The position numbers and the translations under genes were made by a program. This document shows positions 1-64,000 of a stretch of DNA of 64,000 bases, in pieces (position 1 is the first letter of the stretch; every line of letters begins with the position of its first letter). The notes under the pieces were generated by a model, which did not search any database, was not told the DNA's origin, and worked only from the letters and a program-made list of their open reading frames with translations. Source of the DNA: Squalus acanthias (taxonomy: Eukaryota); the NCBI GenBank assembly GCA_030390025.1, contig CM059432.1:75394001-75458000 (forward strand), in the 5' to 3' direction.

Positions 1-157
1 ATCCTGAGATTGGGTTGGTCATCCGCCCCCAACCCGCCCTCCGTTAAAACCGGAAGTGGGCGGGTTGGAGGCAGGTTGGGGTCAGGTTTGAAAAATTTAC
101 ATTTTTTATCTCCCACCCACCTCCAACCCACCCATGCCTGGGGGTTAAAATCTCCCT
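1..157. mobile_element. Terminal fragment of a non-autonomous Harbinger-type element, cut by the window edge
   Basis: GC-rich subterminal repeats (cccgccc/gggcggg) ending in GGTTAAAATCTCCCT, similar to the element end at 44142-44157. Confidence 0.5.
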
Positions 158-189
158 CCTAACATTACAATGCAATCTTATGATACATT

Positions 190-301
190 GGGGTAATTTT
201 TCCATCAACTAGGCAGTTATATGCTGGAGCAGATCGCCCAATCTTTATAGAACCCACCCGATTTTCATTCCAGATTACTGCCCAGAACAAGAATCTACCC
301 C
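190..301. mobile_element. 112-bp Harbinger-type MITE
   Basis: Ends GGGGTAATTTT...AATCTACCCC; 3-bp TSD ATT at 187-189 and 302-304. Confidence 0.6.
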
Positions 302-385
302 ATTATTCCTTCAAGAGCAATGCATTCCGTTAAGGTGAAAAAAATCGGGCTAATGCATGGACTTCACACCATTCATTTCAATATG

Positions 386-750
386 ACAACAACAACTTGC
401 ATTTATGCAGCGCCTTTAACGTAGCAAAACATCCCAAGGTTCTTCACAGGAGCGATTATCAAACAACATTTGACACCGAGCCACATAAGGAGATAGGACA
501 GATGACCAAAAGCTTGTTCAAAGAGGCAGGTATTAAGGACCCTATTAAAGGAGGAGAGAGAGGTAGAGAGGTAGAGAGGTTTAGGGAGGGAATTCCAGAG
601 TTCAGGGTCTAGATAGCTGAAGGCACACCGCCAAAGGTGGAGCAATTAAAATCGGGGACTGCAAGAGGCCGTAATTGGAGGAGTGCAGACATCTCAGGGT
701 TGTCAGGCTGGAGGAGGTTACAGAGATAGGGATCGAGGCCATGGGGGGAT
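386..750 (-). mobile_element. L2 LINE 3' fragment
   Basis: (CAA)n tail at 386-396; minus strand encodes the L2 C-terminal motif PELWNSLPKPL; matches the other L2 copies in the window. Confidence 0.85.
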
Positions 751-883
751 TTGATTTGATGGAATTTGAACATTCCAGATACAAGCAAGTTATTCCTCTT
801 CTAATTTGTTCTTGTTCTTGATTTAAAATGCATAGATTGTCGGGTAGAGTTTGTGATAGAATAGATTATCCATATATTCTGGA

Positions 884-1058
884 CATGATGTGGAGATGCC
901 GGCGTTGGACTGGGGTGGACAAAAATGAGAAGTCGCACAACACCAGGTTATAGTCCAACAGATTTATTTAATTTTACAAGCTTTCGAAGCAGTTCGCTCC
1001 TTCGTCAGGTAAGTTAGCAATGAGAGAATCTCCCAGAATTCACAATTTAAACCCAGAT
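884..1058 (-). mobile_element. Penelope-like element pseudo-LTR fragment
   Basis: Homologous to 56431-56668; flanked by the 11-bp direct repeat TATATTCTGGA (873-883 and 1059-1069); contains a hammerhead core. Confidence 0.75.
975..1012 (-). ncRNA. Minimal hammerhead ribozyme motif (Penelope-type)
   Basis: Minus strand reads CTGACGA-AGGAGC-GAACT-GCTTC-GAAA-GCTTG: CUGANGA and GAAA boxes around a stem II hairpin. Confidence 0.65.
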
Positions 1059-3313
1059 TATATTCTGGAAGGAGTGGATTGATGACCTTTTCTTGTTCTG
1101 TGATTTTTTATGTTCACATTTTCACTGTACCTGTTACCTAACTATTGACTTACAAGAATATTCTTCTCTGATAGGCTAAATGCTAATGATTTTGAAATAT
1201 CACAAGAGCAAATTTCTTATTATGAAGCAGAAGCATCACCCCTGAAATTCCTGGCGAGGCCTGGGGTTTAGGGAATGGAGTGACGGGGAAGAGTCGGATC
1301 TGGGGCAGAACAGAACTTCTATTTTCCCATATTTTGGGCAGGTGCCTGTATCATTTCCATTGCCTCTGGGGCTCCTGTTTCACTGGAAGGGAGGAATATT
1401 GCGGTGTCACTTTGATGTCGCATCAGCGGGTTCCCAAGGCTGGAGAACCATCTGGAAAAGATTTTTTTTGAAGTATTGGTATCCACTGATGGGAGACGGC
1501 CAAATATTCAATGGCATCTTACAGCTAATTTCTGTGCCTTGTAGACTCTCGTAGCTCATCCATCCAGTTTCTGGACACTTTAACAAGTGGTTTACCCTCC
1601 TTTATCACTGAGAAAAGCTGTTACTGCAGCAATTTTTTAAGATTCTAAAACTATTGTTTTAGATAATCCAATTGAATCCTGTTCAATCAATTGCAGTGAA
1701 TAACTGAGCTTTTAAATTTCAAACTCTCCTCTCCTCCGCCCCATTTACATCGCATTACAAAATGCTTGCCAAATTGTGGGTGGTTATACTATGGGCCTGC
1801 CCACAAAAGTACTGAAATTTGTGATGGGGCTGGAATGGAGCAGAACCCTGGCTGGTTCTGCCCAAAAATTCCTGTTCCCCTGCTATCAGTCCACCACCCT
1901 CCCCAACCCCAGGAATTTTGGGGCCATCATATTCTAAGGACATGTCAAATTGTGAAGCCTGCCTCTGTCACCAGAGATGACTGAGCATGAAGAGGCTTGG
2001 ACTGAGATTAAAGCTAATTTCTTCCCTAGGCTTATGCAGAAAACACTGCTACATGACAACCTGTTCTGTTGGCGAGAGTAAAGTTTTGAAAAAAACATTT
2101 TTGTAATCCTATCAAGCACTACTATAAATATCCGCAGTAAATGCCAATATCTCTTGAGTTCCTGATCTCAGCTATGTAGCTGTGAGGAGCTGCCAAATGG
2201 AGGCTGGGCATCGCCCCAAAAGAGGCTAGTCCTGGGCCACTCTCAGTTACCTTGTGGCTGATTCAATGCTGCATGGTCAGTGGAACCAGGTTTTCTGTCA
2301 ATGACTGAAAATAAGTCCAAGAGTTATTGCAAGAGTAGGATAATAATATGAAACAGCCAGAATTATGTTAAAGGAGTCAAAACAAACACACGTCAGGGTT
2401 TGAACACACAAAAATGATGGACAGGAAAAGACCCACTTGTTCATTCAGCCTGTTCCATAAATTTGATTTAATTCTGTTTTCTATAAAGGTTTCTGTACGT
2501 GATTAGTTCAGCATTCAGTATTCTTGATATCTGTTAGACTGCTGTTTCTGCAGTGGGAGTCAGTGACAGTCATTCATATGAACAGTACAATGTTATTGTG
2601 CCTATTGTCTGAATACCTTCAACATTTGACAGAGACCATAGAGGCTTGGAAGGCTGTGACTATAATTATAGCAAGATATCTAACAATGAAACAGTGATTA
2701 CTGATCCCCATTTTGAAGGATCAGTTCTCAAAGTCTTTCACAACTAAATAAAACAGCCACTGTAGTCACGGTTTCATTGATTAAATTTTTGGTTGCAAAG
2801 TGGGTATGGCCAATTGGAAATGAAGGCAGAGATTTGTCATGCTGGTTCTCTCCCATTTTTTTTTATCAGCGGCATTTCCTGTGGGGAATTTGATAGGTGC
2901 AGGAGCTTAATTTCAATATTTTAATGAAATCTCAATGATATCATTTAAATTTCCATGCATATTCAGGCACGTCTCACACTGAGTCCAAAGTTTCTAAGGG
3001 CTAAGCTGTATTCAGAATCTCTTTGGAGTTTAATTGGCTCCAAGATGACACACATCAGTGAGAGATTGGAATTGAGTTTATTCACTGTGGCAGGCTTGGA
3101 TACCTAAGTCTAGCAGATCTGCAGTATTTCAGGGTGCTGTTGATGATTGACCAGACAATTTGGATCACTGGTGGAACCTGGAGGGGTAGTCCTGGCACTG
3201 GGAATGGGCTTCTTCTCACTGGGTCCAGATAATTCTGCTAAACAATGTCATAATTGGTAAAGTGGTCTTGGCTGGAAAAGCAGCAAGAAGCTCACCAGTG
3301 CTCTGTGCTGATA

Positions 3314-4206
3314 GGGGTAAAAATTCACTTGGTTGCGCCACCCGTTAGCGCCTTAAGAGGGCGCTAATGGGGCGCAAAGCCGCTAACGCCCGGGCGCAGC
3401 GATGTTTGCGCCGCTCGAGAACTTAACTTGAGATTGTGCGGCGGCGCTAAAACTTACCGCTGCGACCACCTGCGCGCGCAGATTGTGACGTCATTCCATG
3501 GTGCAACGCCCTTGGGGCGCCCCGTAGCGGAAATTGAGTGGCGCCCCCTGCCTTACCGCCTGGCGCATCCAACGACCAGAAGACTGGAACGCTATCAATC
3601 GCTGTGGGGCTGGGGGGGGCGCTATTTAAAGGGGGCCTCTTCCTGTCTTTTATTGTTGGTGGCATTTCTGAACTACGCATTCTGAGAGAGAGAGGGAGAG
3701 ACTTCTGGAGAGATTCAACGTTGTGTGAAGGAGTTTTGGGTACTGAGCAGCACTTTGCAGGTTCATTTTGATTTGCCATTCCTTGTATCGATTTAGCAGA
3801 GACCGTGGGAGCTGCACTCTGAGCTCTTTGCCTGGTGCTCTCCATTGTTCTTTCCAGCACATTTGATGTGCAAGTCTCTCCAGGCCGAGATTCAAGGCAG
3901 CAATGAACAGGATGTGGATGGAAAGCAAGATTAACCATCCCCTTTAAGAACTGGCCCGTGCCATTGTGTGTGTGTTCCATTGTTGACTGACATTACATGA
4001 GCTTCGCCAGCGCTCCGAGTTAGCGCCTCACTGCTCGGCCTTTGCGCCTTAAGAGAGGTGTGCAGCGCCTGCTTTAGCGCTCCACTCACCTCCCGGGGCG
4101 GTAAAAGTGAAGTTTCCCGTCAGTGCCGATAATTAGCGCCAGGCGCTAATATTTGCGTCCGGACGATATTTGCGCCCCAAATGGGGCGCGACCTAATTTC
4201 TACCCC
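3314..4206. mobile_element. Non-autonomous Harbinger-type DNA transposon (~890 bp)
   Basis: TIRs GGGGTAAAAATT / AATTTCTACCCC; CpG-rich subterminal TTAGCGCC repeats; TSD not clean. Confidence 0.75.
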
Positions 4207-4720
4207 TAAGCTTTAGCAGTACCACTGTGTACACTTGAGGCTCCCTAAGCTTTGGTTCTTGCTAACGTACACCTAACCTCTCTGTACTTAGGTAAACAGG
4301 TATGTCCTCACGGGAAGAGAGTGTGAATTCCATATCAGGCAAATGCAGCTCTACTTGTGTGGATTTCTCAGTAGTTCATTTCGGAGACTCTAAACCATGG
4401 TGATGGGTTTTCACAGAGGTCAGACACCCATTTGTGATCAGTTAGAAATCTTGTACTGACTGGTAGTATGTGCAGTGTCTGTACTGCTGTGGGGCTGCCA
4501 AAAAACCAGCAGTGCATTTGCTATCCATCTGAATTTCTTTTGCATAGCATCAGGAGCCTAAAAGGTAAATTTGTAACAAATTCCTTATTTTATGTTGATA
4601 CAAAGTAACTTCCTGTTTTTTTTTCTTGTAACCTCCTTTTGAGTTATATTTCCACTGGGCAAAAATCAGTTTACACTCAAGTGATAACAATTTGCAGATA
4701 GAAATCTGTGACTCTGTTTC

Positions 4721-5646
4721 ATAAGAACATAAGAAATAGGAGCAGGAGTCGGCCATTGGCCCCTCGAGCCTGCTCCGCCATTCAATGAGATCATGGCTGA
4801 TCTGGTCTTGGTCTCAACTCTGCTCCCCATAACCCTTGATTCCTTTATTGTTCAAAAATCTGTCTATCTCCACCTTAAATATATTCAATGACTCCGCCTC
4901 CACAGCTCTCTGGGGTAGAGAATTCCAAAGATTCACGACCCTCTGAGAGAAGAAATTCCTCCTCATCTCCGTTTTAAATGGGCGACCCTTTATTCTGAAT
5001 CTATGCCCCCTAGATCTAGATTCCCCCATGAGGGGAAACATCCTCTCTGCATCTACCCTGTCAAGCCCCCTCAGAATCTTATACGTTTCAATAAGATCAC
5101 CTCTCATTCTTCTAAACTCCAATGAGTATAGGCCCAACCTGCTCAACCTTTCTTCATAAGACAACCCCTTCATCTCAGAAATTAACCTAGTGAACCTTCT
5201 CTGAACTGCCTCTAATGCAAGTATATCCCTCCTTAAATAAGGAGACCAATACTGTACGCGGTTGGTTTCACCAACGCCCTGTACAGTTGTAGTAAGACAT
5301 CCCTACTTTTTTTCCCTACTCCATTAAGTAACACTCTGATCTATCTCCCTTGCAATAAAGGCAATAAAGGCCAACATTCCATTTGCCTTCTTAATTACTT
5401 GCTGTACCTGCATGCTAACATTTTGTGTTTCATGTACAAGGACCACCAGATCCCTCTGTACTGCAGCATTTTGTAGTTTCCCTCCATTTAAATAATAATT
5501 TGCTTTTTTATTTTTCCTACCAAAGTGAATAACCTCACATTTCCCCACATTATACTCCATCTGCCAAATTTTTACCCATTCACTTAACCTATCTATATCC
5601 CTTTGCAGATTCTTTGTGTCCTCTTCACAACTTGCTTTCCCATCTA
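4721..5646 (-). mobile_element. CR1 LINE 3' fragment
   Basis: ORFs 4814-5173 and 5324-5560 (GLSYEERL...LEFRRMRGDLIETYKI, CEVIHFGRKN) are CR1 ORF2 C-terminus; CATAAGAA microsatellite tail at 4721. Confidence 0.92.
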
Positions 5647-6330
5647 TGTTTCTGGTTTGCCTTTCTTTTTACCCTTTCTGTTTGGTGTCTGTATTCTCGA
5701 ATTCACAAAGGTTACCTCCAAATCAAACTGCTGATGCAGCACTGTTCGCCTCGGAGTGATTTAGTTGTAAATTGTGACTTGTGCTTAAAATAAAACCGCA
5801 ATTAAGCGTGTATTCTTAAAATAGGTGCTGGTTTATGCCCGGATAGTACACCAGTTTACAGACAAGACAAGCTGATGACATTGCAGCAGCGAGTGGCCCA
5901 GTAAGGGAAATCCATTGACTAAAAACAAATGATAAAATAACCTAAGCCCTTTGTAGTTTGTAATGCAAACTCTGGAGAGAGACAAAAATACCAGGTTAAA
6001 CACAACAAGAGCACTATTCAGGAACTGTGCCCTTCAGCAAGGACTGTCAGTGGACAGTGCATAGCAATACCTACCCCCATCTATTTTTAAATTTTTTGAC
6101 TCCCTCTCTTTGATTTTTCTCCATGCCATAGATAATTACCAACCAGGTTGGTGCTCTGAAGCCCTGGGAATGCCATTCCATTTGTTATTGTATTTCCAAT
6201 TTTCTACACATAACTCTTTAAGGGGTTCCATAGGCACTTCATTTGGGATCATAGAAATCAAGCTTCAACAGGCCATATAACCTTTGTCAGGGGCCTCACG
6301 CCTGAGCCTGATCTTGCCTGAATAGACATA

Positions 6331-7093
6331 GGCCCAGAAATTCGCCTCTCCGGCTTGCCGCGGGGGTAAGGATCGCGCGCGCTCTTACCTACCGTGTCTG
6401 CCGTTGTGTTTTGGGCCCACGGGAACTTCAGCTCCTGGGCCTGCTCCAAGAGCCGGCGCGCAGTGCTTGCGTGTTCCAGGGGCGTAGTTAGTGCGATGTG
6501 TCCCCTGGGATCACGTGGGCCATGGAGAGCCAATGGCAGCAGACCATCTTTCATTCATAGATTTGACAGGAGACCTGTCAAATCTGTGAATTGAAATCGG
6601 CCCCAAAAGAACAGCTAAACTTAAAATAAATTTTAAAAAAACCATCACATTTATAAAATAACTATAGTTAAATAAATTAACCACTTTAAACAAAAATTTT
6701 AATTTTTGAAAAAATTAAAATACTTTTTAAAAGTGATAAAAATAAACTTACCTTTCTTTAAAGTATCTAAAAAAGATAAACCTGTTGAAAAAAAATTAAA
6801 ATTATACTTAATTAACCACTTACCTTGTTGAAAACGGGTCTTGCGCCTCCTTTTTATTAGCGTAGTATCTTCAATACTTACCTTCGTGTAGAAACCTAAA
6901 AAAAAATCTAAGTTTGCTGCGTGTGTGCAGCCTCTACCGCGCACGCGGTTCACCTAGGAACCGCCCCCTTCACCATACCGGAAGTTCCGGTTTCCTGCGC
7001 ATGCGCAGTGCATGCAGGAGATCGGCACTTCGGGACGCCTTACGCGTGAGTACGGACTGTGTACTCACCCGGGAAGGGCCGAATTTTTGGCCC
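6331..7093. mobile_element. Harbinger-type MITE, family A, copy 1
   Basis: TIRs GGCCCAGAAATTCG / CGAATTTTTGGCCC; TSD ATA; a closely similar inverted copy lies at 53030-53789. Confidence 0.9.
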
Positions 7094-7939
7094 ATACTTT
7101 CTAGCAGAATTCACTGAAGAAATGATGAGGAGAGGGAACCCGATACTGACTGGAAGAGGAATCTATTACAAACATTTCAGTGTTGTATAGTACTCATTCT
7201 ATGCAATCTGATAATTGATCTCCATTCATTTGTGACACTTTCTACATTTTCATATTGGTGGCACATGGCTGTCATGTTGCAGATCCTGCCACCCCCTGCC
7301 CCATTTTACAATAGTCTCTAAAAACTATCTGTGGTGGGACAAAATGCACCAGTATCACCAAGTAAAAATGTTAAAGAGAAGTTTGTTGTATCTTACTTTT
7401 ACAAAACACGGCATGTTAAGCAAATAAAAGTTATATAAATAAACACATTTTACACTGTACTCTTATCTCAGATTTTGATAAACCTACATTTGAGTTAATA
7501 CATGGATGTCAGAAACAATACTTAAATAACATTCATGATAGAAGGAAAGAAATAACAGGAATTCAGGAAGTTGCCAATGTTTTATGACTTTTAATATAAG
7601 ACTAATAGAGACCAATGAAAAAGGATACTGTCATCTTTAAGCCTATTTTGTGGAGAAAATGGAGAGGCGTGACCTCAATAAAAGTTGATTATGTCTGTTA
7701 TTTTTAGTGCCTAGCTATAGGTTTCTGAACAGTAAGCTTTTAAAACCAGCCAAGTTATCAACTACCTTCAACTGCAAATGCCTGGGGCAAAATGTCTTTC
7801 ATATTGCTCTGTTGGGAGCCTGCTTTGGAAGTCATTGATAGACTAGTCAAAAATCATATGGTATCTATGTGGCACCTACTGTTTGGCCCATTCAAAACAC
7901 AAGTGTAAAGTTTATGAGTGTACATAAACAGGATATTTT

Positions 7940-8330
7940 TACTTAATTCCAAAATTCTCATCCTTGTTTTCAAATCCCTCCATGGCCTCGCCCCTCCCTA
8001 TCTCTGTAATCTCCTTCAGCCCCACAACCCGCCGAGATATCTGCGCTCCTCTAATTCTGCCCTCTTGAGCATCACTGATTATAATCGCTCAACCATTGGT
8101 GGCCGTGCCTTCTGTTGCCTAGACCCTAAGTTCTGGAATTTCCTCCCTAACCCTCTCCGCCTCACTACCTCTCTTTCCTCCTTAAAACCTACCTCTTTGA
8201 CCAAGCTTTTGGTCACCTGCCCATATTTCTCCTTATGTGGCTCGGTGTTAAATTTACTCCTGTGAAGCGCCTTGGGACGTTTTACTACGTTAAAGGCGCT
8301 ATATAAATACAAGTTGTTGTTGTTGTTGTT
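7940..8330 (+). mobile_element. L2 LINE 3' fragment
   Basis: KILILVFKSLHGLAPPYL...WNFLP motif; (GTT)n tail. Confidence 0.9.
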
Positions 8331-8424
8331 AATATGTATTGATTCAAAAATTCATCTGAGAGTGGCTACCATTCACCTCTTCTTCACTAGAAATATAATG
8401 ACACTTTCTTATACCAGAGTATGG

Positions 8425-8700
8425 GCTTTCCCCAAATGGCTTAGTGGGTAAATGCACTGAGTGTGTGCAGACCAGAGAAATTTCAGGCCTTAGGTGCAGG
8501 TCTCAGGTTCAATTTGAACAAACTTGGCTGGTCTCTGGGCAGCAGCAGGGGTGCTTCAGTGGGCCTTTGTTTCCCAGCGATAGGAAGGGGTTGGGGGAAA
8601 TCATCCAGGGTTCCTGCTCCTGATTATTGTCAAATAACTCCTGCTAGAATGTGCATGTGTGGATACCAGGACAGAACAGGATCAGATTGACTTTTTAAGA
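8425..8700 (+). mobile_element. LF-SINE-like SINE
   Basis: tRNA-like head TGGCTTAGTGGGTAA; body CAGGGTTCCTGCTCCTGAT...CTGCTAGAA resembles LF-SINE as recalled; related copies at 16350 and 60690. Confidence 0.65.
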
Positions 8701-9334
8701 TCAGGAAGAATGTCCCCTTGACAGTATTCGAGTGCAGGCAGCATCGCTGGGACAATACCCTGGAAAGAGTCAGTGTATTCAGGAGCATAGAAGCAGACCA
8801 TACAGCCCATCAATCTGCACCAATGGTTTTCTCCATGAGCCACCTAGCATAATAAAAGTGTGCTGTTCATACCCACACCCTTTAATATTTCTCTTTTTCA
8901 AAAAAAGAATGGACTCTGCTTCAGCATTCATTTGTGGAAATTCTACTCTCCCCCATGTGTAAAGACTTTCTATTCTAACCTCTGCTTTCTCACCAGAAAT
9001 ATTTCCATATTTAATTGTATTTTTGAATAATTAGAATCTCTAATGAATATAACTATTGTGAATACACACCTCACTAATTTGTCAACAAATTTCATCCTTG
9101 ATTTTTTATTAACTGTTTATGCTCTATAATATACTCCCAGTAGTACGATCAATCTCTTGGTATTATTCAGCTCAATAGGATTCTTTATAGATGATTTCAG
9201 TATTTAAATCCTTATGCTGTGGTGCTGTGATATTATAGCTTCCTTCCCTATTCCTCCTGAAAGTTTTATACACAGGCACATTTGTTATTTATAACCCAGT
9301 TCCAGGGCGGGTGGGGGGTGGGGCGCAGGACTCT

Positions 9335-9432
9335 GTTCTGACGAAAGGTCATCGACCTGAAACAACTCTTTTTCCCTCCCCACAGATGCTGCCTGACCTG
9401 CTGAGTATTTCCAGCATTTTCTGTTTTTATTT
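9335..9432 (+). mobile_element. Penelope-type pseudo-LTR remnant (second family) with degenerate hammerhead core
   Basis: CTGACGA-AAGGTCATCGACCT-GAAAC followed by CACAGATGCTGCCTGACCTGCTGAGTATTTCCAGCATTTTCTG. Confidence 0.6.
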
Positions 9433-9911
9433 CAGTGTTCCCATGCATTTTAGTTTGTATTTGTTTGGTTTGGCAATTTTCCTATTCTCGCCTTCCTAAT
9501 ATTTTTTTACTATTTTGTCTTCCTAATTTTTTTTTACTATTTTGTCCGGCTTAACTGCTTCCAACCTTTCTATCTCCTTATTAACTATACACCTGGGGCG
9601 TGTGAAGTGTAGTGGAGCAGAGGTTCTGTCCCTCCATGAGCCCATGGAAGGCCCTGAAGCAGATTTCAGAGACAGGGTCAATGAAATCCTTAGGGCAGGC
9701 AGTCCGTGCCTATAAGAGCTCATCAGATGCCCTCGCCCCAACCGTGCTCTTAAAAATCAGAGCAGCACCATGCTGCTCCCAGAGTAGAAGAGGCCTGGAA
9801 TGGGTTCGAGGAAGAACAGATGAGAAAGATGTAAACTGCTCCTAAAAGAGCAGGTTAGCTCTCTGGGAGCGATTACATTTGTCCTGGGTAACCCGAGGGC
9901 TCTGGTAAAGA

Positions 9912-10375
9912 ATGAAAGACTGCATTTATGTAGCGCCTTTCACCACCTCAGGACATCCCAAAACGCTTAACAGCCAATGAAATACTTTTGATTAAAGTGC
10001 AGTCACTGTTGTAATGTAGGAAATGCAGCAGCAATTTGCACACAGCAAGGTTCCACAAACAATAATGTGATAATGACCAGATCATTTGTTTTAGTGACAT
10101 TGGTTGAAGGATAAATATGGCCCAGGCCACCAGGGAGATCCTCCCAGCTCTTTTTCAAAATAGTGCCATGGAATGTTTTACAACCAACTGAGAGAGCAGA
10201 GCCTTGGTTTGACATCTCATCCGAGTTATGGTTTGACATCTCATCCGAAAGACTGCCTTAGTACTGCACTGAAGTATCAGCCTAGATTTTGTGCTCAAGA
10301 CTCTGGAGTGGGGATTTGAACCCACAACCTTCTGACTCAGTAGTAGAGAGTGCTACAACTGAGCCACGGCTGACA
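9912..10375 (-). mobile_element. tRNA-headed Deu-domain SINE (SacSINE1-like)
   Basis: tRNA-like head with A/B boxes at about 10310-10375 on minus; L2-like tail AAAGGCGCTACATAAATGCAG; several copies in the window. Confidence 0.75.
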
Positions 10376-10429
10376 CCTGTAAAGCCCTCGCTGGAATTCA
10401 TGTCAACTGGTCAGAGTTCCATTGGGCCT

Positions 10430-12355
10430 TACAACAACAAAAACAACAATTTGTATTTATATAGCATCTTTAACATAGTAAAAAGTCACAAGGCACTTCA
10501 CAGGAGTATTATAAGACAAAATATTTGACACCGAGCCACATAAGAAGAAATTAAGGCAGGTGACCAAAAGCTTGGTCAAAGACGTAGGTTTTAAGGAGCG
10601 TCTTAGAGGAAAGAGAGGTAGCGAGGTGGAGAGTTTTAGGCAGGGAATTCCAGAGCTTAGGGCCTAGGCAACAGAAGGCACGGCCACCAATGGTTGAGTG
10701 ATTATAATCAGGGATGCTCAAGAGGGCAGAATTAGAGGAGCGCAGATATCTCGGGGGGTTGTGGGGCTGAAGGAGATTACAGAGATAGGGAGGGGTGAGG
10801 CCATGGAGGGATTTGAATACAAGAATGAGAATTTTGAAATCAAGGCGTTGCTTAACGGAGAACCAATGTAGGTCAGCGAGCACAGGGATGATGGGTGAAC
10901 GGGACTTGGTGCGAGTTAGGACACGGGCAGCCGAGTTTTGGATGACCTCAAGTTAACGTAGGGTAGAACGTGGGAGGCCAGCCAGGAGTGCATTGGAATA
11001 GTCAAGTCTAGAGGTAATAAAGGCATGAATGAGGGTTTCAGCAGCGGATGAGCTGAGGCAAGGGCGGAGATGGGCAACGTTACGCAGGTGTAAATAAGTG
11101 GTCTTAGTTATGCTGCGGATCTGTGGCCGGAAGCTCATTTCAGGGTCAAATATGACACCAAGGTTGCAAACAGTGTTGTTCAGCCTCAGACAGATGTTAG
11201 GGAGAGGGATGGAGTCAGCGGCTAGGGAACAGAGTTTGTGGCGGGGACCGAAAACAATATTCCCAATATTTATTTGGAGAAAATTTCTGCTCATCCAGAA
11301 CTGGATGTCGGACAAGCAGTGTGACAATTTAGAGACAGTGGAGGGTTTGAAAGAATTGGTGGTGAGGTAGAGCTGGGTGTCATCAGCGTACATATGGAAA
11401 CTGACATTGTGTTTTCGGATGATGTCGCCAAGGGGCAGCATGTAGATGAGAAATAGGACAGGGTCAAGGATAGATCCTTGGGGACACCAGAGGTAATGAT
11501 ATGGGAGCGGGTAGAGAAGCCATTGCAGGTAATTCTCTGGCCACGATTAAACAGATAATAATGGAACCAGGCGAGTGCAGTCCCACCCAGCTGGACGACG
11601 GTGCAGAGGCGTTGGAGAAGGATGGACTGTTCAACCGTGTCAAAGGCTGCAGACAAGTCAAGAAGGATGAGAAGGGATAGTTTACCTTTGTCACAGTCAC
11701 AAAGGATGTCATTTGTGACTTTGATGAGAGCCGTTTCGGTACTGTGGCGGAGCGGAAATCTGATTGGAGGGATTCAAACATGAAGTTGTGGGATAGATGG
11801 GCATGGATTTGGAAGGTGACAACACGTTCAAGGACTTTTGCGAGGAAAGGGAGGTTGGAGATGGGGCGGTAGTTTGCAATGACGGAGGGGTCAAGGGTTG
11901 GTTTTTTGAGGAGAGGAGTAATGACGGCAGATTTGAGGGAGGGGGGACAGTACCTGAGGAGAGAGAACCGCTAACAATGTCAGCTAACATGGGAGCCAGA
12001 AAAGGAAGTTGGGTGGTCAGCAGTTTGGTGGGAATAGGGTTGAGAGAGCAGAAAGTGGGTCTCATAGACAAGATGAGCGTGGAGAGGTCATGAGGGGAGA
12101 TTGGAGAGAAACCGGAGAAAGATGTGAGTTCAGGGCTAGGGCAGGGGGGATCTTCAGAAGAAGTTAGGCCCAGTGGGCTAGGGGAAGGAAGGGAACTGAC
12201 AGAGGCAGTTGAATGGATGATCTCAATCTTAGAGACAAAGAAGTCCATGAGCTCCTCATACTTGTTGGAGGTGAGGGTGGAGGAGATTGGGCAGAGGGGT
12301 TTAAGAAGACAGTTAGCAGTGGAGAATAGAAGCTGGGGTTTATCTTTGCAGTGTA
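10430..12355 (-). mobile_element. L2 LINE, 5'-truncated and decayed
   Basis: Frameshifted RT (MSAAFDTV, HMYADDTQLY, SRLDYSNALL); (CAA)n tail at 10430. Confidence 0.93.
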
Positions 12356-12639
12356 ATAGGCAAAATTCCCAAATAGTCTGGAAACTCCACCAGACACAGC
12401 CCTGGATGTGGGGGTGGGGGTTGGTTAATCGGAAGATCTACCTGCTCCCCCAACCAGAATTTCAAGGGCTTCTTCCATGGGGCGGATTCTACCTCAAATT
12501 CTGGCATAACCCCGGTAGACAATTTGTCCATTCTCTGCCCTCTCCAGCACCCAACCATATTTTTATTGACAATTTTATATATCACTGACTCCCCAAACAG
12601 AGGAATAGTATTTCCCCATTCAATTTAGTAAATCCTGTT

Positions 12640-15168
12640 GGCCGTGAAATTGGAGCCATTAGCGTCGGCCATTAAGACCGGTTTGGAAGAAAAAATGGTG
12701 GCCGCTTTGCTTCCGCCCGCTTCTGGCGGGTCACGTGGCGGCCGCCATTTTGGGCAGGTCGCCAGCACTGCCATTGCCTGCGCTCGCTGCATATATTTAG
12801 ATGAGGCAGATTATGACATCAATGAGTGTGCAACGCTGATGTGATGCACGATCTGCCATTTTTCAACATCGCCGCTCCACTTACCGCCCTCTCCTAACTA
12901 CGACTAGCTGACCGTGCATTCAGCAACAGGAAGGACCCCCCAGCAGCGCTATTTAAAGGGATCATCATCAACAACAACTTGCAGCTGACATGCTTTTTCA
13001 CTTCTACTGAGTCTGTGTAAGTTTGTGCAACTGTTTGGGGCTTTCTAGAGTTAATTAAAGTTGCTGAGGTGACAGGGAGTGTTACTGTAAGTGGAGAACG
13101 CCTTGTTTCTCGTTTAAAGAGTTTTGCTCATGCTATTTGCTCCCAGTCGTGAGGGATCTACTTGCAGTCCCCCTTGCGCTTGAGTATGACAGGGAGATGG
13201 AGCGGAAGCAGCAAAGAAGAGGACAAGATGCTCGCAGAGGGAGGAGGAGGAGGGGCAGGAGGGCTCAGCAGGAGGCTTTACCCACCTGGGGTCTTTAGGG
13301 AGCACTTCTCCTACCTGCACCTAAGCCAGGAACAGTGTATTAGGAGGCTCCGCTTCACCAAGGAGATGGTCACAGAACTCTGCCACCTCCAGCAACCAGA
13401 CCTACAGCCTGAGAGCAGGGCAACCACGGCTCTCCCAGTGGCCCTCAAGGTCACCGTGGCCCTCAATATTTTCGCCACCGGATCTTTCCAATCTGGAGTA
13501 GGCGACACAGCTAACATCTCCCAGTTCGCCATCCATCGCTGCATCCGGGAGGTCACAGAAGCTTTGTACTCCAGGAGAAGAAACTACATTGTCTTCTCTC
13601 TGAACAGAGAGAAGCAGAGCGATGTGTATGTGGCTTTGCCAGGATATTGGGCTTCTCCATGGTGCAGGGCGCCATCGACTGCACACACGTGGTTTTCTGG
13701 GTGACATATACCAATCCTGAGATGTTCCATAACCGCAAAGGCTACCACTCACATAATGTGCAGTTGTTGTGCGACCACGCTCAGCATCATGATGGTGAAT
13801 GCCCTGTATCCTGGCAGCAGCCAGCAATCTTCCAGCCACCACGCCAGACCCGAGGTGGCTGCTTGGAGACAAGGGCTATCCACTCTACACCTGGTTCATG
13901 ACTCCCCTCCGCAGCCCCACCACCCCAGTACTCATATAATGACAGCCATGCTGCCATGAGGAACATCATCGAGCAGACCACCGGGGTGCTAAAGCAATGG
14001 TTCCATTACCTTGACCACTTGGGAGGAGCCCTCCAGTACTCGCTGGAGCGGGTGTCCCATTTTGTGTCATGCTCCACAACTTGACCATCATAAGGCGCAG
14101 CCCTTGCCACCACGGGTTCTGGGACCACCTCAGGAGGAGGAGGAGGAGGAGGAGGAAAGAAGAAGAGGAGGAGGAAAGGAGCAGGCAGGCAGCAGATCCC
14201 CATTCCGGACAGGCTGTCCGTGAGCGCCTCATCAGACTCCGATTCCAATGAATGAAACCCCAGATTCCTGTTGCTCATCACTTCCCCATCTTACCATCCT
14301 TCTGTCATGGAACATCACAGCGTCCTCCTAGGCACAAAGCTGAAATGAGAGCCACCAGAAAACAAACATTCCAAACATAATTTATAAATTGATCAAATGC
14401 AAATCTAAAGAACAACATCAACTAATCACCCTTATGCATTCCCTTAGTGTCTGTCTTTCGTGTACCTTTTCCTACTCTAGTGCTCCTACGAAGTGCTACC
14501 CCAGTGCCTGCAGCATGGCTGGTGGACTTTCCATAGGGGGCACTACAGATGGTCGTGCAGGATTATCTCGAGCAGCTCTGGGCCTAGAAGGCCCGGCTGT
14601 AGACTGGACTACCTCAGCATGAGCGGCAGCAGTCTGGGCTGGCTGGATGACAGGCAGCAGCAAGGGCACTGGCAGAGTCGCAGTGGTGGGAGTAGGAATG
14701 CTGTCATCCTGAGAGAGGACAGCAAGTTCTTGCTCCACAGGACCACTGCCACTCCCCCAGGGCGGAACCTCAGCATTCCTAGTCATCTGTTGGGGGACAG
14801 ATTGCTGGAGTGCTGCGAGACCCTGCAAGCCCCTTTCCACACTCGAGAAAGGAAGGTTTGTCAGTGAGTGTGGTGCAATGTGTTTGGGTGATGTGCCTGC
14901 CATGGTTAAATAGCTGGCAGTGTGTGCAAGGTGTGAGATGTGGGTGTGAGCCTTGCAGCAGTGGTGTGTGAGGGTAAAGTGAAGCTATGACTGTGAGGAA
15001 TGAATGGTGATTGCTAAAGATTGTGGGTAGGTGAGTGATGGGGGTGTGGTGCATTGAGCAGTGTGTGAGCTTATGATGCAGATGGTGGGATATGGCATTT
15101 GATGATGCATTCACTCACCTTGACTACTTGTGTGAGGTCATTAAACTTTTTGCAGCACTGGATCCAGT
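12640..15168 (+). mobile_element. PIF/Harbinger transposon, decayed and truncated at the right end
   Basis: Left end GGCCGTGAAATT; frameshifted transposase on plus; Myb/SANT gene remnants on minus (14450-15165). Confidence 0.85.
13130..14251 (+). pseudogene. Harbinger (HARBI1-like) DDE transposase pseudogene
   Basis: ALKVTVALNIFATGSFQ, GAIDCTHV, NRKGYHS and LGDKGY motifs spread over several frames. Confidence 0.88.
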
Positions 15169-15299
15169 AGCTCTGTGGCCTTGTCCTAGATGATGGGGAC
15201 TATTTATCAAAAGTGCTAAAGAAAAAAATCAACACTATTTTGCTTTAAGTACATTAGATCCTTTTCCTGTATACTTTCTAATTATGAAAATAAAACTGG

Positions 15300-16185
15300 C
15301 AGTGATGCTGCAGGCTGCAGGAAGATATCAATGGACTGGTCAGGTGGGCAGAAAAGTGGCAAATGGAATTTAATCCGGAGAATTGTGAGGTAATGCATTT
15401 GGGGAGGGCTAATAAGGCAAGAGAATACACAATAAATGGTAGGACACTGAGACGTGTAGAGGAACAGAGGGACCTTGGAGTGCATGTCCACAGATCCCTG
15501 AAGGTAGCAGGACAGGTAGACAAGGCGGTTAAGAAGGCATACGGAATACTTGCCTTTATTAGCCGAGGCATAGAATATAAGAGCAGGGAGGTTATGCTTG
15601 AACTGTATAAAACACTAGTTAGACCACAGCTAGAGTACTGCGTACAGTTCTAGTCACCACATTACAGGAAAGATGTGATTGCACTAGAGAGGGTACAGAG
15701 GAGATCTACGAGGATTTTGCCAGGACTGGAGAATTTTAGCTATGAGGAAAGATTGGATAGGCTGGGGTTGTTTTCTTTGGAGCAGAGGAGGCTGAGGGGA
15801 GATTTAATTGAGGTGTATAAAATTATGAGGGGCCTAGATAGACTGGATGGGAAGCACCTATTTCCTCTTGCAGAGAGGGCAATAACCAGGGGGTATAGGT
15901 TTAAAGTAATTGGTAGAAGGATTAGAGGGGATTTGAGGAGAACTTTTTTCACCCAGCGGGTGGTGGGGGTCTGGAACTCACGCCTGAAAGGGTAGTAGAG
16001 GCAGAGACCCTCATCGCATTTAAGAAGTACTTGGATATGCACTTGAGGTGCCGTAACCTACAGAGCTATGGACCAAGAGCTGGGAAGTGGGATTAGGCTG
16101 GATAGCTCTTTTTCGGCCGGCACAGACAGGATGGGCCGAATGGCCTCCTACTGTGTCCAGATTTCTATAATTCTATGATTCTATG
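15300..16185 (+). mobile_element. CR1 LINE 3' fragment
   Basis: ORFs 15363-15653 and 15675-15995 (LVRPQLEYCVQF, RRLRGDLIEVYKIM); (TTCTATGA)n tail. Confidence 0.92.
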
Positions 16186-16349
16186 TTATTCTCAGATATA
16201 TTTTAACACACTAGTTTTTTACATGTATTTAACACTTGGTTATCTTCATCAATCATCTACTCTCTTGAAGATATTGATTGTTTGCTAGGATATGACTTCA
16301 TGGGCACCAGTCACCATCGATGTCTTAATCAAGTGGTCGGAGTGTTGGC

Positions 16350-16635
16350 ATGCCATTTAACCATAGGAAGCATTACAGTTGAGCCTGAACTTGTCCTCAC
16401 CTGATGTTCATGCACTCACGATTCCAGTAGAGGTCATCGAATAATGATCAGGAGTGACAATCCTGACTAATTTCCTCCTCCTTTATTCAGGGGCACTGCG
16501 GCAAATTGTAGCATCCCTACTGCCACCCCAGCTAAGATCAGCCAACTCAACACAGACTGTGCATCAAACCTGTGTCCTTTGTGCTCTGCACGACTCAGCT
16601 ATTCATTGGATAACCTCACTGCGCCACTGGGGGAC
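16350..16635 (-). mobile_element. LF-SINE-like SINE
   Basis: Reverse-complement similarity to 8425-8700. Confidence 0.55.
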
Positions 16636-18158
16636 CCGCTGTGTGTGACATTTAACTTTGCATAATAATAAAGCAATGTTTATAGCTGATGTGGCTCAGT
16701 AAAATAGAATGATGTTATTTTAGTATCATCCTCAAAAAAATATTATTGTGATATGCATCATATGCTAGTTCCTACATTACAACATTGACTATACATCAAA
16801 AAGTACTCCATTGGCTGTAGAGAGTTTGGGGATGTCCGGTGGTCGTGAAAGGCGCTATATAAATGCAAGTCTTTCTTTCTTCTTTCTTTAGTTCTGAAAT
16901 GTTATAATTTAAAGTTTTTATAGTATTATTTTCTCTCTCCGTGGTTTCACGGCTGTTTCTTAACCCATATGAAGCTGTATCTTGTTTTGATAATCTGCCC
17001 TTGCAGTGTTGTATGAGATGAGTCTTAAAAATGACCTTTTTATATGCTTACTGATTAAATATAATTATCATGTATGGAACAGTTCTTACAGATTAAAACA
17101 ACTTTAATATTTATTTACAAATAAATGGCAATAAGAAGCAGAAAAAAGTTGGCAAATACCATTAAGTACAAATATTTAACATAAATATAATTGACAAAAT
17201 TCATAAATGGACTAATTATTCTTTTCAAGAAAATAAAATTATTGGACAGAAAATGATGACACACCTGAAATCTCAATATGCACAACCAGCACCAAAGCTC
17301 TGTGCTGAGAGTTCTAAAGAAGAATATGTACCCAAACTCTCTGGATTGGCAAATGATGCTGTCTTTGATCTCAGTGTTCATTGGATTTGAATTATGTGTC
17401 TAACATAAGCTTCGGGTTGTGGAGTTCTCCATATGACTAAATCCCAGGACTCAGATGAAGAACTGCGTGGCAAGTTTTTGTTTTAGAAATGTATTTAACT
17501 TAATTGAAATCACAAATTAAATAACAGGAAATATGTACTGCTCTCTGCAGCTCTCTTTTCTGTCACACATTTCCTGACAAATACGTTTAGGAGCTAAGTG
17601 TGACAAGAGATTCACAATGGACAATAAACAGCTGTTTCAGAATGCAGTTACCTCTGCTGTTTGCATTAAATGCAGTCATTAGCAATTTAAATCAGTGGCC
17701 TAATTTACAATAGACTCAAACCCACTTCTGCTCATTCAGTCATGGGAACAAAGCCATCTGATCTGTTGAGCTAATAACAGCATCTGTTCTTTCAGTATGG
17801 GCAATCCATACGCTTCGATATGATGTCAATGTACTAATCTGAATGTTAGGCATTGTCAATGAGAAAAGTTATATAATTTACTTAAGGCTAGTCAGAATTA
17901 TAAAATTTAAAAGAAGTCTATTTTTAAAAAACAATAAGATGTTTTTCCATGTTTGCTGGGATGTTAAATTTAATGTTTTAAGTTATTTTTATGTACAATT
18001 TCACCCTCCGTACATTACAACAGTGACTACACTTCAAAATTGGATGTAAATTGCTTTGGGATGTCTTGATGTCGTGAAAGGCACTATATAAATGCAAGTC
18101 TTTCTTTCTAAAAGTGAATATAACCATAAAATTGCAAACAGATTCAAGACAATTTGTA

Positions 18159-19133
18159 CATAGAAACATAGAAACATAGAAGATAGGAGCAGGTGTAGGC
18201 CATTCAGCCCCTCGAGCCTGCTCCGCCATTCAATGAGATCATGGCTGATCATTCAAATTCAGTACCCTGTCCCTGCCTTCTCTCCATATCCCTTGATCCC
18301 TTTAGTTTTAAGAAATATATCTAACTCCTTCTTGAATATATTTAATGAATTGGCCTCTACTGCCTTCTGTGGTAGAGAATTCCACAGGTTCACCACTCTC
18401 TGGGTGAAGAAATTCCTCCTCATCTCAGTCCTAAATGGCTTACCCCTTATCCTTAGACTGTGACCCCTGGTTCTGGACTCCCCGGCCATCGGGAACATCC
18501 TTCCTGCATCTAGTCTGTCGAGTCCTGTTAGAATTTTATAAGTTTCAATGAGATCCCCTCTCATTCTTCTAAACTCCAGTGAGTATAAGCCCAATCGACC
18601 CAATCTCTCCTCATACGCCATTCTTGCCATCCCGGGTATCAGCCTGGTGAATCTTCGCTGCACTCCCTCCATGGCAAGAACATCCTTCCTCAGATAAGGC
18701 GACCAAAACTGCACACAATACTCAAGATGTGGTCTCACCAAGGCCCTGTACAACTGCAGCAAGACATCCTTGTTCCTGTACTCGAACCCTTTCGCTACGA
18801 AGGCCAACATACCATTTGCCTTCTTAACCGCCTGCTGCACCTGCATGCTTACCTTCAGCGATTGGTGCGCAATGACACCCAGGTCTCGTTGCACTTCCCC
18901 TTCTCCCAATCTATTGCCATTCAGATAATAATCTGCCTTCCTGTTTTTGACACCAAAGTGGATAACCTCGCATTTATCCACATTATATTGCATCTGCCAT
19001 GCTTCTGCCCAATCACCTAACCTGTTCAAATCATACTGGAGTTTCTCGGCATCCTCCTCATGGCACACACTCCCACCCAGCTTTGTGTCGTCTGCAAACT
19101 TGGAGATATTACATCCAATTCCATCGTCCAGAT
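18159..19133 (-). mobile_element. CR1 LINE 3' fragment (young)
   Basis: Uninterrupted 269-aa CR1 RT C-terminus (18259-19068) preceded by SKFADDTK; (CATAGAAA)n tail. Confidence 0.95.
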
Positions 19134-19476
19134 CACCTCCCTGGGTGACCAGTTTTGCTTGCTTTCAAGTCATACTGTGTTACACTAAAATAAATACCAA
19201 AGTTGTAGTAGGAAAGCTACTCTAATACTGTAATATTAAACTGATAGAACTAGAATATATTCTTAAAATGCAATTGTGCCTAAAATAAAATCTCTAAATA
19301 ATTTAATTCTGCTTACCTGTCAGCCCTATTTTCCCTTTCTCTTTTTTGAGCTGTCCTTTTTGTACTTTTTTTGCTTTAATTATCAATTTTTTCCATTTAA
19401 TTTTTGCCATTTGTTCACATACACAAATCTTTGAAGATGGCAGGATAAGTTGATAAGGCTGTTAAAAAAGCATACG

Positions 19477-20220
19477 AGGGTAGAGTTTCCGGTAGATTTT
19501 GCTGTATTTAACCAGTGCCGTTCACCCAAAATTGGCCAAACCAGCACAAAAGATCGAGGAATTTCAAGCAAATTATATCCAGTGCAAATCGAGTTTCCGC
19601 GATCCTTTGCACTGCTTTAAAAAATATTGCACTAGAAGCTGGCCTCGCCCACAAACTGGCCACGGCCCCAGATCGAATGAATCACCATTGCGAGTTTCCT
19701 CTAATTGCGCTGTTTGCAGGCCTTCGAGGAGATTCTTAAACTTAAGCTTTTTTTTAGGTGCAAGAGCACTAATAGGCACCTTTTAAAAGGTTTTAAATAT
19801 TAAAAAAAGTTTAATTTATATGAAGAAGCTGTACACCAATGAAACTAGTAAATATTTCTGTATAGTTTTTTTAAAGTCATTTTCAGTCATTTAAAATCAG
19901 GTTACTCAGAGGTGGTAGACTAGACACTCTTCTTAAAAATCATTATTTTTGTGATAAACCCATTTACAGCTGTATTAATAAAACTGTACCGGGTTACCAC
20001 TCTTAAATAGATCAATGAATATTTTTTGATGCAAGAAATAAAATAAACAGTTCCGTTCTAAAAACGCTGCCCGATTGCGCTGGTTCATGGAAGGTTTTAC
20101 ATTCTGCGATATGCAAATGAGTTTGAGCGGAGACTTGAACAAAAAATTTAATTCAGAAAACTAGCGCAAAACAATTTGCACCTGGATTATCGATTGCGCT
20201 CAAAGCGGAAACCCTCCCCC
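19477..20220. mobile_element. Non-autonomous DNA transposon (Harbinger-type MITE) inserted in CR1
   Basis: Imperfect TIRs AGGGTAGAGTTTCCG / CGGAAACCCTCCCCC; interrupts CR1 at AAAGCATAC..GGATCTTTGGCTTT. Confidence 0.75.
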
Positions 20221-20304
20221 TGGATCTTTGGCTTTATAAATAGTGGCATAGAGTAAAAAAGTAAGAAAGTTATGCTAAACCTTTATAAATTACTGGTTAG
20301 AAAA

Positions 20305-20490
20305 GAAAAAAAAAGACTCGCATTTATATAGCGCCTTTCATGACCTCAGGACATCCGAAAGCGCTTTACAGCCAATGATGTACTTTTGAAGTGTAGTCAC
20401 TGTTGTAATGTAGGAAATGCAGCAGCAAATTGTGCACAGCAAGCTCCCACAAACAGCAATGTGATAATGAGCAGCTAATCTGCTTTAGTT
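20305..20490 (-). mobile_element. Deu-domain SINE 3' fragment
   Basis: Matches 9912-10095. Confidence 0.75.
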
Positions 20491-21369
20491 ATGTTAGGCC
20501 TCAGCCGGAGGATTGTGTCCAATTCTGGGCGCTACACTTTAGGAAGGATGTCAAGGCCTGGAGAGAGTGAAGAGGTGATTTACGAGAATGATACCAGGGA
20601 TGAGGAAATCCAATTGTGTGGAGAGACAGGAGCAGCTGGGATTATCCTCCTTAGAGTAGAGAAGGTTAACGGGAGATTTAATTGAGGTGTTCAAAATTCT
20701 GAAGGGTTGAAATTCAGAACTTGTTTCCACTGGCAGGAGGGTCAGTAACCAGAGGGCAGAGATTTCAGATAATTGGCAAAAGAACAAGAGGGGATATGAG
20801 GAGAAATATTTTTTACACAGCAGCCGGAATTTTCTGGGGTCCATGCAGGTGCAATCGAAGGTGGGTCAGGTTGGAAATTTGAATAAGTTGGAGCCGGTCG
20901 GGAACCCGCCATCATCCTGTCACCACGCGCCTTTCCCTCGGGCACGTTTGCCGGTGTGGCAGCGACCCGAATGGCAGAGGCGGGCGACCTAATTCAAATC
21001 ATTATCAGCTTGTTGTCAGACCCTTAAGCGTATTTTTTAGCCTACCTTTCAAATTTCCCTGCATGACCACGGGAATCAAGCAGCTCGGGAACCAGGTCTG
21101 TCAACCTGAGACGGGAGTTGAGTGGCCATTGATCCAGCTGATTAGTTGACCGCATGAAATGCACTATAAAAGCTCCCACCTCACAGCTGATCACTTTCCT
21201 CAGGCAGAAGCTGTTGCTGACTGCATTCCCAGCACAGATTTAGCTTTCTACAGGCTGCAAGTGTTTCCAGCAAAGTCGCCATCCAGTCTCACCTCATTGG
21301 TAGAACCTATCACACCATTGACAGATTGCTTCTCTCATCTCTACTTGTCCTGCCATCTACTCCATCAGC

Positions 21370-22590
21370 ATGGGTGCCGTTTATACTGTCTCACCTTGGT
21401 CCTCAGAATCGGACCATGATGAGCCCCAACACCAGCAGGATCAGGTACACCAGCAGCACCAACAACAACACCACCAACCTTCTCCTCAACCACCTGATGC
21501 TGCACAGGACAGAAGGCATCAGTGCAGGGCTGCACCGCACAGGAGGTGGTACCCCCAACACAGGGTATACAGGCAGAGGATGAGCTTCCTCAACATGACT
21601 GAGCAGCAGTGCCAAAGGAGGCTCAGGCTATCGTGCCAGGTCGTCGCAGACATTTGCACGTTGCTGAAGCAAGAGCTGCAGCCCAGAGGAGCAGGTGGAC
21701 ACGCCTCACCAGTGGTTGTCAAAGTCACCAGCGCCCTCAACTTCTCCGCCTCAGGCTCCTTCCAGGGATCTGCAGCAGACATTTGCAGTATCTCGCAGTT
21801 GGCCGCCCACAGATACATCACACAGGTCACCGATGCCCTATTTGACAAGTCAGCCAATTAAATTAACTTTGCCACTGATGAAGCCAGTGTTACTGAGCGG
21901 GCGCTCGGCTTTGCCACTCTGGCTGGCTTCCCATGGGTGCAGGGCTGCACACATGTGGCCATCAGGGCACCCCATCATAACCCATAATTCTTTGTGAACC
22001 ACAAGGGCTTCCACTCCCTCAATGTGCAGCTGGTCTGCAACCATAGGAAGATCATCATGCATGTGTGCGCCAAATTCCCTGGCAGCTGCCATGACTCTTT
22101 CGTCCTTTGCCAGTCCACCCTCCCTCAGCTCTTCACTCCTCCAAACAGACTTTCCAGCTGGCTACTTGGAGACAAGGGCTATCCACTGAAGTCGTGACAT
22201 CCTTGAGGAGGCCAAGTACTGAGACCCAGGAGAGATATAGTGAAAGCCACATTTCCACCAGATGTGTCATAGAGCAGACAATAGGCATGCTCAAAATGCG
22301 CTTCAGATGCCTTGACAGATCTGGAGGAGCCCTTAAGTATACTCCAGCCAGGGTCTCCAGAATCGTTGTGGTCTGCTGCGCCCTTCATAACATAGTGCAG
22401 CAGCGAGGATTAGCGCTGCATGAGGAGCAAGGCACTGAGCGCACAGCCTCTTTAGAGGAGGAGGAGCATCAGCTGGAAGATGAAGAGGAGCAGGAGCTGG
22501 AGGAACCTGCAGGCCAGATCCCACCAGCACCCAAGCACATTGATGCCCGGGAGACCAGGGATGGCCTCATCATGGCCAGATTTACTCAAC
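21370..22590 (+). pseudogene. Harbinger transposase pseudogene
   Basis: ORFs 21370-21861, 21994-22197 and 22107-22676 align piecewise with the intact 37792-39051 protein; stop codon and frameshifts. Confidence 0.92.
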
Positions 22591-22864
22591 TTTACGCAGG
22601 ACACCCATATGGCTGCCACATGCTGCGCCAGGTTGGCACCAGCCCACAGCAACACCATAAAGGATCCCTACGATAACCAAGCCATTCCTTTCACACTGAC
22701 CACCATTGCTGGAGGTATCGTTATGTCTCACCATTCACTGCAACTCACCATGCTACTTCCAAAGATGCACATAAACTTGTCCAAGTGGTGAAAATAACGA
22801 TTTTTATGGTTGAAATCACACTATTGGAAACTTGACATTAACATTGAATAAAACAGCCAAGTGG

Positions 22865-23270
22865 CTTTTTTTTTAATTAGTTTTTTTATGGGATCAGGGC
22901 ATCGCTGGCAATGCCAGCATTTATTGCCCATCCCTAGTTGCCCTTGAGAAGGTGGTGGTGAGCCGCCTTCTTGAACCGCTGCAATCCGTGTGGTGATGGT
23001 ACTCCCACAGTGCTGTTAGGGAGGGAGTTCCAGGATTTTGACCCAGCGATGATGAAGGATCGGTGATATACTTCTAAGTCAGGACGGTGTGTGACTTGGA
23101 GGGGAACTTGGAGGTGGTGGTGTTCCCATGCGCCTGCTGCCCTTGTCCTTCTAGGTGGAAGTGGTCGCGGGTTTGGGAGGTGCTGCCGAAGAAGCCTTGG
23201 CGAGTTGCTGCAGTGCATCTTGTAGATGGTACACACTGCAACCACAGTACGCCAGTGGTGGAGGGAATGA
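22865..23270 (-). mobile_element. 3' fragment of a CR1/Jockey-group LINE, nested in the Harbinger
   Basis: Reverse complement of 34195-34590 (VCTIYKMHCSNSPRLL, KKAAHHHLLKGN). Confidence 0.85.
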
Positions 23271-23295
23271 ATAGAGGGAGGCTACCCTTGTGAAT

Positions 23296-25152
23296 CTACT
23301 TGTGTGTCATCTTTCTCTTACGCGTGCTTCTACGAGGTGCTACCTCTGTGGCTTCAGCAGAGATAGAGGCAGCCTGCTCACTTCCCTACTGCGACTGCTT
23401 AGACACTCTTGGCGGACGTCCTCTGGGTTTTGGAGCCTCTGATGGCCCCGCCAAAGTCTGCTCCTCCTGCAACTGTACAGCGGCAGACTTGGCCATTGCT
23501 GTCCGAGGAGCCATCTGGGGTTCTGACTGAGGGGGTGGCAACGGGGGAGAAGTGTAAGTGCTTTGAGGGGAGCCCAGACTTCCATGTCCCCTCTCACAAT
23601 CATCAATCTCATGGGCCACCCGCACATTCCTGCTAGCAAGAAGCTGGAGAGCACCTTGCTGCACATCAGTGGTACAATGAGGACCCATGTCTACACAGGT
23701 CTATGAGCCTTTGCCATCTATTCTCCATAGATAGCATGTGCTCATGTGAGTGGCACATGAGCTGCTCCATGCAGGTGGCCACCTTTCCATGAAAGAGCCT
23801 ACAGTCACCATCACCTGCGACATGGTGGTGCTTATGTTGGAGATGGACTCCTCCATTCTCTGAACATTTGCAGACATTGCACTTACAAAACCTGTCAGAG
23901 CCTCCTGCACTTCTTCCTGCACCTCCAGGATCGCCCTCTTTCTGTATGGCCCCCGAGGCTCAGCGTCTGCATGCAGCTGAGCAGAGCTGGGAGCGTCCTG
24001 TGTCCTCAGGCGAGGAGTCTACACTGCTGTCCATCTCCACCATCTCCTCTTGCTCACTTGTGACTTGTGACACACCAGGTGACAACACTACTCTATCTCG
24101 CGAGGGACCCACCGAGGTGTGCGTCTCTGCGCTGGTGCTGGGTGCGATTATGTCTGGTGATGGTGTGCCCTCAGAGGCTGGAGGCTCTTCTGAGGAGTTG
24201 TCTTCCTCTGCCTCCTGGACAGTGGGGAGGGGGTGGGGGGGCAGGCGGGTGTGCTCTTTATGGACCTGTGGGAGAGTAAAGGGATGAGTTAGATATGTCA
24301 TTTGAAGATACTATGATGCATATGATGACTATTCAGTGGCTGATGACATCAGTCACCATATGAGTGACTGATATATGTCATGTTGCTGTATGTTATGTAA
24401 TTCTGTCACCCGGTTGCTGAGATGACCCCCTCTCTCCGTCTCCCACCTCCAGCTGCTCGGCGACTCCCGATACTTCTAACGCAGCCTCCTCTGCTGGTGT
24501 AAGGTTTGAAAATGATGGAGGGCCACCGCCGCTTCTCTCCCTCTCCCTCTTATCGTGGGCTCTCTTTTCATGCAAGGAGGGAAAGATGAGAAGGTTGAGT
24601 GAGTGTGATGGCATGAGTGTAAGGAATGTGTGGGTTACATCTTTAGAGGGAGGCTATGATGGAGTGGGGTGACAATTCCAAGTGGCCTCCTTGTGTGTTG
24701 TTAGTTGGTATGATTGCATTAGGATCAGGGTGAGTGTGAGGGGTGGCTAGTAAGATGGGCATGTGATAATGTAGCTAGAGAGAGGGATGGGTGGACGTGC
24801 AAGGTATGTTGGTGTGAGTAAGGATGGGCAGGAGTAGGGTTGGGAAGACAGAGTGATGGGGATGTGATGAGAAGGAACAGCAGGATGAGGTTGAGTGTGG
24901 CTTTCCACTCACCTTTCCTGATCTAATGAGATCATTGAAACGTTTCCGGCACTGCGCCCAGGTCCTCCTGAACACATCCCTGCTGTTGACCTCCTCTGCA
25001 ATTTGGAGCCAGGCTCTTTTTGTCTCCTGGGGAGGTCCCTTCCGCCCATTTGAAGGGAAGAGGGCCTCCATGCATGCTCTGACTCCCTCCACAAGCATAT
25101 AGGGGGAGTCATCGGAGAACCTGGGTGCAGCCCTCTGCCTCTGTGTTGTCAT
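23296..25152 (-). pseudogene. Harbinger Myb/SANT-like DNA-binding gene (3 exons), decayed
   Basis: Exon 1 APRFSDD..AWLQIAEEVNS..RTWAQCRKRFNDL ends at a GTGAGT donor (~24911); exon 2 EKRAHDKRERERSGGGPP; exon 3 ends PRRSTRKRK. Confidence 0.85.
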
Positions 25153-26306
25153 GTTTCCAAGTGTTTGGAACAATGAAAACCTCTAGTGTGCTACCTGCAC
25201 ACTCCTAGATGAACCTTCAAATGCAGAGTGGCCATGGCTCCTTTAAATATCCCAGCTGAAAACGCATCATCGATGATGTCATCAGACCCACACCTTTTAA
25301 TAAGGCCGGGTAACGTGCAGGGCGGGCTTAATAGGCCCCATTAGCGCAAAGTCCATTTCTGCACCGAGATGGAAGCAAGAACGGGGTCGTGACCTGCCAC
25401 GGCGACCACCCACATCGGACCCGCCCAGGTAAAGAAAATTCCGGCCCGCGAGTTGTTATGATCTGGAATACACTGCCTGGAAGGGTGATGGGAGCAGATT
25501 TAATAGTAACTTTCAAAAGTGAATTGGATAAACACTTGAAGAGGAAAAGTTGGCAGAGATATGGGGAAAAAGCAGGGATGTGCAGATAATTGGATAGCTA
25601 TTTCAATGAGCTGGCACAGGCACAATGAGCCAAATGGCCTCCTTCTATGCTGTATAATGCTATGATTCTATCTATTCTATTTTCCTAACCCTTTTCTTCC
25701 TAAATAAATTAATTTTAAGTTCTTCTAATTAGCTTATTTTCTGTCCCTTGGTTCCGCCATTCATTTGGGAAGTGGGAGCGTTTTATTTAAAAAATGGATT
25801 TGCATTAGCTGCAATTAGCCAATTGAAAGTCTAGACTTGGAAGGTTGACCTAGTCACATCATAAATCTGCATAGGTCCATCTCTAATACATTTTCACGTA
25901 TCAAATCAGAAATAAGGCTGCTAGACTATACCCATTGGTATACGCCCCCTCCCCCCCACCACGCCACAGGATTTACTTGTGGGCCGGTTCAGTGTTCAAG
26001 CTGGCAGATTGTAAGAAGAGCTCGACTGGTGAGCTACATTGGGACACCCGATTGACATTCAGGAGGTCTAAACAAATCTCTAAAGGACCTATACTTTTAT
26101 CGAAGCTTACACAGAAATCTGACAGTTTAATGTCTGACTTTGTACTGTTGATAAACTTGTAGCATGTAACTGGGGTGTCAGGGCCCGAATTGACACTGAA
26201 GTGAAGTAGATTGATACTACCTTCTGCAGGGAGTCTCAATGCTCTTTGCTCTGGTGCTAGGCTAGGCCCTGACTCCAGATTCAGGCTGCAATTACACTAT
26301 AAAGCG

Positions 26307-28370
26307 GGCCAACCATGGCTAACAAAAGAAATTAAGGATAGTATTATATCCAAAGAGGAGTCAGATAAAGTTGCCAGAAAAAGTAGCAAGCCTGAGGATT
26401 GGGACCAGTTTAGAGTTCAGCAAAAAAGGACCAAGAGATTGATTAAGAGGGGAAAAATAGAATATGAGAGTAAACTTGCAAGGACCATAAAAGCGGATTG
26501 TAAAAGCTTCTATAAGTATGTAAAAAGAAAAAGATTACTGATGACAAATGTAGGTCCCTTACAGTCAGAAACAGGAGAATTTATAATGGGAAACAAGGAA
26601 ATGGCAGTGCAATTAAACAAATACTTTGGTTCTGTCTTCACGGAAGAGGAGACAAATAACTTCCAAGAAATGCTAGGGAACCAAGGGTCTAGTAAGAAGG
26701 AGGAATTAAAGGAAATTAGTATTAGTAAAAAAATAGTGCTGGAGAAATTAATGGGACTGAAACCCGATAAATCCCCAGGGCCTGATAATCTGCATCCTAG
26801 AGTACTAAAAGAGGTAGCCATGGAAATAGTGGATACATTGGTTGTCATCTTCCAAAATTCTATAGATTATGGAACAGTTCCTGCAGATTGGAGGGTGGCA
26901 AATGTAACCCCACTATTTAAAAAAGGAGGGAGAGAGAAAACAGGGAACTACAGACTGGTTAGCCTAACATCAGTAGTAGGGAAAATGCTAGAGTCTATTA
27001 TAAAGGATGTGATAACAGGACACTTAGAAAATATCAACGGGATTAGACAAAGTCAACATGGATTTATGAAAGGGAAATCGTGTTTGAAAAACCTACTGGA
27101 GTTTTTTGAGGATGTAACTGGTAGAATAGATAAGGGAGAACCAGTGGATGTGGTGTATTTGGATTTTCAGAAGGCCTTTGATAAAGTCCCACATAAGAGG
27201 TTAGTGTGCAAAATTAAAGCACATGGGATTGGGGGTAATATACTGGCATGGATTGAAAATTAGTTAACAGACAGGAAACAGAGAGTAGGAATAAATGGGT
27301 CTTTTTTGGGGTAGCAGGCGGTGACCAGTGGGGTACCGCAGGGATCAGTGCTTAGGCCCCAGCTATTCACAACATATATCAATGATTTGGATGAGGGAAC
27401 CAAATGTAATATTTCCAAGTTTGCTGATGACACAAAACTAGGTGGGATTGTGAGTTGTGAGGAGGATGCAAAGAGGCTTCAAGGTGATTTAGACAAGTTG
27501 AGTGAGTGGGCAAATACATGGCAGATGCAGTATAACGTGGATAACTGTGAAGTTATCCACTTCTGTAGGAAAAACAGAAAGGCAGAGTATTATTTAAATT
27601 GTGATAGATTGGGAAATGTTGATGTACAGAGGGACCTGGGTGTCCTTGTACACCAGTCACTGAAAGCAAACATGCAGGTGCAGCAAGCAGTTAGGAAGGC
27701 AAATGGTATGTTGGCCTTCATTGCAATAGGATTTGAGTACAGGAGCAAGGATGTCTTACTATAGTTATACAGGGCCTTTGTGAGACCACACCTGGAGTAC
27801 TGTGCGCAGTTTTGGTCTCCTTACCCAAGAAAGGATATACTTGCCATAGAGGGCATGCAGCGAAGGTGCACTAGACTGATTCCTGGGATGGCAGGACTGT
27901 CGTATGAGGAGAGATTGGGTTGACTAGGCCTGTATTCACTAGAGTTTAGAAGAATGAGAGGGGATCTCATTGAAACATATAAAATTCTGACAAGGCTAGA
28001 CAGATTGGATGCAGGGAGGATGTTTCCCCTGGCTGGGGGGTCTAGAACGAGGGGTCACAGTCTCAGGATACGGGGTAGCACATTTAGGACTGAGATGAGG
28101 AGAAATTTCTTCACTCCGAGGGTGGTGAACCTGTGGAATTCTCTACCACAGAAGGCTGTGGCGGCCAAGTCGCTGAATATATTTAAGAAGGAGATAGATA
28201 GATTTTTAGATACAAAAGACATCAAGGTGTATGGGGAGAGAGCGGGAATATGGTATTGAGATAGAGGATCAGCCATGATCATATTGAATGGCGGAGCAGG
28301 CTCGAAGGGCCGAATGACCTACTCCTGCTCTTATTTTTTCTATGTTTCTATGTTTCTTTCTATGTTTCTA
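26307..28370 (+). mobile_element. CR1 LINE, 5'-truncated
   Basis: ORF2 RT (KSPGPD, LDFQKAFDKV, GVPQGSVL, KFADDTK) with a few stops; (TTTCTATG)n tail. Confidence 0.95.
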
Positions 28371-30744
28371 TAATTGCAGCATCTGTGTGAAGCAAAATTG
28401 CTTTGCATTGGCACTATAGTTAAAGTGTGGAATGCACCCTGACAGGGCTAGATCGTGACAATAAGGGATGTTAAGTAACTTTTATTTTTTTCACAGCATT
28501 GAACTAGAGTCTACTTAGGCATTTAGGAGTTTATGACTTATACAGTTACTGGGCTTCTTGGAATAAATGCACTAGCACTTGCCATTATACAAGAATGACA
28601 CTGATCAGTGACCCTGATAAATTCTCCTATTTGTGTCATACATTCTCCAAGGGGAGAGTGTCCAATAATAATAACTGAATAAATGGTAGAAGCTCAACAG
28701 AAACAGTCTACGGACTGTCAGCAATGGTGATAAGATGCTACTTCATACAGCTGATATGGTGCATTCTATATATGTCATTGTCACACTTTTCCATTCTAGT
28801 ATTAAAGATATGTCAAGATTAGGCTGCAAGTAGGACAGGAATATAAAGCAGCCAGGCGAGGATAGTGACGGCATCACTCATATCTGACCTTTCATCAAAA
28901 GGCCAGGATGGGTTCTGGAAACATCAAAAGCTTTCTAATAGATTTGCTTTGGATTGACAAAGTGGCTAGATTAGTTTGTATCATTGTCTTTTTGAAGAGC
29001 TGAAGCTCATTTTAGACAATTAGCAAAATGCAGTTATCTGGCTTTCTCCAGAAATACATTTTTGCTCACTGTTGCACTGCTAACTCGAGTGGTCCACTAA
29101 ATGATGCATGGTTTAATTTACATGGTATTTAGATCCTGAATTTGATGTTTGCGTGGCTCAGAGTGGTGTGAGAGGAAGGGGTTTCAATTCATGGGGCACT
29201 GGCACCAGTACTGGCGAAAGAGGGAGCTGTTGCGTTGGGACGGGCTCCACTTAAACCGGGCTGGGACCAGTGCCTTGGCAAATCGAATAACTAGGGCTGT
29301 GTATAGGGCTTTAAATTAAAAAGGGGGGAGGGGTCATGTGAAGGGACATTTAGAAATCTAAAGAGAAAAGTCAAGGCAATGGAGCAGTGTAGCGATTTGG
29401 GTAAAAATAAACAGAGTATGACAGGAAGGGACAGAGAGTTCAATGGTAATAGTGCATCAGTGAATAAGGTGAAAGCAGGGAATAATGTAAAAAAAAATTA
29501 AAGGCTCTTTATTTGAATGCATGAAGCATTCGTAACAAGATAGATGAATTAATGGCACAAATAGAGATAAATGGCTTTCTTCTAATAGCCATTACAGAGA
29601 CGTGGTTGCAAGGTGACCAAGGTTGGGAACAAAATATTCCAGGGTACTTGACATTTCAAAAAGACAGGCAGAATGGAAAAGGAGGGGGTAGCCCTGATAA
29701 TAAAGGATGACATAAGGATAGTAGTGAGAAAGGATCTTGGCTTGGAAGATCAGGAAGTAGAATGAGTATGGGTGGAGATAAGAAATAACAAGGGGCAGAA
29801 ATCACTGGTGGGAGTCGTTTATAGGCCCCCAAACAGTAGCTATACCATTGGACAGAGTATTAATCAACAAATAATAGGAGCTTGTAACAAAGGTAATACA
29901 ATAATCATGGGGGATTTTAATCTTCATATAGACTGGGCAAATCAAATTGGCAAAAGTAGTCTGGAGGACGAGTCCATGGAATGCATTCGAGACAGTTTCC
30001 TGAACAATAAGTCATGGAACCAAACAGGGAATAGGCTATTTTAGATCATGTATTGTGTAATGAGACAGGGTTAATTAGTAATCTTATAGTAAAGGATCCT
30101 CTGGGGAATAGTGATCATAATATGACAGAATTTCATGTTGAGTTTGAGAGTGAAATACTTAAATCCAAAACGAGAGTCTTAAACTTAAATAATGCCAATT
30201 ATATTGGTATGAGAGGTGAGTTAGCTAGGGTAGATTGGGAAATTAGATTAAAAGGTATGACGGTAGATAAGCGATGGCAGACATTTAAAGAAATACTCCA
30301 GAATTATCAATGAATATACATTCCATTGAGAAATAAAAACTCCATGGGAAAAGTGATCCATCTGTGGCTAACTAAAGAAGTTAAGGATAGTATTAGATTA
30401 AAAGAGACTTATAATGTTGCGAAGAATAGTAGTACACTTGAGGATTGGGAAAGCTTCAGAAACCAGCAAAAGATGACCAAAAATTGCTAAAAAGGGAGAA
30501 AATAGAAAATGAGAGTAAGAAATTTAAACACAGATTGTAAGAGCTTCTACAAGTATGTAAAAAGGAAGAGAGTAGCAAAAGTAAGCGTTGGTCACTTAGA
30601 GACTGAGACAGGTGAAATTATAATGGGAAATAAGGACATGGCAGAGACTTTAAATAAATATTTTGTTTCTGTCTTCACAGTAGAAGACACAAAAAGCATA
30701 CCAAAAATAATGGCGAACCAAGGGGCTAATAAGAGTGAGGAACT

Positions 30745-31937
30745 CATCCTCCTCCAACACCTCTCCACCATCGTCCAGCTGGGTGGGACTGCACTTGCCT
30801 GGTTCCATTCTTATCTATTTAATCATAGCCAGAGAATCACCTGCAATGGCTTCTCTTCCCGCTCCCACATCATTACCTCTGGTGTCCCCCAAGGATCTAT
30901 CCTTGGCCCCCTCTTATTTCTCATCTATATGCTGCTCTTGGCAGCATCATCCAAAAACACAGTGTCAGTTTCCACATGTATGCTGATGACACCCAGCTCT
31001 ACCTCACTACCACTTCTCTCTACCACTCCTTGGTCTCTAAATTGTCACACTGCTTGTCTGACATCCAGTTCTGGATGAGCAGAAATTTTCTCCAATTAAA
31101 TATTGGGAAGACCGAAGCTATTGTTTTCGGTCGCTGCCACAAACTCCGTTCCCTAGCCACTGACTCCTTCCCTCTCCCTAACATCTGTCTGAGGCTGAAC
31201 CACACTGTTCACAACATTGGTGTCTTATTTGACCCTGAAATGTGTTTCCAACCACATATCTGTGGAATAACCAAGGCCGCCTATTTCCACCTCCGTAACA
31301 TCGCCCGTCTCCGCCCTTGCCTCAGCTCATCTGCTGCTGAAACCCTCATCCATGCCTTTGTTACCTCTAGACTTGACTATTCCAATGCACTCCTGGCTGG
31401 CCTCCCACGTTCTACCCTACGTAAACTTGAGGTCATCCAAAACTCGGCTGCCCATGCCCTAACTCGCACCAAGTCCTATTCACCCATCACCTCTGTGCTC
31501 GCTGACCTACATTGGCTCCCAGTTAAGCAACGCCTCGATTTCCAAACCCCTCTATGGCCTCACCCTTCCCTATCTCTGTAATCTCCTCCAGCCCCACAAC
31601 CCCCCCCACCCCCACCGAGATATCTGCGCTCTAATAATTCTGCACTCGAGCATCCATGATTATAATCACTCAACCATAGGTGGCCGTGCCATCTGTTGCC
31701 TAGGCCCTAAGCTCTGGAATTCCCTCCCTAAACCTCTCCGCCTCTCTACCTCTCATTCCTTCTTTAAGACACTCCTTAAAACCTACCTCTTTGACCAAGC
31801 TTTTGGTCATCTGCCCTAATTTCTTGTTATGTGGCTCGGTGTCAAATTTGTTGCCTTATAATACTCATGTGAAGCGCCTTGTGTCGTTTTACTATGTTAA
31901 AGGCACTCTATAAATAAAAGTTATTTTTGTTGTTGTT
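30745..31937 (+). mobile_element. L2 LINE 3' fragment nested in CR1
   Basis: [19 protein letters not shown] and SRLDYSNALL motifs; (GTT)n tail; CR1 resumes at 31938. Confidence 0.92.
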
Positions 31938-32710
31938 CTAAAGTAATTCATATTAGTAGAGAAAAAGTACTAGAGAAACTAATGGGACTAAAAGCCAACA
32001 AATCCCCTGGAACTGATGGCTTACATCCTAGATCCTAGGGTTCTAAAAGAGGTAGTTGCAGAAATAGTGGATGCATTGGTTGTGATCTTCCAAAATCTCT
32101 AGATTCTAGAACGGTCCCAGCGGATTGGAAGGTAGCAAATGTAACGCCGCTATTCAAGAAAGGAGGGAGAGAGAAAATGGGGAATTTTAGGCCAGTTAGC
32201 CTGGCATCAGTCGTCGGGAAAATGCTGGAATCTATTATTAAGGAAGTGGTAACAGGGCACTTGGAAAATCATAATATGATTAGGCAGAGTCAGCATGGTT
32301 TTATGAAAGGGAAATCGTGTTTGACAAATTTATGAGAGTTTTTTGAGGATGTAACTAGCAGGGTAGATAACGGGGAACCAGTAAATGTAGTATATATGAA
32401 TTTCCAAAAGGTATTCGATACGGTGCCACATACATAAAAGGTTGTTACGCAATTTAAGGGCTCATGGGATTGGGGGTAACATATTAGCATGGATAAAGGA
32501 TTGGTTAATGGAAAAAACAAGAGTAGTGTTAAATGTGTCATTCTTCGGTTGTCAGGCTGTAACTAGTGGGGTGCCGCAAAGATCAGTGCTTGGGCCTCAG
32601 CTATTCACAATCTATATTAATGACTTAGATGAAGGGACCGAATGCAATGTATCCAAGTTTGCTGATGATACAAAGCAAGGTGGGAAAGTAAACTGTGAGG
32701 AAGACACCAG

Positions 32711-33360
32711 GGGCTTGAAATTCGGTGCCTTAGCGCCTCCCGTTAGCGCCTCCGGGGGTGATAAAGGGGTGCCAAGGACTTACCACCCGGGCGTGGTGAT
32801 GTTACCGCCACCCGCAAAATTGACCTGGCGGTTTGTGGCGCCAATAACCCTTAGCACCACAATCTCCTGCGCCCAGAGATCGTGACGTCATCCAATGCAC
32901 ATCGCCCCGGTAGCGCCCCGGACCCGAAATTCATTTCTGCCCCCTGCAGCATCGCCAGGCGATGACACTGACAGCTGTAGGAGGCGATACTTAAAGGCGA
33001 GTAGGCCGAGGTAGGTTAAAAAAAAATCTGAAATGCTCTTTGCGTTTTTTTCTGTTTCGTCACCTGCCATCGATCAGCCCAGCACTCTGTTGCAGTGCAT
33101 CGGGCTGATCGGGCCGCATCTCGGCTGCCGTCACGACCGGTAAGTTTTTTCCTTGCAGAGCCTGCAGCGATGGCCCTTCCCTTTAAGGGAGGGAAGGAAC
33201 CTTCCAACGCGGCAGCTCTGCACGGCCCATTGATTTAGAGCTCCACTTCCTTCCTGGAGCGCAAAATTTTTTAAAAGTTGAGAAACATTAGCACCTGCTG
33301 CTAATTTTCTCAATTTTTAAATTTAGCGCCCTAAACGGGGCAATAATGAATTTCTCCCCC
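32711..33360. mobile_element. Harbinger-type MITE nested in CR1
   Basis: Ends GGGCTTGAAATT / AATTTCTCCCCC; TTAGCGCC subterminal repeats as in 3314-4206; interrupts CR1 GAAGACAC..GAGCCTGC. Confidence 0.8.
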
Positions 33361-33426
33361 AATGAGCCTGCAAAGAGATATAGACAGGTTAAGTGAGTGG
33401 GCAATAAGGTGGCAGATGGAGTATAG

Positions 33427-34590
33427 TGAGGTGAGAGAGACTGCCCTTGACATCAAGGCAGCATTTGACCAAGTGTGGCATCAAGGAGCCCCAGTAAAAC
33501 TGAAGTCAATGGGAATCAGGGGGAAAACGCTCCACTGGCTGGAGTCATACCTAGATTGAAGGTCAATCATCACAGCCCCAGGACATCGCTGCAGGAGTTC
33601 CTCAGGGCAGTGTCCTAGGCCCAACCATCTTCAGCTGCTTCATCAATGACCTTCCCTCCAACATAAGGTCAGAAATGGGGATGTTCGCTGATGACTGCAC
33701 AGTGTTCAGCGCCAGTCAAACTCCTCAGATAATGAAGCAGTCCATGCCCGCATGCAACAAGACCTGGATGACGTTCAGGCTTGGGCTGATAAGTGGCAGG
33801 TAACATTCGCGCCACTGAAGTGCCAGGCAATGACTATCTCCAACAAGCGAGAGTCTAACCACCTCCCCATGACATTCACCGGTATTACCATCACTGAATC
33901 CCCCACCATCAACATCCTGGGGGTCACCATTGACCAGAAACTTAACTGGACCAGCCACATAAATACTGTGGCAACAAGAGCAGGTCAGAGGCTAGGTATT
34001 CTGCAGTGAGTGTCTCACCTCCTAACTCTCCAAAGCCGTTCCACCATCTACAAGGCACAAGTAAGGAGTGTGATGGAATACTCTCCACTTGCCTGGATGA
34101 GTGCAGCTCCAACAATACTCAAGAAGCTCGACACCATCCAGGACAAAGCAGCCCGCTTGATTGGCACCCCATCCAGCACCTTAAACATTCACCCCCTCCA
34201 CCACCGGCGTACCATGGCTGCAGTGCGTACCATCTACAGGATGCACTGCAGCAACTCGCCAAGGCTTCTTCGGCAACACCTCCCAAACCCGTGACCTCTT
34301 CCACCTAGAAGGACAAGGGCAGCAGGCGCATGGGAACACCATCACCTCCAAGTTCCCCTCCAAGTCACACACCATCCTGACTTAGAAGTATATCACCGAT
34401 CCTTCATCGTCACTGGGTCAAAATCCTAGAACTCCCTACATAACAGCACTGTGGGAGTACCTTCACCACACGGACTGCAGCGGTTCAAGAAAGCAGCTCA
34501 CCACCACCTTCTTAAGGGCAACTGGGATGGGCAATAAATGCTGGCCTTTTCAGCGACACCCACATCCCATAAAATGAATTAAAAAAAATA
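33427..34590 (+). mobile_element. CR1/Jockey-group LINE 3' part (distinct family) nested in CR1
   Basis: ALDIKAAFD, GVPQGSVLGP, MFADD and YKAQVRSVMEY motifs; AATAAA and A-rich tail. Confidence 0.85.
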
Positions 34591-36794
34591 ATAATGTTGG
34601 GAAATGTGAAGTTATTCACTTTGGTAGGAAGAATAGAAAGCAGATTTTTTTTAAATGGCGAGAAACTATTAAATGTTGGTGTTCAGAGAGATTTAGTTGT
34701 CCTCGTACAGGAAACACAGAAAGTTAGCATGTGGGTACAGCAAGCAATTAGGAAGGCAAATATCATGTTGGCCTTTATTGCTAGAGGGTTGAAGTACAAG
34801 AGTAAAGAAGTCTTACTGCAGTTGTACAGGGCTTTGGTGAGATCACACCTGGAGTACTGTGCACAGTATTGGTCTCCTTATATGAGGAAGGACATACTTG
34901 CCTTAGAGGCAGTGCAACAAAGGTTCACTAGATTGATCCCTGGGATGAGAGGGAAATCTATGAGGTATGCTTCTTTGTCAAGATGTGGCAGGAGGAAGAT
35001 TCAGCAATTATCAGTGAAGGAAAAACCTCTGCTTGGAAGGGTCTTGGGCACTGGAGGAGACAGTAGTCAAAATGCCATAATTGCATACATTTCTGTCATG
35101 TCAAACTTCAGATATCACCCTTCGGGCATCACACTTTCTGATTGGTTCAAATGTCATATTTATAAAAGAATAATAAACCAGAACCGAAGAGCTCGGTAAC
35201 TAATCAATTACAAGTAGCAATTAGGTATGAAAACTACCAATCATGAAGTTCATAAAAGCTACAACAATTGCCTGCATTTATGTAGTGCCTTTGATGTATA
35301 AAAATGTCCCAAAGCACTTCCCAGAGGTGTAATCAGAAAAATGGACTCTGAGCCAAAGAGAAAAATTTAAGAGGGGGAGACCAAAAGCTTGGTCAAAAAG
35401 ATGGGTTTTAAGGTAAATATTAAAGAAACTGAGTGCTATTTGCATTTGAGATCCAGGTGGGTCTTAAGCAATGCTAACCAAATTAGTGCTGATTTACATC
35501 TGAAGATAAAAATTCTCCAATTTACCATGTGCAATGCCACAGAAGACTCACTAATATAGAAATAAAAGTGTTGTATCTGGTGTGTAGGCATCACACAGAA
35601 ATCAATATATAAAAAGCACTTCCTTCATTGTCTCGGAGCACATCTCTCACAAACTTCTTTCCAAATCCTTTCAGTGGCTATGTGCACTTCCACTCCATTC
35701 TCGCGCCCTTGCCCCAACAATAACATAACCTGTGATGTTATGCAGAAAGTATTACAGTTTACTGTCAAGATGGATTTGTGTCCCTTTAAGGTCACAAAGT
35801 CTAATTATTAAGTAAACAGGCATGGGAGATCCACTAGTGTGTATCTATAAAAACAAACATCAAAGTTTGAATCTAATGTTTATCTACCATGCTCAGGACT
35901 TTGACATCAATGTCCCCTGTAAGCTGCACTGCCTCCTGCGCGACCTGCCTCCCCCAATGCACGGCCCATTCAAATTTTTGCTCATACACGGTACCTACAA
36001 TGCAAAAGCTGGTGAGCGGCCAGCGCAGGACCTTGCAGATGACTGCGAGGCTGTACAGCTTAGCCGAAACATTGTTTGACATATCACACTTTGTTACAGT
36101 GACAAAAAATCTTTTAAAAAGTCAGTTACTTAATACTGGGTGCTTCTGAAATATAGAAAGACTTTCCAATCTGCAAAATGTGCTCACCAAACAATTAAAC
36201 TTTGGTTAACTTGTACCTGTGCTTACTTAACAACAATTAAACTTAATACCCTTAAAAGGGACCTGGCTGCATGTTAACACAGAATAATACATTATGCATT
36301 ATATAACACTTCTTATAAAATAACATATTTTTGAACTTAACGTGAGCAATGCCATAAAAGTAGGTACAATACAATGATACAATCAAGGGCCTATATGATG
36401 CCAATTGGCTGCTTAAATGTGTTCTCATAGTTTATGAATCTGTTTCCTGGAACCCTTGATTAAATTACTGCTTTGTTACTCTTCCTCTATCATTTGCTGT
36501 TCCATGAACACATAAATCTACAGGAATAAAGCAAATGCAATCCTATAACCCTTTGTGTTAGCTCTGAACAATAAATGGTTTATCACAGATATATTTCAAA
36601 CACTGTTGTGGCTAGTTCCCAGTCTTCTGTATGCTGTAAAGGAAACCCTAAGTAAAGACCTTCCCTACAGGAAAAGACGAAAGAACAAAGATTAAACTAC
36701 ACTTTCTCTCAGTTTAACATCTCCCAGCAACGAGCTCAGTGTGACATTGACAAATAAATTGGAGTAGATTACTTGACCAGTTCCCTCAGCCTGA

Positions 36795-37183
36795 GAAAGA
36801 AAGACTTGCATTTACATAGGGCCTTTCATGACCCTAGGATGTCTCAAAGTGCTTTACAGCCAATTAAGTACTTTTCAAGTGTAGTCACTGTTGTAATGTA
36901 GGAAACGTGACAGCCTATTTGCACACAGCAAGGTCCCACAAAACAGCAAATGACCAGATAATCTGTATTAGGTGTTGGTTGAGGAATAAATGTTGGCCAG
37001 GACACCATGCAGAACTCCCCTGCTCTTATCTGAATAGTGCTATGGGATCTTTTACGGCCACCTGAGAGGGCAGATGGGGCTCAGTTTAATGTCTAATCCG
37101 AAAGACGGCACCTCCGACAGCGCAGCACTCCCTCAGTACTGCACTGGAAGTGTCACCCTGGATTTTGTGCTCACGTCTCTGGA
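36795..37183 (-). mobile_element. Deu-domain SINE
   Basis: Colinear with 9912-10310. Confidence 0.78.
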
Positions 37184-37791
37184 ATAATACATGGTGCAGA
37201 GCGCTAAAAGGAAAAGATGAAAAGAATCGTACTGATGGGTGTTACTGACCACAAAGCTAATGGGCTCGAATTTCATCGGGCCGTTGAGGCGGGATTGGAG
37301 GCGTGTGGGTGGTTAAAATTGCAAAAACTGGCGGGCGGGCCCAACCCCGCCTCCATCCCGCCTCCAAGCAATTTTCATTAAATCGTGTCTACTGGTCCCG
37401 TCTCCGTCCCGCCTCCAAGAGGCGGGATAGGCCGTTAAGGCCCTTAACAAGCACTAAATTGCCTTTATAATGCCATTTTGATAGGCCTTTGTGATTTTAA
37501 CCCTTTTCTCACATGAAGCATGCCTGTTCTGAAACACGACGGTGAAACCTGGTGGTAGCATAATTGGATTGCTGACTATCAGCTGCAGCTCAACCATTAA
37601 ATAGGAGATTTGATCAGCCATCATTTGCAGGTGGCAGGACTTTGCTGTCTCAGGTCTGGGGGAATTTTTAGAAGGCATAACCACAGCTGTGGAAGTTTGG
37701 AGCCTGACACCCATCTCCAGTGTGACCTCCTGGGAAACCCCTCTCGCCACCTTGACTGAGCGCTTCCTCAACTGAGGCATATACCAGAAGC

Positions 37792-39051
37792 ATGGGAGCC
37801 ATTTATTTCCTTCCCTTCTGGACATCAGATGAGGACGAAGACCAGCCATGGCACCAGCAGAACCATGAACAACAGCAGCACCAACAGCAGCAGCACCAAC
37901 AGCAGCAGCAACAACAGGAGCGCCAAGCTGCTGCTCACCTACCTGAAGCTGCACAGGCCAGAAGGGGCCAGCGCATGGAAGCCCGTCGGCGCAGGAGATA
38001 CCCCCCAAACAGGGTCTACAGACACAGGGTCAGCTACCTCAACATGTCTGAGCAGCAGTGCCAAAGGCGGCTCCGACTTTCGCGAGAGGTAGTGGGTGAC
38101 ATCTGCGCAATGCTGCAACAAGACCTGGAGCCCAGAGGACCAGGTGGACAACCCTTACCAGTGGCCGTCAAAGTCACCACCGCACTCAACTTTTTTGCCT
38201 CAGGCTCATTCCAGGGATCAGCAGCAGACATCAGCGGCATCTCCCAGGCGGCCGCACACACTTGCATCACGCAGGTAACCGATGCCCTCTTTGCCATCGC
38301 GCACAATCACATCCATTTCACCAAGGATCAAGCAAGTGACACGGCGCGTGCGGTTGGATTAGCTAATCTGGCAGGCTTTCCAAGGGTGCAGGGCGTCGTT
38401 GACTGCACACATGTGGCCCTTAAGGCACCCCATCGCAATCCAGGTATTTTTGTCAACCGCAAGGGCTTCCACTCCCTTAACGTTCAGCTGGTGTGTGACC
38501 ACAAGAAGGAAATTTTGCATGTTTGTGCCAAGTACCCTGGCAGTTGCCATGACTCCTTCATACTGCGCCAGTCTAGTGTGCCTCCGCTATTCAGTCCGCC
38601 AGACCAACTTAACAGATGGCTACTTGGAGACAAGGGCTATCCCCTGAAGACGTGGCTAATGACGCCGTTGAGGAGCCCATCCAACGAAGCTGAGGAGAGC
38701 TACAACTCCAGCCACATTTCCACCAGAGCCATAATCGAGCAAACCATTGGTTTGCTGAAGATGCGCTTCAGATGCTTGGATAGATCAGGTGGAGCCCTGC
38801 AGTACTCAGCAGCCAGGGTCTCCAGAATCGTCGTGGTTTGCTGTGCACTTCACAACATGGCACAGCGTCGTGGCTTGCAGATTCCTGAGGACCAAGTGGC
38901 TCGTCACATATCCTCCTCAGATGAGGAGGAGGAGGAGGAGGAGAGCAAAAACGAACATCTTGCAGAGGCCCATCAACTAGCGGCAGCAGTACGCGAGAAC
39001 ATTGCTGCCCGGGATGCAAGGAACGCACTCATCTTGGCCAGATTTGCTTAG
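37792..39051 (+). CDS. Harbinger (HARBI1-like) DDE transposase, intact, 419 aa
   Basis: Uninterrupted ATG-to-TAG ORF; HTH region ([15 protein letters not shown]); catalytic motifs VDCTH, HDS, GDKGY and IEQTIG; N-terminal polyQ and C-terminal polyE. Confidence 0.93.
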
Positions 39052-39308
39052 CCTAGCCAATCAAGCACTTTTGCCTCGCAGCTTCTTACCTGAGCATCGA
39101 CAATGGCCAAGAACCAGCGGATTCCTAGCAATTTGAACACCATACTGACAATTGCAAGTAATCCTAAGCCCTCAATGTGGAAGTCCCATTCGCGAAATGA
39201 CACACGTCACAACTACAGCAGTAGCCATCAGATTTTTTATTTATAGTAATCATCTGATGGCTTTTTAACATAAAACATCAAAATTCACCCAAGTGACTAC
39301 CCTTGTGA

Positions 39309-41291
39309 CTATTTGTGCACTATCTTTCTCTTACGCGTGCTCCTACGTGGTGCTTCCCCTGTGGCTTCAGCAGATGTGGAGGCCCACTGCTCACTTTCTT
39401 GCTGCTCCTCTCTCGACACCTTTGGCGAGCGTCCTCTGGGGTTGCGAACCTGTGAGGGCTCGCCAACAGTCTGCTGCTCCTGCGGCTGTGCAGGGGTTGA
39501 GACGCCGATCTCAGTTGGGTGAGGACTCTGGTGGGGCTTTGACCGAGGACTTGTCAGTGGCATGGAAGTGTGAGTGCTTGGAGAGGAGCCCCCACTTCCT
39601 TGTTCTCTGCAAACAACATCCCTCTCATGGGTCAGGTCCACCTCAGCGCTTGCAAGTGGATTGAGAGCACCTTGCTGCACATCAGGGGGGCCATGGGGAC
39701 CCGTATCTGCACTGGAAGTCCTACTCAGAAGGACTTCCATGAAGGTCTGGTTTCTGTGTTCAATAGATTACCATCGCTCCTCCAGAGATGGCATTCTATT
39801 CTGAACACTCACCATGTTTTCTGCACTCTGGCGACTTATCTCTTCCATGGCCGCAGCCATCCTCTCGTCTACTGTAGCCATCCTTTTGACGGAGGTTGCC
39901 ATCATTTGCACGGAGGTTGCCATCCTATCCGTGGCGATGCGTTCATGCGCCAATGACTCCACAAAGGCTCTGCTCATGTTCGCAATGGACTCCTCCATTT
40001 GCTCCACACTCGCAGCGACCCTGGAGACAAAACCTGCCAGAGACTCCTGCATCTGTTCCTGGAGTTCCAGCACCACTGATCTTATGGATGGACCCAGAGG
40101 CAGAGGGTCGACATGCAGCTGAGCCGAGCTAGGAGAGTCCTGCGCCCTCCGACTAGGACTCTCCACTGCTGTTTCCTGTCTCCACTATCTGCTGATGCTC
40201 ACTTGTGAGCTGTGATACACCAGGTGACAACACTACTCTATCTCGCGATGTTCCCTCCGAGGTGTGAGTGTCTGCGCTGGTGTTGGGTGCGCTGAATTCT
40301 GCTGATGCTGTGCCCTCAGAGGTTGCAGCTTCCTTTGAGGAGTCTTGAGGCTCATGCTCTTTCTCCTGGATAGTGGGGACGGGTGCTTGCGATGGTCCTG
40401 GGGGGGGGTGTAAAGGAAAGAGTCAGAGATGTGAGGCCAAGGTTACACATTGCATATTGCAGATGATCATACGTCCATCTGTTAGAGCTTCAGAATTATT
40501 ATCAGCGACTCATGCAATGTCATTGAGAGAGATGGAAAACTATTCTGTCACCAGCTTGCTGTGATGCGCCCGTCTGTCCATCCCCCACTTGGGAATCTTC
40601 CTCCACTCCCACCATCTCCAGGACCGCCTCCTCCCAGGTGGTGAGCTGGGCTACTGAGGGTGGCCCTCCTCCTGTCCTCGCTCTTTCCCTCTTATTGTGA
40701 GCTCTCTTTTCCTGCAATGAGGGAGACAAGTGGAGTTTAAGTGAGAATGAAGGAGTGAGTATAGTGAATCCATAGCATAGATGCTTAGAAGGAGACAAAG
40801 ATGGAGTGAGGTGGCAAGACCAAGGGCCCTCCCTGTGTGTTGTAAGTTGTAATTGCATCACAGTGATAGGGAGTGTGAGGGCTGCATAGTCGAATAGTTA
40901 GGTGAATGTGACCATAGAGAGAGAGGGAATGGGTAAGGGTGCATGGATGTCAGTGTCAAGTGGGATGTGGAGGAAGAGATTGCTAAAGCTGAGTGCTGGT
41001 GAGGAGAGGCAATGGGGATCAGATTGAGGGTGATGGGGAATTCATACTCACTTTTCCAGTGCGCAGAAGGTCATGAAGCCTCTTCCTGCACTGAAGCCAG
41101 GTTCTGCGGGTTACTGACAAAGAGTTGACCTCCTCTGCCACCTGGATCCACACAGCCTTGGTTTGCTGGGGAGGCTTCTTCCTCCCTGAAGAAGGGAAGA
41201 GCACCTCTTTGTTTGCTCTTGCTCCCTCTACTAAAGCCTGCAGGGCAACGTCATCAAAGCGGGGTGCAGACCTAGGTCTCTGGCTGGCCAT
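39309..41291 (-). pseudogene. Harbinger Myb/SANT-like DNA-binding gene; exons 41291-41052, 40711-40552 and 40397-39309
   Basis: GT-AG introns with compatible phases; trihelix/SANT tryptophans (VWIQVAEEV..RTWLQCRKR); C-terminal basic PRRSTRKRK; frameshift near 40170 and in-frame TAA at 39768-39770. Confidence 0.87.
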
Positions 41292-42259
41292 TCTTCCTGC
41301 AGGTGCCTCTAACATGCAAGGGCAAAAGCTTGGCAGTCTGCAGAAGAAGCAAGGCTTGTTGCAGACCTTAAATGCAGCAGCAATGATGACGTCATCGGAG
41401 GCGACTTTCAGACTGGAAAAACTCACTGGCCATGGGTTCCCGCACGTTGGAACTCAATTGGCCAATTAGGTTAAAATGGCATCAATCTCCCACATCGATT
41501 TAGAAACGGGTGGCTAACACGAAATGCGGATTACACGACCCTAGCCCGCCCCAGTATCAAAATCCAGCTCAATAAGTCCAAGAGTACGTGGTCGTAAAAG
41601 ATCCCATGGCACTATTCAAAGAAGAGCAGGGGAGTTCTCCCTGGTGTCCTGGCTAATATTTATCCCTCAACCAACAGCTAATACACCCAACACCTAATAT
41701 GGCTGTACTCTGAAATGGAAAATTCTATCCTTTTATTTTTTTTGAAATGGTTGAAAACTGCAAGTACAGTCCTCAAAGGCATAAACTCCAATACTTAGAT
41801 TTTCACCTAGTATGTTTCACTAATGATAAAAGGATGTTGGTTCTCATGGGATTTTTAATGGTGTAGGGGAGAAAATTGAGAAGGAAAAAAGAACACCCAC
41901 AATAAAAGTGAATTGCATCCTCAAAGGATAGCTGCCGGTTTTGCTGATTTGCTGAACAAATCAAAAAAAAGGTGGCCTTCTGCTCACCAAGGCTGGTGAC
42001 CTTTGATATCAATGGAAGGAATCATAGGTAGGTGATTGTTGCCTGAGGACATCATATATGAACTCTTGGGATCGTTTCCACAACAGCACTGACAGTCCCA
42101 GGCAGAAACAGAGGGCTGAATTTGAATGGAGAAGGCAGATTTGGGGCGGGGGTGGGGGGGTGAATTCCGAAGCAGTCGGGAAATCCGGGAGAACGGGTTT
42201 CCCTCAGGCCCTGCCAAATTAACAGCAGGGCCTGGTTTGCATGGGAAGCCTCTGTTTAG

Positions 42260-44061
42260 ATCAAAGATAGAGGCTTATAATGTTGCCAAAAAGAGTCGTA
42301 AGCCTGAGGATTGGGAGGATTTTAGAATTCAGCAAAGCAGGACCAAGAAATTGATAAAGAAACAGAAAATAGAATATGAGAGTAAACTAGCAAAAGACAT
42401 AAAAACAGACTGTAAAAGCTTCTATAGGTATGTAAAAAGGAAAAGATTAGCGAAAGTAAATGTGGGTCCCTTACAGGCTGAGACAGGAGAAATTATAATG
42501 GGGAATAAGGAAATGGCAGAGAAATTAAACAAATACTTTGGGCTAGATTTTACCTGCCGAGACGAGTTGGGAGCGGGACTGCTGCCTTCTGGGTTCTATT
42601 CCTGCCCCCAGCGACGTCCGATGCACAGATGCTATTTTCCCCTGATTGGCCTTGTTAAGCCCACCCTGTGGGCTTGCCGGCCAATTAAAGAAAAGCCGGT
42701 GTCAGATGACGTCAGTTGATGACGCTTCATCTGCCGGTTTTCTTATAAAGGGAAATGATCCATTTCTTTTTGACAGATGATTTGACAGTGTTTGACAGCA
42801 TTGAGGTGCTGTCAAACACTGACAATCACTGTACAAAGGTGAGCCCTTGCACCCAGGCTCTCCAATGACTCTCTCCTTAGGATAAAACAGATGACAGCTG
42901 CAGGTGAGGGTACAGAAGCGATCTGTCACTTCTCCCAATGAGGTGCGGCCACACAAACACTTCAAAGCTTGTCACCTACAGAAAAATCTAAACACATTAA
43001 AAATGACTTTCCCAACATGTCCTTACCTCTGATACTCACCAGTGTCCCATTGCATCCTTCACATCACTTCTGCAGCTGTCATCTAGACACAAACATTACA
43101 ACAGACCCACATCACACCTCACTTACCCTGGCGGGGTTCCCCGATGTCGGGAAGCCCGCAGCAGTAGTCTCAAAATGGGAAAAAGCCTCTTAACTGCCTG
43201 TTAACAGGCAGTTAAGTGGCTATAATCCTCTTCCTGCCGCTAGAAGTCGGGTCCCTGCGCAAATCGGGTACCCGACTCCAGGGAAGATTGGTTGGAGGCG
43301 GGTTGGGAGCGGGTTTGGGACCCGCTCCCATTCTTTTTGATTTTCCTAGCAGTCCCGCCTCCAGACCCGCCTCCTCAGGGCTGGTAAAATCCAGCCCTTT
43401 GTGTCTGTCTTCATGGCAGAAGACGCAAAAAACTTTCCGGAAATAGTGGAGAACCAAGGCTCCAGCGAGAATGAGGAACTGAAAGAAATTAGTATTAGTA
43501 AAAAAATAGTACTGGAGAAATTAATGGGACTGAAAGCCAATAAATCCCCTGGACCTGATGGCCTACATCCTAGGGTTGTGAAAGAGGTGGCTATAGAGAT
43601 AGTGGATGCATTGGTTGTCATCTTCCAAAATTCCATAGATTCTAGAACAGCTCCTGCAGATTGGAAGGTAGCAAATGTAACCCCACTATTTAAGAAAGGA
43701 GGGAGAGAGAAAACGGGGAACTACAGACCAGTTAGCCTGACATCAGTAGTAGGGAAAATGCTAGAATCTATTATTAAGGACGTGGTAACAGGGCACTTAG
43801 AAAATAATAATAGGATTGGGTAGAGTCAACACGGATTTATGAAAGGGAAATTGTGTTTGACAAATCTGTTAGAGTTTTTTGAGGTTGTAACTAACAGAAT
43901 AGATAAGGGGGAACCAGTGGATGTGGCATGTTTGGATTTTCAGAAGGCATTCGATAAGGTGCCACACAAGAGGTTATTAAACAAAATTAGGGCTCATGGG
44001 ATTGGGGGTAATATACTAGCATGGATTGAGGATTGGTTAACGGACAGAAAACAGAAGAGTA
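42260..44061 (+). mobile_element. CR1 ORF2 internal fragment
   Basis: Homologous to 26350-27290; interrupted at AAATACTTT|GTGTCTGTC. Confidence 0.9.
42540..43397. mobile_element. Non-autonomous Harbinger derivative nested in CR1
   Basis: TIRs GGGCTAGATTTTACC / GGTAAAATCCAGCCC (14 of 15 match); TSD TTT; left part similar to 53956-54300. Confidence 0.9.
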
Positions 44062-46960
44062 GGAAGGAGGCGGGTTCTGGTTGGGATTCAGATTTTTAAC
44101 ACTTTAACTGCCCACACGCCGCCAACCCACCTGTTTATTTAGGTTAAAATTCCCCCCAAACTCTCTAAGCAATGGAGTTACACAGCTGCACACAAAGGAA
44201 GGACTGGAGCTCATGAATAATGTAGTTTGCCAATGTTTAATCAAGTGCACTGACTATAGAAAGATCTTTTCTTAATCAAGTTAATGCTACTGAGGAGCAT
44301 CAGTGCAGTAACTAGAATCTAAAAAGTCAACATAACTGATTGCAAACCTAACAGAGGAAAGTTTTGATCTTTGACAGCCAACAATGTCTGACATTTGTCA
44401 GGCTTTTATTTCCTGGGTTATACTTCACTTTTTTTTAGTCATAGAGGGTGAAACTCTATTTCGTCTGGGTAGGTGTGTGCAAATCTGCAATTTTCTTCAG
44501 CATGCCTGTGTTTTCACCCGTTCCTTGCTCTCAAATTACCCATGTGTTCAGCTACAATCCTTACTTGATCTTCAAGCCTGCTGTGCACTTGCACAAACAT
44601 GAAAAGGTTTAAAAATAGACATTTGTGGAATAAATTGGGGCTTGTCTTGACCCCCAAAAAAATACCAATTCGAGGAATGTAGGAAACAGCCATTTGCTTC
44701 TTCAAGTCTTTCTTTCTCACTGACCAGGTCCAATCAGCACTATCATGGGGTGTACTCAGTTTATTTCATCTCCTGAATCTCTGTTTATTTCTCCCTGATT
44801 CCTGAAAATAATTGAATACAATCACGTATTGGAATGTACATAGTTCAAACCCAACCAGCTGCCTTCCAGCGATGATGAACTATTGCCTGCTGGTGACATT
44901 ATCCATCGTATATACATTATATCAATGCTATAACAATAACCAAACTGAATTGCAAAATGTATTCTAGGTTTGATAAAGCAGACACTGATACACACATAAT
45001 TAATCGGTCATTTAATTTTGTAACTCTATTCAGAGTTAGAATGTTTCAGTAAACTAACATTAATAACTAGAACAGGCAATTTTCTGAGTTTGAAAGTATT
45101 TTCCCGCTGTGTGCAGCATTGAAAAAGGCTTTCTGGTGGCAGCTCAAACACAGGAATCTACCCCCAGTATTTGTCACTTTGGTGCAACTTGAATATTTTT
45201 CCAGGTGTTTCTAAAGTCAGTACTTTATTTTTTCCACTTAATAACCAGTACCAGCTAAACAAAGTAACTGTAGGCACATCAGCAATTGAACCAGTGACCT
45301 ATTTTGCTATATTTAGATTGATAGAACACATAGCCAGACACTTTCCTGCTGAGTCTCTCAGTGAACAACAGTGATGTAGTCATGAATATAGTTGCCTGCC
45401 AAGGAATTCGCCCAGGTTTGATTCCCAGCTATTGCAGTATGGAGGTGGAGCTTGAATTAGCCGACATGAAAGCTATGGTTTTCCCATTGGTATCTCACTG
45501 TAATGTTCCAAGGTTTTCTGTACTCATGGCAATAACTCGGGTCAAATTTGTCAGACACCTACCATTGTTAGTTTCATTTCACTGTACTCTTATTTTATGC
45601 CACCTAATACACACAACTATCTACCCTCTCCCCAAATAATTGTTTTGATGTAATTTTAAGAGGACTATGTAGAATAAGATAAATACTATCCAAGCCTCCA
45701 AAAATAGTAAAGTAATTTAAGGCAGTAATTCTATTCGAAACAGACATCATGGCCCTGACGGAAACTTGGTTGAGGGGTGATGACACCTTACCCTTAAATG
45801 AAGCCTCCCCGCCTGGCTATACCTTCCACCACTTGCCCTGCTCAGACTGCCGTGGTGGCGGTGTGGCTCTCATCACCCAATCACACCTTGGTCTGTCACC
45901 CTAATCCTCCAGCACTTTCTCCTCCTTTGAGTATCTCACCTTATTCCAGCCTCTCACCTCATTTAAAATTCTCGTTCTCTACTGCCCACCCAAGTATCCT
46001 AAAATTTTATTGCCGAGATATCTTCACTGCTTTCCTCCCTCAGCCTCTGCACCAAACGATTTCTCATCCTCGGTAATTTCAACCTCCATCTCAATTCATC
46101 ATGCTCTCTCTCCTCTGTGTTCACTAGCCTCCTATCCTCCCTTAATCTCTCCCTCCATGTAAACTCCCCAACCCATATTCATGGCCACCCCCTCGACCTT
46201 GCCATCTCTCGTGGGCTCGCTACTCCCATCGTGTCAATCGCAGATAAGGCCATCTCTGACCACTTCCTCGTATCGCTCTCCACCCACATCCCCCTTCCAC
46301 CCCTCCACCCCCCCTCCAACCCTTCTTCCTTCTGTGTCCGACCCTGGAAAAAACTCTCTCCCAACTCTCTTACAGCTGCACTTATGAAATTCCAACTGTC
46401 CAGCCTTCGGCCCCACATTCACCATGACATTTCTGCAGCTACCGATTTGCTCAACCACACCCTACCACCACCTAGTCCCTATTAAAACAATTACCCTCTC
46501 TCACCCTGGCCATTCCCCCTGGTACGGCTCTCATCTTCGCTCCCTTAAGTCCAAGGGACGCAGACTTGAACGGATATGACGGACAACTGGTTTAGCAATT
46601 CACCGCCAGATCTGGCTGGAACACAAAGCATTATTGGGTCCTGCTCTCATCTGCCAAAATAGCTCACTATTCCAGAATCATTCTGGAATGCAAAGATAAA
46701 CCCCAGCTTCTATTCTCCACTGCTAACCGTCTTCTTAAACACCACTCCCCTGTCTCCTCCACCCTCACCTCCAATGACAAGTGTGAGGAACTCATGGACT
46801 TCTTTGTCTCTAAGATTGAGACCATCTGTTCAGCTGCCTCTGCCACTTCCCTTCCTTCCCCTAGCCCACCAGGCCAAACTTCCTCTAAAGTTCCCCTCTG
46901 CCCTAGCCCTGAACTCACATCTTTCTCCAGTTTCTCTATGATCTCCCCTCATGACCTCTC

Positions 46961-47154
46961 TGTCGTAAGAATGAGCCTTACGCGTGGTGAACTTAAAGTA
47001 AGCTTTAATCAACTAAAAAGGTGCTACATACAAAAGAGGTCTTACTCTATGCCTCTCCAGGATCCAACTGATCAGTCCCGTATTTATCCTGGACTAATCA
47101 CAGGAAGTGATGCAATAAAGTTCGAGTCACAGGAAGCTGTATTGTGTTACCACA
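46961..47154 (-). repeat. 3' LTR of the Gypsy element
   Basis: Identical by eye to 51208-51401. Confidence 0.97.
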
Positions 47155-47166
47155 TTCTCCCCCCCC
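47155..47166 (-). promoter_or_regulatory. Polypurine tract
   Basis: Sense GGGGGGGGAGAA immediately before the 3' LTR. Confidence 0.9.
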
Positions 47167-47172
47167 AAAAGA

Positions 47173-50100
47173 TTAGGAGGCCGGGATGCTCCCTCCATTT
47201 CGTAGCCGCCGGACGAGGGAGAGCCGCACCCGTTTGGGTTCTCGTAGCGGTAGAGGGCCCCTAGCCCGTTTACCCGCCGCGGGCCGTGGACCAGAGTCCG
47301 AGTGATCCAGCCCGCTCTGTGAGGGGTCAGGACGATCCTGACTGTGTACTGGTGCCCGAACGGGTGTCGGGCAGGGCTGTGGCAGATCCGTTTCTGAGCG
47401 TATGGTACGGGGTGGATCGTGGCTGCGCGTGCGAGCCCCGACGGGCTCATAGTCAGTCTGCCCCAGGTCGGCACGCTGGAGTGAGGTACCAGCCGGCGTC
47501 AGATCCAGATCGTGATGAGAGGCACCTGGCGAGCCCAGAGATGTGCCTGGTACAATATCATCCCCTGGTGTCCCTCTATGTTTCGGCGGGCAGGGAGCCA
47601 GATCCCGCAATGACACAGTAGATTCCCGACCGTCAGGATACCGAATATAGGCGTAGGTAGGGTTGACGTCAGTGAGCTCAACCTCATCTACCAGGGGGTC
47701 ATTCTTAGACGCCCGGACATATCTTCGGAGTAGCACTGGTCCCGGTGCAGTCAGCCACGACGGGAGAGATATCCCATAGGATGAGCGACGCTGAAATCGG
47801 AAGAACCGTTCATGAGGCGTCGTATTTGTGGCGGTCGAAAGGAGGGACCGTGTGGAGTGTAATGCGTCTGGAAGTACTGCTTCCCATTGCTGGTTGGGTA
47901 GGCCCCGAGATCTCAAAGCCAGACGTACCGCATTCCAGATGATAGCGTTAAAACGCTCGACTTGCCCATTCCCGACCGGATGATAAGGCGTCGTTCTGCT
48001 GGCAGCAATACCCCGTTCCGAGAGATAGGCCTTGAGTTCTCCTGACATAAAAGAAGGGCCCCGATCCGAATGAACATAGGATGCCATGCCACAGAAAGCA
48101 AATACCTGCTCAAGGCAGCTGATAACCGTGGTCGTCAGCATATTGGGGCAGGGAAAGGCAAACGGAAAACGGGAATACTCATCGACCATGGTCAATAGAT
48201 AAGTGTTGCGAGTTGAAGAGGGCAACGGCCCCTTAAAATCAATGCTAAGCCGTTGCATTGGCTGGGTCGCATGTATGAGTATACCACCCGAGGGGCGGAA
48301 AAACTGAGGTTTCAATTCCGCACAGACTCTGCAGTCCGAGCACATCTTCTTTACATCCCCGGTAGAGAATGGGAGATTTCGGGACCGCACGAAGTGTAGC
48401 ATGCGAGTAACGCCCGGATGACACAACCCATCATGGATGTCTACGAGCGTAGAGGGTGCCATGGCGGAGCAGAATGCTCGTGTGAGGGTATCTGGAGCCA
48501 CATTCTCCTTGCCAGGTCGATAGTGGATGGTGTAACCAAAAGAGGCCAATTCCAGCCGCCAAAGCTGGATTTTATTATTTTTAATTTTGGTCTGTTTTCG
48601 ATTATCGAGCATGAAGGCGACCGATCGCTGGTCCGTGATTAAGGTAAAGTGCTGGCGAGCTAGGAGATGAGTCCACTTCCGTACTGCCTCTATGATGGCT
48701 GTAGCTTCTTTCTCGACTGGAGGATAATGTAGCTCAGCCCCTTGAAAAGTCCTGGACAAAAATGCCACCGGACGACCTTCCTGATTCAGAGTGGCCAAGA
48801 TCGCCACCTCCGAGGCATCACACTCAACAACAAAAGGAAGACTCTCATCGATGGAGTGAAGAGCCGCTTTCTCCAACTGTTTTTTCAGGAGGTTAAAGGC
48901 TGCAACAGCCGCTGTGTCTAGTGGGAATGTGCTGGCCTTCAGTAGAGGTTGGATTCGGTCCGAGAAGTTAGGAATCCATTTAGCATAGTATGCAAACAGG
49001 CCGAGGGCCCGGCGCAAGGAGGCCGGATTCTTAGGTGGCGGGAGCTCTTGGAGTGGGCGAAGCCTTTCAGGGTCAGGTTTAATGATGCCATTGCCCACAC
49101 AATAGCCAAGGATGTTGATGGTTGGTTGTGACTCAATGGATTTAGCCGCATTTAATGTCAAATTACGGTGCTGGAGTGCATCCCAAAATCGTTGGAGATT
49201 GGCGTCATGTTCCCGCTGATTGCGACCTGCGACAGTAATATTGTCCAGATAAGGAAACGTATCCTTCAAGTCTTCCTGTTTGACCAGGTCATCCATTGCT
49301 CGCTGGAAGACAGCCACTCCATTAGTGACCCCAAAGGGGAGGCGACGAAATTGATACAGCCGTCCATTGGCTTCAAAGGCCGTATACTGCTTGTCTGAGA
49401 CCTTCAAGGGTACCTGATGATAGGCACTTTTCAGATCATATGTTGAGAACACCGTGTACTCAGCCAGTTTATTAACCATATCATCGATGCGCGGCAATGG
49501 GTATGCGTCCAAGTCCGTATATTGATTGATGGTCTGTGAATAGTCAATGCACAGCCGTTTCTTGTGAGGTTGTAGAGGGTTCTTAACAATAACGACCTGG
49601 GCGCGCCATGGCGACGAACAAGGCTCGATGATATCCTCTGCTAAAAGCCGAGAAATCTCAGCCGCAATAAAAGACTGGTCTTCCTGACTGAAACGTCGTG
49701 ACTTTGTTATAATCGGTTTGCATCGAGGAGGGATACTGGTAAACAGTGAGGGTTCATCCAGTGAAGCTGCTGACAATGCACAGAACGGTAATCGAGGTCG
49801 TATATTAGAAATAGTGAGTTCAGGTTTGGATCCGCCGAACTCAATGGTGAGCTTCTTATGCTGCTTTTGAAAATCCAGTCCTAAGATAAGATCACTACAT
49901 AAGTCCTTGAGCACCGAAAGCCGGGTGGAGGGATACCGGTGACCATTAAGTGTTATTTCAACCATACAAAAGCCAGAAATTCTGGTATTAAGTGATGACT
50001 GAGCCATCGCAATTGCCTGGTCCGATGGGAAAACATGTAGCTTTAACTCTGCAACAATCTGTTCCCTAATGAAACTATCAGTGCTACCTGAGTCAATTAA

Positions 50101-51129
50101 GGCATCTAAAGTATGTCCATTAATTGATGCTTTTGTAGCTGCATGGAATAGGTTCTGAGGACAAGCAGCTGTAATTGGTGTCGTTGCACAAAGAGTGGCT
50201 GAAACTCTAGGTGTGTTTCTTCGAGAGAAAACCCGAGAGGAAGCACGATAGATTTTAGCCGGAACATCTTGATAGGCCCTTACCGGGGCAGTTCGGTAGG
50301 ACTTAGCTTGATAAGCCCTCGTAGAGGCTCTTGATAGGCAAACCTTTGCAAAATGACCCTTTTTGTTGCAATGACTGCAAAACGCATTGCGAGCAGGGCA
50401 GAATTTCCGAGGGTGAAACTCATCACCACAAAAGAAGCATTTCTTAGATTGCCAAGAGGCTGCCACAGTGGGGTCATCATCCTCTTCATCAGTGAAGTCA
50501 TCAGATTGATCGTCAGGGATAAAGTCCTCCCTAATAGAGTTCACCTGTGGCCTCTTAAATTGCCTGACTGTAGTTAAGGCAGCAGACCGAGGTCTGGGCA
50601 CTGTATAAAGGTCTGTATTTCTTTTTGCCAGATCTAGAGAGCAAGCCATGTCATAAGCTCTCTGAAGCTCAAGTGTCTTACTTTCCAGTAGACGCTGGCA
50701 TATAAATGGGGAGGCAAGCCCGCAGATGAAAGCATCACGGATCATTTCTTCACGGTACAGCTCAGCTGAGGCCGCCTGAAAGTTACAGTCCATACTAAGT
50801 CTGCGAAGCTCTTGGAGGAATTTATCAATGGATTCCTCCGGCCCTTGTTGGGCTGTAGCTAGTAGATGTCTGGCATAGACCTCATTCGGTGTCTTAGTAT
50901 ATAGTCTTTTAAGCGTCCGAATTGCCTCCTCGTAACTGCCCCATTCCTCAACATACTGAAATACATTCGGAGTGACACAGTTGATGAGTATCCGCAACTT
51001 TGTGTCATCATCAGCCTTGCAATATTCGAGAAAATTGTCAAACGTGCGATACCAGTGATTCCACACCTTACCGGCTGCTGGGGTGTTTGGGTCCAAGTCA
51101 AGACGCGATGGTTTAAGGATGTTTTCCAT
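47173..51129 (-). CDS. Gag-Pol polyprotein, 1318 aa
   Basis: Double zinc knuckle CFFCG..H..C / CSHCNKKGH..C; protease LIDSGS; RT LPFG..YLDNI; RNase H ECDAS..EKEA..TDQ; integrase HHCC and D-D-E (IDFKG, SDRG, VERFN); no env or chromodomain recognised. Confidence 0.96.
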   Translation of the reverse strand: MENILKPSRLDLDPNTPAAGKVWNHWYRTFDNFLEYCKADDDTKLRILINCVTPNVFQYVEEWGSYEEAIRTLKRLYTKTPNEVYARHLLATAQQGPEESIDKFLQELRRLSMDCNFQAASAELYREEMIRDAFICGLASPFICQRLLESKTLELQRAYDMACSLDLAKRNTDLYTVPRPRSAALTTVRQFKRPQVNSIREDFIPDDQSDDFTDEEDDDPTVAASWQSKKCFFCGDEFHPRKFCPARNAFCSHCNKKGHFAKVCLSRASTRAYQAKSYRTAPVRAYQDVPAKIYRASSRVFSRRNTPRVSATLCATTPITAACPQNLFHAATKASINGHTLDALIDSGSTDSFIREQIVAELKLHVFPSDQAIAMAQSSLNTRISGFCMVEITLNGHRYPSTRLSVLKDLCSDLILGLDFQKQHKKLTIEFGGSKPELTISNIRPRLPFCALSAASLDEPSLFTSIPPRCKPIITKSRRFSQEDQSFIAAEISRLLAEDIIEPCSSPWRAQVVIVKNPLQPHKKRLCIDYSQTINQYTDLDAYPLPRIDDMVNKLAEYTVFSTYDLKSAYHQVPLKVSDKQYTAFEANGRLYQFRRLPFGVTNGVAVFQRAMDDLVKQEDLKDTFPYLDNITVAGRNQREHDANLQRFWDALQHRNLTLNAAKSIESQPTINILGYCVGNGIIKPDPERLRPLQELPPPKNPASLRRALGLFAYYAKWIPNFSDRIQPLLKASTFPLDTAAVAAFNLLKKQLEKAALHSIDESLPFVVECDASEVAILATLNQEGRPVAFLSRTFQGAELHYPPVEKEATAIIEAVRKWTHLLARQHFTLITDQRSVAFMLDNRKQTKIKNNKIQLWRLELASFGYTIHYRPGKENVAPDTLTRAFCSAMAPSTLVDIHDGLCHPGVTRMLHFVRSRNLPFSTGDVKKMCSDCRVCAELKPQFFRPSGGILIHATQPMQRLSIDFKGPLPSSTRNTYLLTMVDEYSRFPFAFPCPNMLTTTVISCLEQVFAFCGMASYVHSDRGPSFMSGELKAYLSERGIAASRTTPYHPVGNGQVERFNAIIWNAVRLALRSRGLPNQQWEAVLPDALHSTRSLLSTATNTTPHERFFRFQRRSSYGISLPSWLTAPGPVLLRRYVRASKNDPLVDEVELTDVNPTYAYIRYPDGRESTVSLRDLAPCPPKHRGTPGDDIVPGTSLGSPGASHHDLDLTPAGTSLQRADLGQTDYEPVGARTRSHDPPRTIRSETDLPQPCPTPVRAPVHSQDRPDPSQSGLDHSDSGPRPAAGKRARGPLPLREPKRVRLSLVRRLRNGGSIPAS

Positions 51130-51195
51130 GATGGGTGATTCCCTGGATCCTTAGTTTCGAGTTCGTCCAAAAAGTTTGAGTGCGAAGTTTTTCAA

Positions 51196-51206
51196 AGTTG
51201 ATTAAA
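51196..51206 (-). promoter_or_regulatory. Putative self-priming primer-binding site
   Basis: Sense TTTAATCAACT, 1 nt after the 5' LTR, is the exact complement of LTR 51251-51261 (sense AGTTGATTAAA); no TGG tRNA-type PBS. Confidence 0.7.
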
Positions 51207-51207
51207 T

Positions 51208-51401
51208 TGTCGTAAGAATGAGCCTTACGCGTGGTGAACTTAAAGTAAGCTTTAATCAACTAAAAAGGTGCTACATACAAAAGAGGTCTTACTCTATGCC
51301 TCTCCAGGATCCAACTGATCAGTCCCGTATTTATCCTGGACTAATCACAGGAAGTGATGCAATAAAGTTCGAGTCACAGGAAGCTGTATTGTGTTACCAC
51401 A
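51208..51401 (-). repeat. 5' LTR of the Gypsy element
   Basis: Sense TGTGGTAAC...CTTACGACA; contains ATTAAA. Confidence 0.97.
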
Positions 51402-52549
51402 CTCTCCAAGCTCACCTTGTCCACGAGACCCACTTCCTGCTCCCTCGACCCTATTCCCACCAAACTGCTGACCACCCAACTTCCTTTTCTGGCTCCCATG
51501 TTAGCTGACATTATTATTGGTTCTCTTTCCTCAGGTACTGTCCCCCTTTCCCTCAAATCTGCCATCAACACCCCTCTTCTCAAAAAAACAACCCTTGACC
51601 CCTCCGTCCTTGCAAACTACCGCCCCATCTCCAACCTCCCTTTCCTCTACAAAGTCCTTGGACATGTTATCGCCACCCAAATCTGCGCCCATCTTTCCCG
51701 CAATTCCATGTTTGAATCCCTCCAATCAGGTTTCCGCCCTTACCACCATATCAAAATGGCTCTCATCAAAGTCACAAATTACATCCTTTGTGACTATGAC
51801 AAAGGTAAACAATCCCTCCTCATCCTTCTTGACTTGGCTGCAGCCTTTGACATGGTTGACCACTCCATCCTTCCCCAATACCTCTCCACCGTTGTCCAGC
51901 TGGGTGGGACTGCACTCGCCTGATTCCATTCTTATCTATCTAATCGTAGCCAGAGAATTACCTGCAACAGCTTCTCTTCCCACCCCCGCATTGATACCTC
52001 TGGTGTCCCCCAAGGATCTATCCTTGGCCCCCTCCTATTTCTCATCTACATGTTGCCCCTTGGCGACATCATCCAAAAACACAGCGTCAGTTTCCACATG
52101 TACGCTGATGACACCTAGCTCTACCTCACTACCACTGCTCTTGACCCTGCACTGTCTCTAAATTGTTAGACTGCTTGTCCGACATCCAGTTCTGGATGAG
52201 CAGAAATTTTCTCCAAATAAATATTGGGAAGACCGAAGCCATTGTTTTCAGTTCCCGCCACAAACTCCGTTCCCTCCTAGCCACTGACTCCATCCCTCTC
52301 CCTAACATCTGTCTGAGGCTGAACCACACTGCTCGCAACCTTGGTGTAATATTAGACCCTGAAATGAGCTTCTGACCACATATCCGCAGCATAACTAAGA
52401 TCACCTATTTCCACCTCCATAACATCACCCTGTCTCCGCCCTTGTTTCAGCTCATCCGCTGCTGAAATCCTCATCCATGCCTTTGTTGATTTATGCATCT
52501 CGGTGTCAAATTGTTTGTCTTACAATACTCCTGTGAAGCGCCTTGGGAC

Positions 52550-52697
52550 CCTAGACACAAAAGGCATCAAGGGATATGGGGAGAGAGCGGGAATATGGTA
52601 TTGAGATAGAGGATCAGCCATGATCATATTGAATGGCGGAGCAGGCTCGAAGGGCCGAATGGCCTACTCCTGCTCTTATTTTTCTATGTTTCTATGT
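52550..52697 (+). mobile_element. CR1 3' end inserted into the L2 tail
   Basis: Near-identical to 28207-28355; L2 tail resumes at TTTACTATGTTAAAGG. Confidence 0.88.
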
Positions 52698-53029
52698 TTT
52701 ACTATGTTAAAGGTGCTATATAAATACAGGTTGTTGTTGTTGTTGAATTGTGCCTAGGAGTCTTGAATAACTGTTTTGGGCAGATTCTCAGAGCAAGTAT
52801 TAATGCAGTTATTGTTTCACTGAACTGCGTAAGAAGCCCACATTTTCTCTTTTGGTTGCTTTTCATGTACAGATGCTTATATATTTAATCTTGCTAATAG
52901 CAAATGTGAGACAAACCATTTCATGGTAATTTCAACAAGTAATGAAAATTGGTAAACATTGCATAGTGTCATAGAGGACAAGGTCAAATTCCCCCAAACA
53001 AAACTATTTTGTACTTTTGGGTTAAGATT

Positions 53030-53789
53030 GGGCCAAAGATTCGGCCCTTCCCGGGTGAGTACACAGTCTGTACTCACCTGTAAAGCGTCCCGAAGTGCTG
53101 GTTTCCTGCATGCACTGCGCATGCGCGGGAAACTGGAACTTCCGGTATGGTGAAGGGGGCGGTTCCTAGGTGAACCGCGTGCGCGGTAGAGGCTGCGCGC
53201 ACGCAGCAAACTTAGATTTTTTTCAGGTTTCTACAGGAGGGTAAGTAGTGAAGAACCTACGCTTATAAAAAGGAGGCACAGGACCCGTTTTCAACAAGGT
53301 AAGTGGTTAATTAAGTATAATTTAAAAATTTTCAACGGGTTTATCTTTTTTAGATACTTTAAAGAAAGGTAAGTTTATTTTTATCACTTTTAAAAAGTAT
53401 TTAAATTTTTTCAAAAATTTAAATTTTTGTTTAAAGTGGTTAATTTATTTAACTATAGTTATTTTATAAATGTGATGGGTTTAAAAAAAAAATATTTTAA
53501 GTTTAGCTGTTCTTTTGGGGCTGATTTCAGTTCACAGATTTGACAGGTCTCCTGTCAAATCTATGAATGAAAGATGGTCTGCTGCCATTGGCTCTCCATG
53601 GCCCACGTGATCCCAGGGGACGCATCACACTAACTACGCCCCTGGGACACGCACGCACTGCGCGCCGGCAGTTGGAGCAGGCCAGGAGCTGAAGTTCCCG
53701 TGGGCCCAAAACACAACGGCAGGCACGGTAGGTAAGTGCGCGTGCGATCCTTACCCCCGCGGCAAGCCGGAGAGGCGAATTTCTGGGCC
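53030..53789. mobile_element. Harbinger-type MITE, family A, copy 2 (inverted relative to 6331-7093)
   Basis: TIRs GGGCCAAAGATTCG / CGAATTTCTGGGCC; TSD ATT. Confidence 0.9.
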
Positions 53790-54547
53790 ATTGATATATA
53801 CTTAGAAAAATAATGTATACATCTTTTTGAAATGAAAAAATTACAAATTAAAATGCTTACTGCAGTGGTTGAAATTTATGGTACCTCAGCAGCAGCTAAA
53901 TTTGTAATTGGCCCTATTTTAGTTCAGCCCAAGTATAAAATGCATTAAGGAGGAGGGGCTGGATTTTTCCACCCATGGTGGGTCCGGGGCAGGCGACGTC
54001 AGTGGCGTGTGGGGACCTCGCATCTGTGTCGATCCCGGCCTCCAACAAGATATTCCGATGATGGGGCTTGTTAAGCCCGCTCTGCGAGGTTCCCAGCCAA
54101 TTAATAGGAAGCAGATCTGATGATATAATTTGATGTCGCGTCATCAGCCGGTTTTCTTAAAGGGGCCATGTCCAAATTTATTTTGACAGTTGTGCTGTCA
54201 GTGTTCTACACCATTGAGGTGCTGCAAACACTGACGAGCACTGCACAGAGCTGCACGGCTGCACCCAGGCTCTCCCATGACTCCCTCCATATGTTTATGG
54301 AGGGAGTCACAGCACGCAGGGAGGTTCTCTTCCCTTCCAATGAGCAGAAGAGACCTCCTCAGGACACTAACGCAGCCTGGTTGCACATTGCACAGGAGGA
54401 CACAAGCAGGGATGTCGTTAGGAGGAACAGGCTGCAGTGGCGCAAACCTTTCAATGATCTCAGTGGATCATGAAACGTTACTGCAAAGCCACACTCAACC
54501 TTATCCCGCTGTGCCACTCATCACATCCTTATCACTTTGCCTTTCCT

Positions 54548-55829
54548 TGAAGGGATAATTACTAGTCCTAGCCCCTTTCGGGCTACCCTGGATCAGGCGT
54601 ATTCCCCAAACGTTCACTTTCAACTAAAGTTTGAGGTAGCTGAATCCTAAAGATGCTTAATTGGGTCCAAAGGTCCAGACTATCTCTCCCTAAAGGAAAG
54701 GAACAACCTGAAGATGTTACCGTCCTCCAGATAGCACTTTTAATAAGTTTAGCTAGACTGTAACGTTCCGGATATTATGAGGGTCCGGAAAACTCCCTCA
54801 GAATTCTGCAACTCCTCACCAAAGAGTGTACAGAGATTGAGTTCACGAGTTTGATACAGAAGTATTATGTGAGACAATTCTAAAAATATATCGATTTATT
54901 AAAGAACTGACATTTAATTACAGTTGGTGATTCAATCGCAACATTAACAGTTCCAAAAACAGAAATCTTACAATTCTATTATCAGAGATCCTTATTCTCA
55001 AATCTTAACTTCGTTACATTTTTACATTTCTTAGTCTTATTCTAGGATATCCACCAATATCAAATACAGTATAGTACCTTGATCCCCAAGATACAAAGAG
55101 TTGTAGACTTACAGAGCTTGCCTCTGAAGCCAAGAATCGCTTTGCCCCTTTACAGCAAGACTATCATCCCATTTGAAAGTTCAATATTTATATCCATTTT
55201 CAGTGGTATATCCTTTGAAGTTTTCTGCTGATGTAAGCTAATTATCTCTAGTCATTTTTCTGCTGACTTCTGCTATTCTTACAGTCAGCTCAGCTGATAG
55301 CATTAAGAATCATGTCTCTACCTTTAGGTGTTCGAAGCTTATCATAAAAACGGTGTGACAGCAGATGCATCTATTTGATGTTATTCTTACCAAGATCTTC
55401 TATTTGTGTCTTTTTACGACATGTAATTTAAAAACACCTCAACTGGGTACACCATTGTCTTCTTAGTTACCTCAGCTGGTTGCCACACAGAATCGTGTCT
55501 CCTGTGTTTCATTTGATGTCATTTTTACGAAGGCATATGTTTCTTAATTTTCTGTGTTTCTTTCCAAAGTGTAATTTAAGACACCTTAACAGGGTGTACC
55601 ATTGTGTTCTTTCCAAAGCTTCAGACTATCAGGAACCTCCAACCTCCTGTTTCAATAAGGTTATTGATTCAGTGTCAACAACTTATCTTATCTCAATAAC
55701 CTGAATGCTGTTTACAGCTTTAGATTGTTGAGGCTTTTAGATTTTCAAGCCCAGTTTGTCATGTTACGATAAGGCCAGAATTATTTCATAGAATGGTGTA
55801 TTTTTCTGAATATGGCTTATTCCTTCACA
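54548..55829 (-). mobile_element. Solo LTR (1282 bp), probably retroviral
   Basis: Sense TGTGAAGGAA...TCCCTTCA; 4-bp TSD TCCT; TATA-like GATATAAATA at ~55190 and AATAAA at ~54897 on minus; the Harbinger sequence resumes after it. Confidence 0.75.
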
Positions 55830-56430
55830 TCCTACCCTACTCCTGCACATCTTTACTCACATCAACTTACCTTGCACCTCCACCCATCCCTCTCTGTCTA
55901 CATTATCACTTCCCCATCTCACTAGCCACCCCTCACACTCACCCTTATCCTACAGCAAGCATACCAACTAATAACACACAAGGGTAGGCACTTGGGTGGT
56001 TTATCCAATGTTCATGTGAAGTTTCTGGTAATGTGCTGTCAAACATTGAAATCTTTATTTTTAACACTTTGCGTTCTTGGACACCTTTGAAAGTTTCTTA
56101 GTGAGTTGCAGTGAATGGTGAGACATAACGTCGTCCCCTTAATGGTGATGGGTGTGAAAGGAATGGCTTGGACATTGTAGGGATGCTTTATGGTGTTGGT
56201 GTGGGGTGCTGCCAACCTGGTGCATCATGTGGCTGCCAGGGTGTACAGCAACGTGCACGGGTGAATATATCCTGTGTCCAGTGCAGCATCAGTTGATTGT
56301 GGAGAAGGCTGGTGTGGATGTTGGTGCTGCTGGTGTGCCTGGTGATGCTGGTGTTGGGGCTGATCATTTTGGGATTCTGAGGATCAAGGTGAGATTTTTT
56401 TCAAGGGCACCTATGCTGATGGAATAGATG

Positions 56431-56668
56431 TGATGTGGAGATGCCGGTGTTGGACTAGGGTGGACAAATGTGAGAAGTCGCACAACACCAGGTTATAGTC
56501 CAACAGCTTTATTTGAAATCACAAGCTTTCGGAGCGCTGCTCCTTCATCAGGTGAAGTGAAGAGATGCATACAGTCACAGCATATATAGTCAGAGAACAC
56601 TGCCAGATGATTACAGTTAATCTTTCCAACTGCCCTTTATCACACCTCGGCAGAGAGATAATCACGGC
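56431..56668 (-). mobile_element. Penelope-like pseudo-LTR fragment
   Basis: Homologous to 884-1058; flanked by direct repeat AATAGATG (56423-56430 and 56669-56676). Confidence 0.75.
56521..56555 (-). ncRNA. Minimal hammerhead ribozyme motif (Penelope-type)
   Basis: Minus strand reads CTGATGA-AGGAGC-AGC-GCTCC-GAAA-GCTTGT with a perfect stem II. Confidence 0.7.
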
Positions 56669-59477
56669 AATAGATGGCAGGTGAGGTTGAGATGACAGAA
56701 GTAATCTGTCAATGTTGAGATAGGTTGTTCTAAGGAGGTGACAGTGGATAGAGAGATTACTCCAAACACTTCAAAAGTGCATAAAGCTCAAAAGTGGGTT
56801 TCAAATACTGAAGGCTGAAGCTTCTGAGATTGGAAAGTGACCAGCTGTATACCACTTTTGCAGCTGTGACCTAATGAAAGAAATGGAGAGTTGTTCAGAA
56901 CCCGACATACTTTCCTGGCGTTATCCCCAAGCGACGGGAACCTCGAGGAAAACTTGGAAAAATGCTTTGGATCTAGTAAAATGTTGATTCAATTGCTTTA
57001 ACTACCCTGCGAACTATCAGAATTGCCTGACCCGCCGCATAGTGCCGGGTCTGCAAAGCGCAGGCAGAGCCAGCACTAGGGAAACTCACAAGGAGGTGGG
57101 TTCAGAGCGGGATACCGGCCCACTGTCAATCTTTTTGATTTTGACAGCGGACCTGCCTCCAAACCCGCCCTCTAAGCGCCGGCAAAATTCAGCCCGAGAT
57201 GTTTGTGTAACTCGAACATTTTTTGTATCTCTTTTAATATTATTTTTTAAATAAAATACAGAAGTTAAATAGGACACATACATCAATTTTTTCTCAAATT
57301 CCATTTACACTGGTACCAGTTTGGAAAGTAAATGCCATTTGCTTGAAATAAATTTGTTAGAATCAAATGCATCTCAATCTACTCTGATAGAAATTGGTCA
57401 TTGTTGTGCCCATTCTTCAGACAGAAAACGGGGACAAAAAGTTCCAATTTCATAGGGCTATACCCTGCACCCCAAGAATGCCTGAAAAATGTCCGACACC
57501 TTATTGACCTCGGATGAATTTCAGGCATCTGGTACGGCCATTTAAAACTGGTGTTAGACCCAATGCATATGTTAATGAGGGGCCTAGTGCATGTTTTAGG
57601 CCCCCTCTGAGAAATTGGGTTTTCCTAAGCACCACTCAGGTATTCCCGGCGTAGAACCAGCCGCTACCAAAGAGGGAAGTTTAAATTTTGTTAAAAATTC
57701 ATGTGGAGCCAGGAGGAGCATTAGGAGTATACTACGGACCACCAGGTCAATACAAGATGGAGGGCAGCTTATCAACAAAGATAGGAAGGGTATGTAGGAA
57801 TAAGAAGGTTATTTCAACAAACCAAATATAAATTGGGACTACTCAAGCAGTTTAGAGTCAGAGTTAGTAAACAAAATGCATGACTGCTCCATGACTCAGT
57901 GCATAAGGGAAGCCATGTGAGGCAATGCTCATCTTGATCTAGTGTTCATAAATGACCCAAACAGCATACTGGAAATGGAATGGGGGTTAGTGACCACAGA
58001 ATGAACACATTTAACATGTTCTTGGATGGATGAATTAAGAAGGGCCGAATGGCCTTCCTCGTTCATAAGAATCTTGTGATATTGTGAATAGAATCATTAA
58101 TTGAGATTCTTATGACAACAGGCATCCTTCCACTATTTGCATGAATGTTAAGATAACTAAAATACAGCATTTAACATTACTCCACTGAAGAGTATCTTGA
58201 CTTTCATTTTGTGCAGCCAATTTTCACAAGCTTCATATTTGCACCCAGCCTTGTTACATGATTGCCAAGGGCTCTTTATATTTAAAGACTACACAAAGTG
58301 TACCTCTGTATGATCAGATACAACTGTTCATCAGAACAAAAGCTCTTGTGCAACAACAAAAGATTTTGCAGCTGGGGAAACAATGTCATTTTTATTGGAT
58401 AGAACACCAGCACTGATGTTTGCCAACAATGACAGATAAGTCATGAAACAAAAGAAATATTTCTCTAAATTTAATGCATTCTCCCTCTTCCCTTCTCCAG
58501 TATTTTAACCCTGTGAGGATTGCAGTATTTAAATGATCATTCATATAATGCTTGTATTCTGTCCTGAATTATCATTTTTTTCTTCCTATTTATTATATTT
58601 GCATTAAAATCAATTTAAAAATGCACTTACTGATGGCTAGCCTCTCCTTTGGAAGAACCATTTCCAACCTAGCTAACTCAAAGCTGCTCATTGTCTGTGA
58701 AACTGGGTCTGTTTTTAATCTGCCAATCGTTGTGAATGGGCAATTGTCAGGACTGATACTCCAACCATCTCACACACCAGTACGTAGAGTTTCATTTAGC
58801 TGAGATTTGGAGCGGCATTTGTTTCTGATATCACTTATAAGTCTATTGGCTTTGCTCCCCAGGTTGAAGGTGGTGACACCTATGATTGATGATGGAAACA
58901 GAGCAATCAAATCCCACATTTTAAACTCTATTCGCTCGAATCCTAGACAAGTCTTGCAAATTGAATGTTGTGTTCACAAGTCCCTGGTTACTGCAGTAGC
59001 AGAATAAATGATTTCTGCAGATAAATGCAGACAAATGCCTGTTGTAACCAATTACAGCAGCCACTCCCAGAGAGGCTGCATATCTTTGTAGGCCAAATTT
59101 ACTTAACAAGTCACAGTATGAAGATGTTTAATACAATATTGTTTTAAGAGCTGTCAGACCAATGGGAAGATTCAAGCTACAAGCTTCATACTTGTTTCCC
59201 AGCACATACATTTTGTGATATAAAACACAGAGGAAATCGATAACCTCGTTGAAGTTTCTAAGATTATGAAGGCAATTGGCAAAGTTGATACAGAAAAATT
59301 GTTCATTGTGCCGAAGAGCTCAAAAACTAGGAGACACAAGTTAAAAAATAGAAAATGAGGAGTAAAAAGGGAAGATAGGAAAACTTTGTTTTAACATTTA
59401 CACAAATTGTGGAAGAAAGAACCAGGGCAGGTGTGAGCAGGGACAGATCTCAATGTGATAGGAAAATACCCAAATAG

Positions 59478-59843
59478 AAAGAAAGAATTTGCATTTATGT
59501 AGTACCTTTCACAACCTCAGAATGTTCCAAAGCACTTTACAGTCAATGAAGTACTTTTGAAGTGTGGCCACTGCTGTAATGTAGGAAAATGCAGCAGTCA
59601 ATTTGTGCACAGCAAGGTCCCACAAACAGCAATGAGATACATGGCCAGATAATCTGTGTTTTTTTTAGGTGATGTGAGTTGAGGGATAAATATTATCCAG
59701 GGCACTAGAAGAACTCCCCTGCTCTTCCTCGAATAATGCCACAGGATCTTTCGCATCCACCTGAGAGCACAGTTTAACATATCTGAAAGATGGCACCTCT
59801 GACAACATAGCACTGTCTTAATACTGCATTAAAGTGTCAGACT
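59478..59843 (-). mobile_element. Deu-domain SINE
   Basis: Colinear with 36795-37160. Confidence 0.75.
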
Positions 59844-59844
59844 A

Positions 59845-60620
59845 TGTTCAGCAGTCAGCGGCAAAGCAAAGTCGTTTGCTGCTGGCCCTAAAGTAAGCTT
59901 CGCACAAAGATTTTGCGATCTCTGTGTCGAGAAGTTGGGGTTTTCTGACGTGTAATTTAAATCAATGGAGTTTAGTGGGGATCTCCTAATGCGAGCTGCT
60001 GTGACGTCAACAAGTTGTCTAAGCAGCTAATCAAAACGCAGAATTTTCAGACAGTGAACAAGGAAGTGAGAAAGCTCTTAAAACTTTTTTTAAATGTTAG
60101 TGACAGCAAAACAAAGGTTGGAGCTCTCACATGGGGAAAAGGCAAACCTGAAATAAATATGAACAAACCTTAAAAAAAATTAAAAATTTCTAAAAAAAAT
60201 AATTTTTATTAAAATGGATAAATTTGACACTCCATAAAATTAAAATTCGTTTTTTAGGCCCATAACCTTTGTTGAGCAGTCAATACGCTGTTAAAACCCC
60301 AGTTACACCTAATCCTAATCCCTTTGGGTCTAACTTTTAATAGGGAATTTAACAGCGGTATTACTGCGGAAGAGCCGAAGTTTTCGTCAGGTTCCCTGAT
60401 TTGAGTGATTAGAGTGACAGATTGCCGGCTCTGTGGGGGGGCGGGGGGGGGGGCGTGCGCACAGCACAGCCTGTGTCGGAGCAGTGAATGACAGACCATG
60501 ACTTCAGGATTTCCGCATGCACCTGTGCATGCACCAAATCCCGAAGTTGCGGTCAATTTCAAAGGCGGAATGATAGTGAACTCTGCCAGTTCCTTGTTAT
60601 CCGGACAGCAAATTGCAGGC
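59845..60620. mobile_element. Decayed MITE-like DNA element
   Basis: GC-rich ends and AT-rich core like the other MITEs; right end GCAAATTGCAGGCC; left TIR not found. Confidence 0.45.
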
Positions 60621-60689
60621 CAATGAGTCTCAGGGGATTAATGGGCTGTGTTTGGCTTCAGTACCAACCTTAATCTTATTCTTAGCCAA

Positions 60690-60915
60690 TGTCCACATAT
60701 GTGCATTTTTCAGCAGGGGTTATTGGGTGGTGAACAGGAGTAGGAACCGAGCTGACTTTTTCTCTCTCTACTCTAGGATCATTGAGATCAATTATAACAT
60801 TCCAATTGCTGTCCCACTTGAGATTAGCTAACTCAGGATAGATCTGGGACTTTCTGGTCTGTTGGGCTCAGTGCCACATTTGGAATGGCAATTACCCAGT
60901 GAGCAGACCATCGGG
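60690..60915 (-). mobile_element. LF-SINE-like SINE, decayed
   Basis: TTTTCAGCAGGGGT..CAGGAGTAGGAACC is the reverse complement of the body at 8600-8660. Confidence 0.5.
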
Positions 60916-61845
60916 GAGTTATCAATGCTACACTTAACATTCCCCTGATATTGACAGCTCTTCTTTGGTTTCACACATTTACCCCCCCACTTTTATCTCT
61001 GGTCCGGCAATCTGAATTCATTAATAACCCAAAGCCAATATGATTAAAGCCCTTGAATGTGCTATCCTGATGTGCTGTGTCAGTAACAGCGATCAGTCAT
61101 TTTCCCAATGTGGTATCTACTTTATGCAGCTGGTTGCAGCTAAAAGCACTTTAACACCAGCCATTAGTTCAGGGATCAATTACTAAGAGTGGATTCATGC
61201 ACTTCCGATAACTAATTTTGATTAATTGCCAACAGGTTTTTTGGTCTGGAAAATTTCTGTTCTGAAAATTGATGGCATATGGATTATCTAATGGGTTAAT
61301 AGGATGAATTTAATAAATTAATTGTGTCTCGGCACAAAAAATATCTGTGGGCAAAATAATGTCATTGAAATTCTCTTGAGTTAGCCATTCCTTTTTTGGT
61401 CTGCAAACTACATTTACAAGGTTTGCATTCTCAAATTTTAAAAAGATATTGCTAATTTAAAAAAAGTAGGCTGCTCAAATTCAGACTTCATTTTTGCTTT
61501 TTAATATTAATCATTATCAGTTTGCAAAAAGAACAAACTTTAAATATTAATAGTATTCAGGAAGGCCATTGTGTAAACACCTCAGAAACAGCACAGTATG
61601 AACAGAGTTTATTTTATCATGAGTATTTTGGAAAGAAAGATAAATAAAGAGTTATAAAAGTGACTTAGAGGCGGAGCTGCTTTAATGGCTGAGTGTTAGA
61701 AATTTAGAAAAGAAAATGTTCACGTGCTGCACACAGGACACTCTTGGGAATGCGTTTATCTTTAAAAAGGCAGTGCAGAACTCACGGGACTGTTACTCTA
61801 GGTTTCCCCTGTGAATTTTTATTGAAGTTTGGTGGATGATAATTA

Positions 61846-62420
61846 CCATGCCTTTGTTACCTCTAGACTTGACTATTCCAATGCACTCCTAGTCGGCCTC
61901 CCATGTTCTAACCTTCATAAACTTAAGGTCATCCAAAGCTCTGCTGTCCGTGTCCTAGATTGCACCAAGTCCTGTTCACCCATCATCCCTGTGCTCGCTG
62001 ACCTACATAGGCTCCCAGTTAAGCAACGCCTCGATTTTAAAATCTCATCCTTATTTTCCAATCCCTCCATGGCCTCGCCCCTCCCTATCACTGTAATCTC
62101 CTTCAGCCCCACAACCCTCCGAGATATCTGCGCTCCTCCAATTCTGGCCTCTTGAGCAACTCCGATATTAATCGCTCCACCATGGTGGCTGTGCCTTCAG
62201 CTGCCAAGGCCCTAAACTCTGGAATTCCCTCCCTAAACCTCTCCGCCTCTTTACCTCTCTTTCCTCCTTTACGACAATCCTTAAAACCTACCTCTTTCTG
62301 CCCTAATATCTCCTTAAGTGGCTCGGTGTCAAATTTTGTTTGATAATCGCTCCTGTGAAGTGCCTTGGGAGGTTTTACTACGTTAAAGGCGCTTTATAAA
62401 TATAAGTTGTTGTTGTTGTT
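61846..62420 (+). mobile_element. L2 LINE 3' fragment
   Basis: HAFVTSRLDYSNALL motif; (GTT)n tail. Confidence 0.9.
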
Positions 62421-63677
62421 AATGCTATTTTCTTAACCCTTCCCACTCAGTGTGATTTTAGATTTCTCCTGATTCCACAGCGAGTCTCCACTCAGGCGAT
62501 ACATTGCCCCTGTACATAATGAACATTAGAAAATTAGTAAAGGGGCCTGCCTGATTAACTTCTATTTAAATGAATGGAGGAAAATCAGGTGGGTTCCTTT
62601 ATATGCCTGAGTTCGGACCCGCCCAGTTTTTCAATATTCACTGTATCCCAGGCAAACCCAAAAAGTCTCCCCTACAGTTTTGTCACATTTTGCATATTTT
62701 CCAGCATGGTCAGATGTAGCTCCCTCTGAAAGGAAAGTGGTGATCAAAATCAACACGTAACAATTACTCTCATTATAAATAAATAAATTACTATTTATTA
62801 ATTTTACCCCATGTTAGTGATCCCAATTTTTTCTTCTCATTTGAAGTAGATTAAGGTGATCATCCTGTTACAAATCTGTTTTTGGCATTTCATGATCCAG
62901 GCATGAATTCTTCACATGTTTATATTTTTCTATAATTTTTTGGTGAATCAAGGTGAGGGCGTGCTGGGCAATGGAACACTTTCCAAGCACTTCCAGGCCA
63001 GGTACAGCATGGTTTGATGAGGGAAACGGTTCCTCTGTTCTGCTGTACCTCAACTGCAACGGCACAAGAGCAACCCTCACTGCACCACGGGTGGGGAATT
63101 AACTTGCCGGAGTGGTTTCTCGCCAGAAATCCGCTCCGAGTTAAAATCTCCCCCTCTGTTGCTGCTTTCTGAAATGATTATATTCAATTACCAATAGAAG
63201 TTGTGTTAATTCTAGTTATTGAATTGGCAGGGATTTTGATAATTCTTTTTGCTCATGAAGATGAGAGATCAATGCTGGTGAGTGCATCCAGTATCACCAT
63301 CAGCCACTGTCTGGTCAGGTTCGTATAGGTTAGGTACCTACACCAAGAATAACATAAAAATTCCATGAGGATATTTAGGAAAATAAAATATTTACAAATC
63401 TGATATTTTCTGTGGAAGATGTATTCTTTCCTAATTGTCTCTTCCAGATTTCCTCCAGAAAAGACACATTTAATAAAACAAGATGCAAAATTAAATGATC
63501 CCATTTTTTGATTGCCTGCTCACAAAAAGAAACAGGAAAGGAAGCAAACCATGACATTGTTGTACTCTTCAAAAAGCTAGCTCTGCTTGGAACTTCAGAT
63601 ACCAGTAGCTTCTCTTTGTTAAAGATAAAATCTAATAATACATGACCTTTTAGTAGATTCCCAAGTAGAATTAAAAT

Positions 63678-63999
63678 GGGCCAAAATTTGCAGTCGGAGG
63701 TGTAACTCTGGAGGAACGCCTCCGACCCAAAAAAATCCATAAATACCTGCTGGCTCCCGGGCTTCGGGTCCTGGGCCTGCAGGCGTACGCCTGCATAAAG
63801 GCCGGCAGATCCCAGGGATACAGGTGGGCCAGGCCAACCAATTAATGCTTTACCAGGCGTAAGGGTTTCATGGACATTTGCTGGGCAGCAATAGCCCAAC
63901 TCTGCGCCAGCGAAAGTGTTTTTGGGGTGCATGCGGACAATCTCAGCGCCTGCGGAAACCTGGAATTTGCGGGGCTATTCTGAGCGCAAAATCCAGGCC
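63678..63999. mobile_element. Harbinger-type MITE (~320 bp)
   Basis: Ends GGGCCAAAATTTGC / GCAAAATCCAGGCC; left flank AAT, right flank begins with A at the window end. Confidence 0.65.
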
Positions 64000-64000
64000 A

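What the first reader, a model, noticed from the sequence alone, without database searches (positions are those of the whole stretch)
51196..51261. Gypsy element with no tRNA PBS but an exact 11-nt self-primer (Tf1-like self-priming in a non-chromovirus element)
Seen: on the sense (minus) strand the 5' LTR is followed by A-TTTAATCAACT, not the TGG of a tRNA primer site. These 11 nt are the perfect complement of LTR positions 51261-51251 (AGTTGATTAAA), and the pairing stops at exactly 11 bp. That LTR segment begins at the A of TTAGTT, an initiator-like motif, and contains the ATTAAA polyA signal. The intervening sequence forms a CGTAAG/CTTACG hairpin. Known: S. pombe Tf1 primes reverse transcription by annealing the first 11 nt of its RNA to the PBS, and this mechanism is associated with the Tf1/sushi chromovirus group. 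Inference: transcription starts at about 51261 and the element self-primes, although it has a Mag-like double-CCHC gag, a 5-bp TSD and no chromodomain, so this could be an independent origin. An alternative role is masking the 5' polyA signal.
Basis: partly seen in the sequence, partly recalled or inferred. Interest (0 to 1): 0.82.

Follow-up and report, generated by a model that had tools for sequence, protein, structure and literature searches.

The report
Self-priming Gypsy retrotransposons outside chromoviruses
This young, high-copy jumping gene and its distant relatives lack the usual landing site for a host tRNA and instead carry a short sequence that pairs with their own end-repeat, so they probably start copying themselves with a piece of their own RNA, a trick so far tested only in the yeast element Tf1, which belongs to a different branch.

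Summary
A young Ty3/gypsy element (194-bp identical LTRs, 5-bp TSD, one 1,318-aa ORF, about 1,250 junction matches in the genome) has no TGG; its PBS pairs with LTR 51261-51251. The pairing is clade-wide. In 27 related families, 291 of 297 positions 1-11 are Watson-Crick pairs across 20 different 11-mers, starting one base after the LTR's CA; no host tRNA match was found. RT-RH-IN trees place the clade outside chromoviruses (nesting with vertebrate/fungal ones rejected, p=1e-6; not rejected on RT-RH alone), but its sister group is unresolved, so independent origin is likely, not shown. Corrections: 'exactly 11' is this subfamily only (median 13); the CGTAAG hairpin is family-specific; Tf1's three-helix 'pretzel' is absent; a poly(A) hexamer lies in the helix in only 16 of 25 families. 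The start site is unmapped, and a rival initiator sits at 51316. Best reading: Tf1-like self-priming in a non-chromovirus animal clade (0.72). The active RT also has YLDN instead of YxDD. Self-priming is already predicted in other lineages (Tcn1, copia TAR), and this scan reported the same signature on other DNA, including this genome. New variant of a known kind.

The parts
51208..51401 (-). 5' LTR, 194 bp, TG...CA
   Evidence: identical to the 3' LTR
51251..51261 (-). 11-nt LTR segment complementary to the PBS (putative self-primer); contains ATTAAA at 51256-51251
   Evidence: that it is the RNA 5' end is inferred
51196..51206 (-). PBS position, TTTAATCAACT, no TGG
51207..51207 (-). one-base spacer between the LTR's CA and the PBS; unpaired in 27 of 27 families
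51238..51250 (-). small hairpin starting at the first base after the putative primer (RCY...RRGY motif in most relatives; weak statistical support)
51211..51229 (-). CGTAAG/CTTACG hairpin, family-specific
51313..51335 (-). GATAAATA box (51335-51328) and TCAGTT initiator-like motif (A at 51316): rival upstream start
   Evidence: motif consensus recalled
47173..51129 (-). single gag-PR-RT-RH-IN ORF, 1,318 aa, no chromodomain
50338..50439 (-). two CCHC knuckles of Gag (C231-C264)
49240..49251 (-). RT active-site motif YLDN (Asn at the second Asp of YxDD)
47155..47166 (-). polypurine tract abutting the 3' LTR
46961..47154 (-). 3' LTR (second copy of the 11-mer at 47014-47004)
51402..51406 (-). 5-bp target-site duplication GAGAG (other copy 46960-46956)

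Best explanation
The element primes minus-strand DNA synthesis with its own RNA. Transcription starts at or within a few bases of the LTR segment that pairs with the PBS (51261 in this subfamily; 12-16 nt upstream of the helix end in many relatives) [inferred]. The 5' end folds back on the PBS one base past the LTR [pairing shown by covariation]. The RNA is cut just after the ...AAA end of the paired segment, probably by the element's RNase H as in Tf1, and this leaves an A-ending 3'-OH where a tRNA's CCA end would sit [inferred]. The primer is probably copied back into the PBS during plus-strand synthesis, which would keep PBS and LTR changing together [inferred]. Hiding the 5' copy of the poly(A) hexamer is a side effect in some families. 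The clade is not part of the Tf1/sushi chromoviruses and lacks their three-helix leader.
For: 27 families: 291 of 297 Watson-Crick pairs at PBS positions 1-11, 20 distinct 11-mers, TGG in 0 of 27. Positions 5-9 and 11-13 covary with 0 of 2,000 permutations reaching the observed mutual information. A PBS-independent motif puts the partner in the same register in 22 of 27. Own LTR gives 11 or more pairs in 20 of 25 families, a foreign LTR in 2 of 574 pairs with different PBS, shuffles in 0 of 5,000. Three TGG-primed host elements give 4 bp. L033 and L059 are 99% identical in gag yet differ by one compensated pair, present in both LTRs. The LTR-side edge is sharp (0 of 27 paired at the spacer) and the far edge graded (24, 21, 17, 16, 16 of 27 at positions 12-16), as for a fixed cut and a variable start. 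Only 4 main-subfamily copies, against about 1,250, have a non-T at PBS position 12, and 3 of the 4 are the pairing A. No tRNA gene at 6 of 6 genomic sites with the 11-mer before a T-loop motif. Precedent: Tf1 (PMC7175516, passages).
Against: No RNA evidence for the start site or the cut: 0 reads in the one raw RNA run, from another organism. The window LTR has GATAAATA 74 nt and TCAGTT 55 nt upstream, and two related host families have TATAAAT 90-92 nt upstream; no family has a TATA box 18-45 nt upstream of position 11, and only 6 of 27 fit YYANWY there. The two extra helices that Tf1 needs are not seen (4.4 vs 4.5 and 4.0 vs 3.7 bp against shuffles). Four of 27 families have one or two mismatches in the helix, and three loci with no recognisable LTR or PBS (L032, L053, L077; best 4-6 bp) were set aside before counting. 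Permutation tests ignore relatedness among families. The position-12 count rests on four copies that may share descent.
Confidence: 0.72

Rival explanations
1. Self-priming from a longer leader: transcription starts upstream (for example near 51316), the helix forms internally, and a cut at its 3' end releases a longer primer.
For: TCAGTT and GATAAATA upstream in this LTR; TATAAAT in L140 and L141. No TATA box at the canonical distance from position 11 in 27 of 27.
Against: Upstream motifs are not conserved (TCAKTY in 8 of 27 at scattered distances, TATA-like in 5 of 27), and the box-to-initiator spacing here is only about 19 nt. Pairing falls to about chance by position 17. A long primer copied into plus-strand DNA would leave a mismatched 3' end at strand transfer (inference).
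Confidence: 0.13
2. The helix only masks the 5' copy of the poly(A) signal or regulates packaging or translation; the primer is something else.
For: AATAAA or ATTAAA overlaps the helix in 16 of 25 families; the terminal AA is invariant.
Against: In 9 of 25 families no canonical hexamer lies in the helix, and in 3 of these one lies elsewhere in the last 110 nt of the LTR. The helix starts one base after the LTR end (26 of 27 paired at position 1, 0 of 27 at the spacer), which masking does not require. No alternative primer site exists (TGG in 0 of 27).
Confidence: 0.1
3. A host RNA (tRNA half or other small RNA) is the primer, and the LTR complement is incidental or a relic.
For: Half-tRNA priming exists in some copia lineages (PMC6317226, passages). 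The host tRNA set was not searched in full (one search scored 63 genes and their sequences were not compared).
Against: 20 different PBS 11-mers each match their own LTR; no tRNA at the 6 candidate sites.
Confidence: 0.04
4. Chance complementarity in AT-rich sequence.
For: The 11-mer is 82% A+T and the duplex is weak (-9.8 kcal/mol).
Against: 1 of 5,000 shuffles; clade-wide covariation.
Confidence: 0.01

Closest known systems
Tf1/Tf2/Tj1 and the Tf1/sushi group (chromoviruses)
   Same: No tRNA PBS; PBS complementary to an LTR segment; 11 bp in this subfamily, as in Tf1 (PMC7175516; PMC4600332).
   Different: No chromodomain; separate RT-RH-IN clade with 26-30% identity to vertebrate/fungal chromoviruses; no three-helix 'pretzel' (bioRxiv 2022.12.06.519325; tested); helix median 13 bp, up to 18; mechanism untested.
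Tcn1 clade (gypsy) and TAR lineage, Houba/Osr-1 (copia): predicted self-primers in plants
   Same: Self-priming predicted by the same sequence criterion, 10 or more bp starting 0-5 bp after the LTR (PMC6317226, passages); 23 of 27 families here meet it without a mismatch. TAR shows the trait is already predicted outside Tf1/sushi.
   Different: Tcn1 is a chromovirus and TAR is copia; this is a non-chromovirus gypsy clade whose named members are animal proteins.
Mag lineage (A, B, C clades; SURL)
   Same: Double-CCHC Gag, single ORF, short LTRs, 5-bp TSD (Mag features recalled).
   Different: Host elements that I label Mag-like have TGG PBS and form a separate clade at 28-31% identity; a sister position is not rejected (p=0.18).
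Cigr-1 clade (Ciona intestinalis; also molluscs) and unnamed MolGy clades
   Same: From recall, Cigr-1 has a similar size, one ORF of about 1,200 aa, an echinoderm-type Gag and a non-Mag RT. PMC6238403 (passages and supplement search) lists Cigr-1 and 16 MolGy clades.
   Different: Not tested: no reference sequence could be fetched and the original paper is not held. The clade may already have one of these names; that paper does not mention PBS or primer in its main text.

Membership tests
Ty3/gypsy LTR retrotransposon | LTRs TG...CA, TSD, PPT, domain order PR-RT-RH-IN | tested here: met
   best PDB match Ty3 Gag-Pol
Tf1/sushi group | C-terminal integrase chromodomain | tested here: not met
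   no PF00385 or PF24626 in P0001 or in the precomputed domains of the 120 listed homologs
Tf1/sushi group | Pol groups with fungal/vertebrate chromoviruses | tested here: not met
   RT-RH-IN, 41 rows: both clades 100/100, union rejected p-AU 9.7e-7. RT-RH alone, 79 rows, quick tree: not rejected, p=0.20. Tf1 and sushi-ichi themselves were not available; stand-ins were Chromo-bearing proteins of Xenopus, Oryzias, a fungus and one unnamed record.
Tf1/sushi group | PBS complementary to an LTR segment, not to a tRNA | tested here: met
Tf1/sushi group | three-helix 'pretzel' leader | tested here: not met
   no excess pairing of PBS-adjacent sequence with the LTR loop in 27 families
Tf1-type self-priming mechanism | complementary segment is the 5' end of the RNA | tested here: inconclusive
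   0 reads in raw RNA run X15; contigs cannot show starts; indirect signs
Tf1-type self-priming mechanism | RNase H cleavage releases the primer | not testable with these tools
   needs biochemistry
Mag lineage | Pol groups with Mag/SURL-type elements; tRNA PBS | tested here: inconclusive
   separate clade from host TGG-primed elements that I label Mag-like from recall; sister position not rejected, p=0.18; PBS criterion not met
Cigr-1 clade | RT-RH groups with Cigr-1 | not testable with these tools
   no reference sequence; paper not held

The most novel reading that the evidence does not exclude
A widespread, currently active animal Gypsy clade has evolved tRNA-free priming independently of Tf1/sushi, with a simpler single-helix leader. 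Its primer is the capped 5' 11-16 nt of the RNA, often holding the poly(A) hexamer, and is copied back into the PBS so that both evolve in concert. Most of the sampled members do this with an RT whose second catalytic Asp is Asn, a change that blocks Ty1 transposition.
Probability: 0.45. Interest if true: 0.75.

Novelty: new variant of a known kind. Interest (0 to 1): 0.58.

Why it matters
Self-priming has been demonstrated only for Tf1 and is treated as the mark of the Tf1/sushi group, with predictions in Tcn1 and one copia lineage. A second Gypsy lineage that does it without the Tf1 three-helix structure would show which RNA features the reaction really needs and how often tRNA priming has been dropped. 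Such elements would also escape control by tRNA fragments aimed at the PBS (inference), which may bear on the burst of over a thousand near-identical copies here, and annotation tools that look for a tRNA PBS would miss their primer site. The natural YxDN active site gives a direct test of why the second aspartate is needed in Ty1 (PMC2148107, passages).

Tried and rejected
Expression and start site: no RNA holder listed with certainty; raw run X15 gave 0 reads and comes from another organism; X1, X5 and X9 are contigs and show presence only. Viral contigs held no relatives. DUF4939 found no chromovirus in this genome, and nothing rang in the controls either. The tRNA family search scored only 63 genes and was not used for comparison. 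The bacterial promoter scan is irrelevant here and found nothing. The ESM Atlas gave only generic Gag clusters. Two AU tests on the 79-row tree did not finish and were redone on 41 rows. Saci2/lennie was considered and rejected as the clade (4-bp TSD, tRNA PBS; PMC12471100 parts 1-2 of 8 and passages, PMC4558846 passages). Cap copying was looked for by eye as a C after the helix and not seen. The primary Tf1 papers and the Cigr-1 paper are not held. Nine literature searches found no description of self-priming in this clade or of a natural YLDN gypsy RT; Repbase Reports, GyDB and most subscription journals are outside the library, and one supplement of PMC6238403 (a picture PDF) and its pptx could not be read.

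Full report
Observation. On the minus strand the element has identical 194-bp LTRs (51401-51208 and 47154-46961), a GAGAG target duplication, a purine tract abutting the 3' LTR and one ORF of 1,318 aa. Pfam finds protease, RT, RNase H and integrase in gypsy order and no chromodomain. After the LTR's CA come one A and TTTAATCAACT, the exact complement of 51261-51251; position 12 is T opposite T. One of 5,000 dinucleotide shuffles of the LTR gave such a match. The family is young and large: a pattern spanning the LTR end and PBS has 1,251 matches in the genome, of which the 100 listed are nearly identical and one is a 3' LTR matched by chance. A sister subfamily with 400 matches pairs over 12 bp.

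Relatives. I fetched 80 metagenome loci, 9 genome-collection loci and 8 host loci. With the window, 45 of these 98 had a recognisable Gag start and 42 had enough upstream sequence. Three (L032, L053, L077) showed no LTR or PBS context, gave 4-6 bp, and were set aside; the other 39 fell into 25 families by LTR similarity. L049 and L133 were added from their contig ends, giving 27; L046 was not scored. In these 27, PBS positions 1-11 form 291 of 297 Watson-Crick pairs with the LTR, using 20 different 11-mers; none has TGG near the LTR end; 23 have 10 or more uninterrupted pairs, median 13, maximum 18; the partner ends 20-67 nt before the LTR end. The register for positions 1-11 was chosen to maximise pairing, so I checked it two ways. 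A motif that does not use the PBS (AAA followed by RCYW) picks the same single site in 22 of 27. Positions 12-16, not used for the choice, pair in 24, 21, 17, 16 and 16 of 27 against 9-12 under permutation. A PBS reaches 11 pairs with its own LTR in 20 of 25 families, with another family's LTR in 2 of 574 pairs whose PBS differ (both involve L086, whose own PBS is mutated), and in 0 of 5,000 shuffles. Three TGG-primed host elements reach 4. L033 and L059 are 99% identical in gag and differ by one compensated pair. These permutations ignore relatedness, but the set reaches down to L133 at 38% protein identity, which pairs over 15 bp with a very different sequence. Hosts of most loci are unknown; named homologs come from crustaceans, cnidarians, nematodes and a catshark.

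Mechanism. The helix begins one base after the LTR, where a primer's 3' end must lie; the spacer is paired in 0 of 27. The partner ends in AA in all 27 at positions 2-3, so a cut there would leave an A-rich end at the place of a tRNA's terminal A. The far edge is graded and reaches about chance at position 17. That is what a fixed cut with a start site varying between families would give (inference). In Tf1 the first 11 bases pair with the PBS and RNase H cuts between bases 11 and 12 (PMC7175516, passages). The title of a cited paper says the Tf1 primer is not removed (seen only in the reference list of PMC6317226). If that holds here, the PBS is copied from the primer, and a primer longer than 11 nt would often turn PBS position 12 into A. 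Only 4 copies of the main subfamily have a non-T there, 3 of them A and none the transition C. This fits a start at 51261 with rare longer primers, but it rests on an assumption and on four copies. Against a start at 51261: this LTR has GATAAATA 74 nt and TCAGTT 55 nt upstream, two related host families have TATAAAT about 90 nt upstream, no family has a TATA box 18-45 nt before position 11, and the initiator match there is loose (NHAGYY 16 of 27, YYANWY 6 of 27; consensus motifs recalled). Reads gave no test. Tf1 needs two further helices (bioRxiv 2022.12.06.519325, passages); these are absent here. A short hairpin right after the partner is weakly enriched (4.3 vs 3.6 bp, p=0.016). A canonical poly(A) hexamer overlaps the helix in 16 of 25 families, lies only elsewhere in 3 and is absent in 6, so masking is not the general purpose. 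For a host primer, six genomic sites have the 11-mer before a T-loop motif and none is a tRNA gene; the full tRNA set was not compared.

Placement. Named reference elements could not be fetched. Chromoviruses were represented by Chromo-bearing proteins from frogs, fish, a fungus, algae and one unnamed record, and tRNA-primed elements by host copies with TGG, which I call Mag-like from recall. On RT-RH (79 of 117 selected rows, quick tree) the clade has SH-aLRT 100, but its union with fungal/vertebrate chromoviruses was not rejected (p=0.20). On RT-RH-IN (41 of 87 rows with both domains, 622 columns, LG+G4) the clade, the chromoviruses and the Mag-like group are each supported at 99-100; the union with vertebrate/fungal chromoviruses is rejected (p=9.7e-7), while sisterhood with all chromoviruses (p=0.073) or with the Mag-like group (p=0.18) is not. 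P0001 is 26-33% identical to every outside group. So it is not a Tf1/sushi member, and independent origin is likely but not established; the tree is unrooted. The clade may be Cigr-1 or a MolGy clade of PMC6238403 (passages, supplement search); that is a recalled lead, untested.

RT active site. The motif aligning with Ty3's YLDD is YLDN. In alignment A1, 49 of 59 proteins have Asn at this place and 10 have Asp; deep branches mostly have Asp. In Ty1 the same change keeps polymerase activity but abolishes transposition (PMC2148107, passages), yet this family has recently made over a thousand copies. It is not tied to self-pairing, since five YLDD families pair too.

What is known. Self-priming is described for Tf1/sushi and predicted for Tcn1 and the copia TAR lineage (PMC6317226, passages); other non-tRNA sites are noted without a mechanism in Skipper, fungal GalEa and bivalve TRIMs (PMC5006619, PMC5445492, PMC6934838, passages). 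PMC3601003, PMC2774666, PMC5443660 and PMC4600332 (passages) add nothing on this clade. Nine searches found no report for it, within a library that lacks Repbase Reports, GyDB and most subscription papers. This scan's earlier notes report the same signature in gypsy elements of this and other genomes; they are unchecked and were read after my own covariation result.

Verdict. The feature is real and conserved by covariation. It works like Tf1 self-priming with probability about 0.72 for a short primer and 0.85 including a longer leader; it is not a Tf1/sushi element. New variant of a known kind; interest 0.58.

Noticed in passing
window 49240-49251 (-): RT motif is YLDN, with Asn for the second catalytic Asp; shared by 49 of 59 aligned relatives, in a family that is clearly active.
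   Followed up: partly
G000:C1:566509, 570756, 575003: Three LTR-PBS junctions spaced 4,247 bp apart, the unit length of the element: a head-to-tail array sharing LTRs.
   Followed up: no
window 49400-51420: Near-identical sequence (0.48-0.85 of sampled 31-mers) in runs of five coded organisms from six studies; three of the runs were laid and cover the stretch. Recent shared activity in close species, or horizontal transfer.
   Followed up: partly
L131-L139: Contigs filed in bacterial MAGs carry this animal retrotransposon clade, some on contigs of 40-290 kb: probably host contamination in those assemblies.
   Followed up: no
window 51238-51250 (-) and relatives: The bases right after the putative primer are RCY in 23 of 27 families and an RRGY follows 6-24 nt later in 21 of 27: a possible small hairpin or sequence signal at the cut site.
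   Followed up: partly
window 47173-47590 (-): After integrase the ORF has a Pro-rich tail of about 135 aa ending in a basic cluster, where chromoviruses carry a chromodomain; relatives end in a similar RRSxR motif.
   Followed up: no
window 37756-39051 (+) and 22095-22676 (+): DDE_Tnp_4 (PIF/Harbinger-type) transposase frames, the first 431 aa long.
   Followed up: no
window 26205-27263 (+) and 30829-31581 (+): Fragments with RVT_1 matches, probably non-LTR retrotransposon remains.
   Followed up: no
window 42634-42879 and 54050-54291: Diverged direct repeat (74-82% identity, spacing about 11.4 kb) on either side of the element.
   Followed up: no
L140-L145: A second active family of the same clade in this genome (1,315-aa frames), with a different LTR but the same PBS 11-mer and 12-13 bp of pairing.
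   Followed up: yes
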